DNA from: Bdellovibrionia bacterium
GTDB lineage: Bacteria; Bdellovibrionota; Bdellovibrionia; Bdellovibrionales; JAGQZY01
DNA length: 56,664 nucleotides
Direction of reading: 5' to 3'
Assembly (NCBI GenBank): GCA_030424665.1
Contig: JAUHWN010000006.1
Coordinates: 1-56,664 of the forward strand
A program made the translations under genes and the position numbers. Below, one piece after another: positions 1 through 56,664 of the stretch. The notes under the pieces are model-generated. The model was not told the DNA's origin. It did not search any database and was given only the letters and a program-made list of their open reading frames with translations. Every line of letters starts with the position of its first letter. Position 1 is the stretch's first letter.

Positions 1-836
<836 letters not shown>

Positions 837-855
837 AAACCCAGACGAATTAATT

Positions 856-1962
856 TCATATTCCAAAAAAACTCTTACTCTTCGTCTCGTTGACCGATTC
901 TCCCCGAATCTTGGCAATCTCGCGTAATAGTTTTTCTTCTTCTTTCTTCAATTTTTTAGGAATCTCGACCTGGACCTCTAAAATAAAGTCTCCTCGCCCC
1001 CGACCCCTAATATCCGGGAAGCCCTCTCCGCGGACTCTCAGATGTTGACCGGTTGAAACACCCTGAGGGACATCTACAACATGTTTTTTATCAATCCCTT
1101 GTACTTCTACCTCTGAACCGAGAAGCGCTTGAATATAGGAAAGCTTGAGGGGCGCATAACAGTCCTGGCCACTACGAACCATGTTCTCTTCTTCACGGAC
1201 TCGAATCTCAACATAGAGGTCGCCACAAGGTCCACCTCGATATCCACCTTCGCCTTCTCCAGAAACTCGAAGTCTCGTTCCGTTATCGACTCCGGCAGGG
1301 ATGGTCACTAAAATCTTTCTCTTTTGCAGTTCGCGTCCCTTACCGTGGCAGCTCTTGCACGGACTTTTAATCACCTTACCCGCTCCCTGACAATTAGGAC
1401 AGGTGGTAGCGACTTGAAAAAAACCTTGGGATGTTACGATTTGTCCTTTTCCTAGGCACCGTTCACAGGTTTCAGCATCAGTGCCAGGTTCAGCTCCTGA
1501 GCCCGTACACGTTTCGCAGGACTCTTCGGCTTCGAACTCGATTTCTTTTTCTAAACCCGAGAGGACTTCTTTAAAGCTCACTTCACACATATAGCGAAGG
1601 TCAGAACCCCTACGAGGTCCTGTGCGAGATCTTCGGCCTCTACCGCCAAAACCTCCCATACCAAAAAAGTCAGAAAAAATGTCGCCGAAGCTGTCGAAAA
1701 TATCATCGACGTTGTGAAAACCTCCACCTTGACCGTTAACACCCTGGTGACCAAATCGATCATAGCGCGCCCGCTTATCGGGGTCGCTTAAAACGCTGTA
1801 GGCCGCTGAAGCTTCTTTAAATTTATCTTCAGCCTCTTTATCTCCAGGGTTTTTATCGGGATGGAACTTCATGGCGAGCTTGCGATAGGCCTTTTTAATG
1901 GCATCTTGCTCGGCATCCTTTTGAACTCCTAAAACTTCATAATAATCACGTTCTTGCGACAT
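856..1962 (-). CDS. dnaJ: Chaperone DnaJ
   Basis: J-domain with HPD motif, G/F-rich linker, four CxxCxGxG repeats and a C-terminal substrate-binding domain. Confidence 0.97.
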
Positions 1963-1981
1963 TCATCACCCTTTTTTGCAA

Positions 1982-2009
1982 ATATGATTCGGCTTCGGCA
2001 TTGGTCAAG
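1982..2009 (-). promoter_or_regulatory. sigma32-like promoter for dnaJ
   Basis: Minus strand CTTGAC-N14-AATCATAT, same spacing as the dnaK site. Confidence 0.5.
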
Positions 2010-2089
2010 GTGGAGAGGCAAATTATTAGATATTTTTTGGGAGACTCCGGGTGAATGAAAAAAATTAGTTATTTCAATAGCTTACAGAG

Positions 2090-3061
2090 CTAATTTTCAG
2101 CTCTTTCGCGAGCCTTATTCTTCTTTTTTGAATCTTCAATGAGCTTAAGGGTTTCTTCAATGTAGGGTTGAATATCAGGAGGAGGCCCCACCAAGGGTAA
2201 GCCTTGTTTTTTTCTCTCGGCATTGAGAGCATCGTAAAGCGAGAGAAGTCGCTGGACAATCCGATCTTGTCCAAATCCTTTCTTGCCAGTGCGAATCGCT
2301 CCCTCAAGAACTGAGATGCCCAATTCAGACCGGCCTGAAACTGAGTAGAGTTTAGCCGAGAGGGAGTGAACCCATGCAGGCGCCCCCTTCTTACCAGCTT
2401 GATCAAGAAGATAGGCCGCCCTTCGAGGCTCTTGCATTTCGTAAAGGTAATGGTAGGCGGCCCGGTAAGCCATGGTCCAATCATTCGGAAATTGCTTAAC
2501 TCCTTTGTCGAAAAGTCTACGAGCGCCCTCACGATCGTCGACCACAATACTCAAAAAAGTAGCACCCGAAATGAACGCAATATCAAATTTAGGGGATAGG
2601 TCTGTAATTCGATCGAGCATATGATAAACCCAGCCCAATCGACACCGAGACGGTTTCAATTCTTTTCCTAGAACAGCGTCGACGTTATCTTTCATCCCAT
2701 GACTCGATTTACTTTTATCGGGCGAATTCTTTTCGACTGAAGTTTTATCAGAATCCATTTTTGTTGTGACGACGCGATTCGTATCGATTCTGAAGTCACT
2801 CGAAATCGTCTTTTGTTCACAGAGATCCAGGTTTTGCACAACTCGCAACCATAATGAATCGGCCAAAAACTCTTTGTATCCAAAGTGAAAATGAACAATG
2901 TCTTTTGGGGGAATTAAATAAATGTCGGACGACTTACGTAAGTTCTTTTCCAAAAATCGTTTTGATATCGAAATGCTTGAAGCACCCAGAACGAGTATTA
3001 GACTTAACAGAATTACAGTTTTCTTCTGGCTCTTCATCAAACAAGAGAGTACAAAATACAT
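2090..3061 (-). CDS. Pilin-associated TPR-like protein (PilG-like)
   Basis: N-terminal hydrophobic anchor, LADSLWLR and ITDLSPKF motifs and helical repeats; lies directly downstream of pilA as in deltaproteobacterial pilA-pilG loci. The start may be a few codons later. Confidence 0.55.
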   Translation of the reverse strand: MYFVLSCLMKSQKKTVILLSLILVLGASSISISKRFLEKNLRKSSDIYLIPPKDIVHFHFGYKEFLADSLWLRVVQNLDLCEQKTISSDFRIDTNRVVTTKMDSDKTSVEKNSPDKSKSSHGMKDNVDAVLGKELKPSRCRLGWVYHMLDRITDLSPKFDIAFISGATFLSIVVDDREGARRLFDKGVKQFPNDWTMAYRAAYHYLYEMQEPRRAAYLLDQAGKKGAPAWVHSLSAKLYSVSGRSELGISVLEGAIRTGKKGFGQDRIVQRLLSLYDALNAERKKQGLPLVGPPPDIQPYIEETLKLIEDSKKKNKARERAEN

Positions 3062-3098
3062 CTTGCCGGAGCAAGTGAAATCCAGACACGTGGCAACG

Positions 3099-3127
3099 AA
3101 AAAACCCCAAGCTGAAGGCTTGGGGTT
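3099..3127 (-). terminator. Rho-independent terminator after pilA
   Basis: Minus strand AACCCCAAGC-CTTCA-GCTTGGGGTT running into a T tract. Confidence 0.8.
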
Positions 3128-3158
3128 GGATATTCATTATTTGCTTCATTCAATCAAA

Positions 3159-3719
3159 TTAAGGAAGACCATTGCTATAATTATCAAAAGCTTTGTCCTC
3201 AGTAATTGACCATTCATCTCGAGCCGCACCGTTCAGGTCAGCTGAAACAGCTGCCACAAATGCATTTCGAGTTGTTGCGATCGCACCCGCGGCAGGTACA
3301 CCCGGATCCGCTCCTGCAGATAGACCTTCCGTCCAAGTATCATAACCAGCTGTTGCACAGGCAGCAGCAGTAGTTACGCAAGCAGCTTCAGAAGTCATAC
3401 CAACTGGAGCTAGTGCAATTGCGGCCGCATCAGCACCAACTAATAGTCTGTAAGAAACTTCCCCTTCAGGCTTGTAACCAATCGATACAAAGTCACCAAA
3501 GTAATAAGTATACTCTGCGTGCGTTGCTTTCATCGCTTGATAATAACCAGAAAGAAGCGCTTGTCCTGATTTTTGACGAGCTCTTGCCTGGAAACGCTGA
3601 AAGTTTGGAATCGCAATAGTTGCAAGAATTCCGAGGATTGCCACAACCACCATCAACTCGATGAGTGAGAAACCTTCTTCATTCTTAGCTTGCTGAAAAC
3701 GTTCAAAAAACTTCTTCAT
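3159..3719 (-). CDS. pilA: Type IV major pilin
   Basis: Prepilin peptidase site G/FSLIELMVVVAILGILATIAIPNF; own sigma54 promoter and terminator. Start placed at MKKFFERF (3719) after a GGGGGA RBS; the alternative start is 3740. Confidence 0.9.
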   Translation of the reverse strand: MKKFFERFQQAKNEEGFSLIELMVVVAILGILATIAIPNFQRFQARARQKSGQALLSGYYQAMKATHAEYTYYFGDFVSIGYKPEGEVSYRLLVGADAAAIALAPVGMTSEAACVTTAAACATAGYDTWTEGLSAGADPGVPAAGAIATTRNAFVAAVSADLNGAARDEWSITEDKAFDNYSNGLP

Positions 3720-3784
3720 TTTTCCCCCTATGGAAAACATAGATTATTAAGTTATCTATCGTATCGTAGACACTTAAAGTTTAG

Positions 3785-3800
3785 AGCAAAGTGATTGCCA
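3785..3800 (-). promoter_or_regulatory. sigma54 -24/-12 promoter for pilA
   Basis: TGGCAA-TCACT-TTGCT (GG-N10-GC). Confidence 0.75.
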
Positions 3801-4230
3801 AACTTTCGTTTCAGGTCGATACAAACTACAATTCCATTGTTTATGAATTCAGGAAAAACGGAACTCATTTGGCAAAAACTAGACTAAATCTGAATCACTA
3901 TGAAACACGCTCCCCATAACGTTTTAAGCCGTCAAAAAGTTCGCCAGCAGCAAAGTATTTAATTTCTGTAAAGAAATCCTAAATGGAATTTAAAATGTCA
4001 GGCTTTCGCCACACAAAAGGACCATTTCTGTCACTCGACCAAAGCTATACCGATCTGAACTCGAATATGTGTTTCAAAAATGACTCGGACTCTCATCGAA
4101 TTTTAGAGATTCTTGTTTTGAGACACCTCACCCTGGCTCTGAGTTTCGTAAATTTCGAGTCTTATCAATTACGTGTTCGCTCCCCGAATTAGCAGAATTA
4201 CGCAGAAGCCCTAGACTAGACCAAAGGGAC

Positions 4231-4258
4231 ATTGCTTTTTACTATAGAGACACCATAT
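4231..4258 (+). promoter_or_regulatory. sigma32-like promoter for clpS-clpA
   Basis: ATTGCT-N14-CACCATAT, same geometry as the dnaK and dnaJ sites, upstream of a GGAGG RBS. Confidence 0.4.
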
Positions 4259-4284
4259 TGTGATTAGGAGGGCTTGAAACAGCC

Positions 4285-4680
4285 ATGGAAGATGTGAATA
4301 GACTCGAAGAATTAATAATTCAAAACTCTGTTAAACCAATGACGAACTCTTCAATTTTACGGGGAGAATCGGATCAGGACCCAGATAGTCAAACCGGAAC
4401 CGGAGTACTCACTCGTCCTACTACAAAACAGCCCAAGCAATACAAAGTTCTATTGCTTAACGATGATTACACACCCATGGATTTTGTCGTCTATATCATA
4501 AAGAAATATTTTAAGAAGTCGACGACCGAAGCCACACAAATAATGATGGATGTTCATCAAAAGGGCTCTGGAGTTGCTGGGACCTATAGTTTTGAAATAG
4601 CTGAGATGAAATCGTTTCAGGTCAATCAAGACGCAAAAAGAAACAAGCACCCTCTTAAATCTGTTATCGAAGAAGCTTAG
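4285..4680 (+). CDS. clpS: Clp protease adaptor ClpS
   Basis: YKVLLLNDDYTPMDFVV and MMDVHQKG...EIAEMK...HPL motifs; immediately upstream of clpA. Confidence 0.96.
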   Translation: MEDVNRLEELIIQNSVKPMTNSSILRGESDQDPDSQTGTGVLTRPTTKQPKQYKVLLLNDDYTPMDFVVYIIKKYFKKSTTEATQIMMDVHQKGSGVAGTYSFEIAEMKSFQVNQDAKRNKHPLKSVIEEA

Positions 4681-4689
4681 GAGATACTG

Positions 4690-6978
4690 ATGCTCAGTTC
4701 TAACTTAGAAAAAAGACTCAATGCCGCCGCTGACTTTGCGAAGACCAGCGGGCATGAATTTGTGAGTCTCGAACACATATTAAGATTTCTCCTCGATGAT
4801 GCTGAGGCCATCGAGATCCTCGCTCACTGTGGCGCGAACATCGACGAGCTAAAGACTAAGCTCGATAAATTCATCGATGAAAACTGTCCTCTGATCGACG
4901 AAAGTGGAGATGATTACTCCGACGATTGGAAACCCGAGTTTACCCTCGCCTGCCATCGACTTTTACAACGAGCGGTCATCCAAGTGCAAAGCGCTGGAAG
5001 AGATATGGTCACCATAGGGCACATTCTCGTAGCACTTTTTGACGAAAGAGAAAGTCACGCCGTTTTCTTTTTAGAAGAGCAAGGCGTTAGCCAATTCGAC
5101 ATCATCAACTTCATCTCACACGGAGTGAAACGCCTTCAGCACAGCGTTCAAAGCCGTCCAGGGGATGAGTCTTCTGAATCTTCTGGTACAATGGGAAAAT
5201 CGGCCCTTGAAGCCTATTGCGTAAACCTGAACGAAAAGGCCATCGAAGGCAAAACTGATCCTCTCATTGGTCGCGATGAGGTGATCGAGCGCATGATTCA
5301 AGTTCTCTGTCGACGTACTAAGAACAACCCTTTACTTATTGGAGAGCCCGGTGTTGGTAAAACGGCCATTGCCGACGGATTAGCTCAAAGAATCGTCGAC
5401 CGGGAAGTTCCCGAAAGACTTTACAACGCTGAAATATTCGCGCTTGATATGGGTTTAGTCCTAGCGGGAACTAAATTTCGCGGTGACTTTGAAGAACGTC
5501 TCAAGGGAATTTTGGCTGAACTCAAAGAAAGAGAAAATGGAATTATTTTTATTGATGAAATCCATACACTAATTGGCGCTGGAGCCACTAGTGGTGGATC
5601 CATGGATGCATCCAATCTACTGAAGCCCGGTCTTGCCAGTGGAGAATTGAGCTGTATCGGATCAACGACCTATAAAGAATTCCGTCAGTATTTCGAAAAA
5701 GATCGAGCACTCACTCGGCGTTTTCAAAAAATTGACATCAAAGAACCAACCCAAGAAGAAGCCATTGATATTTTAAAGGGGCTCAAACCCAGATATGAAA
5801 AATTTCACAATGTTCGTTATTCTGAAGAAGCCCTCGAAAAGGCAGTTGAACTCTCGGCGCGATATATTCCGGCTCGATTCCTACCTGACAAGGCCATTGA
5901 TGTTATGGACGAAGTCGGAGCTCAAGCATCGATTAAGAATAGTGGAAACGAAGATCCGGTTGAGATAAACCTGCAAGATATTGAAAAAGTGATCTCCTCA
6001 ATCGCGCAAGTTCCCACTCAAAGTGTTTCTTCAAACGATAAGGATCGCCTAAGACAGCTCAGCTTTAGTCTAAAGTCGCTGATATTTGGACAAGACAAGG
6101 CCATAGACGCACTCGCTGCTTCAATTAAGGCATCGCGCTCTGGTTTGGGACGAGAAGACAAACCCATCGGCTCGTTTCTCTTCGCAGGACCAACTGGAGT
6201 GGGAAAAACTGAAGTCACAAAACAACTAGCTAAATACTTGGGCAATAAATTGATCCGCTTTGACATGTCAGAATATATGGAAAAGCATGCTGTTTCTCGC
6301 TTGGTCGGAGCGCCTCCGGGATATGTGGGCTATGAGGAAGGCGGATTGTTGACCGAAGAGGTTGTAAAGAACCCTTACTCTGTTGTTTTACTGGATGAAA
6401 TTGAAAAGGCCCACCCCGACCTTATCAATATACTTCTCCAAGTTTTGGATAATGGAAGTTTAACTGATCCACACGGTAAGGTCGCTGACTTTAGAAATAC
6501 AATTATTATTATGACCACCAATGCTGGAGCTCGCGAAGCCGCCAAATCAGGAATCGGCATTAATCCGCCAAGCCCTGAAGGCATCTCGGATGAGGCTATT
6601 AAACGAGTCTTTGCTCCCGAGTTTATCAATCGACTCGACTCCATTATTCACTTTGGACCACTCACAGAAGACGTTGTTTTGAGAGTTGTCGACAAGTTCA
6701 TACTCGAACTCGGAACCCAGCTAGCAAAGCAAAAGGTAGATATTGTCGTTTCTGAAAAGGCGAGAACGTGGCTTGTCGAAAAAGGCTATGACCCCGTTTA
6801 TGGTGCTCGCCCCATGGCTCGAGCCATCGACAAACACCTTAAGACCCCGCTCATCGACGAAATTCTTTTTGGTAAACTCGAAAAAGGCGGAAAGGTTAGT
6901 GTCGATCTCGTTAAGGGAGATTTGAAATTTAATTTTGAAACCCGTGAGAAAAAAAAGGAAGAGGCGAAGGTTAAGTAA
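4690..6978 (+). CDS. clpA: ATP-dependent Clp protease ATPase subunit ClpA
   Basis: Clp-N domain, two AAA modules (GEPGVGKT, GPTGVGKT), RFDMSEYMEKH and GAPPGYVG; 762 aa with no ClpB middle domain. Confidence 0.96.
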   Translation: MLSSNLEKRLNAAADFAKTSGHEFVSLEHILRFLLDDAEAIEILAHCGANIDELKTKLDKFIDENCPLIDESGDDYSDDWKPEFTLACHRLLQRAVIQVQSAGRDMVTIGHILVALFDERESHAVFFLEEQGVSQFDIINFISHGVKRLQHSVQSRPGDESSESSGTMGKSALEAYCVNLNEKAIEGKTDPLIGRDEVIERMIQVLCRRTKNNPLLIGEPGVGKTAIADGLAQRIVDREVPERLYNAEIFALDMGLVLAGTKFRGDFEERLKGILAELKERENGIIFIDEIHTLIGAGATSGGSMDASNLLKPGLASGELSCIGSTTYKEFRQYFEKDRALTRRFQKIDIKEPTQEEAIDILKGLKPRYEKFHNVRYSEEALEKAVELSARYIPARFLPDKAIDVMDEVGAQASIKNSGNEDPVEINLQDIEKVISSIAQVPTQSVSSNDKDRLRQLSFSLKSLIFGQDKAIDALAASIKASRSGLGREDKPIGSFLFAGPTGVGKTEVTKQLAKYLGNKLIRFDMSEYMEKHAVSRLVGAPPGYVGYEEGGLLTEEVVKNPYSVVLLDEIEKAHPDLINILLQVLDNGSLTDPHGKVADFRNTIIIMTTNAGAREAAKSGIGINPPSPEGISDEAIKRVFAPEFINRLDSIIHFGPLTEDVVLRVVDKFILELGTQLAKQKVDIVVSEKARTWLVEKGYDPVYGARPMARAIDKHLKTPLIDEILFGKLEKGGKVSVDLVKGDLKFNFETREKKKEEAKVK

Positions 6979-7003
6979 ACCAAGCTAAATCTATATTAAA
7001 AAC

Positions 7004-7038
7004 AAAAAAGCCTTTGGTTTGAACCAAAGGCTTTTTTT
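7004..7038. terminator. Bidirectional terminator between clpA and the gliding operon
   Basis: AAAAAAGCCTTTGGTT-TG-AACCAAAGGCTTTTTT perfect inverted repeat with A and T tracts. Confidence 0.9.
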
Positions 7039-7059
7039 ATGGCACATTTTGCTTCGTTA

Positions 7060-8187
7060 TTAAAGACGATTGGCCCGGCCATTTCCTAAGTTAGTTAAAT
7101 CAACTGGCTTGTAAGTGATATTAATTTTCGCACCTTCTTCTTGTTTCAAGTCAGTACCGCCATTAATGATAATCGCCACTTGGTCAGGGTCATAAGTCCA
7201 ACCAACATTGTCATCCGCTGGAATGAGCTGCTGACCGTATCGTACTTCAATAGTTTCAAATTCAGGTCTGTGCTGTAGAGGAATGACTTTTCGAGTCGCC
7301 TTCTTCAGTATCTCGATACCAAAGTCAGCTAATCGATCACCATAATTAGTTTCACAAAGACTCAATATTCGACCATTGGTCTCATGAAGGAACTCCTCTA
7401 TCGCAATTGGATCCCCTGAAGGGTCCTTTGCACAACCAGAATCGGTTGGAGAAATAACTCCATAGGTTGAAAACCGTTCCATAGCAGGGTCATCTTTTAA
7501 ATTTCTCAAAAATTGAGCCACTTGCTGAGGAGTAAAGTTTGGACTTAAATCGTTCGCATCCGTAATCAATACAATAGCTAAGTGAGCTTCCGGTCGATAA
7601 AAACCGGCATTCGGCCCCATCAGCATACTTTCTGAAAAAGCAGAAACGATCGGAGAAAGAGATTCTTCAAATTCGGGCCCACCTTCAACTAGAGGCTGTA
7701 CACCTAGCTTAAGTGACGATCTCAGTACTCCAAGGTAGTCACCGTCTCCTCGAGACAAGTAAGGAGGACGATCGAGTAGAACACCCTGCCCATCCTCTGA
7801 TTTCAATGGACGTAATTGCCCATTAGGATAACGATTATTTTGTTCGTCATACTCGGTCAATATACCGAAGCGCTGGGTATCATAGACTGATGTGATACCA
7901 ATATGAAAATCAAGGACTTCATTTTGTGCAAAACCAGCCACAAAGCGATCAATGTTTTGACTCAACTTTACTTGGTCATCATCCATTGACATCGAATTAT
8001 CAATAACGAAGAGGATATCAACCTGAGGGTTATACTCGATCTCGAGACCAGAATCCTGAAGTTTCACCACTGAGATTTCCTGCGGAGGCGCCATAAGCTC
8101 GGGCGACTCGTTACTGCATGCGACAAGTCCGAGTATAAAAAGAGCGAAAGTAACTTTCAAAATTGTAGACTTCATTGAGTTTCTCAT
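7060..8187 (-). CDS. vWA-domain lipoprotein, CglB-like gliding adhesin
   Basis: Lipobox LVAC, MIDAS-type DILFVIDNSMSM, and GFYRPEAHLAIVLITD. Start set at 8187 by the ATGA overlap with the upstream stop. Last gene of the operon. Confidence 0.7.
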   Translation of the reverse strand: MRNSMKSTILKVTFALFILGLVACSNESPELMAPPQEISVVKLQDSGLEIEYNPQVDILFVIDNSMSMDDDQVKLSQNIDRFVAGFAQNEVLDFHIGITSVYDTQRFGILTEYDEQNNRYPNGQLRPLKSEDGQGVLLDRPPYLSRGDGDYLGVLRSSLKLGVQPLVEGGPEFEESLSPIVSAFSESMLMGPNAGFYRPEAHLAIVLITDANDLSPNFTPQQVAQFLRNLKDDPAMERFSTYGVISPTDSGCAKDPSGDPIAIEEFLHETNGRILSLCETNYGDRLADFGIEILKKATRKVIPLQHRPEFETIEVRYGQQLIPADDNVGWTYDPDQVAIIINGGTDLKQEEGAKINITYKPVDLTNLGNGRANRL

Positions 8188-9677
8188 CTGCGGACCTCCC
8201 TGGCCGTCGGGCAAGACTGAAGATTTACTTGATAATTATCAAGCTCATCAAGCCAAACTTCTTCGTTTGCTGGAAAAGTCAGAACTTCTCCTTCAACCTT
8301 GTGATCTTCGAACTGACCCTTCATTGGTGCTGACTCTAACTGGTGAGCATACAGTCTTTGAATCGTTTCAGCTTCGACAAGATGAAGCTTTTGTAACATG
8401 CGATTCATTTCACTGAGATCGCGCTTTGCTAGTAATTGAATTCTTCGAACAGCCTGCTGGCTCAGAGTCGAAGACATTTGTGCTTGGTTACTCGAAATAG
8501 CAGACATTTCTGTATTCAAAAATGGACCTGCCGGACTCGTCTGAATAATACCCATCGCTACTTTTGCTTCGAGACGTCTTTGTCCCGCTTCTTTAAGGGA
8601 CGCGAGAAACTGCGCATCTCTATAAAACAAACGAGGAAGGTACTTCAAGTCACTTCCAACGACTCGCCAATCGAGACGACCTCTAATAAAATCATTAAGG
8701 GCTTTGATTGACTTCTCTGAGCGACCATTTTGTGCGAGCTCTTGAATGATCTTAACCCGTGAACCAAAGGTCTTTTTGAAATCAGAAATTGACTTATAAA
8801 CCTGCTTAAAGTCACAAAGCTTTAAGTTAATAAAAGTTTCTAAGAAAAATGGTTCCGGTCCAACCGCAGGTGAAAATACAGGTGAAGTTACCGTGCGCAA
8901 CTTACTGAGGCTTCTATTGGGAAGTTTCAACTTTGCGTAGGTCCAAGCCGATTCTTCTACCGCTTCTAACCAGTAATCTGAGTCTTTATCGACTCTCTCG
9001 TACATTCTTGCAGCTTCGGCATGACGACCCTGTTGATAAAGTCCTCGTCCCCAAGCTAGGTAAATACGATCTCGCGGAACAACAGCTTGGCCAGAAGTAA
9101 TTAGACTTTCAGCTAAGCGATGTCCTGCTTCATTTCTATCTTTCAAATAATTCCACAACATCAATTGATATTGATACTGAGCTTTAAAATTCTTGTCTGG
9201 AATTCTACGAATAATCCCAGCTACTTGGTTCGCCTCTCTTTGTGAACCAATTCCTCGGCCGTTAAGAGAGATCAACTTTTGAATGTATGAGATGGGAAAA
9301 ATAGAATTGAACTTATTTTTTCCTCTCAGATTTGCCATCTCCCATGTCCAGTGATAGGGCGGCATTGTTTTATAAACTTCTCTCTTTAGCGGAGCATCAA
9401 CGAGATTCGGTCGACGAATCTTTAAAACCTGCTCCAATCCAGCCAAAGGCATTCCAGCTTTGAAGGTTAAAATTCCAAAAAGCGCTCGACCCGACGGTGA
9501 AGTCGCGTAACGAGTTCCAGCATAATCAGAGTCCCAAGCTTGAAGTGCAGAAGTATATCGTGAGGCGGCCACTTGCTTCTTTACCATACCTGTCTTTCCA
9601 ACAGGAACTAAATCAGCTTTTAGGCCATACGCCGTCGAGCAAAAACTGAGGAGTAAAACAAGAGCCAAATTCTTCAT
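8184..9677 (-). CDS. GltC-like TPR protein of the gliding apparatus
   Basis: Signal peptide, TPR helices (DSDYWLEAVEESAW) and C-terminal FPANEEVWLDELDNY...C resembling the GltC tail; operon context. Confidence 0.7.
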   Translation of the reverse strand: MKNLALVLLLSFCSTAYGLKADLVPVGKTGMVKKQVAASRYTSALQAWDSDYAGTRYATSPSGRALFGILTFKAGMPLAGLEQVLKIRRPNLVDAPLKREVYKTMPPYHWTWEMANLRGKNKFNSIFPISYIQKLISLNGRGIGSQREANQVAGIIRRIPDKNFKAQYQYQLMLWNYLKDRNEAGHRLAESLITSGQAVVPRDRIYLAWGRGLYQQGRHAEAARMYERVDKDSDYWLEAVEESAWTYAKLKLPNRSLSKLRTVTSPVFSPAVGPEPFFLETFINLKLCDFKQVYKSISDFKKTFGSRVKIIQELAQNGRSEKSIKALNDFIRGRLDWRVVGSDLKYLPRLFYRDAQFLASLKEAGQRRLEAKVAMGIIQTSPAGPFLNTEMSAISSNQAQMSSTLSQQAVRRIQLLAKRDLSEMNRMLQKLHLVEAETIQRLYAHQLESAPMKGQFEDHKVEGEVLTFPANEEVWLDELDNYQVNLQSCPTAREVRR

Positions 9678-10390
9678 AACATAAACCCTATTGAAGCAGA
9701 GGCAGTGGTCAAATTGAGGTCGCGACTACCGGTAAAAACTTTGTCCTGGTAATTTTCCCAGCGAAGTTCGAATCGAGCACTAAAGTGCTGAGCAAGCCAC
9801 AAACCAATTCCGCCTCCAGCAGTGATTGTTGGAGATGTTCCTGATTCGAGTTTAGTCTGACCATATCCGGCAAGACCATAAACATCAAACTGAGCAACGC
9901 CCATATCAAACATATTCACTTTTCCGTAAAGTGGGTAAAAGGAAATAACAGCCAACGTCGTATTCAGAGGAACATCCACATCGGGAACATCGAAGTTGTT
10001 GTTCTGAACTCGTGCTGTATTGGCGCGAGTGAAGACATCTTTTCCTTCTGCAGTTAGACTGTTATAGTTTTCGTTATAACGAGCACCGATTGAAACTCTT
10101 GGAGTAATGTGCAGGTCGATTAATCCACCAATGTGCTCTGTTTCTAAGTAAGCATTTCCGCCAGCAACGAGTCCACCCGTAACACCGAACTCGAGACGCC
10201 AATTGCGGTCAACAGTTCGTCGCTGAACAATTCGTACCTTGCGATTTGAATTATAAGCTTTAGCTCGTTTAACAAGCTTCTTATTGGAACCTAATGATTC
10301 AAAATCATTGGATATATCCGCCTTCGCAAAACTAACAAAAGAAAGTAGTACGAATACCAGGTTAATAGATACTAGAGTTGACCTCATCAC
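9674..10390 (-). CDS. Outer-membrane beta-barrel, GltA/B/H-like
   Basis: Signal peptide, amphipathic strands, RIVQRR and FYPLYGK motifs, aromatic residue near the C-terminus; operon context. Confidence 0.75.
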   Translation of the reverse strand: MMRSTLVSINLVFVLLSFVSFAKADISNDFESLGSNKKLVKRAKAYNSNRKVRIVQRRTVDRNWRLEFGVTGGLVAGGNAYLETEHIGGLIDLHITPRVSIGARYNENYNSLTAEGKDVFTRANTARVQNNNFDVPDVDVPLNTTLAVISFYPLYGKVNMFDMGVAQFDVYGLAGYGQTKLESGTSPTITAGGGIGLWLAQHFSARFELRWENYQDKVFTGSRDLNLTTASASIGFML

Positions 10391-11346
10391 TCCACTCCTT
10401 CAGTACACTGGGGTTGTGCAATAGCATTGTAATTAACAGTAATTACATGTTTCATTTCTGGAGACGCCACGCCCGTAGGCCCGTAGGCTTTAAAGTTCAT
10501 GCGAACTGGCAGACTTCCCGCCTCGTAAGGGTTTCCACCCTGATTTCTATCTACAAAAACATTATTTTTCAGGTCGAGAGTAAAGAAGAATCTCCAGACA
10601 TTGTTACCAATGCTTTCCGGTACTTGGTTTTCAGTCGATCTTCTTACGAAAACAGCACCATTACCTTCATATTTTTCTTTAGAATTTCCAGTACCGTTGA
10701 AATAAACATCTAATCGCGGAAGATTTCCGGCATGAGCGCCTGGAACACTGACATCAACTGTAAATGCCTGCTCTTGGCCTTCAGAAATTGAATCAGTGAG
10801 ACCCGAAATCGCAATAACTTGAGGCGGCTCATAGGTCTTTCTGACCTTAAAGCTAAAATCGAAACTTTTATTTAACTGAGACAATAAATTTTCATTTCGA
10901 TCTCCACCAAAATCAGTAATATCTATAGCCAAAGAATAATATACTTCCTTCTCAATTTGGTTGTTCGTCGTGAATCCTAAAGGTGGTTGCCAAGAAAGAA
11001 TCCAGGTATTAGCTTCAGTATCACTTTTAGCCAGACTTGCGCCGTTTGGCAGGTCAGTGGCGACCAAATTATACTGAACTCCGGCTTGAAGAACTCGAGC
11101 CGTAATTTTAAAATCTGAACGAACACCTTCGACAAAGTTAATGTCTTTTTCGGGAGAGATAACAATAATCTCGCTCCCAATAAAGTCCTGGGTTTCTAGT
11201 TTTTGTTCGTGAGGAGGAACCGCTTCATCACGAAGTTCTTCGAATTCGTCAAGAGGGTTCTGCTTTTTTCCCGAACAGGCCGACAATAAAAGAGCACAGC
11301 TCAATGCAAATGTTAATAATCCTTTAAACATACATACACTCCTCAT
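10387..11346 (-). CDS. Lipoprotein with probable Ig-like beta-sandwich domains
   Basis: Lipobox LSAC; DLPNGASL...LSWQP pattern typical of Ig/cadherin-like repeats; coupled to neighbours by overlapping start and stop codons. Confidence 0.6.
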   Translation of the reverse strand: MRSVCMFKGLLTFALSCALLLSACSGKKQNPLDEFEELRDEAVPPHEQKLETQDFIGSEIIVISPEKDINFVEGVRSDFKITARVLQAGVQYNLVATDLPNGASLAKSDTEANTWILSWQPPLGFTTNNQIEKEVYYSLAIDITDFGGDRNENLLSQLNKSFDFSFKVRKTYEPPQVIAISGLTDSISEGQEQAFTVDVSVPGAHAGNLPRLDVYFNGTGNSKEKYEGNGAVFVRRSTENQVPESIGNNVWRFFFTLDLKNNVFVDRNQGGNPYEAGSLPVRMNFKAYGPTGVASPEMKHVITVNYNAIAQPQCTEGVE

Positions 11347-12626
11347 TAATTCAACCTTCTAAGAACAAAAGGATAAGCTACTTTAACGTCAACATTCCCT
11401 TTTGGACGTGGAAACTGCCAAGTCTTCAAACGACCTACCATACAGTTTTCAACAGTTCGGTTTCTTAGACTGGTTTGCGCGACTCGAGCTGTTGTTACTC
11501 GACCCCGGCCACCGATAACAAACTTCATTCCCACTCGACCACTAAGACCGGGTTTTCGTTGAAGTCCTTTTTCGTAACAGTAAACAATTTCACCCATGTG
11601 TTTTTCAATCACGGCAGCAATCTGGGATCTAGACAATCCACCTTCAACGACCGCTTCCGATGTAACCGGTCTCGAAAAAGCAGCTGAAACGCCAGATAGA
11701 TCTTTCTTTCCGTAGCCGTTTCTTCCTCCGCCCTTACCTCGGGTATTATAAGATCCACCACCACGGGCGCCTGAACCAGAACCGATTCCGCCACCAGAGC
11801 GAACAGCTACGAGACCTTTATTGTAAACAGCTCGCGATACTCCACCTCGCGCACCAGCGCCAAGTCCGGCAACACTACCTGACTTTAAGCGCCCAATATC
11901 CATACCTGATTTTCCCCGAGCATTTGAATTGGGGCCGCCCAAAACACCAAGGGCACCCATTTGACCAAGACTGCGTTTTCTCGTCTTACTGCGACGCTTA
12001 GCTTGGGGACGAACATTTCTCTTTGTATTTTTAGCAATTGTACTTCTTTGCTTGCGAGCTTTTTTCGCTACAAGAGCTCTCGATTTTTTAACTCGCTTTT
12101 TCTTTTTAACAGTCTTTGCATAACGACGCGCTTTTTTGATTTTCTTTTTAGCAGGAGCTACAACTCGACGACGTTTTTCTTTTTTAATTTGCTTGGGCTG
12201 CTTGAAGACTTCGACGATAACCTCTTCAGGTTCATCTTTAATCAACTCGGCAACTCCCGTAGAAAGAAGAATTAGAACAACCAAACCAATGTGTACAATA
12301 GCTGACCACTTAAACAGGTGGGAGAATTGATTGTTATTATCTTGTTGAAAGGAATAGACCGGAGATGAGTCTTCAACTTCAGTCACGACTTCTAGGGTCC
12401 CAAGACCTGTTAAGGCGTAGGGTCTGCGCACGACAGAGCTGAGAAGAACTTTGGGAACGAGAACAGAGTAATGATCTTCAAGTTTACCGGTAGCTGGTAG
12501 AAGTTCAATTCGCTTAGTTTCAAGATTTTTGGCTATTCGAAACGAACTGCCTTCTAAATTAAAATAGCGAACAACTTGTCCGTCCTTATTTTTTAAAACG
12601 AGTTTGGTTCCCTGAGCTAATCCCAT
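11346..12626 (-). CDS. GltG/AgmX-PglI-like protein with a TonB-C-like C-terminal domain
   Basis: Single TM segment, Lys/Arg- and Gly-rich linker, C-terminal IVYCYEKGLQRKPGLSGRV...CMVGRLKTWQFPRPKG...YPF. Confidence 0.85.
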   Translation of the reverse strand: MGLAQGTKLVLKNKDGQVVRYFNLEGSSFRIAKNLETKRIELLPATGKLEDHYSVLVPKVLLSSVVRRPYALTGLGTLEVVTEVEDSSPVYSFQQDNNNQFSHLFKWSAIVHIGLVVLILLSTGVAELIKDEPEEVIVEVFKQPKQIKKEKRRRVVAPAKKKIKKARRYAKTVKKKKRVKKSRALVAKKARKQRSTIAKNTKRNVRPQAKRRSKTRKRSLGQMGALGVLGGPNSNARGKSGMDIGRLKSGSVAGLGAGARGGVSRAVYNKGLVAVRSGGGIGSGSGARGGGSYNTRGKGGGRNGYGKKDLSGVSAAFSRPVTSEAVVEGGLSRSQIAAVIEKHMGEIVYCYEKGLQRKPGLSGRVGMKFVIGGRGRVTTARVAQTSLRNRTVENCMVGRLKTWQFPRPKGNVDVKVAYPFVLRRLN

Positions 12627-12635
12627 TACAACACC

Positions 12636-12899
12636 CTATTGTCTTCTTTGTTCCTGTCTAATTCGGTCTTTAAAGTCAGATCTCAACACCAAGATGTCTT
12701 TAAGGACTTTTTCGTCTTCGACAGTGACTACAGCTTCACCTGCCAACTGATACTTACCATTAACATCGATCGCACTGAAGCGAACATCGCGACTGAGTTT
12801 TTCTTTCACAGCCCCGTGACTTTTTTTGCGCGCCTCCGCTTGAGCTAAGGCAAAAAACAAGATGACGACTGTCAATGCAAGCTTCAAACTTCTTATCAT
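12636..12899 (-). CDS. Small secreted GltF-like protein
   Basis: Signal peptide, F-x4-V-x-G and C-terminal ILVLRSDF patterns; lies between the GltD-like and GltG-like genes. Confidence 0.6.
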   Translation of the reverse strand: MIRSLKLALTVVILFFALAQAEARKKSHGAVKEKLSRDVRFSAIDVNGKYQLAGEAVVTVEDEKVLKDILVLRSDFKDRIRQEQRRQ

Positions 12900-15874
12900 C
12901 TTCCACCTCTTTTCAACTCAGCTCTTCGTGAGTCGAGAAAAGCAACCATTAATTCTCCACCGGCTTTTTCTTCAAGCTCCCTGAGGTCCGCCATTCTAGA
13001 GCGACTGAAGGGATCATTCTTGAGACGATTTCTGGCAGCGAGAATTTCACGGCGACGAGGAACGTCCTCTTTTGAAGAAATAACTCGGTTTATCTTGAAT
13101 CTCTTCCACCGGCTCGCATACGAAGCTAACTCTTTGAGCTCTTGAGCGACGAGTCCGCGAACTGGTTGCTCTAGCTTTCGATAATTATCATAGAATCGCT
13201 CTTGAACTGCTGACTGCCCCCAAAACTCATCGAGTTTCTTTTTAGAGACATCCGCGACCTTCTTGTATTGAGCCGCTCTTTGGTTGAGAAGGGCTTTATA
13301 CTGTTGTCTTTGCGTCTGGCTGAGACCAGCTGGCGTCGGAAGTCTTAGCAATTCGGCATAAAGTCTTTCATTCTGCTGGGCAATTAATGAGAGGGTCATG
13401 ATCTGGAGACTCCAGTCATTCATACGACTCGCCTTCAGCAAGTATTGTTCTGCCTCGCCTAAAAGACTAATTCTTTTCTGTAATGAGTTTTGCAAAAGGC
13501 GGTCACTCTGAGAGCGAATTCTATGCTTTACAAGACGCGATCTAAAGCTTCTAAAATCTCTTAAAAATAGCTGCTTATTTAATACTTTACCTGCAGGAGT
13601 CTTGGCTACATTCCAAGACTTCAAAACCTTCTCCGCACGGCCATAATTTTTATACTTAGAAAACGTCCAAAGCGCGATCTCGCCAAGTAAGTCCGGAGTC
13701 GACCTTAGTTTACTCATTTCTTTGTCAATACCCGCCCACGGATAACGAGATTGCTTAATAAGTTTAATGCGAATTTCGTTGGCTCTTCTACGGCTACTAG
13801 TCGCATCTATAAACTCTTCGTAGTGTCGACGAGATGGTTTACCCGAGAGTTCAGCGTACATCGCCATCTTGAGAGCTTTTTGATCTTTTTTAAGTCTTCT
13901 CAAATCCATTTTTCTAAGAAGATTGTAGGCAGTACCGAAATCAAGCTTCATTTCTGCAACAAATAGTTGTCTACCGAGAGCAAACTGAACGTCGGATGCG
14001 GAAACATCCTTCAGATTGATAATCGCTTGGGCCGAACGCCAAATTTCATTGAGATCCTCAAGTCGCTCGGCCAAAATAATTCTATTTTTATATATGGCAA
14101 CCTGTTCTTCATGACTCGACTTAACGAGTGGAATCGCCTTTAGCTTGCTCAACTGTTTGCGATACTCCGAATCATCTTTCTTAGAAATAGTTTTCTTACT
14201 TTGGTTGAGAACCGAGGTACGGGCAATTTTTGCGTATTCTGCTCGACGAGATGGAAGAGCTGCCGAAAATTGAATCGACCATTTCTCAATGTTTTCGTGA
14301 TCTTTCATTAAAACAAGAGAATCGAGAGCCAAATCCGCTGACTTTTCGCGAGTCGATTTAGTCACTCTCTTATCGAGAGCCAAAAATCTGAAGAGCTCAG
14401 CCGACATTTTATAAGACTTCTGTTCATAGAAGACCATGGCTTTTTGATACTTTACATCGTTAACTGTCGACCCTCTAGGGTTGTAAGTCAGATAATGATC
14501 GTATGCTTTGAGACGAAGCTTGGGATTCTTAGTTCCTTCAGCCATTTCGATCTCACCAAGAAGAGCGCCTTCAAAAATAGTACGAAGTACTTTTGAGTTT
14601 TTACTATCGCCCTCTTTAAGCTGTTTATAAGCTTCAACAGAACTTTGTCGATAAAGAGAATAACCAGCATCAAATTGATTGAGGTCTCTGGCTACTAATG
14701 CTCCCCAGTAAACCATTTCGACATCGCGAGGAAAAGTTGAAATATAGGCTTGGTATGCTCTCAAAAGGTTAAGACTTACTTTTTTCTTCTCTATTTGATT
14801 CCAGTCGGTCACCATTTTGCGGTAACGCTTTCTGATCAGTTCGCACTCCGCGGCCTCTTTACAGCCGTGGGACTTCCACTGAGCTAATCCTTTTCCCATT
14901 TCTTTGACCGCGCTCGACTTTCTATTCGTATCCAAAAGAAGTCTTGCAAGGCGGGCATGGCCATCAAGGCGCGTTTGATGGGGTATTTTATTACTTAATA
15001 GAACACTCCAAACACTAATCGCGGCGTATTTCTTGCCCAGTCGATCGACCTCGACGGCTAGATAGTTGAGGTTCTCTAATTGGTTTCCTCGAGGACTGTA
15101 CTCGGAGAGAATTTGGATTTCCGAGTGTCCGACTTTTCCCTTAGCTAAAAAAGTTGCTAGATCTCTCGCCACATCCTCATGAAAAGAGGCATCGATCGCT
15201 CCTGAACCATCAAGATCTAAATAGGATGGATTTCTAAGAATAGAGATCAATCTTTGTTTAGCAGGTCTGAGTCGACCAAGGTTGAATAAACACCACGCGC
15301 TTCTATAGTGAGAGTATCCCTTCCTAGGAAGAACTGGGTATTTTAAACTTTGTGTATAGTGATTGAGAGCTTGAGAAAAACTTCTTTGCTGAAACTTTAG
15401 ATCTCCAAGCGCTACATGAGTTCGAGCAACGAGAAGTTTTCCGTGACGACGCACGCCTTGCTTAACAAGACGCTTGTAGAGCGCTTCACCTGATCGCAAT
15501 CGACCGACTGCAATATTGAGATGAGCCATCTGAAGAAGGATTTTTCCTTCTAAGTTTTTATTTGAACCCTGGTAGGCTTTTTCATAGTAAGATAAAGCCT
15601 TCAATCGATCTGCTTTAACACCGCCACAATTTTTACAGCCTTTTTCATGCTGTCTTATTATCTTTAATCGAGCTCGCTCGGCATAGAGATCCCCAAGCCT
15701 TAGAGTAATCGCCGAGACTTTGATGTCACTGGCCGATTTCTCACTGAGCACTCCTTCTAACTTTCGAATAACGATTGTCGTTGTATCGATATCCATTTTC
15801 TCTGCAAGCGCATTTTGCGAGGCAAAGATTTGGAGCGTTATTAGAATGACGAGGCTTAGTATCCACTTTTTCAT
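12896..15874 (-). CDS. Large TPR protein, GltD/AgmU-like
   Basis: Signal peptide, LRLGDLYAER and YRSAWCLFNLG TPR motifs, 992 aa; follows the exbD-like genes. Confidence 0.7.
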   Translation of the reverse strand: MKKWILSLVILITLQIFASQNALAEKMDIDTTTIVIRKLEGVLSEKSASDIKVSAITLRLGDLYAERARLKIIRQHEKGCKNCGGVKADRLKALSYYEKAYQGSNKNLEGKILLQMAHLNIAVGRLRSGEALYKRLVKQGVRRHGKLLVARTHVALGDLKFQQRSFSQALNHYTQSLKYPVLPRKGYSHYRSAWCLFNLGRLRPAKQRLISILRNPSYLDLDGSGAIDASFHEDVARDLATFLAKGKVGHSEIQILSEYSPRGNQLENLNYLAVEVDRLGKKYAAISVWSVLLSNKIPHQTRLDGHARLARLLLDTNRKSSAVKEMGKGLAQWKSHGCKEAAECELIRKRYRKMVTDWNQIEKKKVSLNLLRAYQAYISTFPRDVEMVYWGALVARDLNQFDAGYSLYRQSSVEAYKQLKEGDSKNSKVLRTIFEGALLGEIEMAEGTKNPKLRLKAYDHYLTYNPRGSTVNDVKYQKAMVFYEQKSYKMSAELFRFLALDKRVTKSTREKSADLALDSLVLMKDHENIEKWSIQFSAALPSRRAEYAKIARTSVLNQSKKTISKKDDSEYRKQLSKLKAIPLVKSSHEEQVAIYKNRIILAERLEDLNEIWRSAQAIINLKDVSASDVQFALGRQLFVAEMKLDFGTAYNLLRKMDLRRLKKDQKALKMAMYAELSGKPSRRHYEEFIDATSSRRRANEIRIKLIKQSRYPWAGIDKEMSKLRSTPDLLGEIALWTFSKYKNYGRAEKVLKSWNVAKTPAGKVLNKQLFLRDFRSFRSRLVKHRIRSQSDRLLQNSLQKRISLLGEAEQYLLKASRMNDWSLQIMTLSLIAQQNERLYAELLRLPTPAGLSQTQRQQYKALLNQRAAQYKKVADVSKKKLDEFWGQSAVQERFYDNYRKLEQPVRGLVAQELKELASYASRWKRFKINRVISSKEDVPRRREILAARNRLKNDPFSRSRMADLRELEEKAGGELMVAFLDSRRAELKRGGR

Positions 15875-16365
15875 AGTCCTTCACCACTTTGAATGACTGC
15901 AAATTTAAATTTATTAAAACCAGCTTGAGTCGCCGCCAAAATAATGGGATTGATCGCGGGATAAGTCATTTTGCGATCCGCTTGAATAACGAGAGGTTTC
16001 GTCTTTTCACTCTCGTCAAGTCCCTCAGCGATAGTCTCAAATTCTTTTTGAAGTTGGCGGCGATCGATCTCTTTGTCGGCGACAAAGACCTTCGACTTTT
16101 CAATTCGAACAGTTGTTGCTGGCTTCAGAGAAATACTCTGACTTGCCTTTGGCAACTCCATATAGTGAATATTGAGAGTCTCAGGATTGTTACTCGTATT
16201 CAACAAAAGGTAAATCACGAGAATCGAGAACGCATCAACCAATGATGTTAGCGTCAAAGTCATCGCCAAATTCTTTTTGAAAGAACGGGACTTCGACTTA
16301 ATCATGGACTGACTACTCGTCAGCTTCTCCATCAACCCAGAATCTATATATCTACTTTTAAACAC
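15871..16365 (-). CDS. ExbD/TolR-family motor subunit (AglS-like)
   Basis: TM segment LTSLVDAFSILVIYLL with the conserved Asp, plus LPKA and VIQAD motifs. Confidence 0.88.
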   Translation of the reverse strand: MFKSRYIDSGLMEKLTSSQSMIKSKSRSFKKNLAMTLTLTSLVDAFSILVIYLLLNTSNNPETLNIHYMELPKASQSISLKPATTVRIEKSKVFVADKEIDRRQLQKEFETIAEGLDESEKTKPLVIQADRKMTYPAINPIILAATQAGFNKFKFAVIQSGEGL

Positions 16366-16387
16366 CCTAGACTCCCTTTTTTAGCCT

Positions 16388-16846
16388 CTAAAGCGGGGCT
16401 ATCCCTATATTCTTTAGACCCGTTCCTTTGAGTCCATCCATCATTTTGATCATCTGTTCATAGGAAGTTAACTTCCCTGGCAAAATCAAAGCTGTTTCTA
16501 TCTGTGGGTAACTTTCTTTAATCTGTGCCACATAACTCGAAATTCGCTCCCACTGGGGCTCATTACGATCAGCTAAGAAGTTTACTTCCCGCAAACGAGA
16601 AGGCACACCATCGATGTCTTTAAGCATGATTCGAACCTCACCACGAGATTCAAATTTGGCCCATATCGTTGGTGGGTTTTCTTTTCCATTTTGCGTTTCA
16701 TTACCTAGAGCTTGATCAACATCCATCGTTCCGATGTTAATCCAAACTGCTGTTAGGAGCAGAAAAGAGATAAGTACTGCTAAAAGCGAAATTACTGGTA
16801 GCAAATTGACTTCAAAATTCAGTTCTTTTTCTTGATCATTATTCAT
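16388..16846 (-). CDS. ExbD/TolR-family motor subunit (AglQ-like) lacking the TM Asp
   Basis: TM segment VNLLPVISLLAVLISFLL and C-terminal YEQMIKMMD. Confidence 0.8.
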   Translation of the reverse strand: MNNDQEKELNFEVNLLPVISLLAVLISFLLLTAVWINIGTMDVDQALGNETQNGKENPPTIWAKFESRGEVRIMLKDIDGVPSRLREVNFLADRNEPQWERISSYVAQIKESYPQIETALILPGKLTSYEQMIKMMDGLKGTGLKNIGIAPL

Positions 16847-16877
16847 GATTCCTCCCTACTCCTATAACAATCAGCTA

Positions 16878-17561
16878 CTAGGCTTTTTTCTTGCTCATAG
16901 GAACAACATTGTCATAACGGAAGCTCAACCAATTATAGAGGCGAAGCGCACCCTGACCGAGATCTTCTAAAAGAGTATTCGTACGATTTTGAAGAACCGA
17001 GTACATAAACAAAGTTGGGATGGCCATGATAAGACCATAAGCGGTTGTGTACATAGCCATTGAAATACCACTAGTTAGAGCGGCAGCTTTCTCAATAGGA
17101 TCAAGGCCAGCAACAGAACCGAAAGCCTGAATAAGACCAACAATTGTTCCGAGAAGACCTAGAAGTGTACCAACGTTACCTAGCATCGCGAGAAAACCAG
17201 TTCGCTTCTCTAGAGCTACTTTTTCGTCGAGAAGTACTTCGTCGATTCGAACTTGAATTTCTTCTTTGCCGCCAAGGTCTTTAGCTGCCTGCGATCCGGC
17301 TAAAGCGATTTGTGAAATTGGATTTGATTGACCAATTGAGTGAGCTCGAGATTGAACGGCATCCAATCGACCATTTTTAATATCCGCTTCAAAAGCATGA
17401 GCTAAACGTTTTTGCCCTACTTTTTTAACACCATATAGATAAACAACTCTTTCGATAATAATTGCAGTGGCCATGATCTGAACACATAAAATTGCCCACA
17501 TCCAAATTCCCCCATGGGAGAAAGCCTCTGAAAAACTTGAAAAGAAACCCACAGATTCCAT
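16878..17561 (-). CDS. MotA/TolQ/ExbB proton-channel protein (AglR-like)
   Basis: GTLLGLLGTIVGLIQAF and GISMAMYTTAYGL. Start moved to MESVGF (17561), which has a GGAG RBS and lies downstream of the sigma54 box. Confidence 0.92.
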   Translation of the reverse strand: MESVGFFSSFSEAFSHGGIWMWAILCVQIMATAIIIERVVYLYGVKKVGQKRLAHAFEADIKNGRLDAVQSRAHSIGQSNPISQIALAGSQAAKDLGGKEEIQVRIDEVLLDEKVALEKRTGFLAMLGNVGTLLGLLGTIVGLIQAFGSVAGLDPIEKAAALTSGISMAMYTTAYGLIMAIPTLFMYSVLQNRTNTLLEDLGQGALRLYNWLSFRYDNVVPMSKKKA

Positions 17562-17635
17562 AACACGCTCCAATGATTTTTTAATAACCCTAATAAAACT
17601 AATCAGTCTTAAGTGACCGAACAGCTGGACTGTAT

Positions 17636-17651
17636 CGCAAGCTATGTGCCA
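17636..17651 (-). promoter_or_regulatory. sigma54 promoter for the gliding operon
   Basis: TGGCAC-ATAGC-TTGCG, near-perfect -24/-12 consensus. Confidence 0.8.
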
Positions 17652-17858
17652 GGGCTCTCGAGCCACTCACTTGTAAACAAGCAAAGGTCCAATAAAATTT
17701 TTTCACTAAGAGAGCCCCTCAGGGTTCATATATTGGGGTGTGACAAACTTGCGCATAGCGTTTTGTAGGAAGTGCAATTTGACTGTTTAGTTATTACCTA
17801 AGGCTCAAATTGATTGGGTTCGTTCTCGACGCTTAATAAGATAGAAAAACTACTAAAC

Positions 17859-19481
17859 TCACTGGTCGAGGGACTCGAGTTCTTGAATTGAAGGAGGCCC
17901 AAATCGTTCGGGCAATGCAAGACGGTAATCTTTTCTAAGCTCTACTGGCCACTTATACATGTTAGTTAAGTCCAAGAAAAAATTAGGTTTTAAGGGAGGA
18001 TAGATTTCTGAAAAATTCATAATCGTTCCTCGGTTCATCCGGCGCTTAATATCGCCCCGTTGCAGCTGACCAGGAGAGCTATACCCCATGGAGCCTAAAA
18101 GCTCAGCAAAAGCGGTAACAATTTCTTTTTGATATTTGGCAACTCGCTTGCTCTTGTCTTCGACATTTAATCCGCGAACCAAACTCTCTTTAGTCGTTGC
18201 CACCCCAACAGGACAAGCATTGGTATTACAGCGCAAGGCCTGAATGCAGCCGAGGGCCAACATCATTCCTCTGGCGGAAACACAAATGTCAGCACCTAGG
18301 GCCAACTTAGTTACGATATCGAACCCATTAAAAATCTTGCCCGAAGCAATAATTTTGATGTCATCTCTAATTCCAAAGCCGACGAGGGTATCATGGACAA
18401 ACGCAATAGCATCATTCAGAGGCATTCCAACAAAGTTTGTAAACTCTAAGGGTGCCGCACCTGTTCCACCTTCAGCTCCGTCGACAGTGATAAAGTCAGG
18501 ACGAATTGCCGTCCTCACCATAGCTTTGCAAAGGGCAAAGAAATCGCTTCTTGCGCCAATGCATAGTTTAATGCCCACGGGCTTTCCCCCAGATAGCTTT
18601 CTTAGAAGTCGAACAAACTTTAAAAGTTCAATGGGCGTGTCAAAAGCAGTGTGAGCTGAAGGTGAGAGTACGTCTTTCCCTTTGGGAACTTCTCGAATCC
18701 TAGCAATTTCATCGGTCACTTTTGCCGCGGGTAAAATACCGCCATGCCCGGGCTTTGCCCCTTGACTGAGTTTAACTTCAATCATTTTTACGGCTTCTTT
18801 TTTGGCCTTAGTTTCAAAAAGGTCGGGGTTAAACCGCCCTTCTTCGTCGCGACAGCCAAAGTAGCCCGTACCTATTTGCCAAACGAGATCACCACCCTGT
18901 TCGTGGTAGGGTGATATTCCTCCCTCTCCAGTATTATGAAAAAAACCACCTTCTTTTGCCCCTTTGTTCAGGGCCATAACAGCATTTTTCGACAGAGATC
19001 CGTACGACATAGCTGAGATATTAAAGACTGAGGAGGAATAGGTTTGCAAGGTGTCCTTGCCACCGATCGTAACCCTCAATATTCGCGGATCGATATGTTG
19101 GGGTTTGAGCGAGTGATAGACCCACTCCTTTCCATTTTCACTGAGATCGTGAAGAGTTCCAAAGGGTACCGTTTGTAAGTCCCCTTTTGCCCTTTGATAT
19201 ATGCTTGATCTCGTTTCTCTAGAAATTGGTTTTCCATCTGTATCTGACTCAACAAAATACTGCTGGATTTCTGGCCGTACCATTTCAAAAAGAAATCTAA
19301 AGTGTCCAATTACAGGAAAGTTTCTTGTGACCGCATGATTTGTTTGACTCAAATCGTGAACGCCCAGTGAAAATAAAAAAAGCACAACAATACCAACGGG
19401 CCAGCTCACGAGATCGAGAAAGATGGCCCCTGCAGTAAGCAAAATGATGATAGTCGAGATGATGAAAAACTCTTTGCGCAT
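17859..19481 (-). CDS. Stand-alone FMN-binding glutamate synthase family protein
   Basis: ISAMSYGSLS, NTGEGG, EVKLSQGAKPGHGG, DGAEGGTGAAP and CIQALRCNTNACPVGV (Fe-S cysteines); N-terminal TM segments. Confidence 0.93.
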   Translation of the reverse strand: MRKEFFIISTIIILLTAGAIFLDLVSWPVGIVVLFLFSLGVHDLSQTNHAVTRNFPVIGHFRFLFEMVRPEIQQYFVESDTDGKPISRETRSSIYQRAKGDLQTVPFGTLHDLSENGKEWVYHSLKPQHIDPRILRVTIGGKDTLQTYSSSVFNISAMSYGSLSKNAVMALNKGAKEGGFFHNTGEGGISPYHEQGGDLVWQIGTGYFGCRDEEGRFNPDLFETKAKKEAVKMIEVKLSQGAKPGHGGILPAAKVTDEIARIREVPKGKDVLSPSAHTAFDTPIELLKFVRLLRKLSGGKPVGIKLCIGARSDFFALCKAMVRTAIRPDFITVDGAEGGTGAAPLEFTNFVGMPLNDAIAFVHDTLVGFGIRDDIKIIASGKIFNGFDIVTKLALGADICVSARGMMLALGCIQALRCNTNACPVGVATTKESLVRGLNVEDKSKRVAKYQKEIVTAFAELLGSMGYSSPGQLQRGDIKRRMNRGTIMNFSEIYPPLKPNFFLDLTNMYKWPVELRKDYRLALPERFGPPSIQELESLDQ

Positions 19482-19553
19482 AGATAATTTATCGGAATTA
19501 TTGAAAAAGAGTTCATCAAAAATGACCTCGCAGACACCAAATTTTACTTTAGT

Positions 19554-20636
19554 CTATTCGATTTCGAACTTGAGTTGGGACCGCCTGATTTCATAGTCCT
19601 CGATACTCATTAAACGTACGCCAATACCTATCAGGCGAAATGACCTCTCACCCCGGGCGTAGGCGTGCTCAAGTAGGTCTTGATACGACTTTAGGCTCGG
19701 TAGCTCAGCGTTTTTTTCTTCGTGGGTGGTCGTTTGAAAGTCATGAAACTTGAGTTTTACAAACTGGCCTGAAATTCGATTTTTAACTCCTGACTTTTCG
19801 AGGCGCTTCAGAAATTCCTCATATATTTTAGGGAGCTCTTCTTTGACATCACTCAAGGTTCCCTTGTCCTCGAAAAAGGTGCGCTCCACCGATAAAGATT
19901 TTCTTTCGGAACTCGTTTCAACAGGACGGTTATCGACTCCTCTAGCATAATTATAAAGAGCGGCTCCCCACTTTCCAAATCTTCGCACGAGTTCTTCTTT
20001 CTCAAGTCCCTGTAAATCACCACATGTTTTTATACCCAAATCTTTGAGTCGGCCCTCCATGACTTTTCCGACACCAGAGATCTTTTTTACAGGTAGAGAG
20101 ACAACAAAATCACTCACTTGGTCGGGAGTAATCACCATGAGACCATTGGGTTTCCTCCAGTCACTAGCCACTTTCGCTAAGAACTTATTGGGCGCGACCC
20201 CCGCAGAAGCGGTCAGCTGGGTCTCTTCATAGATTCTTTGTTTTATTTCTTTTGCGATGAGGGTCGCACTTCCCGAGTGAAGACTGAGTCCCGTAACATC
20301 GAGATAGGCTTCGTCCAAAGAAAGGGGCTGAATGACTTCAGTATACTCTCTAAAAATACTTCGAATTTTCTGGCTTTCTTCTTTGTATCTCTCAAAATGA
20401 GGTTTAACGATGATTAAGTCTTTACAAAGCTCAAGGGCCCTGTGAGTCGGCATCGCTGAGCGCACTCCAAATTTTCTTGCTTCGTAAGATGCTGTCGTTA
20501 ATACTCCCCGCCCGGAAGTTCCGCCTACGGCAATAGGTAATCCCTTCAAGCTCGGATCGTCTTTTACCTCAACTGCCGCATAAAAGCAGTCCATGTCTAT
20601 GTGAATGATTTTTCTAGGCAGATTTTGTGAACTCAT
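19554..20636 (-). CDS. dinB: DNA polymerase IV
   Basis: IIHIDMDCFYAAVE, SYEARKFGVRSAM, SLDEAYLDV and NKFLAKVASDWRKPNG. Confidence 0.96.
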   Translation of the reverse strand: MSSQNLPRKIIHIDMDCFYAAVEVKDDPSLKGLPIAVGGTSGRGVLTTASYEARKFGVRSAMPTHRALELCKDLIIVKPHFERYKEESQKIRSIFREYTEVIQPLSLDEAYLDVTGLSLHSGSATLIAKEIKQRIYEETQLTASAGVAPNKFLAKVASDWRKPNGLMVITPDQVSDFVVSLPVKKISGVGKVMEGRLKDLGIKTCGDLQGLEKEELVRRFGKWGAALYNYARGVDNRPVETSSERKSLSVERTFFEDKGTLSDVKEELPKIYEEFLKRLEKSGVKNRISGQFVKLKFHDFQTTTHEEKNAELPSLKSYQDLLEHAYARGERSFRLIGIGVRLMSIEDYEIRRSQLKFEIE

Positions 20637-20650
20637 GTAAGTTGACCCCG

Positions 20651-21607
20651 ATGAAATTTCACCAAAGACTGTTTGAGCGCTTTACCGAAAAACAATTGGG
20701 CATTTTAGCTGCCGCAACGACCGCATTCTGCTGGTCATTCCTCGCTATTATTCTCAAGGTAGCGCTCAATTTCACAGACTCTTATACCATCGTTTTCTAT
20801 AGAATGGCATTTGCAGCCCTTTTTATGCTCATGATTGGATTTTTTTGGCAACGAGATTTGTTGAAAATCCTAAAACATTGGCCAAAGTGGGTCATTGTTG
20901 CCGGCTTGGGGCTTGGCGGAAATTATCTCGGTTACATGAAAGGAGTGGAACTCACTTCTCCGAGCAACGCTCAGGTTTTCATCCAGTTAGCCCCCCTATC
21001 TCTATTAATTAGTGGAATTCTATTTTTTAAAGAAAGACCCCTCTGGCATCAGTACGTGGGAATTCTCGTGACCGTATTCGGTTTTTCTCTTTTCTTTAAG
21101 GATCAAGCTGGCAACGGATCCAATGAATGGAGCTCTTATATCTCGGGCCAAACTTGGATATTTTTTGCGGCCATCACCTGGGCTCTATTTGCCAGTATTC
21201 AAAAATTTGAGAGCAAGAGATGGACCTTGGGCCAGCTCAATTTAATGATTTGGCTCGTCGCGAGTTTACTCCTCTCACCTGGAGTCTCCTGGGCAAAATT
21301 AATTGAGATCTCTTGGGCAGCTCACCTTTTTCTCGCCTTTTTAGGTCTTAATACAATTATTGCCTATGGCTGCTTTTCGTATGCCCTTAAAACCCTTCCC
21401 GCGACCCAGGTGTCACCGATTATTACTCTGAATCCGCTTCTAACTCTTTTATTCATGAATGTGCTCAGTCTGTTTGAGTTCTCTTGGCTTGCTCCAGAAA
21501 AGGTCACATTTCTCGGTTATTTTGGCGCTCTTTTGGTCGTTTCAGGTGTAATCCTAGCAGTTCGCTCTAGACCCCTATCTTTTAGTCTAAAAAAGACTTC
21601 AACTTGA
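20651..21607 (+). CDS. DMT/EamA family transporter
   Basis: About ten TM segments in two EamA repeats (FFKER, LNPLLT). Start set at ATG 20651 to avoid overlap with dinB. Confidence 0.9.
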   Translation: MKFHQRLFERFTEKQLGILAAATTAFCWSFLAIILKVALNFTDSYTIVFYRMAFAALFMLMIGFFWQRDLLKILKHWPKWVIVAGLGLGGNYLGYMKGVELTSPSNAQVFIQLAPLSLLISGILFFKERPLWHQYVGILVTVFGFSLFFKDQAGNGSNEWSSYISGQTWIFFAAITWALFASIQKFESKRWTLGQLNLMIWLVASLLLSPGVSWAKLIEISWAAHLFLAFLGLNTIIAYGCFSYALKTLPATQVSPIITLNPLLTLLFMNVLSLFEFSWLAPEKVTFLGYFGALLVVSGVILAVRSRPLSFSLKKTST

Positions 21608-21638
21608 GTCGTAAAAAGAGATTCTATATACTTTAGTT

Positions 21639-23777
21639 ATGGGTGTTTTCGTAAGAATTCTAATTTTATGGACTTTGGTTTCATGTACAAGTAATCCGGT
21701 GGATCAGCAACTCGATCAAATTCGCCATCTTCAGTCAGGCCACAAACATCAAACGTATCAAAATGAGATGGCTCGAGTTTGGTTTGACAACTACACTAAA
21801 GCGCTTGAATTAGTGGACTCCAATAGAACCCAGAGCTGTAGCCTCTTTTCGGGTCTTGCCCTCGACAGAAAGTTCCCACTCAATAAAGTTGCAAGCCTTA
21901 GACTCCTCGAAAACTGTCCAGGCCCCCACCCAAAACAAGTTTCGCTCTTAGCAAAGAAAGTAGACCAGGATTGGCTCGATAAATTAAAAATAAATGCACT
22001 CTTAGTCGATGCCCACAGAAACAAAGACGTTCGTGACATTATGGACTGGAGTTTCGAAAAGTCCAAAGTATTGACTGACCAAGAAGAAAAACTCAATTAC
22101 ACCTTTGAGGCTCTCAAGGCAGCAAAACGAGTTCGCGATAAAAAGAAAATCGAAACGCTCCAAGCTCGTGTTTACAAACTTGCACCGAGACTCATCCAAC
22201 GACCGAAGCGTGCAGAGTATTTAAAGGTCGCCGCAGACTTTAAGAAAAATCGAGATTTTAAACTGGCGCTTAGATATTATTTTAAGGTCGTTAAATATCG
22301 CAAGAGTTCTTGGGAGGATAAGTACCAAGCGCTACGAGGAATCCGCTCTGTTTTTCGATTGCAACGAACCTCAAAAATGAGCGAATACATTCAGGCAACG
22401 AAAGATCTGGCGCAATTTACCGAGAGACGCTTTAACAACTGGAGGACTCGAAGGTACTGGACGAGTCGCTATCACGACAATCAAGTCCTCTATGCACGGA
22501 CGCTCTGGAGTTATAAGAGTCGAAATAGTGCCATTCGAGTTTTACAGAGGGCCCAGGTTAAAATAAAAGGCAAACATAGCCTTGCCCAAGTCTATTGGCT
22601 GAGAGCCCGCATGGCAGAAGAAGCCAAAAATTACAACGAGTCCATCGCTTGGCTAGAGAAAGCCGCCGACGAGCCCCGAATGGGCCCTAATATGGACGAC
22701 GAAATTCGATGGCACTTGGCTTGGAATTATAATAAAATGGGCCAATTCAAAAAAGCGATTGAGCAGTTCGATGAGTCTATTAAATTAACGACTAACATCT
22801 TCTTAAAGCACAAACTCTATTTCTGGAAAGCGAAGGTTCTACAAAAAGATGGACAGGGAGATCTCGCTCAAAAAACCTTCAACGAACTCATAGAATTAGA
22901 TCCAATTGGATATTATGGAATTTTGGCCTACCGACAATTAGATCAAGCCATACCTGCGGTTCGATCACTCGCTTCTACCAATAAGCTAGCAAACCTCGAA
23001 GAAATCATCGGAAAAACTGACTTAGTGACTCTCGAGTGGCTCATCGCTGTCAAAGAAAAGGATCTCTCTCGAAAATTTCTCGATTCGCTTTCTGAGAGAA
23101 AGTTGGTTTCAAATACAAAAAATTCAACTGAAGTTTGGACTCAGTTTTTGAAATACTACGCCCGCGCCGGAGATTACCTTGGACTATTTATGCAGCTTGG
23201 TAATATCGACTCTGAACTTCGCGATCAGATTTTTCAAAAAAACCCACAACTTCTCTTTCCTGAACCATTTAAAGATCATGTCACTGAAGCGGCCGAACAT
23301 TTCGAAGTGAACCCTAATCTCATCTATTCGATCATGCGCCAGGAGTCGGCTTTTAATCCCAAAGCCAGGTCCCATGCCGATGCCTTTGGGCTCATGCAGT
23401 TAATTCCAGAAATGGCAAAGCGAGCTGCTCGCTATGCCAATATTCGCTTTCAAAGACACCGGGAACTCTACGACCCCGAAACCAATATCATGCTCGGTAG
23501 TGCTTTTCTGAAAAACCTATTAGGTAAAAACAATAACAACTTTTTGGTTACAGTAGCTTCCTATAACGCCAGCGAGAAAGCCATAAAGAATTGGGTGCAA
23601 ACTCGATATACGGGGGACCCCTTAGAGTTTATTGAGGACATTCCTTACTCTGAGACACAGGGTTATATAAAACTCGTTTTGAGAAACTTAGTTTTCTATC
23701 AAAGACTGAACTCAGATGGCGAAGCCATCTACTTTCCTGAGTGGTGTCTACAGTCTTTACAGGACTTCAAATCATAG
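21639..23777 (+). CDS. Slt70-like lytic transglycosylase with TPR/helical N-terminus (probable lipoprotein)
   Basis: IMRQESAFNP (catalytic Glu), GLMQL, ASYNA and IPYSETQGY motifs; lipobox-like LVSC. Confidence 0.92.
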   Translation: MGVFVRILILWTLVSCTSNPVDQQLDQIRHLQSGHKHQTYQNEMARVWFDNYTKALELVDSNRTQSCSLFSGLALDRKFPLNKVASLRLLENCPGPHPKQVSLLAKKVDQDWLDKLKINALLVDAHRNKDVRDIMDWSFEKSKVLTDQEEKLNYTFEALKAAKRVRDKKKIETLQARVYKLAPRLIQRPKRAEYLKVAADFKKNRDFKLALRYYFKVVKYRKSSWEDKYQALRGIRSVFRLQRTSKMSEYIQATKDLAQFTERRFNNWRTRRYWTSRYHDNQVLYARTLWSYKSRNSAIRVLQRAQVKIKGKHSLAQVYWLRARMAEEAKNYNESIAWLEKAADEPRMGPNMDDEIRWHLAWNYNKMGQFKKAIEQFDESIKLTTNIFLKHKLYFWKAKVLQKDGQGDLAQKTFNELIELDPIGYYGILAYRQLDQAIPAVRSLASTNKLANLEEIIGKTDLVTLEWLIAVKEKDLSRKFLDSLSERKLVSNTKNSTEVWTQFLKYYARAGDYLGLFMQLGNIDSELRDQIFQKNPQLLFPEPFKDHVTEAAEHFEVNPNLIYSIMRQESAFNPKARSHADAFGLMQLIPEMAKRAARYANIRFQRHRELYDPETNIMLGSAFLKNLLGKNNNNFLVTVASYNASEKAIKNWVQTRYTGDPLEFIEDIPYSETQGYIKLVLRNLVFYQRLNSDGEAIYFPEWCLQSLQDFKS

Positions 23778-23839
23778 CCAAATGATTAAATAGTCTCGTT
23801 TTAAGCCTTAATGATTTCAATGATTTAGAGCCCAAATCT

Positions 23840-23855
23840 CGGCACCTGTATTGCT
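23840..23855 (+). promoter_or_regulatory. sigma54 promoter for the subtilase
   Basis: CGGCAC-CTGTA-TTGCT. Confidence 0.75.
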
Positions 23856-23891
23856 GTATATATTATTATCAAATCGTTACAGGGATAGAGA

Positions 23892-25220
23892 ATGATATCA
23901 AAAGCCATAAATTTAGTACTTTTCATCGCTTTACTCGGAATAGCCTACATCGTTTGGGAAGGCCTCGGATTGATGTCTGATAAAAATATCGCATCTGTAC
24001 CTGAAACGGAAGTGGAGCAGAAGCCAACTCGAGATATGGAACTCGGAACTGCTACAAAACAAAAATCAAAAAGAATTGAATCAAAGGTGATTATGAATGA
24101 CCCCGCTATGTCACAAAAGTGGGGGCTACAGAAGATGCAAGCCAAGAAAGCCTGGGACGTTTCTCAGGGAAGTAAAGAGATCATCATCGCCGTTATCGAT
24201 ACAGGAATTGATATCAATCACAAGGACCTCAAAGCAAACCTTTGGGTGAATACCGGCGAAACAGGAATTGATCCCATCACTAAAAAGGATCGTGCTAAAG
24301 ATGGGATCGATAACGATCGCAATGGCTGTATTGATGATGTTCACGGCTGTAACTTTATTACGGGAACGGGAGACCTCACTGATAATCATGGTCACGGTAC
24401 CCATATCGCAGGAATTATCGGTGCCGAAGGCGGAAACGGTTTTGGTATTAGTGGTGTGGCGCCTAAAATTAGTTTAATGATTCTTAAATACTACGACCCT
24501 AAAGCTTCAGGCGTTAACAACCTTAAAAACACAATTCGATCCATTCAGTACGCAGTCGACAAAAAAGCTCACATTATTAATTACTCTGGTGGTGGACTTG
24601 AATTTAGCCAAGAAGAATTCGATGCTGTTCAACTTGCTGCTCAAAACAAAGTACTTTTTGTGGCTGCCGCTGGTAACGAACGCTCGAACTCAGACCAAGC
24701 TAAATACTATCCGGCTGACTACGAGTTATCGAATATTATTTCGGTGACAGCCGTTGATCCAAAAACACAAGTTCTAGCCACGAGTAACTACGGTGTTTCT
24801 ACGGTGGATATCGCAGCCCCGGGGCAAGACATCTTTTCGACACTGCCCGGAAACTCTTTTGGCTTAATGACAGGGACCTCACAAGCAACTGCCTTTGTGA
24901 GTGGCGTTGCCGCCCTCGTTATGGCTAGTAACCGAGAATACTCAGCTGCCGATGTTAAACGATATATCTTAAAGACTGGTGATGAGTACCCATGGTTACG
25001 CTCGAAAACGGGAACTTCAAAAAAGCTAAATATCTATAAGGCTCTAACAACTCTCGATTCGGGCGTTTCTGCTACAGGTGTTATCGCCTCGAATGTTCAC
25101 AATATGAAGGATCAATTTGTTTCGGACCCCAATGTGAAACTTCAAACTGGCGACGCCGCCCGCGATATTGCCAATTTTGGTAAGATGCTTATGGAATCAA
25201 TGAGCAATCAGAAAAAGTAA
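23892..25220 (+). CDS. S8 subtilisin-like serine protease
   Basis: Catalytic triad VIDTG / HGTHIAG / GTSQAT, oxyanion-hole AAAGN and an N-terminal membrane anchor. Confidence 0.95.
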   Translation: MISKAINLVLFIALLGIAYIVWEGLGLMSDKNIASVPETEVEQKPTRDMELGTATKQKSKRIESKVIMNDPAMSQKWGLQKMQAKKAWDVSQGSKEIIIAVIDTGIDINHKDLKANLWVNTGETGIDPITKKDRAKDGIDNDRNGCIDDVHGCNFITGTGDLTDNHGHGTHIAGIIGAEGGNGFGISGVAPKISLMILKYYDPKASGVNNLKNTIRSIQYAVDKKAHIINYSGGGLEFSQEEFDAVQLAAQNKVLFVAAAGNERSNSDQAKYYPADYELSNIISVTAVDPKTQVLATSNYGVSTVDIAAPGQDIFSTLPGNSFGLMTGTSQATAFVSGVAALVMASNREYSAADVKRYILKTGDEYPWLRSKTGTSKKLNIYKALTTLDSGVSATGVIASNVHNMKDQFVSDPNVKLQTGDAARDIANFGKMLMESMSNQKK

Positions 25221-26394
25221 AAACTGACCCAATATATTGTGGAATCCAGATAGTCACGAATAGGTATTTTAAATGCAGTATCGCTAGTCCATGAAGAGAT
25301 ACTGCCCGAAATGCCCTCACCAGCACAGCGAAATTCGAAAACACGGATTTTTCAAACGGAAGTCCGACTATAAATTCATCCAACGGTTCATTTGCACCCG
25401 TTGTAATACCACTTTTTCAAAGGCCTCAACTCAAAAGTGTATCCACCAAAATAAACGCCATCTTAACTCCATCATCCTCAAACTCATCGCCAGTAAGAAC
25501 TCCCAACGACGAATCGCCCTCCTTTTAGGTATTAGTAAGAATACGGTCGCTTCGAAAATTAAGTTTCTAGCCAGGATAGCCCGAGAGAAAAATCGACAAC
25601 AGTTAATTCAAAGCACTTCAGCCAAAGAAATTATTTTTGATGATATGGAAACTTTTGAGCACAGTAAAATGAAACCCCTAAGCATTACGGTTGTCGTTGA
25701 AAAATACACTCAGAGAATTTTGGGTGCCAGAGCATCTATTATGCCTGCCAAAGGCTTACTTGCAAAGAGGTCTCGAAAAAAATACGGCAGAAGAAAGGAT
25801 CAAAGACACAAAACGAGAGAGCAACTTTTCCTGGATCTTAAGAGAGTTCTAGGCGCTCCAGTCACGATCGAATCCGACCAAAACCCACACTACATTAAAA
25901 CTGTTACCCGACATTTCCCCGAAGCCGACTACATCCAATATCGAGGAAGAAGAGGCTGTGTCGTTGGCCAAGGCGAACTTAAAGAAGGAGGCTTCGATCC
26001 TCTTTTCTATCTCAATCACACCTGCGCCATGATTCGAGATAACTTGGGTTGTTTAGTAAGAAGAACCTGGTGCACATCTAAAACAATTCACCACCTTCAG
26101 GATCGTCTTGATATCTACACCTACTTTCACAACACCTTCATATTAAAAAGCCGAAAGAAAGCAACCTGCCACTAGTTCATCTATAAATTGAATCAGAATT
26201 CTTTGTTTTTGAAATGAAGAGAATCATTCTTTGTGGAAAGTGTTATGGGGGTTCATTTTTAGGGCTCTTGCCAGCCGGATGCGCACTAGGCAAGAAGGGC
26301 AGGAGCCCGGCCCTATAAATGAACTCCCAGAATACTTGGAACAACTGGAATCTGATTCTCCTCATTCCACAAACACATGAATATGGGTCAATTT
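25221..26394 (+). mobile_element. IS1-like insertion sequence (boundaries tentative)
   Basis: Contains the transposase. Imperfect inverted ends AAACTGACCCA (25221) and TGGGTCAATTT (ending 26394), plus a shared TTGTGGAAT block. No clear target-site duplication. Confidence 0.55.
25291..26175 (+). CDS. IS1-family-like transposase, single ORF
   Basis: InsA-type zinc finger (CPKC...QRFICTRC), HTH (SQRRIALLLGISKNTV), acidic motifs FDDME and IESD, and C-terminal IRDNLGCLVRRTWCTSK aligning with the IS1 R..L.RL.R....SK motif. Confidence 0.8.
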   Translation: MKRYCPKCPHQHSEIRKHGFFKRKSDYKFIQRFICTRCNTTFSKASTQKCIHQNKRHLNSIILKLIASKNSQRRIALLLGISKNTVASKIKFLARIAREKNRQQLIQSTSAKEIIFDDMETFEHSKMKPLSITVVVEKYTQRILGARASIMPAKGLLAKRSRKKYGRRKDQRHKTREQLFLDLKRVLGAPVTIESDQNPHYIKTVTRHFPEADYIQYRGRRGCVVGQGELKEGGFDPLFYLNHTCAMIRDNLGCLVRRTWCTSKTIHHLQDRLDIYTYFHNTFILKSRKKATCH

Positions 26395-26400
26395 GTGAAC
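26175..26400. repeat. Long imperfect palindrome with a branched GC-rich apex
   Basis: 26238-26265 pairs with 26310-26337 (24 Watson-Crick, 2 G-T, 2 mismatches); 26211-26226 pairs with 26353-26368; AAATTGA (26185) pairs with TCAATTT (26388). Confidence 0.85.
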
Positions 26401-26481
26401 ATTCTTAAACAAAACAATCACGAACCTAGGACGACTTGACTGACCAACTAGAGTAAATTTGATTTCAGAAAGGAGATACTT

Positions 26482-26739
26482 ATGAAGAATCTTATTAAAC
26501 TAGTTATTTCAATTATTTTTATGACGAGCTTGACCGCGTGTTGGGAGTCAGAAACCGAGAATAAAATCGAAGATATTGGAGAAAATATCGAAGAAACCTA
26601 TGAAGACTCGAAAGAGAGCATTTCTGACACTGCTGAAGACGCAAAAGACAAAGTAGAAGACTGGAGTGAAAAAGGTAAAGAAAAATATAACGAAGCAAAA
26701 GAAGAAACTAAAGAAGCACTCGAAAAAATTGAAGGATAG
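26482..26739 (+). CDS. Small acidic LEA/YtxH-like lipoprotein
   Basis: Lipobox LTAC, E/K/D-rich helical repeats, AAGGAG RBS and a downstream terminator. Confidence 0.75.
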   Translation: MKNLIKLVISIIFMTSLTACWESETENKIEDIGENIEETYEDSKESISDTAEDAKDKVEDWSEKGKEKYNEAKEETKEALEKIEG

Positions 26740-26763
26740 ATTAAAGTCACCCTAAATAGAATT

Positions 26764-26795
26764 AAAAAGCCCTCACATATGAGGGCTTTTTTTTT
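26764..26795. terminator. Rho-independent terminator, probably bidirectional
   Basis: AAAAAGCCCTCA-CATA-TGAGGGCTTTTTTTTT. Confidence 0.88.
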
Positions 26796-26850
26796 GATCC
26801 GAGAGATATTTCTCCCGCTTAGCATATAAGACAACTATGACATCTCTAAA

Positions 26851-27024
26851 TTATGAGCTATTTTTTGATTGCAAAATATCTCTCACTAAGCTCAATACGA
26901 ATAGTAGCACGAACACAAAAAATAGGATTTTGGCAATCCCAGCAGCCGTACCTGCTATTCCTGTAAAGCCAAAAATAGCTGCAAAGATTGCTATTATTAA
27001 AAAAGTTATCGACCAACTTAACAT
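26851..27024 (-). CDS. DUF1328 (UPF0391, YtjA-like) small membrane protein, 57 aa
   Basis: Manual translation [47 protein letters not shown]...; GGAGGT RBS. Shorter than any ORF in the track. Confidence 0.92.
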
Positions 27025-27234
27025 TACTATACCTCCTAGTTAGTAGCCCTAGTTTCTATCAAAGGGCTAAATTTTTGACTTAGAAATTTTGGAAATAATG
27101 TTTAGTTTTCTAATCATATAATCATTCACCTCATAGCATCATTTTTCATTTTCTACACAATTTCTTAAATGAATTGAGAATTATTTTTCTGAACTCTAGG
27201 GAAAACTAACAATCAACAACCCCGAGGAGGATCT

Positions 27235-27861
27235 ATGAAAAATATTTTAAAACTATCGTGTCTGGGATTAATAACTGCGTCTTTAATAGCTTGTAGCAAA
27301 GAAGATGCTAAAGAAGTGGCCAACAATGTCGCAGAAAACCCCGAACTCAATGGTAAATTTCAATCAGAATGCTTTGGTTCCGATGTACTTGACTTCTCTT
27401 ATAGAGAGACTCTCGAGTTCGCAGGGAATCAGTTTAGTCAAATAAGAAACTACTACTCAACTGATACATGCTCAAATGAATCTTTAGTCGGCAACCTATC
27501 GGTCAACGGAGACTTCGTAATCGATGCAGATGGCCTACCCGATCATCCGGCTGGATCTATCGAAATACAATTTGACGAAGCAGAAATCACACCTCAATCA
27601 GAGGACCTCGCAAGCGCATTAAGCTCCGTCGAACTCTGTGGTATCGAAAATTTTGAAAGTGGAGTCACCTCTGAAGTACCCAAAAAGTCTTCAGACAATT
27701 GGACCTGTCCAATTCGTGACTTCTCGAGCACCGTATATGGCAGCTATCAATTAGAAGGTGATGAACTCAGACTAAATAAAGGTGGTCTAGAAGCGATGTC
27801 TACCGAAGTCGATGAGCGTCCTAAAGAATTGGGCAAGGCTTCTGTATACCTAAGAAACTAA
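27235..27861 (+). CDS. Acidic beta-rich lipoprotein of unknown function
   Basis: Lipobox LIAC, four further cysteines, GGAGG RBS. Confidence 0.75.
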   Translation: MKNILKLSCLGLITASLIACSKEDAKEVANNVAENPELNGKFQSECFGSDVLDFSYRETLEFAGNQFSQIRNYYSTDTCSNESLVGNLSVNGDFVIDADGLPDHPAGSIEIQFDEAEITPQSEDLASALSSVELCGIENFESGVTSEVPKKSSDNWTCPIRDFSSTVYGSYQLEGDELRLNKGGLEAMSTEVDERPKELGKASVYLRN

Positions 27862-27889
27862 AATTTAAAAAAAACCGAAAGGAGAACTT

Positions 27890-28393
27890 ATGACAACCCA
27901 CCATGAAACTTTATTCACAGGAACGAAACTAAAAAAATCTGCCCTCGAAGTTGAGCCTATAATCGACAAAAATGTCGATTGGATGCAAAGAATGATTCGA
28001 GGCGAATATTCTGCTCTCGATGCTTACAGACAGTGCATCGAGAAATTGACGAACAAAGCCGAAAAGTCGAGACTAATGGCATTTTATAACGACCATGAGA
28101 ATAACCTCTACTTTTGGAAAGGAAAAGTCGGAGAAAAGTTTGTAAAGCCAGAAGATAGCTCTGGAATATGGGGAGATTTTGTTTCGACTTTCATGAAATC
28201 GGCTAAGATTTTTGGTGATGAAACCACTCTCAATGCCCTTAAAAGAGGAGAAGAACACGGACTTTCTGAATACCAACGACTCTTGGAACTAGATGAGGTT
28301 CCCCTTAAAATCAAAAAGATTGTTAAGGAGCATTTTATTCCTCAAATTGAAACTCACATTAGTTCCATTGAAGCATTGAAGAGTTTACACTAA
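27890..28393 (+). CDS. DUF2383/PA2169-type ferritin-like four-helix protein
   Basis: GEYSALDAY...H...SSGIWG...ALKRGEEHGLSEY pattern with ExxH ligands. Confidence 0.8.
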   Translation: MTTHHETLFTGTKLKKSALEVEPIIDKNVDWMQRMIRGEYSALDAYRQCIEKLTNKAEKSRLMAFYNDHENNLYFWKGKVGEKFVKPEDSSGIWGDFVSTFMKSAKIFGDETTLNALKRGEEHGLSEYQRLLELDEVPLKIKKIVKEHFIPQIETHISSIEALKSLH

Positions 28394-28408
28394 ATTTTTG
28401 AATCTTAT

Positions 28409-28435
28409 AATAAGGGGCTAACGAAGCCCCTTATT
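28409..28435. terminator. Hairpin between convergent genes
   Basis: AATAAGGGGCT-AACGA-AGCCCCTTATT. Confidence 0.7.
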
Positions 28436-29123
28436 GTTTTGCTTCAGGTTCAAATCGATAGCCAACTCCATGAACCGATTTAATCGTAGACGAAGCATCT
28501 CCTAACTTCTTTCTGAGTTTGCTAACATGAGTATCTACCGAGCGCGGATAAATATGGATATTCTCTCCCCAAATCTCATTCAGCATTTGATCTCTAGGAA
28601 TCACAACTCCTACATGGTCACAAAAATAGCTAAGGATCTTGAATTCAAGGGCTGTTAGTTCGACTTTTTTATCAACGCCATCGCAATCAACGAAAACTTC
28701 TTGTCTATTCCGGTAAACCTTTAAAGGTTTCCATTCGTGGTTAGACTGGGATTCTTGTAATAATTTGACCTTTTTTAACTTGGCTAATACTCGTGCTTTA
28801 AGCTCCAGCGAACTAAAGGGCTTGGCAATGTAGTCATCAGCTCCGGCTGAGAATCCCATAATTAATTCAGGTAACTCCGAATGAGCTGATAAGAAAAAAA
28901 TTGGAAGCTGAGGATATTCACTCTGAAACTCATTACATAAGTCTACACCATTCCCATCAGGCAACTCCACATCAAGAAGGATCAAATGGACTTCTTTTTC
29001 CGAGACAAAGTCTCTAGCCGATGAAAGAGTTTCAACCCAATCAAGGCTGACTTCGTTTCCTAGCGCTAACTTTACTTGAGCGAAGACCTCTTTACTATCT
29101 TCTACAAGAAGAACTTTCTCCAT
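28431..29123 (-). CDS. OmpR/PhoB-family response regulator
   Basis: Receiver domain (VEDS, LDVELPDGNG, GADDYIAKPF) and winged helix (LTALEFKIL, RSVDTHVSKLRKKL, VHGVGYRF). Confidence 0.95.
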   Translation of the reverse strand: MEKVLLVEDSKEVFAQVKLALGNEVSLDWVETLSSARDFVSEKEVHLILLDVELPDGNGVDLCNEFQSEYPQLPIFFLSAHSELPELIMGFSAGADDYIAKPFSSLELKARVLAKLKKVKLLQESQSNHEWKPLKVYRNRQEVFVDCDGVDKKVELTALEFKILSYFCDHVGVVIPRDQMLNEIWGENIHIYPRSVDTHVSKLRKKLGDASSTIKSVHGVGYRFEPEAKQ

Positions 29124-29308
29124 TCACTCTCCTGCTTAGTTCGGTTCCCTCGTGGAATACATTGAACCGGTTCGAAAGTTAAGCTCTTTCGTTAAATATT
29201 GGAATTAAGTACCAAACCTTCCATTTACCATCTTAGAAAACATACACCATGATCCACTTAAATTAGATCTGACGCGCCCTGTCGCTACAGCTCATTCACT
29301 TTTACCTG

Positions 29309-29332
29309 AAATGTTTAGAACTCTAAACATTT
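29309..29332. promoter_or_regulatory. Perfect palindromic operator between the divergent regulator and ompA-like gene
   Basis: AAATGTTTAGA-AC-TCTAAACATTT; best copy of a motif repeated across the block. Confidence 0.6.
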
Positions 29333-29399
29333 TAACCTCTGCTTCGTAAAGTTTGAAAACAGAAACGATGAGATCTTCTGAATATAGAAAGGAAGTATA

Positions 29400-30749
29400 A
29401 TGAAAACATTAATTTTTATTATGATCAGTTTGATACTCATAACATTCACCACAGCATGTTCCCACGATGTAAAAAGAACAGAATTTCCGAGTCAGTACAA
29501 TTCTGATGAAATGATCGAGAGTATAGAGGCAAGTTTTTTCAAGGCAAGAGGCAAGCAGTCTGATCTCTTAGCCGCGAAAGAGTTTAATCATGCACTGGAA
29601 CATTACCGAGAAGCCCGAAAAGAGTATTCGAGTCAGAATATTGACCTAAAAAAACTAACCACTGAGGCAGGATTAAGTCACGCCCTATTTAAACGTTCGA
29701 TCGAACTCGCAGACAGAAGAAAACAAAATTATGAATTTATTCTTTCCGCAAGAATGAAAGCTATTGATAAAGATGCCCGTTTTTATAACCGCACTTACCA
29801 AAAACTTAAAGCCATTGATGAAGATCTCATTAATGATACTAATGGTTTGACAGAGCCTCTCGACTCAGAAGACTATTCAAAGTTCCAATCTAAATATCAA
29901 GATCTCAAAGTTGAATCGATTAAGATTCAAGAATTAGGGATGATTCATGATTTAATAGATCAAGCAAGAGAGAGAGACGCCGAAGAGAAGACCCCCGAAC
30001 TGCTTAAAAAAACAATACGACTCACTAAAGTCAGCGAAAATCTTATCGATAAAAACTCCTCAAATGCTTCAAAGTACGATGAAGCAGTACTTAAAGCCGC
30101 TTACAGTGCCGCACTTTTGACGGACGTCTTAGATGCAATCGATTCTAGAGAAGGTCAACTCGCTGAATCAGTCGGTTTAGAACTCGTGCAAAAAAATCGA
30201 GCACTCGGAAAAAAGGATTCCGATATAGAAACTCTGAAAGACTTTTTAGCTTACACAAAAAATCGTCTAAACACCTCCAGGACTGATTTAAACTTGGTTA
30301 CTGAGAAACTCGAAGATGCGTCGAGAAAATTAAAAAAGAATCAAAGACTTCAAGATATCGCAAAAACCTTTGAGAAAAGTGAGGCTGAGATTTATCAGAG
30401 GGATTCAGACGTTATTATTAGACTCAAGAAAATTCCATTTGCAGTGGGCCAACATAAAATTCCAGAAAAGGGAAAGAAGGTTCTCGAAAAGGTTATCACA
30501 GTCACTGAGAAAGTTGACCCTACAAAAATTATAGTTTTAGGGCACACAGACATAACCGGCTCAAAAGAGTACAATAAAAAGCTCGCTAAAAAACGAGCCG
30601 TTAATGTCGCTCGCTATATCAATAGTAAAAAGGTAGACTCAGAAATTGAGACTCAAGCTGTTGGTTACGAAAGACCTCTCGTCGCCAATACTGATCGGGA
30701 GTCACGTGCTCTTAACAGGAGGGTGGACATTATCTTGGCCGTCAACTGA
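29400..30749 (+). CDS. OmpA-family peptidoglycan-binding lipoprotein with helical N-terminus
   Basis: Lipobox-like TTAC; C-terminal GHTDITGSKEYNKKLAKKRA...NRRVDI. Confidence 0.9.
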   Translation: MKTLIFIMISLILITFTTACSHDVKRTEFPSQYNSDEMIESIEASFFKARGKQSDLLAAKEFNHALEHYREARKEYSSQNIDLKKLTTEAGLSHALFKRSIELADRRKQNYEFILSARMKAIDKDARFYNRTYQKLKAIDEDLINDTNGLTEPLDSEDYSKFQSKYQDLKVESIKIQELGMIHDLIDQARERDAEEKTPELLKKTIRLTKVSENLIDKNSSNASKYDEAVLKAAYSAALLTDVLDAIDSREGQLAESVGLELVQKNRALGKKDSDIETLKDFLAYTKNRLNTSRTDLNLVTEKLEDASRKLKKNQRLQDIAKTFEKSEAEIYQRDSDVIIRLKKIPFAVGQHKIPEKGKKVLEKVITVTEKVDPTKIIVLGHTDITGSKEYNKKLAKKRAVNVARYINSKKVDSEIETQAVGYERPLVANTDRESRALNRRVDIILAVN

Positions 30750-30800
30750 CTAGATCCTACTTAGTAAAGGGCGGGACTCAATAAGTCCAGCAATTCAAAT

Positions 30801-30830
30801 GCAGCATCTCTTTCATGTAAGAGATGCTGC
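30801..30830. terminator. Hairpin between convergent genes
   Basis: GCAGCATCTCT-TTCATGTA-AGAGATGCTGC. Confidence 0.7.
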
Positions 30831-30874
30831 CCTTTCTATCGCCACTGGTATTCGAAAAAATGATTCAATCATGA

Positions 30875-31201
30875 TCAATTTACCTTGGCCTTTAAATACT
30901 CTTCAATTTCTAAAATCGAATCTTTCAATACCTTATAGTCGGCTTCATCACAGGCTTTTTGAATTCTTTTTGCTAATTCTCCCAAGTAATTAAACCCATA
31001 TGGTGCCGAAAACCCTTTCCACTTATGTGCCAGCTTTGAGATCTCCTGAAAGTCTTTATTTTCACAAAATAATTTTATTTTTGATAGCTCTTGAGTCCTA
31101 TCCTGTAAAAACTCTTCCACGAAATCTTCGAGCCCCTCTTCGGGTCGTTCATTAGATACTATCTCTCTAAGGTCTTCACCGACTTTCAACGAAATCTCCA
31201 T
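30875..31201 (-). CDS. Stand-alone Hpt phosphotransfer protein
   Basis: LAHKWKG...YGF motif, 108 aa, directly after the hybrid kinase. Confidence 0.85.
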   Translation of the reverse strand: MEISLKVGEDLREIVSNERPEEGLEDFVEEFLQDRTQELSKIKLFCENKDFQEISKLAHKWKGFSAPYGFNYLGELAKRIQKACDEADYKVLKDSILEIEEYLKAKVN

Positions 31202-31211
31202 TGTTTAAAGG

Positions 31212-33083
31212 TTAACTTTGAAACTTTCTAATAATCTTATCGACTGCCATTACAAGGTCTTTTGAACCAATTGGTTTGACAATATGCCCATCAAATCCTG
31301 CCTTGGTGACCTCTTTCTTGTCTTCTTCCATCCCATGTGCCGTTAATGCTACAATAGGATACTTTAGACGAGTCTCCCGTAGTTTTTGTAAGACCTCAAA
31401 GCCATTCATTTCTGGCATTTGAAGGTCGAGTAAAAGCAACGAAAAATCAGAATCACTCTCTCTAATATTTTCCAATGCCTCCACTCCAGAAGAAAAACTA
31501 TAGACTTGAGCTCCTGCCTTTTCCAAAAATGTTGAAAAAAGTCTTAAATTTTCCTTTGCATCGTCGACGACAATTATACTACATCCTTTTAACGAAACTA
31601 AACCCTTACCCTCTTCGCCTTCCTCTCTTTGTACGCTTTCCAATTCAGGAAGGACCTCTTTTCCTGGTAACTTTACTTTTACCGACAATTTAAAATGACT
31701 CCCCTGTCCCACTTCACTATCAACGAGCTCGACGCCGCCCCCCATTCTTTCAGCCAACTTTGAGGACAAGCTAAGACCTAACCCCGTTCCGCCCGCTCGA
31801 CGTGAGAAACTCGAATCGACTTGCTCAAAAGCCTTAAAGACCTTACCAAAATCTCCCCGTGGTATTCCCATACCAGTGTCAATAACCGAAACTGAAAAAA
31901 GATGAGAAACCTCGGCGTCGCTATCATTACTAACTTCCTCTACTTGAGCAACGACATCAATTCGCCCTTGGCTAGTGAACTTGATCGCATTTCCTATTAA
32001 ATTCGAAAGAATTTGCTTCAAGCGAGTATCATCAACAACAAACCAACTTCCATAATCGGATTGAAAGTGACTCGATAGATTAATACCTTTCTGTTCGGCC
32101 TTGATCCCAAACAGTAGAACAGACTCCTCTACAAGAGACTTAAGGTCAGTTGGTTTAGGAGCGAGTTCAAATTTCTCGAAATCCAACCTAGATATGTCCA
32201 AAATTTGATTTAATATTTGAAGTAAGTGATTGGAGTTCGTCTGAATAATTTCAGAGTTTTTACGAATATCCTCTCGGCTGAGGTCCTCGTTAATTAATAT
32301 ATCCGCATACCCTACGATGGCTGTCATCGGTGTTCTAATCTCGTGACTCACATTTGCCAAAAACTCACCTTTAGCTCGATTGGCGGTGTTCGCCTGAAGC
32401 AAAGCCTGGTAGAAATCTTCAAGCATCGATTTAAATGAATTGAATAATGGTCTAAAAACAAATAGCCAAATAATAAACATCAATATCGACAGAGTAACGA
32501 TTATATAGATAATCAACCTGCTTGTACTTTTAATTAGATCTGCCTGCAATAAGTCGATATCTCTATTTAGCTTACTGATAATATTTGTTAACATTTCTAT
32601 TTGCCGTGAAACGGACTCCTCATCGAGAACTTTCTGATAGCTACTTTTCTGAACAATCCCTTCTCGGATAAATTTTAGAAACGTCTCAGACTCTTCTAAA
32701 TACCTGCTAAAATTCAACATGAAATCTGACTGTACGTTTTCACTCCTATTAACTTCTTCAATCAGCTCATTGACCAGCTGCTTCTCATTGTTCAAACTAG
32801 ATACTAATGCATCTAATTCCGACTTAAATTCCTTTACTACATTGTTCAGCCTCGGCTTCTGGAGTTCTCGAGAAATTCTCGAAATTTCAGATAAAGCAGT
32901 AATTTGCTTTCGAATCGAAGAGTCAATTGAACCTATCACTGATTGTATTCTGTTGATGTCCTTAAACAGGGTATAAGAACCAAAAGCAGATACTCCCAAG
33001 AGAACAAAACTAAAAAGTGTCGTGAGATAAAATTTAGCCTGAGCTCTCTTAATTACTTTCTTAAACTGACCTATTCGCTGCAA
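31212..33083 (-). CDS. Hybrid sensor histidine kinase with receiver domain
   Basis: Two TM segments, EFLANVSHEIRTPM (H box), NAIKFT, DTGMGI, GGTGLGL and receiver LDLQMPEMNG. Confidence 0.95.
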   Translation of the reverse strand: MQRIGQFKKVIKRAQAKFYLTTLFSFVLLGVSAFGSYTLFKDINRIQSVIGSIDSSIRKQITALSEISRISRELQKPRLNNVVKEFKSELDALVSSLNNEKQLVNELIEEVNRSENVQSDFMLNFSRYLEESETFLKFIREGIVQKSSYQKVLDEESVSRQIEMLTNIISKLNRDIDLLQADLIKSTSRLIIYIIVTLSILMFIIWLFVFRPLFNSFKSMLEDFYQALLQANTANRAKGEFLANVSHEIRTPMTAIVGYADILINEDLSREDIRKNSEIIQTNSNHLLQILNQILDISRLDFEKFELAPKPTDLKSLVEESVLLFGIKAEQKGINLSSHFQSDYGSWFVVDDTRLKQILSNLIGNAIKFTSQGRIDVVAQVEEVSNDSDAEVSHLFSVSVIDTGMGIPRGDFGKVFKAFEQVDSSFSRRAGGTGLGLSLSSKLAERMGGGVELVDSEVGQGSHFKLSVKVKLPGKEVLPELESVQREEGEEGKGLVSLKGCSIIVVDDAKENLRLFSTFLEKAGAQVYSFSSGVEALENIRESDSDFSLLLLDLQMPEMNGFEVLQKLRETRLKYPIVALTAHGMEEDKKEVTKAGFDGHIVKPIGSKDLVMAVDKIIRKFQS

Positions 33084-33327
33084 AAAAAGACTCCGAATTT
33101 AAAAACAAAAACCGTCCCTACTCTACCAATCATGAAGCCCAGAAATTATACGTACACTCCAAAATTGACAATAGAAAATAAATTCCTCATTTTCCAGAAC
33201 CACTTACATCTATTTGATATTACACACTTTTTTGGCGCTCCAAAAATGTGACCAAATCTACACAATTTTTAAAAGAGGTCTTAAGCCAAAACTAACTGGA
33301 ATCCCATAGTCTTAAGCTGGAGGAACA

Positions 33328-33774
33328 ATGAATAATCTAAATCAAGTTATAATAACATTTTTAAATAATAAAGATTTTGATCCCTCGAATTCAGTCTTTA
33401 CAGAAATTCGGAAAAACTTATCGAGTGATTCTAGACTCAGAAAACTCAGTAGAGCGGAGGTCCAAAAGGAGTTAATGGATCGGACTCAGATAAAAGGCCA
33501 CTTCAATGCTTTGCTGTGGAAATTACGCAAACTTATTGGAGGGGGCCTGGCAGAACTCCATAGGGATTTTAGAAATATGAATTCAAATCAAATTTGTCTA
33601 TTAATCGATGTTAAAGATCTGAAAAAAGAGAAAGTCGCTCTTTTGAAATCCAAAATTTCGAATCCTCCGTTCTTTAGAAGTAAATACATTAACAAACTCG
33701 GAGTGGAGCACCTTACTATAGAGACTCAACATAGAGCGGAGGCGCATTTATTTAAGAACTTTGACAATGGATGA
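33328..33774 (+). CDS. Hypothetical protein
   Basis: 148 aa ORF with GGAGG RBS; no recognised motif. Confidence 0.6.
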   Translation: MNNLNQVIITFLNNKDFDPSNSVFTEIRKNLSSDSRLRKLSRAEVQKELMDRTQIKGHFNALLWKLRKLIGGGLAELHRDFRNMNSNQICLLIDVKDLKKEKVALLKSKISNPPFFRSKYINKLGVEHLTIETQHRAEAHLFKNFDNG

Positions 33775-33912
33775 TATCAGCCTTGAAAAACTCATCTTCC
33801 GAATTTTAAGTTTTCTACACAACTTCTAAAAATATCGGAAATGAATTTAAGAGGGATATTACTTAATCTCAAAGAGCAAACTTACTGAGACTAACGACAG
33901 GAGAAGATTGAA

Positions 33913-34413
33913 ATGAAGATAGAAGAAATTTCCAGTTCATATATTGTAGACAATATTTCAAAGACTGAACGAACAACTATTGCTAAATGCCTGAACGGCG
34001 TTCTTGCCGATGAATATGCCCTATTTACAAAAACACTTAATTACCATTGGAGTGTGACCGGCCCTAGATTCCATAGCCTCCATAAAATGTTTGAAGAACA
34101 ATATCGGGAGCTACTAACTGTAATGGATGAGATCGCAGAGCGAGTGCGAATCCTTGAAGAGAGCCCTATTGCTACAGTTCGAGATTTCGCCTCGGCGATG
34201 GAAGTCAATGAAACCCCAGGAGAGCGACTCAACAGTCGTCAAATGATTGCAGATCTATTTGCCACTCATATCCATATTCAAAAGTCTATTGAAAGTAACC
34301 TAGAAAACATCAATTCCCTAGAAAAGGACTTTGGAACTGAGGACTTTCTTGTGGGCCTACTTCAGAAACATCAAATGATGAGTTGGACTTTGAAGTCCCA
34401 CTTATCTGAATAA
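33913..34413 (+). CDS. dps: Dps DNA-protection ferritin-like protein
   Basis: YHWSVTGPRFHSLHKMFEEQY and DEIAER ferroxidase motifs. Confidence 0.95.
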   Translation: MKIEEISSSYIVDNISKTERTTIAKCLNGVLADEYALFTKTLNYHWSVTGPRFHSLHKMFEEQYRELLTVMDEIAERVRILEESPIATVRDFASAMEVNETPGERLNSRQMIADLFATHIHIQKSIESNLENINSLEKDFGTEDFLVGLLQKHQMMSWTLKSHLSE

Positions 34414-34423
34414 TAAAAAATCA

Positions 34424-34467
34424 AAAAGGCCCCCATCCCCTCCCCCTCTGGAATCGGGGGCCTTTTA
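34424..34467 (+). terminator. Terminator-like hairpin after dps
   Basis: AAAAGGCCCC...GGGGCCTTTT with a large loop. Confidence 0.55.
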
Positions 34468-34497
34468 TTAATAACTTTCAAATGAAAAGGAGATTCA

Positions 34498-34812
34498 ATG
34501 AACAACAATATGGAATATCGAAACGAAATGAATGGAGCCTCACGGACTCCAAAGCAAAACCTCATGGAAGCTAAAAGACTTATTTTAGATGCATCCAATA
34601 ACATTTATGAAGAAAAGAAGAATGATATTCAATCTGAGATCAGTGATTTTAAGTCGAATGTGGAGGACGTCAAAAAACGAGTCCGAGAAAATGCTTTTGA
34701 AACTAAAGAGTCGATCGAAACACAAGTTAAGGAACGTCCTTGGACCTTTGTTTTTGGCGCAACCCTCGCCGGTTCTTTAATCGGATTTTTATTGGGTCGT
34801 CGTTATAAGTAA
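34498..34812 (+). CDS. DUF883 / ElaB-YqjD-like tail-anchored protein
   Basis: Helical body and C-terminal VKERPW...GSLIGFLLGRR. Confidence 0.88.
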   Translation: MNNNMEYRNEMNGASRTPKQNLMEAKRLILDASNNIYEEKKNDIQSEISDFKSNVEDVKKRVRENAFETKESIETQVKERPWTFVFGATLAGSLIGFLLGRRYK

Positions 34813-34826
34813 TTAAGAACAAATAC

Positions 34827-34851
34827 GATGTGGGGTTCATCCCCACATCGA
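34827..34851. repeat. Perfect intercistronic hairpin
   Basis: CGATGTGGGG-TTCAT-CCCCACATCG with no T tract. Confidence 0.7.
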
Positions 34852-34866
34852 TATTAAGGAGTCAGT

Positions 34867-35481
34867 ATGATTGAATCCATTATAAAAAGCATTGCTAAAG
34901 AGACTAATATTTCGCGAAAACTGGGTATGGAAGCGACCAGGATCTATGATAGTTTCGAAGATCACCTTAGTACTTTATATCGCGGCCAGTTAATCGCGAC
35001 TTCAATATTTACCAGCTTCATTTTTTCTCTACTATTGCTATGCAGTTTACTACTGGCGCAATTTGCTTTTCAATATTCAGATGCCTCAGAAGGCCTCTTA
35101 ACTTCAGCCATACTTATGACCGCCATTAGCTTTATGATTAATGGAATTTACACCCTCATGCAAAAGGCTAAGAGTCGTGAGAGGAAGAGGAGATTTCATT
35201 CCATTGTAACAAATACCATCGATAGTATAATCGACACAGTTTATCCAGATCCCAAACGAGATCAGGGAAAATTCTCAACAAGTCCAGAACAAGATCAACT
35301 GTCGAATCGTCTGGAAAAGTTAGAAACAGCCTTACTACTTCTAATTGAGCAAAACGAGATGTCGATCGAACCAAAAGAAGAAGCCTCAAGAAACCACTTC
35401 GAGAGAAATTTACCCAACGACGCAGAAGCCACTGGTAAAGAAGACACAACTTGGGCGTATAAGAAAGGAATCGCCCAATAG
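34867..35481 (+). CDS. Two-TM membrane protein of unknown function
   Basis: Two hydrophobic segments, AAGGAG RBS; follows the DUF883 gene as YqjE follows YqjD. Confidence 0.65.
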   Translation: MIESIIKSIAKETNISRKLGMEATRIYDSFEDHLSTLYRGQLIATSIFTSFIFSLLLLCSLLLAQFAFQYSDASEGLLTSAILMTAISFMINGIYTLMQKAKSRERKRRFHSIVTNTIDSIIDTVYPDPKRDQGKFSTSPEQDQLSNRLEKLETALLLLIEQNEMSIEPKEEASRNHFERNLPNDAEATGKEDTTWAYKKGIAQ

Positions 35482-35515
35482 GGCAATCTTCGTTTACAGG
35501 AAGGAGTCAATTGAG

Positions 35516-36154
35516 GTGAAAACATTCGTATTTATCTTCACACTAATTATAGGATTTGGCCTGTACTTTGTGAGCGTAGAGGCTAAAAACAAAAAGACAA
35601 AAGGAGGCGAATGGATAACGATCTCTGGAGTCGTTACCGGAGTCAGAGATGATGGCTTCGTTATATTATCCGAAGGTAAGTCAACTTTCATTGATTTCGA
35701 TTCTACTCCGGCACATTCCAATCTTCAAAAATTAGAATCTGGCTATCAAGTCATTGTCAGTGGAGAGATTGAGCAAATTCAATTTGAGGAAGGCAAGCTC
35801 TTAGCAGAGCAAATATATCTTAAAGAGACTGACACTTACTTAATTGGGCAACCAACTGAAAATTCAAATGATGTGATAAGCTTAAATCCCTACTACTCTA
35901 CCGTCGAGGATTTACCCCAAAACACAATTGTTAACATAAAGGGAAGGGTCACGCGTATCAAACAAAGAGACATTTTCGTCTTTACAGGGGATAGAGAAAT
36001 TAAGGTCGACACTTCCGAAATGGCATTTAATCCCATTGATGATCAAGGAGCTACAAAAATTGAACTCAATGACTTTGTAAAGGTTTCGGGAACTGTCGAA
36101 AGAAACTTCTTTCAGTCTAATGCCATCAAGGCATCTTTTATTTCTGAGTATTAA
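35516..36154 (+). CDS. Secreted tandem OB-fold protein (YgiW/YdeI/BOF-like stress protein)
   Basis: GTG start after AAGGAG gives a signal peptide; two repeats, WITISGVV...VIVSG and VNIKGRV...VKVSG. Confidence 0.65.
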   Translation: MKTFVFIFTLIIGFGLYFVSVEAKNKKTKGGEWITISGVVTGVRDDGFVILSEGKSTFIDFDSTPAHSNLQKLESGYQVIVSGEIEQIQFEEGKLLAEQIYLKETDTYLIGQPTENSNDVISLNPYYSTVEDLPQNTIVNIKGRVTRIKQRDIFVFTGDREIKVDTSEMAFNPIDDQGATKIELNDFVKVSGTVERNFFQSNAIKASFISEY

Positions 36155-36219
36155 ACTTATTAAAATCAAAACTATGTTAATTCCCCACGGACCACAAAGA
36201 ATATGGCCCCCTTTTTAAG

Positions 36220-36417
36220 TTACTGGCTCGGGATTGTTTTTTCGCGGTCATAGCATTGGCAATTTCCGCTTTGAAACTTCCCGATCTTGCCAAACCGGGC
36301 ACACATACTTCGACACTGCATCGGATCTATTGGGGCCGAAGGCATTCTAAAGGAACTACAACTTAAAAGAAAAAGAACACTCAAAAGCCAAGAAAGACTT
36401 TTTAAAAAGATTCCCAT
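36220..36417 (-). CDS. Small Cys-rich lipoprotein, 65 aa
   Basis: ATG 7 bp after the upstream stop, lipobox LLSC, CxxxC and CxC motifs. Confidence 0.55.
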   Translation of the reverse strand: MGIFLKSLSWLLSVLFLLSCSSFRMPSAPIDPMQCRSMCARFGKIGKFQSGNCQCYDREKTIPSQ

Positions 36418-36424
36418 GACTCGA

Positions 36425-37354
36425 CTATTTTTTAGAATCCAAAAAGGATTTCGTTTCAGCATTGGCGCGGAAGAGCCAGCGAACACCAAGTATGAGTGCG
36501 AGCAGGGCCGCGCCTAAACCGACAAGATTTTTCATCTCGGGCTGGAGAAGGCCAAAAGAAATCATGGCTAAAGAAAGAACGATTGCAATCCAAGAAAGGC
36601 CATAATCCTTCACTTTTACTCGAGTCGGTGATTTCTCTTCCGTTTTCTCCGATAGCATATTCTGCTCAACTAACGCTTGAATCTTCTTTTTCGAGGGTCG
36701 GGCGAAAGCATCTAATGGGTTCATGCTTAATATCCGACCATATTTATGGGCTGCGAAACTCAACTCAGAGGCCTTATGACACTCATCGATAAATTCTTGG
36801 TGGAGGTCCATGTCATTCCAATTGTTGACCACGTGGTGCCATTTCGCCTGAAGTTCCGGAGTCCCGTGAATTATAGGGACTTCAGAATCCTCCTCTTGAG
36901 GATTTTCGCGAAGGGTCTTTAAGTCCGCCTTGCAATTGTAACACTGGTCCATGGTGCTCAGAACCTCAGTATGACATACAGGGCAATCTTCCTTCTCCTC
37001 GATCTCAAGCGGCTCTGGCTCCTTCTTTGCCTTTACAGGTGCCGGCTCTACAGCTCCTGTGGGAATCTCCCTAAGAGGAACATCCACAGGAATTCCAGGC
37101 TCAAGGGGCTCTCTATGAGTGATTGATTCTGGGCTTTGACTTAGAGTATTATCTAAATCGGCGTTTGCAAAGGGATAGGCTTGGATTTCGATATCCAAAA
37201 AAGGCTGTGGCCACGCGAAGAAAAATCGCTCGTCACAGGCCTTGCACTGGAAAACAGGCTTGTTATTTTGAATAACGTAAGCATCGACCGAGTAGGGAGT
37301 AAAACATTGGGGACATCGTGTTCGAACAACTAGATTTTCGCGATTTTTATCCAA
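36425..37354 (-). CDS. Double zinc-ribbon (MJ0042-like) membrane protein
   Basis: CPQC-x17-CKAC, Pro/Glu-rich linker, CPVC-x10-CYNC and two C-terminal TM segments. Confidence 0.75.
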   Translation of the reverse strand: MDKNRENLVVRTRCPQCFTPYSVDAYVIQNNKPVFQCKACDERFFFAWPQPFLDIEIQAYPFANADLDNTLSQSPESITHREPLEPGIPVDVPLREIPTGAVEPAPVKAKKEPEPLEIEEKEDCPVCHTEVLSTMDQCYNCKADLKTLRENPQEEDSEVPIIHGTPELQAKWHHVVNNWNDMDLHQEFIDECHKASELSFAAHKYGRILSMNPLDAFARPSKKKIQALVEQNMLSEKTEEKSPTRVKVKDYGLSWIAIVLSLAMISFGLLQPEMKNLVGLGAALLALILGVRWLFRANAETKSFLDSKK

Positions 37355-37388
37355 TGTTTTCTCCAGTTCAACTTGATAGGCTTATTAT

Positions 37389-38948
37389 ATGAAAATTAAA
37401 AATTGGTTCAAGCTCTATTCTCTCCCATTGTTATCCGGTTTTCTAATTGGAACAAGCTATATTCCGTTCCCACCTTGGGCTTTATTTTTCTGCCTCATTC
37501 CCCTTTTTCTTTTTGTCGAGAAAACGGAGAGCCTAAAGAAGGTATTCTTTGGTGCTTGGATGACCCAATACATTTTAAATTTAATTGGCTTTCACTGGAT
37601 TGCCCACACCGCTGCCGAATTTGGTCACCTTCACTGGACTCTTTCTACTTTAGTTCTTCTCGCATACTGTAGTTTCGCCCATTTGCAGTTCCCCTTGTCT
37701 GCTCTTCTCTTTGTTTGGCTCAAGAAAAAAGCGAAGCTTCCGGAATACTCTCACCTGTGGATCATCGCACTTTGCTTTTTGACTGTTGATAGTATTTGGC
37801 CAATGATTTTTCGTTGGCATCTTGGCTACCCTTGGATCTGGGCTGGTGTCCCCGCTATCCACTTCACTGAATTCATCGGCTTTATTGGGCTTCACGTCTA
37901 TACGGTTTTTTTCAATGTGACTCTGATCTATATCTGGCGCCATAGAAAAGAAAACCGAAAGAAGATGAAACTTGCGACCGGAGCACTCTTCTCGATCCTC
38001 ATTTTTATGAATATTGTGGGAATTGTACGAAAAGAACACTGGTCTAAAACTGATGCCGAAGTAAAGTTCTTAATGGTCCAAGGGAACATTGGAAATGTCG
38101 AGAAGGTCGCCGCTGAAGTCCAGGGAGATTTCATTGGCCACATTACAGACACCTATTACAACATCACCCGTGAAGGACTGGCGAAATATCCCGACACCGA
38201 AATTGTAGTCTGGCCCGAGACTGCTTTTCCTGAATACCTCAACACCTATTATCACCGCAGGACAACCGTTCGCCGGCTCAAAGATTTTTTAAGAGAACAA
38301 AATGTTTACCTCATGACTGGAGCCTACACTAGAGATCGCCAGACGAAACAAATTTTCAACTCACTTTATTCTCTCAAACCCAATGGTGACTTTGCCGATG
38401 AAGCTTACCACAAAACGATTCTTCTGGCATTTGGTGAGTACCTTCCTTTGGGTAATGTCTTTCCTGAGCTCAAAAAAATGGTTCCCTTTGTTTCTGATTT
38501 CGGGAGAGGAAAAGGGCCCACTAATTTAGAGGTTGGCCAGTGGAACTTTGGTCCACAAATTTGTTACGAAGGACTCTTCCCTTCTTTTTCTGCAAGTCTC
38601 GCTCACCAAGGGGCTGAAATTTTAGTCAATATCACCAATGACTCTTGGTTTGGTTATCCGTTTGAGCCCTATCAGCATCTTTATATGACGTTTGCGAGAG
38701 CTCTTGAGTTTGGCCGTCCCCTCGTTCGCGGTACTAACACCGGGCTAACAACAGGTATTTTGGCCGATGGTACAATTATCCCGCCCGGACCGAGAAATAC
38801 AGAACTCGCAAAGCAGGTTGTTGTTAAGTACAAGAAGAATCCACCACAGACCTTATACTCTTACTTTGCTGGCTATTGGTTTTTGATTTTAAATTTATCC
38901 CTTCTAATAACAGTAGGAAGTTACTTTGTCAGATCTCGCAAACATTGA
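37389..38948 (+). CDS. lnt: Apolipoprotein N-acyltransferase
   Basis: Multiple TM segments, VQGNI, WPE, YHKTILLAFGEY, ICYE and TNDSWF. Confidence 0.96.
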   Translation: MKIKNWFKLYSLPLLSGFLIGTSYIPFPPWALFFCLIPLFLFVEKTESLKKVFFGAWMTQYILNLIGFHWIAHTAAEFGHLHWTLSTLVLLAYCSFAHLQFPLSALLFVWLKKKAKLPEYSHLWIIALCFLTVDSIWPMIFRWHLGYPWIWAGVPAIHFTEFIGFIGLHVYTVFFNVTLIYIWRHRKENRKKMKLATGALFSILIFMNIVGIVRKEHWSKTDAEVKFLMVQGNIGNVEKVAAEVQGDFIGHITDTYYNITREGLAKYPDTEIVVWPETAFPEYLNTYYHRRTTVRRLKDFLREQNVYLMTGAYTRDRQTKQIFNSLYSLKPNGDFADEAYHKTILLAFGEYLPLGNVFPELKKMVPFVSDFGRGKGPTNLEVGQWNFGPQICYEGLFPSFSASLAHQGAEILVNITNDSWFGYPFEPYQHLYMTFARALEFGRPLVRGTNTGLTTGILADGTIIPPGPRNTELAKQVVVKYKKNPPQTLYSYFAGYWFLILNLSLLITVGSYFVRSRKH

Positions 38949-41262
38949 TTGGTTTCATATCCTTGATCGGTTAAAAAACTATGCGACGAGCGAAGTTGGT
39001 CGCGCGGAACTCTCTGAGATTTCTCCATTGAGTTCAGAGGAGTCCGCTTACCGTGGATTTAAGACGGTACAGGAGTGTCAGAGAATTCTTTTACAAGGGG
39101 AACGCCCCTTTATGGAAAGTCTCGACTTGTTTTCGACGTGGATTTCTCGCCTCGAAAAAGGGGCCACATTAAAAACGATCGAACTCAAGGATGTTCGCCA
39201 TTTTTCAATTGAGGTTATTGCCCTGACCGAAGTATTAAGTGTCCACGAAACCGAGTGGGTCTCAATGCAAAAACGACAACTCATGGATGGGACAGGCCCC
39301 TTGTCGGCTATCGATCATATTATGACTCCCGCCGGTGAAATCCGAACAGACGCCAGCGAAACATTATACAATCTCTATCGGGAACGAAATCAACAGAGTA
39401 AATCTGTGCAACAGATTTTAGATAAGCTCGTTAAGAAGCATGAACTGGAAAGCGTACTCCAAGACAAATACGTGACAAATAGAGAAGGACGAATGGTCAT
39501 CCCCATTAAGAGTGGAATGCGCCACCAATTTGAGGGTATTATTCATGCCGCTAGCTCCTCTAAGCAAACCGTATTTATGGAGCCAGAGGAAATCATTCCT
39601 CTCAATAATCGAATTCGACAAATCGATTCAGACATCGAAGCCGAAATTGAAAGGCTTCTCACTGAACTTTCCCAATATCTTGCGAGCCTCTGCAATGACT
39701 TTAACTCCAGTTTTGAGATCCTAAAAACTATGGATATGGAACTCTCTAAAGCTCAGTTATCAAATGCATTAAATGCTGTACCGATTCAATTCGATCAAGC
39801 GACGATCGATCTTAAAGAACTCCGGCACCCAGTCCTGGTCCTATCGAGCGAGAATGTCATTGAAAACAATGTGAAGCTAGAAAAAGAAAAGCGAATTCTC
39901 TTGCTTTCGGGCCCAAACGCTGGAGGAAAAACGGTCCTCCTTAAAGCGGTGGGGCTTGCGGCTCATATGGCAGCCTGCGGTCTCCCCGTTTGCGCGACCG
40001 AAAATTCAAAGCTTCCTTTTTTCAAAGAAATTGTCGTAGCCGTAGGTGATTCCCAAAGTGTTGATGAACATCTCAGTACCTTTGCGGCCCACGTAAAAAT
40101 CCTCAACGAGTCCACTCTCCATAAATCTTCAGACTGCCTCCTCCTAATTGACGAAATCTGTGGTTCAACAGATCCCGAGGAGGGCTCGGCTCTCGCTCGT
40201 GCCTTTATCGAAAATTACGCCGAAAACAATGTCTTCGGAGTAATCACTTCACACTTAGGCCCCCTCAAATTGGGCTGGGACGAAAACTCAGGTGTGATCA
40301 ATGGCTCCATGGAATACTCCGACAAAACGGGACAGCCAACCTACCAATTTATTATGGGCTTAGCCGGACAATCTCTTGCCATTCGAACTGCCGAAAAGGT
40401 GGGGGTTCATCCGGACATTATTAAAAAATCTCTTGAATACCTGACCCCTGAATCAAAAACTCAAGAAGAGGCGAGAAGAGATTTAGATAAGCAAAAAGAA
40501 GAGCTCCGTGAGGTTCGAAAAAATCTTCAAGAGCAAATTCGCGAAAGCCGCGATACTAAGGCGAAATATGAAAAATTGATGCAAGAGTATCGCAAAGAAA
40601 AAAATCAAATGCTCGACCGAGCACTCAAAAGGGCCGAGAAGAAACTCGATGACATAGTCGAAAAAGCCAAAGTTAAAGATATTTTCAGCAAGCACGACGA
40701 AGTGAATCGCATAAAAAAAGAAATGCCCGAAGTTGTTAAGGCAAAGGATGCCGATAAATCAAACAATAAAATTTCTAGTCTTGAGGATTTCGAAAAAGCC
40801 TACCCCCCTGGATCACAGGTTTATATCGCAAACCTGCAAAAAGATGCTGTCATTCAAGGGGGAGCTAATGGAAAAGGGGAAATCCCAGTTCTTTCTAATT
40901 CCATGCGCCTCTTTGTTCATTGGGAGCAACTACGTCCACCTCAAAATGCAGCCAATCCAACACAAAATATTATTCGCCGATCCAGTGCCGGTGTTAATGT
41001 GATGATTAGCGAGAGTTATCGCACGGTGGATGTTCGTGGACAAACCATCGATGATTCGGTGAGCACACTAGAATTACAGATGGATGCGGCCATGGCCAAT
41101 GGTGAAGAACGTGTAAAAATTGTTCACGGACATGGAACTGAAGCCCTTAAAAAGGCTGTTCGCGCCCACCTATCGCGATCCATCTACGTGCGTGGCTGGC
41201 GTGCTGGAACCAAAGACACAGGTGGCGATGGAGTCACTTGGGTTGATCTCGATAAAAGCTAG
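38926..41262 (+). CDS. mutS2: MutS2 family ATPase/endonuclease
   Basis: GPNAGGKT, LSTFAAH, DEICGSTDPEEG, coiled coil and C-terminal Smr domain (IVHGHGT...GGDGVT). Confidence 0.95.
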   Translation: MSDLANIDWFHILDRLKNYATSEVGRAELSEISPLSSEESAYRGFKTVQECQRILLQGERPFMESLDLFSTWISRLEKGATLKTIELKDVRHFSIEVIALTEVLSVHETEWVSMQKRQLMDGTGPLSAIDHIMTPAGEIRTDASETLYNLYRERNQQSKSVQQILDKLVKKHELESVLQDKYVTNREGRMVIPIKSGMRHQFEGIIHAASSSKQTVFMEPEEIIPLNNRIRQIDSDIEAEIERLLTELSQYLASLCNDFNSSFEILKTMDMELSKAQLSNALNAVPIQFDQATIDLKELRHPVLVLSSENVIENNVKLEKEKRILLLSGPNAGGKTVLLKAVGLAAHMAACGLPVCATENSKLPFFKEIVVAVGDSQSVDEHLSTFAAHVKILNESTLHKSSDCLLLIDEICGSTDPEEGSALARAFIENYAENNVFGVITSHLGPLKLGWDENSGVINGSMEYSDKTGQPTYQFIMGLAGQSLAIRTAEKVGVHPDIIKKSLEYLTPESKTQEEARRDLDKQKEELREVRKNLQEQIRESRDTKAKYEKLMQEYRKEKNQMLDRALKRAEKKLDDIVEKAKVKDIFSKHDEVNRIKKEMPEVVKAKDADKSNNKISSLEDFEKAYPPGSQVYIANLQKDAVIQGGANGKGEIPVLSNSMRLFVHWEQLRPPQNAANPTQNIIRRSSAGVNVMISESYRTVDVRGQTIDDSVSTLELQMDAAMANGEERVKIVHGHGTEALKKAVRAHLSRSIYVRGWRAGTKDTGGDGVTWVDLDKS

Positions 41263-41272
41263 CGCGGAACTT

Positions 41273-42088
41273 TTACAATACACCACATTTAAGTTTGTCA
41301 CTGATGGCTTCATTTTCGGGAACAATCAATTTAAAGCCCACACAACTCTTAACATCTTGAACTAATTTTTCGCTATCTATGCTTTCGGTTGCCTGAAAAT
41401 GCCCCCACAACACCGACGATCGAGTGAGGTCGAAAAGAATTTTCCCTTTGTGAAAGACATCATACTTGGCAGTTTTATCTTTTAATCGTGGTATGACCTT
41501 GGCTTCGATACTGATTTCTACACACTCATGATTATTTTTACAGCGATATACTCGCTCCAATTTAAACTTTGATTCGAGCTTAAAGGGAGTCTCTCCCATT
41601 TTCCATGTCGTTGTGTAGTCCCATGTGCTACCCGGCTTTACTTTACCTTCGGGAAAGACCATATAGGGGACCATGTAAAAAGAGTCTTTTGGAAAATTCC
41701 CGGCTGATAGAATATTTCCACGCCAATCATAAACCCTTTCAAAGGCCTCACCGATATCAGGCAAACCAAAAACCTCTAAAGGGACCAAACCATCTTTTTT
41801 TACCGTCGTCTCTAGATATTTGAAGGTCTTCTTTTTTTCATCAAGAGTCTTCGCAACTTGGACAAGCTCAAAATCTACCACTTGGTCCCTCTGATGGCGA
41901 AGAGCCCCATCTTCCATGGTCTTGGTTCTAGATTCGCTCAGGTATCTAAAGTGCTCTTTACGATTGAGCTTCGGCCTAAACTGCAGCGTAACCTCTTTGT
42001 TCAACTCTACTTCAGGCCCCTTTGAAGGTGACTGGCAAGCCACGAAAAAGAGAATTAAAATCAACGGCAATACATTTAATAGTCTCAA
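41273..42088 (-). CDS. Hypothetical beta-rich lipoprotein
   Basis: Lipobox FVAC; FPEGKVKPGSTW motif. Confidence 0.7.
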   Translation of the reverse strand: MRLLNVLPLILILFFVACQSPSKGPEVELNKEVTLQFRPKLNRKEHFRYLSESRTKTMEDGALRHQRDQVVDFELVQVAKTLDEKKKTFKYLETTVKKDGLVPLEVFGLPDIGEAFERVYDWRGNILSAGNFPKDSFYMVPYMVFPEGKVKPGSTWDYTTTWKMGETPFKLESKFKLERVYRCKNNHECVEISIEAKVIPRLKDKTAKYDVFHKGKILFDLTRSSVLWGHFQATESIDSEKLVQDVKSCVGFKLIVPENEAISDKLKCGVL

Positions 42089-42233
42089 CGAAAGCTCCCC
42101 TGGGCGGCTGCTTGGGCCTTTGACAGCCTCAAGACAATTTTTGGCGAATTGGATCTGTGCTTTAACTCTGTCTCATAATGATACAATTTTCCAGCTCTAA
42201 ATCACTAAAAACAGGGGTAAAAACTGAAAACAT

Positions 42234-42249
42234 TGGCATTTCACTTGCT
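42234..42249 (+). promoter_or_regulatory. sigma54 promoter
   Basis: TGGCAT-TTCAC-TTGCT, ~30 bp upstream of the 42279 ATG. Confidence 0.75.
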
Positions 42250-42278
42250 CTATTAAAAGACAAAGTAGCGAGGTAGAA

Positions 42279-43007
42279 ATGAGGCGAGGAAAAGCTTTGT
42301 TGAAAATTCTAGTATTATTAGTTGCGGGACTCCAACTGAGTTCCTGCGGTGTTCAATCTACGGGCCGAAATAGAACCTTAAATACGGTCGATCTTGGCTC
42401 ACAGTCAATTGCGGCTGAATGCAATACCTTTTCGGCAACGGGCTTACAAATGCTCGGACGAATAAAAACCTATACCGATAATAATGGCAATAATGCTGAG
42501 GACGTTCATCAGCTTGTCTTTTCAGATGTTCCCAACAGTTTTCTTGAAAGCTCTTCCCAAGCGATCCGTTTTTTTCGCTGGAAGGCCGTGGGTACAGCAA
42601 CAGAATTAGATCCTGAAGCCCTCGATTTTAGAATTGAAGTTGATAATGGCTTTGGTACTTACATCCCAGTCACGGGCTACACTGATTACTTTACTAAAGA
42701 TGACCTTATTAAGATCAACTCGGATTACGCTCTTGGTGAAACGGATTATATTGCCGTATTGAGACGACTTCGATTTGCGATCTTTGGTACCGATTTTTCT
42801 TATCAAGCACTGCAAGCAGTTCTTTACAATGAAGGTAGCATTGTAGGAAAGGCCGACATGCTACTTCCCCTCTTTGATGCCGATCCTGTGAGCTATGGAC
42901 TCACTCATGCAAATGTGCTGACTCAGCTTCATCCGCTCTATGGCCGCACCGATTTGTCGCAAGAACAGATATTGGCTGCTGCCCAAGCTCTTTGCTCCGG
43001 ATTTTAA
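42279..43007 (+). CDS. Hypothetical lipoprotein
   Basis: Lipobox LSSC, GAGGT RBS, two further cysteines near the termini. Confidence 0.75.
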   Translation: MRRGKALLKILVLLVAGLQLSSCGVQSTGRNRTLNTVDLGSQSIAAECNTFSATGLQMLGRIKTYTDNNGNNAEDVHQLVFSDVPNSFLESSSQAIRFFRWKAVGTATELDPEALDFRIEVDNGFGTYIPVTGYTDYFTKDDLIKINSDYALGETDYIAVLRRLRFAIFGTDFSYQALQAVLYNEGSIVGKADMLLPLFDADPVSYGLTHANVLTQLHPLYGRTDLSQEQILAAAQALCSGF

Positions 43008-43049
43008 AAGAATTGAGCAACAAAAAATAACTTTCAATACAATAACTAA

Positions 43050-43910
43050 TTAGTGGGAGGATTCTTTAATAACTTCTTCCGCTTGCAAATTCTCACCATG
43101 CCGATAGCGATCGACAAGACCTGGATCTTTGGTCGGAAAAGAAAACAACAAGACCTGACTATTAGGACTCTCTTCGACAGTAACAACGATGTACCATACA
43201 TCACCAGGGTGATCTTCGAGGTCATTGTACTCACGTATGAAATTCACTAAGACTTGCCCCGAATAATCGGCACTTCGCCAAATTTCATCCGCTTCATGAA
43301 TGGCTTCTTCGCGAAGACTCGAAAACTCATTAAACTTATTTTCAGGAATATCGTCAGTGCCACGAAGTTTTAGCATGGCTTTATACAGCCCTACTGCTAA
43401 ATCATCGCCCTCACCGAGCGCATCCCCTTCGATCGCTCCGTACTCGACTTCTTTGATAATTCGATCATAAACTAAATCACCGCGACGATAGCGGTCGGCC
43501 ACTCGGTCAAGACGCGTTGGAAAATGTAAATAAATAAAAGTCGGCATATTTTCTGCCGTATAAGTAACAGCTACATAAAAAAGAGGCTGGTCATTAATTT
43601 CAAAGTACTTCAAATAGTGATAGATAGTCTTTCCGGGGATGCTTTTTTTGTCTTCCCAGATCTCGTCAGGCTGCTCAAGAGTGTCATCTAGGCAGGGAAC
43701 AAAAAGCTCTGAATCCTCATCACTGAAGTCGTCTTCTGGTCGCATTTTAATAAATTCAGACTCAAAAACCTCTACTTCCTTTTCGAAATATTGGTAGAGT
43801 TCTTCTTCATTTGCGAAAACAAGACCACTGGCTTCATCTATCACTATTGATCTCCCCGGTTCAGAGTCTGTTAAAGGTTTAAGAAGTTTCTTATTTTTTG
43901 GATCTTTCAA
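43050..43910 (-). CDS. Acidic protein with two PBECR2-like (barnase/RelE-fold) repeats
   Basis: Internal duplication: TLEQPDEIW...FYVAV...HFPT...DRYRRG and AIHEADEIW...WYIVV...SFPT...DRYRHG. Confidence 0.6.
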   Translation of the reverse strand: MKDPKNKKLLKPLTDSEPGRSIVIDEASGLVFANEEELYQYFEKEVEVFESEFIKMRPEDDFSDEDSELFVPCLDDTLEQPDEIWEDKKSIPGKTIYHYLKYFEINDQPLFYVAVTYTAENMPTFIYLHFPTRLDRVADRYRRGDLVYDRIIKEVEYGAIEGDALGEGDDLAVGLYKAMLKLRGTDDIPENKFNEFSSLREEAIHEADEIWRSADYSGQVLVNFIREYNDLEDHPGDVWYIVVTVEESPNSQVLLFSFPTKDPGLVDRYRHGENLQAEEVIKESSH

Positions 43911-44217
43911 TAGACCTCACTTTTACTGTGGTACAAACTAGCAAAACTGACAAGTCCCGCTTAGGGACATTATTTCAGAGGGTATAGTTTCTTGACCTCA
44001 CCTTAAAAAAGCTTATATAAAAGGATAATTTTATTGACCAAATATGTCAAATTTTGATCTTTTCCCTTGCCACGATCTTTTTTCAATAAAAAACTGCTAA
44101 TAAGAGGGTGTACTTTAAAGGTCTCGGTCACTGAATAGAAAAGAAATTATAGAGTCGTACCCTAGGCCAACGAGCTCACTCCTTTTAGAGTTTTAAACTC
44201 GACAACGATTAAAGCCT

Positions 44218-44335
44218 TTGATCCTATTTATTGATCTTATCATTTGAGAGTTTCATTTGATCTGGTCACTTGATTTCGATCAATAGACCTTATCTATAGA
44301 CTTAATTAATAGATTAAACCTATAGATTTTTTCAG
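44218..44335. repeat. Nine-unit degenerate 13-bp tandem array
   Basis: TTGA at 44218, 44231, 44244, 44257 and 44270; TAGA at 44284, 44297, 44310 and 44323. Confidence 0.8.
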
Positions 44336-44368
44336 GGGCTTTAGGAAGTCATCGCAAGGAGGCGAAGC

Positions 44369-44689
44369 TTGACTCCCATAGAAGATAAAAATCTGGATCA
44401 GATAGAGTACTTGCTACAACTATCGAGCCAAGGCCATCATTTTTTATTCGAAAAACAGGACATCGTCAAAGCATTAAAAAAATCCGTTGATGACGAAAAA
44501 GATTTCTTTGATTTCGATAATAAAAATCGAATTCAGAACCTCTTACTCCGAGTCATTGAGAAAGACTCCTTTTCTGAAAAGCAGTGCTTTCTCGAAACTC
44601 TGCAACCAGAAGACTACGAATTGGTGATTAGAGCCTATTTCCACCTGGTTGATAACACCATTTTGCAAAAATCAAATTTGAAGCACTAA
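44369..44689 (+). CDS. Hypothetical helical protein
   Basis: TTG start after an AAGGAGG RBS; 106 aa. Confidence 0.75.
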   Translation: MTPIEDKNLDQIEYLLQLSSQGHHFLFEKQDIVKALKKSVDDEKDFFDFDNKNRIQNLLLRVIEKDSFSEKQCFLETLQPEDYELVIRAYFHLVDNTILQKSNLKH

Positions 44690-44725
44690 CTCTACTTTCT
44701 GGGGGCTTTTACCGATAAAAGCTCT

Positions 44726-45031
44726 ATGAAAAGAGTGTTCTTTACATTGTTTATTATCTCACTATCGATACAGGCCCAGGCCGAGTATCGGGTTTTCGAG
44801 TTGAGAATCGTTCATGTCGACACAGAAAAACAACGCACAACACTTTCGACTTTAGACCAGTACCAATACCCCACCTACTATCCGGTGAGCCTCAGGGAGC
44901 GGATCGATCTCGTCGACCACTGGCTGTGCCCGGAGAGAACCGATGGAATGGAGCTATGCCCTAAGCCCATGCCCCGTTCGCCCGAAAAAGAACAGAATTC
45001 GATCGATCAGGACCTCATTCCTCAGGGGTAA
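44726..45031 (+). CDS. Small secreted hypothetical protein
   Basis: Signal peptide ending AQA, two cysteines. Confidence 0.7.
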   Translation: MKRVFFTLFIISLSIQAQAEYRVFELRIVHVDTEKQRTTLSTLDQYQYPTYYPVSLRERIDLVDHWLCPERTDGMELCPKPMPRSPEKEQNSIDQDLIPQG

Positions 45032-45131
45032 AAAATACCTCGATCTATAGTCGAATTATCGAAGTCTAGCACCAGACCTCCATTCAGCCCTGTATCAATA
45101 TGATACAATTAAGTTGAGTGAGGAGCCGTTC

Positions 45132-46694
45132 GTGTCTAATAGCATTTCTAGGACCAGAGAAAGTAATAGCATTAAGCTTCAAGAGCTTAATGAAGACTTC
45201 GAGGCCCAGAAGCAAAACCTAAAGCGTCGCAATGAGATGAAGCTCGACCGCCTCAAGCGAGACCATGAGAACAAAGAAGCCGAACTTCGTAGACAGAATG
45301 AAGCAACGATTAACCACATACGAGAAACAACAAAACGTCAGGCATCTCAGGCCAGAAGTTCACAAGATCTACAAATAGAGACCGATCAAAGAGCTTTTGA
45401 AAAGCGCTATCAGGATCTAAAGAAGAAACAACGAGAAAAACTCGCCCGTCTCGAAAGTAAAATAAACCGCGAAGAAAATTTAACCGAAAATAAAATTGAT
45501 CGCCTAAGAAATAAGCAAATCGAATTACAAAATGAGGAATCTCGAAAGTCTCGGGAATTCGCAAGATCTCAACAAGATGAGCGAAAGAAGCTTGTTCAGA
45601 AATTTCAAGCTTCAATGGAAAACATCAAAAAAGACCAACAAGAGAAGCTTCGTCAAGCTCGAGGCCAGAGCCGCGAAGAACTTGAGCGACTCCAATACGA
45701 AAGTAAAATTAAATCCGAAGACATTCGGAGAAGCCAAAAAGCTGAACTCGAGCGAGCTAAAAAAACGAATAACTCACAACTTAAAAACATCAAAATTGAA
45801 AACGAAAACAAATCAAATCGCCTGCGAGAAGAGTATAATGAGAGCACGAAGCTCATGACTAATCGTCACCAAAATATTCAACAAAAAGAGCTCATGGATC
45901 ACGAGGCTCGAATTACGAGTATGCGCGATAAGAACGAAAAAGATCTGATGCGGGCCAGAGAAACACAACAAACTCAACAACATAAATTACAAACTGAAAA
46001 CCAAAAAGAATTGCAAAGAATCCAGCGAGAGAAAGAGTTTAAAGCTGAACAACAAGAAATCAAATTTGAAAATCTTGAGCAAAAACAAAAAACCGAACAC
46101 GATCAGAAACTAGAAGAGCAGAAAAAGAATTATGTCGGAGAACGAAACAAGAGGTTTAAAACTCACCAAGGCAACTTAAAGAGAGACGATCGAATCTACC
46201 AAGATAGTCTCGACAGACAAAGAGCTGACTTTGAGACTCAACTTGATCGTGACAAAACCTTGTACTCGGCAAAAATTAACACGCAAAGAAACCTATTTTC
46301 TCGGCAGATTGCAGAAGAACAGCTGGACTTCGTCAAGGAGCTCGACAGTTACACTAGCAAAAAGGGAGACCCTTTTTACAACCTGCCAGAAATCGGGGCA
46401 AGGCTTCGTGAAAATAACAACAGCTACTTAGTTGAGGCTCGAATTCCAGAACATGAAAAAGAAAATATTAAATTAAAGGTACAAAAGGATAAAATCTCAG
46501 TTCTCGGCCAAAGAGAACATAAAGATGAAATACGAGATGACTCTAGCCTACTTAAAACTTCGAGCTTTCAATCATTCCGACAAGAATTCAAACTGGACCA
46601 ACCCGCCGATGAAAAGGTGGCTATAAAAGATTATAAAGATGGAATTCTCAGGGTTCTCGTCCCTAAAATTGGATTTAAGCTAACTGAATCCTAA
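45132..46694 (+). CDS. Long coiled-coil protein with a C-terminal Hsp20/alpha-crystallin domain
   Basis: ~410 aa E/K/Q/R-rich region, then YLVEARIP...ISVLGQRE...SFRQEFKL...YKDGILRVLVPK. GTG start after AGGAG; the alternative start is 45114. Confidence 0.8.
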   Translation: MSNSISRTRESNSIKLQELNEDFEAQKQNLKRRNEMKLDRLKRDHENKEAELRRQNEATINHIRETTKRQASQARSSQDLQIETDQRAFEKRYQDLKKKQREKLARLESKINREENLTENKIDRLRNKQIELQNEESRKSREFARSQQDERKKLVQKFQASMENIKKDQQEKLRQARGQSREELERLQYESKIKSEDIRRSQKAELERAKKTNNSQLKNIKIENENKSNRLREEYNESTKLMTNRHQNIQQKELMDHEARITSMRDKNEKDLMRARETQQTQQHKLQTENQKELQRIQREKEFKAEQQEIKFENLEQKQKTEHDQKLEEQKKNYVGERNKRFKTHQGNLKRDDRIYQDSLDRQRADFETQLDRDKTLYSAKINTQRNLFSRQIAEEQLDFVKELDSYTSKKGDPFYNLPEIGARLRENNNSYLVEARIPEHEKENIKLKVQKDKISVLGQREHKDEIRDDSSLLKTSSFQSFRQEFKLDQPADEKVAIKDYKDGILRVLVPKIGFKLTES

Positions 46695-46696
46695 TT

Positions 46697-46915
46697 TTAC
46701 TTGCGAACAATAAGTGTTTTAACTTCAGACATCATAAAATCAAGGCGCGAAGTGAGGCGCTCGAGTTTATTGATATTGGCTTTGAAATCCTCAAGAACGG
46801 ATGACTGGGGAAGGGAATAGGCCTGAAGACTATTACTCACCTTAGCGATTCTATTGGAATCACGGAGAGTAAGGTTTTCTTCAATATCTTTGGCGATATT
46901 CTTTTCAAGATTCAT
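46697..46915 (-). CDS. Small coiled-coil hypothetical protein
   Basis: 72 aa with AAGGAG RBS. Confidence 0.65.
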   Translation of the reverse strand: MNLEKNIAKDIEENLTLRDSNRIAKVSNSLQAYSLPQSSVLEDFKANINKLERLTSRLDFMMSEVKTLIVRK

Positions 46916-47130
46916 TCAGGTATTCTCCTTCGAGGGCCGTAAATTTCTTTATTCGACTCACTCATGGTAGCTAGAGGCCATTCAGACCAACAACTTAAAT
47001 TAACTTACATTCGTCTAGCGACCTAGCGCATTGTAGCTCTCTGAAATATTTTTAGAAACCTACTACCCTCTTTATTTTCAAACATAGGGCCACTTTAAGT
47101 GAAGTGCTAATCCATTGTTTTTACTAAAGA

Positions 47131-47751
47131 TTAATATTCACAGGACAAAGATGTGAGGTCTATTTCACTGGGCTCTCGACGCAAAGTGGCGCTCGCCAAG
47201 GTCGTGACCATTACACTTCCTTGACCTTGGGTGTGGGCTAGACCTAGAGCGTGGCCGAGTTCGTGTAATATTAAACTCTGAAGATCGACCGAGCCTTTGA
47301 CCGGATTCTCTCCACTAAAAAATTCAAAGTTCTTTGCATTCACTCGAATGTCAGCTTCATAAATTCGATCGCTCGACCAGTAAATTGTGGTTCTCGCTTG
47401 CTCGAAGCTTCGATCTGACTCCCACTCTGAGAGCCAGTAAATGATATTGGCATTATCTTTCTGCGGTAAATCTGTGGCATTAGTCCATCCACCTAGCTTG
47501 AGAAGGTTACGGCCAAAGCGCGCATTCCACTTATCAAGAGCCTGCTCGATATCATTAAAATATTCACCGGGAACTGATCTATGAATATAGAAGATAACAG
47601 GAACGTCGTTTTCCCAAGATACGCGCCTCTTCAAACTGTTTTGCACAAAATTACAGTTCTCTTGGGGCTCTGGCTTCTGGGCGCAGGCTTGAAAGAAAAG
47701 CCCGAGCAAAAGCAATCCAGCAGCAACATATCGTACAGCACTATTATTCAA
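47131..47751 (-). CDS. Matrixin (M10-like) zinc metalloprotease lipoprotein
   Basis: HELGHALGLAH and Met-turn SVM; lipobox FQAC; TTG start after GGAGGT (ORF track start 47790). Confidence 0.9.
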   Translation of the reverse strand: MNNSAVRYVAAGLLLLGLFFQACAQKPEPQENCNFVQNSLKRRVSWENDVPVIFYIHRSVPGEYFNDIEQALDKWNARFGRNLLKLGGWTNATDLPQKDNANIIYWLSEWESDRSFEQARTTIYWSSDRIYEADIRVNAKNFEFFSGENPVKGSVDLQSLILHELGHALGLAHTQGQGSVMVTTLASATLRREPSEIDLTSLSCEY

Positions 47752-48142
47752 AACGACCTCCAACCAGCTATAAGGCAAAGGGAGTACCAAGCTGCTGCCG
47801 AAAACACCCCTCTAAGTATAAGATATTGCTACGAAATTTAAAGAGCCAGGAGGACCAAAGATGGGCACTGTCTAACAGCTTACGGCACGGGCCCGTTTTC
47901 TTAAAAGGACCTCAGAAACCATTAATATTACTTACGATTTTTAATTGGCTAGATATTTTACAAAGCTCCGACCATAAAGGTCGCCGGAAGTGAGAATCAT
48001 GAAAAAATTTGGTGTCATAGTGGAACCATTACTATTTAAAAAACAGGTCGGTTTTGAATACTGGGCTCAGGTCCGCTTTGAGGCCCTTTACAAGGCCATT
48101 TTGACTCTAAAATAGATGGTCCCAGCTTTGCTCTATAGAAGA

Positions 48143-48252
48143 CTAACCGACCGGCTCTTCCACGACCGTGGGTCCGCTAGAGCTACTTTCCTGTCACGTA
48201 ATCATGTCTGTATAGAGGGAGAATTCTCCTCCCTCTCCTATCGCCTTTTTTC
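48143..48252 (+). ncRNA. Candidate sigma54-dependent small RNA
   Basis: GG-N10-GC box at 48117-48132 points into a region with no + strand ORF; nested hairpins, then an 8-bp stem and a T tract. Confidence 0.3.
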
Positions 48253-48303
48253 TGATCTTTAAGATGAAATTTAGAACCCACTAGAAGTCGTTGGCGCAAA
48301 GGA

Positions 48304-48984
48304 TTAATGCTGGGGCTCTGTGTGGTAAAAACGGTAGCCGACACCTCGAACGGTTTCGATATTGCCTCCAAACTCACTGAGTTTCTTACGCAAGGAAGCC
48401 ATGTGCACATCAATCGTACGATCGGTTACGTTCAAGTTTCCAAGAGCTCGCTCCCGCAGCTTTTCACGAGAGAGGACCTGACCCGAACGCTTCATAAGTT
48501 CAGATAAGATTTTGAATTCAGTTAGCGTCAAGGGAACTTCTTTTCCCCCGAGAATAACCCTGTGGGCAGAAAAATCGATTTCTAGTCCACCGGCGACTAA
48601 CTTCTTTTGATACTCTTCTTCAGATATACGACGGTGTACAGCGCGAATTCTCGCCGCCAACTCACGGGGGTAGGCAGGCTTAGTCACATAATCATCCGCA
48701 CCTAATTCGAGGGCTGCGACTTTATCCTCTTCACCGGTCAAACCCGTGACCATTATAATAGGAAGGCGACTTACCTTAGGACTCGAGCGCACTTCTTGAA
48801 CTATCTCTGCTCCCGATTTTCCAGGTAAGACCTGATCGAGCAAAAGGACGTCTGGATTATGCACAGTTAACTGAGCTTGAAGATTCGAACCATTCTCGAG
48901 AACTACCACTTCGAACTCTTCGCCTAAACTTGAGCGAAGGTGGTCTCTCATTTCTTCTTCATCTTCGATAATCATTACCTTCAT
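48304..48984 (-). CDS. Orphan OmpR/PhoB-family response regulator
   Basis: IEDE, LDQVLPG, GADDYVTKP, LTLTEFKIL, RTIDVHMASLRKKL and VRGVGYRF; start at MKVMII after GGAG. Confidence 0.95.
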   Translation of the reverse strand: MKVMIIEDEEEMRDHLRSSLGEEFEVVVLENGSNLQAQLTVHNPDVLLLDQVLPGKSGAEIVQEVRSSPKVSRLPIIMVTGLTGEEDKVAALELGADDYVTKPAYPRELAARIRAVHRRISEEEYQKKLVAGGLEIDFSAHRVILGGKEVPLTLTEFKILSELMKRSGQVLSREKLRERALGNLNVTDRTIDVHMASLRKKLSEFGGNIETVRGVGYRFYHTEPQH

Positions 48985-49264
48985 CAACTCACTCCACGTA
49001 CTAGTATGATTCTCTCTTTTGTTTGTGCTCTTATACATAACATCCTTAACCTTGCTAAATCACTCGAATAATTTACTAAATCTTATTTATTTAGTACCTA
49101 TCCACCAAAGCTTGGCAAGGCTATCGTCACTTTTTCACACAAAAGTCTAAGATAGCAAAAGTTAAGAACATGTAAAGGTATCGACTCTTTTTACACTTAT
49201 TTTAAACAAAAAAGACTTTATACAATGCTTCACTCCAAGAATCCGGGGTTCAAGCACATTAGGT

Positions 49265-50215
49265 TTAGTGAAGATTCTCATTTTGCAAATCACGCATTAT
49301 CATTTCGAGATCTTGGACTTCGATATGATAGGCTTTGCCACACATCTGGCATTGTGACTCGATGCTTTCATTTTCTTCTATAGAGCGCTTAATTTCTTCC
49401 AACCCAAGGAGTTTCATAGACCGCAAAAGCCTTTTCTTCGTGCAAGGACAACTGTAATGAATTGGGTGATCGTGATCGATGGCAATGATCTCCATTCCCT
49501 TGGTAAAGGCCTGGGCCACATCCAATTCACTAGCCCCCTGACTAAAGGCTTCCGAAACAATCGGTGCGTCCTGCAAATTCTCTTCGAGCTGATCGATAAC
49601 CTTTGGGTCAGAACCAGGCATAAGTTGAATAATAATTCCCCCAGCGCCATCAACCATTCCATATTCGGTGAGATGAACTCCAAGAGAAAGTAATGTTGGG
49701 ATTTGATGGGACTGCTGAAAGTAATAGGCCAGGTCTTCGGCGATTTCACCACTTCTTACTTCGACGGTTCCGCGGTAGGGCAAGGCTGACTGTGGCTTAA
49801 AACTACTGACCGTCAAAAGTCCTCCGTCGACGTAAGGAGAAAGGATCAGACCTTGCTGTGGCTGCCAATCGAGCTGGGGGTCACTGGCGTAGCCCCTGAC
49901 TTTTCCATCGAAAGTGGCATGGGCATAGATCCGCCCGAGTGGTCCATTCATATTAAAATCCAAGGCCACCTCTTGGTTCTCTTTGAGTTGGCTCGCCATA
50001 AGAAGCGCGCCCGTAATCGTTCTACCGAGGGCAACTGTGGCTATGGGGTTGGTGTGCTGGATTTGTCGAACGGACTCGACGACTGAGCCCGAGTTGACCA
50101 CTGAAATTCGGCAACTGAGGTCTTTGCTCATGTACCGATGAACTCGGTGCTCTGAGGGCTCCCCAGAGGGCTTACCTGAACTACTACTCTTCGGTGAATC
50201 ACTTTTATCAGACAT
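49265..50215 (-). CDS. hslO: Redox-regulated chaperone Hsp33
   Basis: ALGRTITG, GEIAEDLAYYFQQSHQIP, GGIIIQLMP and zinc motif CPC...CQMC. Confidence 0.94.
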   Translation of the reverse strand: MSDKSDSPKSSSSGKPSGEPSEHRVHRYMSKDLSCRISVVNSGSVVESVRQIQHTNPIATVALGRTITGALLMASQLKENQEVALDFNMNGPLGRIYAHATFDGKVRGYASDPQLDWQPQQGLILSPYVDGGLLTVSSFKPQSALPYRGTVEVRSGEIAEDLAYYFQQSHQIPTLLSLGVHLTEYGMVDGAGGIIIQLMPGSDPKVIDQLEENLQDAPIVSEAFSQGASELDVAQAFTKGMEIIAIDHDHPIHYSCPCTKKRLLRSMKLLGLEEIKRSIEENESIESQCQMCGKAYHIEVQDLEMIMRDLQNENLH

Positions 50216-50434
50216 GTTTCTCTGAATCCCTTCCTAGCCCGTATCGAGCGTCTGAAGCCCTTTTCAGTCTAGTATTACAGTATAACACCCATTTTAGGCT
50301 GGCCTGACATTATTGCATTTGCAGCGGATTTTTTAGCCTCCCGGGGACTCAATGTGAGAAAGTTCACACCTCGACATTCCCCTTGACGAAAATCCGCTAA
50401 AGACGCACATTTGCCAGGATTCGGAGGTAATACG

Positions 50435-53416
50435 ATGCAGGATTTTCAAAAGCAAGTTGAGAAAAAAGGCGAGCAGATTTTTTCTAATTTGGACCACTCA
50501 GGAAGTTCTATTTTTAACCGAGACTGGTGGTACGGACGAATCATGGATTGGTCCATGAAAAATGCCGAATTTAAAACCCAAATGTTTCGCTTCGTCGATG
50601 TTCTGCCCTACCTCCAGTCCGGCGGCGAAGTCGCAAGACACCTCAAAGAATACTTCTCACAAGGGGGCGATAAGCTTCCTTCTGTTTTCAATATCGGTCT
50701 CGGGTTTGGCTCACTCGCGCCGGGGTTGATGGCTGGGGCCATTCGTAAAAACGTTACGCAAATGGCTCGTATGTTTATAACTGGTGAAAATCCAAAAGAT
50801 GCCATGAATGTTTTGAAAAAGTCTCGCAAAAACGCTATCGGTTTCACAGTCGACCTCTTGGGCGAAGCTTGTTTAAGTGAAGACGAGGCCAGAGAATACC
50901 AAAGTCGATACATCGAAATGATCGACTGGCTGACAAAAGATTCTTCGTCTTGGCCCGCCGTTGATGTTTTAGATACGGATTTCTTTGGAGACATCCCCAG
51001 GGTTAACGTTTCAGTCAAAATCACTGCCCTCTATTCGCAAATTAAAGTCGACGCTTGGGAAGAGTCAAAAGCAGCGGTCAAGGACCGGTTGCGACCCATT
51101 TTTGATCTCGCCATGGAAAAAGGCGCCTTCATTAATCTCGACATGGAAAAATACGAGATAAAGGATCTCACCAAAGAGATATTCATGGAACTTCTCATGG
51201 AAGACAAATACAAGTCCTATCGCCACTGGGGCCTTGTTGTACAAGCCTACCTTCGAGATTCATTTGAAGATGTTAAAGAACTCGTTGAATTTTCTAAAAA
51301 GCGAGGCGTACCATTTTCGATTCGACTGGTTAAAGGAGCTTACTGGGATTACGAAACCATTTCGGCTGAACAACATCGCTGGCCCATTCCGGTTTACACA
51401 ATTAAGGCCGAATCCGACGCCAACTACGAGAACTGCGCAAAGCACCTTCTTGATAACTACAAAACTATTTCTCTGGCCATTGGCTCGCACAACGTGAGAT
51501 CCATTGCCTCTTGTTTGGTTTACGCAGAGAAACAAGGGGTTCCTAAGAACGCCTACGAAGTTCAGATGCTTTACGGTATGGCTGACCCAATTAAAAAATC
51601 GTTCGTGGCACAGGGCTACCGCGTTCGGGAATATGCTCCGGTTGGAGAACTTATTCCCGGTATGGCATACCTGGTAAGACGACTTCTTGAAAACACTTCT
51701 AACGAGTCTTTCTTGAAATCTAAATTTGCCGATGAGGTCGATGATACTCAACTTATGAAAGACCCCAGTGAGGATCTAAAATCGAGTGAGTCTTTTCCCG
51801 AAACAAAAGAGGGACTTTTTTACAACCAGGCACTCCTCGACTTTGCACTATCAGAAAATCGCGAAAAGATGCAACAGAATCTTAAAGACTTTAGAAACAA
51901 CGAATTGGGTAAAGACGTTTTGCCCATCGTAAACGGCGAAGAAGTGACTTGTTCTGATTTCATAGACAACTTGAATCCCTCAAATACTTCTGAAAACCTC
52001 GGTCGAGTGGGTTTAGCAGATAAAAAAATGGCTGAAGAAGCAATCAAGGTTGCCCAAGATTTCTTTCCCACCTGGTCAAATACAGATTTTGAAACTCGTG
52101 CGACTTACCTAGAAAAAATGGCCGACATTTATGTTCGCGATCGCTTTAAAATTATGGCTTGCCAAATTCTTGAGGCCGGAAAAACTTGGAAAGAAGCCGA
52201 TGGCGACGTTACCGAGGCTGTTGACTTTCTCAGATACTACGCCATGGATATGCGAAAGCTAGGAAAAGGCTTCCGCGTTGGACACGCCCCTGGTGAATTT
52301 AGTCACTTTCAATACAAAGCTCGCGGTGTGAATGTTGTAATCGCTCCTTGGAATTTTCCTCTGGCAATTTTAACTGGCATGGCGGCGGGAGCTCTCGTGA
52401 CAGGTAATACGGTTATTGTAAAACCGGCAGAGCAAACATCCCTCACCGGTCGCTTTCTAATGGATGCCGCAAAAGAAGCTGGAGTTCCCAGTGGTGCTTT
52501 ACACTTCTTACCCGGAAAAGGAGAAGTCGTGGGTGCATACCTTGCTGAGCACAAGGATACCGCCCAAATTACATTCACTGGCTCTAAGGAGGTTGGACTT
52601 TCTTTGATAAGAACAGCAGCTCAACTCCAAGAAGGGCAAAGGCATATCAAAAAATGTGTGGCCGAAATGGGAGGCAAGAACGCTCTCATCATCGACTCTG
52701 ATGCCGACTTAGATGAAGCCGTTGCCGGCGCAATCTATTCTGCCTTTGGCTTTCAAGGGCAAAAGTGTTCTGCTGCAAGTCGAATTGTTGTTCTCGATGA
52801 AATCTACGATCGATTTGTCGATCGCTTGGAGTCAGCCGTTCTTTCTCTTAAGGTCGGTCCCAGTGAAAAACCAGAGAATTTTATGGGACCGGTAATCGAT
52901 GATGAAGCCCATGCGAAGGTGAACTCTTATCTTGAGATTGGCGAGAAAGAAGGCCGAAGACTTCGCTCTATCGAAGTTCCTTCGTCTGGTCACTTTGTTG
53001 CGCCAACTGTCTTTGTTGACATCAAGCCGGAGCACCGACTCGCGAACGAAGAGATCTTCGGGCCTATTACAGCTGTCATTCGCGCTAAAGATTTGGATCA
53101 CGCCATCGAAATCACCAATTCAGTTGAGTATGGATTGACCGCGGGAATCTTTTCTCGAAGCCCAGCTAATATTGAAATCGCCAAAGAAAAACTCGACGCC
53201 GGTAATGTATATATTAACCGTGGTATCACTGGCGCAATGGTTGAACGCCATCCATTTGGAGGATTTAAGCTCTCAGGTACTGGTGCGAAAACTGGGGGGC
53301 CTGAGTACCTTAAACAGTTCATGGATGAAAAGGTCGTCATCGAAAATACGGTTCGCCGTGGTTTTGCCCCAATGGAAGATGAAGACAATCCAGCGAATAG
53401 ACACGCTAAGAAGTAA
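50435..53416 (+). CDS. putA: Bifunctional proline dehydrogenase / P5C dehydrogenase (short type without DNA-binding domain)
   Basis: MFRFVDVLP, RLVKGAYWDYE, YLVRRLLEN, PWNFP, EMGGKN, GQKCSA and EEIFGP; ATG after GGAGG. Confidence 0.97.
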   Translation: MQDFQKQVEKKGEQIFSNLDHSGSSIFNRDWWYGRIMDWSMKNAEFKTQMFRFVDVLPYLQSGGEVARHLKEYFSQGGDKLPSVFNIGLGFGSLAPGLMAGAIRKNVTQMARMFITGENPKDAMNVLKKSRKNAIGFTVDLLGEACLSEDEAREYQSRYIEMIDWLTKDSSSWPAVDVLDTDFFGDIPRVNVSVKITALYSQIKVDAWEESKAAVKDRLRPIFDLAMEKGAFINLDMEKYEIKDLTKEIFMELLMEDKYKSYRHWGLVVQAYLRDSFEDVKELVEFSKKRGVPFSIRLVKGAYWDYETISAEQHRWPIPVYTIKAESDANYENCAKHLLDNYKTISLAIGSHNVRSIASCLVYAEKQGVPKNAYEVQMLYGMADPIKKSFVAQGYRVREYAPVGELIPGMAYLVRRLLENTSNESFLKSKFADEVDDTQLMKDPSEDLKSSESFPETKEGLFYNQALLDFALSENREKMQQNLKDFRNNELGKDVLPIVNGEEVTCSDFIDNLNPSNTSENLGRVGLADKKMAEEAIKVAQDFFPTWSNTDFETRATYLEKMADIYVRDRFKIMACQILEAGKTWKEADGDVTEAVDFLRYYAMDMRKLGKGFRVGHAPGEFSHFQYKARGVNVVIAPWNFPLAILTGMAAGALVTGNTVIVKPAEQTSLTGRFLMDAAKEAGVPSGALHFLPGKGEVVGAYLAEHKDTAQITFTGSKEVGLSLIRTAAQLQEGQRHIKKCVAEMGGKNALIIDSDADLDEAVAGAIYSAFGFQGQKCSAASRIVVLDEIYDRFVDRLESAVLSLKVGPSEKPENFMGPVIDDEAHAKVNSYLEIGEKEGRRLRSIEVPSSGHFVAPTVFVDIKPEHRLANEEIFGPITAVIRAKDLDHAIEITNSVEYGLTAGIFSRSPANIEIAKEKLDAGNVYINRGITGAMVERHPFGGFKLSGTGAKTGGPEYLKQFMDEKVVIENTVRRGFAPMEDEDNPANRHAKK

Positions 53417-53496
53417 TTTAGGCCAAACCGAGAGCATTCCGTATTGAAAAGAGATATTATCTTGGGAGGACCTGTGGCTATCTCGAATCATAGTAT

Positions 53497-54189
53497 ATGA
53501 TAGAGGGAATGCTTAAGTTTCCAATAACGATGATCGTTTTCTTAACTAGTTTTAAAGTCAGTGCTCAATATACTGACGTAGATTTTTCTAAAAACTCAGT
53601 TCGATTCAATATTGGCTCAAAAGCAAACCACATAGATCCTAAGCTAAAGAATTATAAAGAGCATTCTTCTTCTCGGTCATCGATTAGAATCAATGAGCGA
53701 GTCAATATTGAGAAATCATCAAAGAGAACTATTATAAAATCAACTCACGGCAATAGAACTCGAGTAACGGAAAACCTTCAAGAAAATTTCAACGTAGCAA
53801 TCAAAGGTAAATATTTCCCACCTGGTCACCCTGAATGGATAGACCCTAAAGTATACATGGAAACACCTGCAGAAGTAATGTGGTTAAAAACCTACCCCAG
53901 TCGCATGGGAATATACCGGCGTAATTTCTCCATAGGGGGAAAGAAGCTCTCCGAACTCGACCGTCGAGTTATGAAATTAAGAGCGGAAAAATATTATAGA
54001 GCCAAATTCCCAGGAAAAAGTTTACCTTCCAACTATCTTTTAATTGTTGGCCCCCACCCTAAAACTTCTGGTATTGTAAATAGAAAAACAATCGATAAAA
54101 CTTCAGAAATGAAGGACCTTGTTCGATCACTTCGAGAAAAGAAACTCCTTCAAAACAATTCAGACTCGAAAGCAATGGGACCTCGATAA
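53497..54189 (+). CDS. Basic secreted hypothetical protein
   Basis: Signal-like N-terminus; no recognised domain. Confidence 0.6.
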   Translation: MIEGMLKFPITMIVFLTSFKVSAQYTDVDFSKNSVRFNIGSKANHIDPKLKNYKEHSSSRSSIRINERVNIEKSSKRTIIKSTHGNRTRVTENLQENFNVAIKGKYFPPGHPEWIDPKVYMETPAEVMWLKTYPSRMGIYRRNFSIGGKKLSELDRRVMKLRAEKYYRAKFPGKSLPSNYLLIVGPHPKTSGIVNRKTIDKTSEMKDLVRSLREKKLLQNNSDSKAMGPR

Positions 54190-54345
54190 TTTTACCGATT
54201 CCGTTATCTATTTAAACCAACTGCTGACTAATCTTGACCCTACTATTCGTCTCAAATTGAAATGTTCAGGGAGTTTACGGCATCTAGGACTTCTACACCA
54301 TACCCTCGATATTCCTCATTTAATTCGCTTCTAGAAGGCTAATTC

Positions 54346-54361
54346 CGGAACCCAATTTGCA
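54346..54361 (+). promoter_or_regulatory. sigma54-like promoter for the lipoprotein pair
   Basis: CGGAAC-CCAAT-TTGCA (GG-N10-GC). Confidence 0.5.
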
Positions 54362-54399
54362 ATTTATTCTGGTGGGGTAATTGTAGTGGGGGATTATAG

Positions 54400-54933
54400 A
54401 TGTATTACATCTTAAAAATCATTTTCTTAATTACTATCATTGCTACTTTATCCGCCTGTGGACAGATTGCGACTGAGTCAAATCGAGGACTGTATCAAAA
54501 TGACTCAACCTCGACAGACCCGAATTTAGACCCAGTTCCAGAACCGGGGCAGGATCCAGGGGCTGCCAGTGCTGAATTCGGTCGATGTGTTGTTGAAGAA
54601 ATGAGACTGGTTAACTTTCGATTCTCAAACTTTCAAACCTACTGCCTCGATTTTAAGGCCGAAATCAACATCAATGATGTAGATAGTTTTAGGCAAGAAG
54701 TTCGAGACCACTGTGAAATGGATTTAGATGGAGTTTTTGAAGTTTCAGAAAGTTGTGAAGATACAAGTCCTGTTTCTGATCTTATCGACTCCATGGACAC
54801 AGAGTTAATAATGGAAAACACCTGTATGGACGAGAGGACCCTGGCAGGAGTTACATTAATGGTTGATCACTACACGACAGACAACCGCTACGAACTAGAA
54901 AAAGATCCACTTTGTGAAAGGGTGAGGGATTAA
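54400..54933 (+). CDS. Acidic Cys-rich lipoprotein
   Basis: Lipobox LSAC, Pro-rich stalk, six further cysteines. Confidence 0.75.
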   Translation: MYYILKIIFLITIIATLSACGQIATESNRGLYQNDSTSTDPNLDPVPEPGQDPGAASAEFGRCVVEEMRLVNFRFSNFQTYCLDFKAEININDVDSFRQEVRDHCEMDLDGVFEVSESCEDTSPVSDLIDSMDTELIMENTCMDERTLAGVTLMVDHYTTDNRYELEKDPLCERVRD

Positions 54934-54934
54934 A

Positions 54935-55516
54935 ATGTTGCATGGGTTTGGGAAACTAATTATTGGAATTATTCTCGGCGGTTCTTTAGCTGCTTGTGGG
55001 GTCATTACTCAAGACGAAAGAGATATGACCCAAATAGAACCTCCTGCCTTTGAGGAACCCAACGGCCCACTTGCAACACCGACACCGACTCCGATCCCTG
55101 AACCTCAGGCACAGTTTATTGCTTCCTGCTGGGATTGCCCCCAGGGTAATTGCGAGCCTGATGCCGACAACATTGATATTTGTCGCAGCTACATAACATA
55201 CGAAACAGTGTCGGCGGCAGAAATATCAAAAATGGCTGACGTCATTCAAGAGGCTTGCAGTAACGATCCCGACCTCCGCGCGAACTCCAAATTCTCACTC
55301 ACCGTCAATTGCAAAGATTTTCCTCATGTCATCGATGTTTCTCTCGGAGATCCAGAAACAATTGATGAACTCACATGTCAAGAAAATGTCTTGATCGATA
55401 TCACGGGACCCGATCGAACTATCGCCGTCGAGGAACAGAACTATATCGCAGAATCTGAAGGTTCACTACTCTTCGAGAAAAACGGCGGAATTTGCACCAT
55501 TGTCGATGACGACTAA
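54935..55516 (+). CDS. Acidic Cys-rich lipoprotein, probable paralog of the preceding gene
   Basis: Lipobox LAAC, PTPTP stalk, eight further cysteines; starts 1 bp after the upstream stop. Confidence 0.75.
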   Translation: MLHGFGKLIIGIILGGSLAACGVITQDERDMTQIEPPAFEEPNGPLATPTPTPIPEPQAQFIASCWDCPQGNCEPDADNIDICRSYITYETVSAAEISKMADVIQEACSNDPDLRANSKFSLTVNCKDFPHVIDVSLGDPETIDELTCQENVLIDITGPDRTIAVEEQNYIAESEGSLLFEKNGGICTIVDDD

Positions 55517-55562
55517 TCGCTGCTAGGTCCTAGCCCTTTTTTGAGTGACACTCAAATATCGT

Positions 55563-56543
55563 CTAAAAGTTTCTAGATCGCGAATGTATGAGGAGCTCAT
55601 GCCCAAGTTCCTCAATAGGCTCCTTAAGGCGTGGTAGTCCCAGCAAAAGAGCTACTCCCATTATATAACCGGCAAGGGTACCACCGATATGGGCGGAGTG
55701 GGCAATTTGAGTTCCAAAGCCGGGTACCGATTTGAAGAGACCCGCAAGATCTAACAACAGCCAGAAGTACAATGCCCAGGCCCAAATCGGCAACCTCACA
55801 AAACCCATAAAATAGAAAAACTTAGCTTTCTTATTTAATAGTAAGGCGAAGGCAATTCCGATGAGAGCACTAATTGAACCACTGGATCCCACAAGTGGAA
55901 CAGCAGAAAGTCCCGCATACAACCAAAAACCGTAACCGGCAAAGATTCCACCGAGCAGATAAAGACATAAAAACAAAAGGCTTCCCAGTAAGGGCTCTAA
56001 AAGGCTTCCAAAAATAAGGAGAAAGAACATGTTAAAAGCGAGGTGCATTATGCCACTATGTGAAAACTGATAACTAATTAGGTGCTTTAGGTCCCTTTGA
56101 AAGTAATTAATCCCCATCATAAAAGTGGGATGTAAAAATCGTCCGCGATTGAGATCTAAGAGCTGTGATCTCCAATTTTGAATGGCGATTTGATCGCCAG
56201 GAATTCCCTTCTTAGAAACAGATTCTATAAATTTCCCATCTTGAAAAGAAAGTTGGGTTCCGAGAATTTGCAAGGCCGAACGATCCCCTAACAGGGCCTC
56301 TTGGGCCTTGAACAAAACCATGGGACTATACTCCTTCTCATTTTCTAAAACATATCGAGCGTAAACCCGCGCCTGGGTGACTACAAAGTGTTCATCTCTA
56401 GCAAAGGAAGAAAGGTCTACGTCGTCATTTGCCGACTCAAAGGAATTACAAAAAATAAATACAAAGACGTTAATAAACAACAGCGTCCAGGTAACAGGCA
56501 CTTTGTTAGGTTTATCTATACCTTTGAAAAATGGAATAATCAT
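55563..56543 (-). CDS. Rhomboid intramembrane serine protease with a large soluble insert
   Basis: HSGIMHLAFNM, GSSG (catalytic Ser) and AHIGG (catalytic His). Confidence 0.92.
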   Translation of the reverse strand: MIIPFFKGIDKPNKVPVTWTLLFINVFVFIFCNSFESANDDVDLSSFARDEHFVVTQARVYARYVLENEKEYSPMVLFKAQEALLGDRSALQILGTQLSFQDGKFIESVSKKGIPGDQIAIQNWRSQLLDLNRGRFLHPTFMMGINYFQRDLKHLISYQFSHSGIMHLAFNMFFLLIFGSLLEPLLGSLLFLCLYLLGGIFAGYGFWLYAGLSAVPLVGSSGSISALIGIAFALLLNKKAKFFYFMGFVRLPIWAWALYFWLLLDLAGLFKSVPGFGTQIAHSAHIGGTLAGYIMGVALLLGLPRLKEPIEELGHELLIHSRSRNF

Positions 56544-56664
56544 TGATCAAACCTCTTTCTTAGGTCTCGCTGAATCCGATTCCAGCGCTGATCAATTGGA
56601 TTTTCATTTTGCAAGGTAGACGCTGGACCTCTACCCATTCCTAGCGAGGTATTTCTCTGCACCT
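56540..56664 (-). CDS. 3' end of a gene entering from beyond the window
   Basis: Open frame ...VQRNTSLGMGRGPASTLQNENPIDQRWNRIQRDLRKRFDQ, whose TGA overlaps the rhomboid ATG. Confidence 0.6.
   Translation of the reverse strand, partial: VQRNTSLGMGRGPASTLQNENPIDQRWNRIQRDLRKRFDQ

Follow-up and report, generated by a model that had tools for sequence, protein, structure and literature searches.

Few insertion sequences carry a conserved structured module, and in the cases that have been studied (IS110, IS605 and ISPpu9) the module is central to the working or the spread of the element. The bridge RNA of IS110 and the omega RNA of IS200/IS605 are guide RNAs of mobile elements. ISPpu9, a member of the IS110 family, carries the small-RNA module ssr9, which its authors regard as a possible selfish passenger (PMC12288879). 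Here we describe an IS1-type element with such a module, under purifying selection and present in 15 intact copies, in a 56,664-nt stretch of DNA from a Bdellovibrionia bacterium (the window, by which we mean the whole stretch analysed). The window element resembles ISPpu9 (PMC12288879) in that a structured RNA module follows the transposase gene within the element and also occurs in additional copies elsewhere, which for the window module means in other genomes. The window element differs in transposase family and chemistry, in the lack of a stand-alone module in its host genomes, in the nesting of its module within a palindrome that includes the terminal repeat, and in that no circles or joints were seen for it in a view limited to contigs.

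In the fold-back directly downstream of the transposase, the right arm had been noted to resemble the sequence upstream of the gene. This likeness was confirmed (25221–25231 against 26384–26394, 91%; 25237–25256 against 26353–26372, 75%), and the two sequences are the terminal inverted repeats of an insertion sequence. Copies in two genomes share both ends of this complete IS1-family element, which spans 1176 bp (25220–26395, + strand). In the copy alignment, the left terminal inverted repeat (25220–25243, + strand) begins (A/T)AAACTGACCCA and is 91% complementary to 26384–26394. The right outer arm of the fold-back (26354–26395, + strand; π 0.096) is the right terminal inverted repeat; it ends GGGTCA(A/G)TTT plus one base, all copies end there, and target duplications begin directly after it. 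The fold-back is the non-coding right end of the insertion sequence, not a separate element. Four full copies, of 85–100% identity, were found in the genome of the window (G000) and 11 more in a second genome of the same genus (G024), and in all 15 the 294-aa transposase gene is intact. Seven of the 15 are flanked by perfect 9-bp target duplications and two by duplications with one mismatch; the other six, the window copy among them, have none. The fold-back was present at 16 of the 17 right ends seen, and the same right junction was found in one marine run among four DNA runs, the contigs of which yielded no joints, circles or deleted forms, a contig-level view that is uninformative on rare forms. 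Among 21 runs listed, no RNA run containing the element appeared. At least two pairs of copies occupy sites common to two species, with flanks 92–94% identical. One copy, on contig C38, is missing exactly the inner 127 nt of the fold-back, so that a clean short palindrome remains; because it occupies the same chromosomal site as a module-bearing G024 copy, loss of the module is a simpler account of it than an empty site. At the other end of the element, an 11-bp hairpin (25275–25305, + strand) presents in its loop the codon at which the transposase starts (25291) and is kept in 15 of 15 copies, despite a π of 0.39 across the remaining 5′ leader. Together, these results show that the whole insertion sequence and its fold-back transpose as one, and that the element is active-looking.

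The transposase gene (25291–26175, + strand) encodes 294 aa with an N-terminal CxxC...CxxC arrangement, a weak helix-turn-helix (HTH) match and conserved acidic residues. The NCBIfam IS1 model NF033558 matched at E 7.9e-15 with 55.3 bits, over residues 5–146 alone and below its cut-off of 100, and Pfam returned weak HTH matches and nothing else; NCBI gives some of the 3746 homologues the name IS1 family transposase. In classical IS1, a programmed −1 frameshift links two ORFs, whereas all 15 copies here have a single 294-aa ORF and no InsA/InsB arrangement. A one-ORF transposase presumably fits the single-ORF subgroups of the family, so the lone ORF does not exclude IS1 membership. Target duplications of the IS1 family are 8–9 bp long, and the terminal inverted repeats and 9-bp duplications expected of the family are present among the 15 copies. 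The element resembles the single-ORF type in its CxxC pairs, weak HTH, acidic residues, terminal repeats of ~24 bp, 9-bp duplications and length of ~1 kb; it differs in scoring 55 bits against a curated cut-off of 100, with its N-terminal part alone, and in having, between stop codon and end, non-coding DNA of 220 nt that is conserved and structured, where some relatives run on for 12 nt. The transposase is a DDE IS1-type enzyme. Rather than unusual in kind, as had been supposed, it is a distant member of the IS1 family that has a single ORF and makes 9-bp target duplications.

A transposase-plus-RNA system, as the original prediction envisaged, would be expected to recur among homologues, and the results count against it. 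The module was absent from all 138 distant homologue loci, the window fold-back had no blastn match among the 3′ regions of relatives, and Rfam matched none of the 12 relatives' loci searched. Some relatives end 12 nt past the stop codon; with the 138 loci that lack the module, this indicates that IS1-type transposition can proceed without the module. That an inverted terminus copy 3′ of the stop codon might be a general trait of the clade was also considered and rejected, one of 33 relatives having it at p≤0.05. No intermediates between this insertion sequence (at least 88% identity) and its relatives (at most 57%) were present in genome contigs, nor in metagenome contigs, where no match exceeded 52%; that the outer palindrome came before the module is therefore an order that we infer.

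The region after the transposase stop codon forms, as foreseen, one imperfect palindrome, and each structural feature that had been described there was recovered. As + strand RNA, positions 26175–26400 fold into a long hairpin with a minimum free energy of −93.4 kcal/mol (z −7.96), whereas shuffled sequences averaged −55.3 (s.d. 4.8), and none of 200 shuffles folded equally well. The − strand reached −87.0 kcal/mol (z −8.74), the + strand fold being 6 kcal/mol more stable. A repeat search placed the outer arms, each of 42 nt, at 26185–26226 and 26353–26394 with 76% complementarity, and the inner arms, each of 35 nt, at 26231–26265 and 26310–26344 with 80% complementarity, the latter containing the inner stem (26238–26265 with 26310–26337) that had been described from the letters. 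Both parts of the branched apex were likewise recovered, namely the stem in which TCTTGCC (26266–26272) pairs with GGCAAGA (26289–26295) and the side hairpin GGGC-AGGA-GCCC (26297–26308, + strand). The fold-back is two-layered. Its outer arms are the right terminal repeat and, inside the element, a degenerate copy of the final 42 nt in inverted orientation, which forms the left outer arm (26185–26226, + strand; π 0.119), begins AAATTGAATC and has TTGAATC in place of the terminal motif CTGACCC in 14 of 16 copies; at the exact centre lies a branched hairpin module of 127 nt (26227–26353, + strand; π 0.052). A scan of 25100–26800 for promoters and terminators found none in or adjoining the fold-back, and no sigma-70-like site 5′ of the transposase gene on the + strand; Rfam offered no credible family for the region, the best match being a plant microRNA model at E 0.25. 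Short ORFs in the palindrome (49 aa on the + strand, 40 aa on the − strand) were rejected as genes, one copy having a 1-nt deletion inside and other support being absent.

The fold-back is strongly conserved. Across the 15 copies, π was 0.052 in the inner module and 0.096–0.119 in the outer arms, compared with 0.39 in the 5′ leader and 0.069, 0.042 and 0.231 at transposase codon positions 1, 2 and 3, which places the diversity of the fold-back 2–4 times below that of synonymous sites. Two GGA sites, 25 nt apart, are invariant in all 16 insertion-sequence copies: one (CGGATG, 26276–26281, + strand) in the loop closed by TCTTGCC/GGCAAGA, the other (26302–26304) in the equally invariant side hairpin. 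Directly 3′ of CGGATG, six loop positions vary freely among the 16 copies, which means that homogenisation alone does not explain the low diversity. Of the 95 opposed positions in the consensus fold-back, 80 form Watson–Crick pairs, eight are G:U on the + strand and none is A:C; the G:U pairs are confined to the transposase strand (8 versus 0). Polymorphic Watson–Crick positions showed 12 changes to G:U and seven to A:C, no clear excess. For the insertion-sequence copies, an RNA-level structure is argued from this conservation and the G:U bias. Strand-biased mutation is another source from which a bias of this kind can arise.

We next turned to a dispersed family of branched hairpins. A covariance model, R1, was built from eight stand-alone copies in a genome located through a shared 19-mer (G026), with no insertion-sequence copy in the seed. 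Searched against the 56.6 kb window, R1 returned the module as its sole match, full-length and with the same helices (26239–26338; 38.9 bits, E 6.1e-7, model positions 1–120), which makes the module a member of the family. In the stand-alone copies, the homologue of the first GGA loop is the GGA-bearing loop of hairpin P2a, and that of the side hairpin is hairpin P3. In G000 and G024, R1 matched the insertion-sequence copies and nothing else. Larger surveys found stand-alone copies in at least 15 of 116 genomes of one order and matches in at least 7 of 151 genomes of the window's own order, G024, with its insertion-sequence-borne copy, counted among the seven; these tallies are lower bounds, because the stricter filters used there missed even the window's own copies. 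Seven unrelated GC-rich genomes that the 19-mer scan also returned had no wider similarity and were set aside as chance matches. In 44 stand-alone copies, aligned by fitting to the model and therefore leaning towards structure and G:U, 95.9% of cells pair versus 63.5% in shuffles, and the covariation score was 0.724 versus 0.163, matched by none of 500 shuffles. Covariation had been proposed as the check on the structure; it is evident in the stand-alone copies, where 44 of 46 pairs show compensatory changes, but not in the insertion-sequence copies taken alone, where one of 84 predicted pairs does.

The stand-alone members are dispersed intergenic repeats of 100–170 nt in other Bdellovibrionota, 87–94% similar, without the ends of the insertion sequence and often just 3′ of genes. 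Relative to the upstream gene, 24 are co-oriented and 13 opposite; the next gene is convergent in 26 of 40, with its stop codon within 5 nt of the element in about 16. This placement looks as compatible with a DNA insertion preference as with a 3′UTR element. As dispersed intergenic hairpin-forming repeats of 100–170 nt, they recall REP/REPIN, ERIC and Correia-type repeats and MITEs. Unlike MITEs, they showed no terminal inverted repeats with direct target duplications, and unlike REP/RAYT systems they have no consistent link to a Y1 (RAYT-like) gene: PF01797-like (Y1) ORFs occur in four of five genomes tested, yet one lay near a copy, 86 nt away, at one of the 14 copy-bearing places in G026, and G080 has 11 family-model matches and no Y1 match. 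The strand-specific, branched apex with its conserved loops further separates the family from REP/REPIN, ERIC and Correia repeats. Rfam did not match the stand-alone locus searched (L152), and no usable empty site was found for a stand-alone copy, the relatives of G026 being distant, with flanks 65–72% identical. The dispersed branched-hairpin family is previously uncatalogued.

The reading that we favour, and hold to be an evenly balanced proposition, is that the fold-back forms the non-coding 3′ end of an apparently active IS1-family element in which a family hairpin, nested in a terminal-repeat palindrome, would work as folded RNA; judged from sequence, it is probably a captured structured module that acts as RNA. 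The fold-back is neither a guide RNA nor, in G000 and G024, a separately mobilised MITE. It had been proposed that the transposase is paired with a structured RNA or acts on a REPIN/MITE-like substrate, and this is borne out in part: the fold-back is a conserved, structured and functional-looking part of the transposon, with its core in a REP/MITE-like hairpin family, but a substrate or guide role is unsupported. In neither host genome does it occur apart from the transposase gene (all five inner copies in G000, by blastn at word size 7, and all 12 fold-backs in G024 belong to insertion-sequence copies), so a separately mobilised substrate is unsupported; its two ends are the true right end and the degenerate inverted copy of that end. 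That the transposase might choose its target or donor through a programmable, bridge-like RNA we consider scarcely credible. Like the bridge and omega RNAs, the fold-back is structured non-coding sequence inside the element, beside the transposase gene, and one loop segment varies. Yet that loop is not guide-like, since the variant ACCTGG sits with three different target duplications, and the AT-rich 9-mers used as targets are diverse, as is typical of an IS1-type enzyme. There is no programmable loop or relation to the target, the enzyme belongs to another class (DDE, IS1 type), the module is missing from the transposase homologues (138 of 138 distant loci), and its family also lives without a nearby transposase. 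An unlikely but more substantial alternative treats the module as selfish: a small mobile or repeat element would have landed centrally in an older terminal hairpin and would now spread along with it as a hitch-hiker, at no benefit to the transposase. The conservation of the module would then reflect its own requirements. In favour of this, the family exists as dispersed stand-alone copies (87–94% similar), the module sits exactly central in the outer palindrome, the C38 copy lacks precisely these 127 nt, the distant relatives of the insertion sequence do without it, and ssr9 of ISPpu9 is a printed analogue (PMC12288879). Against this, the module has not spread alone in G000 or G024, since no stand-alone copy exists there, C38 is better explained by loss, and the outer arms, which lie outside the family model, are conserved too (π 0.10–0.12 versus 0.23).

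A function in DNA, with the inverted copy of the right end and the palindrome serving as an extra transposase-binding site or as a hairpin or cruciform that aids or restrains synapsis and cleavage at the right end, is in our judgement improbable. The left outer arm is indeed an inverted copy of the last 42 nt, terminal repeat included, and the 8:0 G:U bias also fits single-stranded DNA, G:T being the best-tolerated mismatch in DNA hairpins; the one G026 place with a Y1-transposase-like ORF at 86 nt and the palindromic flanks that extend beyond the model in seven of 42 stand-alone copies (mean 7.1 versus 5.95 in controls) point the same way. However, CTGACCC is degenerate in the internal copy, one relative in 33 has an inverted terminus copy after its stop, G080 combines 11 family matches with no Y1 match, and a symmetric DNA site leaves strand-specific conserved GGA loops on covarying stems unexplained. 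To our knowledge, moreover, hairpin substrates have not been reported for IS1-type DDE enzymes. Far less probable still is a neutral relic, left for example by a nested MITE or by an inverted duplication that arose by accident, and under no selection: the fold-back is specific to one lineage and its core was lost in one copy, but its diversity is 2–4 times lower than that of synonymous sites over 15 copies, at least two pairs of copies persist at sites shared by two species, and the GGA sites are invariant beside loop bases that vary freely.

In the composite anatomy shown here, the outer arms are the right terminal repeat paired with its internal inverted copy, and the core is the branched family hairpin, a long covarying stem with two small hairpins that display GGA. 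Under the favoured reading of a captured module acting as RNA, it is the transposase-sense strand of the module that would fold and act in single-stranded form, most probably as the 3′UTR of the transposase mRNA. The two GGA loops may bind a CsrA-type protein, the long duplex may be processed, or both, and by either route the state of the cell would influence what becomes of the transposase mRNA; a benefit to the insertion sequence and mere hitch-hiking of the module are both allowed. In the stand-alone family, GGA occupies both hairpin loops in 35 of 41 copies, with closing stems that covary, and the loops read CA(N)GGAUG. The CsrA SELEX consensus is RUACARGGAUGU with GGA in a hairpin loop, and the dimer of CsrA is able to span sites 10–63 nt apart (PMC7652899); by that consensus, the loops and the spacing of the sites agree in sequence with those of a CsrA-binding RNA. 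Compared with CsrB, RsmY, RsmZ and mRNA leader sites as described there (PMC7652899), the module likewise presents GGA in the loops of short hairpins, its closing pairs covary, its loops fit CA(N)GGAUG and its two sites fall within bridging range. It is unlike these RNAs in having two sites alone, set on a stem of 25–100 bp and dispersed like a repeat, in that no promoter or terminator of its own was found, and in the lack of an Rfam match.

The module resembles a docking site for CsrA, an RNA-binding regulator. A wider proposal, tentative and rather doubtful at present, is that the hairpin is a new class of CsrA-binding RNA, spread like REPs or MITEs across Bdellovibrionota, often directly behind stop codons, and captured in this genus by an IS1-family element that, with each jump, would multiply the sites or couple its own transposase mRNA to CsrA. 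If the CsrA link were true, it would point to a candidate, concrete and open to test, for the CsrA-binding RNAs of these predators and would be an example of a transposon that spreads regulatory RNA sites; even if it fails, the structured repeat and its capture by a transposon still make a clean new case. The gene csrA is single-copy in all five genomes tested (contig C215:4570–4725 in G000), which permits binding but does not show it. A 3′UTR is an unusual place for CsrA control and counts against the CsrA reading.

The region after the stop codon of the transposase gene (25291–26175, + strand) forms one long imperfect hairpin at 26175–26400, as the original prediction had it. As + strand RNA it has a minimum free energy of −93.4 kcal/mol, against a mean of −55.3 (sd 4.8) for shuffled sequences (z −7.96; 0 of 200 as stable), and the − strand gave −87.0 kcal/mol (z −8.74). 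A repeat finder returned outer arms at 26185–26226 and 26353–26394 (42 nt, 76%) and inner arms at 26231–26265 and 26310–26344 (35 nt, 80%). The predicted branched apex is present, with a loop closed by TCTTGCC/GGCAAGA and a GGGC-AGGA-GCCC side hairpin, and so is the likeness of the right arm to sequence upstream of the transposase: it pairs with 25221–25231 (91%) and 25237–25256 (75%). The right arm is the right terminal repeat of an insertion sequence.

Searching the window's own genome (G000; 260 contigs) yielded four full copies of this element (100, 93, 87 and 85% identity), all covering 25220/25221 to 26394/26395, and further fragments at contig ends. In a second species of the genus (G024) there are 11 full copies, and contig ends truncate two more; the transposase protein had no match in a third species, G025, whose genome is 81% complete. 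Target duplications of 9 bases are perfect in 7 of the 15 full copies, have one mismatch in two and are absent from six, the window copy among them. The shared copy ends and the duplications define an element of 1176 bp, whose terminal inverted repeats start with (A/T)AAACTGACCCA and finish with GGGTCAGTTT(A); insertion sequence and fold-back transpose as a whole unit. All 15 full copies (loci L015–L040) keep the 294-aa ORF. Its protein matches the NCBIfam IS1 model in the N-terminal part only and below the cut-off (E 8e-15, 55 bits; cut-off 100 bits), has 3746 homologues in the database, among them entries named IS1 family transposase, and bears conserved CxxC pairs and acidic residues. What had been taken for an unusual transposase thus belongs, as a distant single-ORF member, to an ordinary family; the insertion sequence as a whole adds a new member to a known family.

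The fold-back itself is composite. In G000, blastn (word size 7) placed 5 of 5 matches to its inner 124 nt inside insertion-sequence copies, and in G024 the 12 fold-backs adjoin insertion-sequence copies, 11 of them full and one at a contig end, so that the search for stand-alone palindromes found none in either genome. At the right end of G000 contig C38, exactly 26227–26353 is missing and the outer arms abut in a short clean palindrome. The right flank there is the same chromosomal site as that of a G024 copy holding the inner part, so loss from C38 would be the simpler reading of the sequences. Across the 15 full copies, nucleotide diversity (pi) is 0.069, 0.042 and 0.231 at codon positions 1, 2 and 3, a strong signature of purifying selection on the transposase ORF; in the fold-back it is 0.119 for the left outer arm, 0.052 for the inner 127 nt, 0.018 for the left inner stem and 0.096 for the right outer arm. 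Six loop positions directly 3′ of an invariant CGGATG vary freely, and the copies are therefore not simply homogenised. The fold-back is under purifying selection. Predicted-paired columns are less variable than unpaired ones (0.047 versus 0.174), a contrast with some circularity, since variable columns are less readily called paired, and covariation is almost absent from these close copies (compensatory change in 1 of 84 pairs). Copies at sites common to both species differ by 5–12% and their flanks by 6–8% (one flank, 0.4%), and the insertions are old yet intact. With 15 intact copies and at least two pairs at common sites (flanks 92–94% identical), they are unusually long-lived for insertion-sequence copies.

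The core of the fold-back belongs to a wider hairpin family. When one genome per species was scanned for an exact 19-mer of the apex, G024 matched 12 times and eight other contigs also matched, seven of them by chance in GC-rich genomes. The eighth comes from a metagenome-assembled genome of Oligoflexia (G026) and shares the architecture, though its stems differ. Searching G026 for the motif returned 10 matches, of which one is a truncated copy and one lacks a visible hairpin, versus 0 for the reversed control. A covariance model, R1, built from 8 G026 copies only, matched the window once in 56.6 kb, at 26239–26338 on the + strand (38.9 bits, E 6.1e-7, full model length). R1 found only insertion-sequence copies in G000 and G024 (5 and 11, respectively) and, in G026, 14 distinct places plus weaker reverse-strand shadows. 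Members occur in at least 15 of 116 genomes of the G026 order, with up to 14 matches per genome, and, in the window's own order, in at least 7 of the 151 genomes sampled, mostly singly, including G024 (insertion-sequence-borne) and G003 of the window's own family; both counts are lower bounds, as stricter filters lost even the window's own copies. The family is not in Rfam 15, and a full-text literature search found no description of it, which does not by itself prove that none exists.

Covariation was assessed on 44 stand-alone copies aligned to R1, a fitting that favours structure. Paired cells amounted to 95.9% versus 63.5% in shuffles, compensatory changes occurred at 44 of 46 pairs, and the covariation score was 0.724 versus 0.163 (0 of 500 shuffles attained it; slid controls ≤0.135). 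Model fitting notwithstanding, the outer stem shows all four Watson–Crick pair types at nearly every position. The architecture comprises a stem of at least 25 pairs, above which one or two hairpins lie within a TTCTTGC/GCAAGAA stem, together with a further side hairpin. GGA lies in the loops of the first hairpin and the side hairpin in 35 of 41 copies, with covarying closing stems; the loops read CAUGGAUG, CAGGAUG, CAAGGAG or GCAGGAGC. By sequence these are candidate CsrA sites, fitting the SELEX consensus RUACARGGAUGU, in which the bases on either side of GGA close a hairpin loop around it; one CsrA dimer is able to span two sites separated by 10–63 nt (PMC7652899, excerpt). Insertion-sequence copies have two invariant sites with a spacing of 25 nt, CGGATG (26276–26281) and AGGAG (26301–26305). 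All five genomes tested have one csrA each. CsrA of B. bacteriovorus is reported to be functional, and its targets to be little known (PMC13443453, 2026, excerpt).

In the consensus fold-back, 80 of 95 opposed positions are Watson–Crick and eight are + strand G:U pairs; A:C, which the − strand would show as G:U, does not occur. Polymorphisms at Watson–Crick positions lead to G:U in 12 cases and to A:C in seven, a weak bias; on the R1 strand, G:U is commoner than A:C, at 60 versus 14 in total and 17 versus 5 within the outer stem, in a model-fitted alignment that favours G:U. The fold-back counts favour folding of the transposase-sense strand, as RNA or single-stranded DNA, and strand-biased mutation could also have produced the bias. 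We consider the chances about even that the module acts as a folded RNA of the transposase-sense strand, probably at the 3′ end of the transposase transcript, where it would work through its GGA loops and/or the long duplex. Alternatively, it may be a selfish passenger of the insertion sequence, as has been proposed for ssr9 in ISPpu9, a printed precedent from another family for capture of a structured module (PMC12288879, excerpt). It may also be a neutral relic, a reading disfavoured by the diversity among the 15 copies. The data contradict a guide RNA with the variable loop as guide: the element inserts at diverse AT-rich 9-mers, and copies sharing the loop variant ACCTGG have three different targets.

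A DNA-level role in transposition is a further possibility, and the gene orientation and flanks of stand-alone copies do not fit a simple RNA story. Around 40 of them, by crude stop-to-stop ORF calls, the 5′-side gene is co-oriented in 24 cases, opposite in 13 and absent in three; the 3′-side gene is convergent in 26, about 16 of these with a stop codon ≤5 nt from the element. In 7 of 42 copies, at least 10 of the next 14 flanking bases continue the palindrome (mean flank pairing 7.1 versus 5.95 for re-paired flanks). In five loci (L222, L213, L226, L219 and L214) it runs at least 12 bases past the family model, and the extra arm of L222 is an inverted duplicate of the neighbouring gene's last codons and stop codon. 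Such flank palindromes hint at a fold-back copying step at insertion. Together with the gene setting, they suggest that insertion or copying takes place at the DNA level and either targets or creates palindromes directly behind genes; in the fold-back, the outer arms could have arisen in this way from the final 42 nt of the insertion sequence. One stand-alone family member (L245; G153 contig C80:5238–5337) lies just downstream of a putative tRNA-gene 3′ end, a T-arm-like sequence of which an inverted partial copy lies on the element's opposite side. The most degenerate hairpin of G026 (L202/L315; contig C19:89666–90461) is separated by 86 nt from an ORF of 196 aa that weakly matches a Y1 transposase (PF01797, 28 bits). 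Because such an ORF neighbours only 1 of 14 G026 places and another genome, G080, has 11 family-model matches and no Y1 match, no RAYT link can be claimed. Of the predicted REPIN/MITE-like substrate, the dispersed hairpin family stands; stand-alone copies in G000 and G024 do not.

Among distant relatives of the insertion sequence (44–57% protein identity), the right-end motif was recognisable in 42 of 73 loci. From stop codon to element end these measure 12 nt in five, 39–227 nt in 36 and, doubtfully, 303 nt in one; in three G003 copies the element ends right after the stop codon. The varied distances indicate that lineage-specific inserts in the stretch from stop codon to right repeat are tolerated in this clade. 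The fold-back had no blastn match in the distant loci, no R1 member was found among 78 + 60 loci of such relatives, and an inverted terminus copy is not general (1 of 33 at p ≤ 0.05). In that stretch, a GC-rich hairpin module of 50–90 nt is common to L077, L090, L134 and L113, four relatives in different assemblies (blastn E 2e-9 to 5e-6); it is unlike the fold-back, has no R1 match and carries GGAUG-like motifs on the reverse strand. This slot seems to collect structured inserts in the clade.

A canonical bidirectional intrinsic terminator follows a small ORF (26482–26739) at 26764–26791, with a 12-bp stem and A and T runs on both sides; ordinary terminators are therefore present in this genome, and the fold-back is built differently. 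At the other end of the element, an 11-bp hairpin (25275–25305; arms GCAGTATCTCT and AGAGATACTGC) carries the start codon of the transposase in a loop of 9 nt, with no Shine–Dalgarno-like sequence upstream of that codon. Its non-coding 5′ arm is conserved in all 15 copies, and the 5′ leader around it varies more than any other part of the element (pi 0.39); the hairpin probably serves translational control of the transposase. Upstream, a subtilisin-like protease ORF (23892–25220) has its stop codon (25218–25220) overlapping the first base of the insertion sequence, and the end of the protease gene may have been altered by the insertion or by recombination between copies at a later time.
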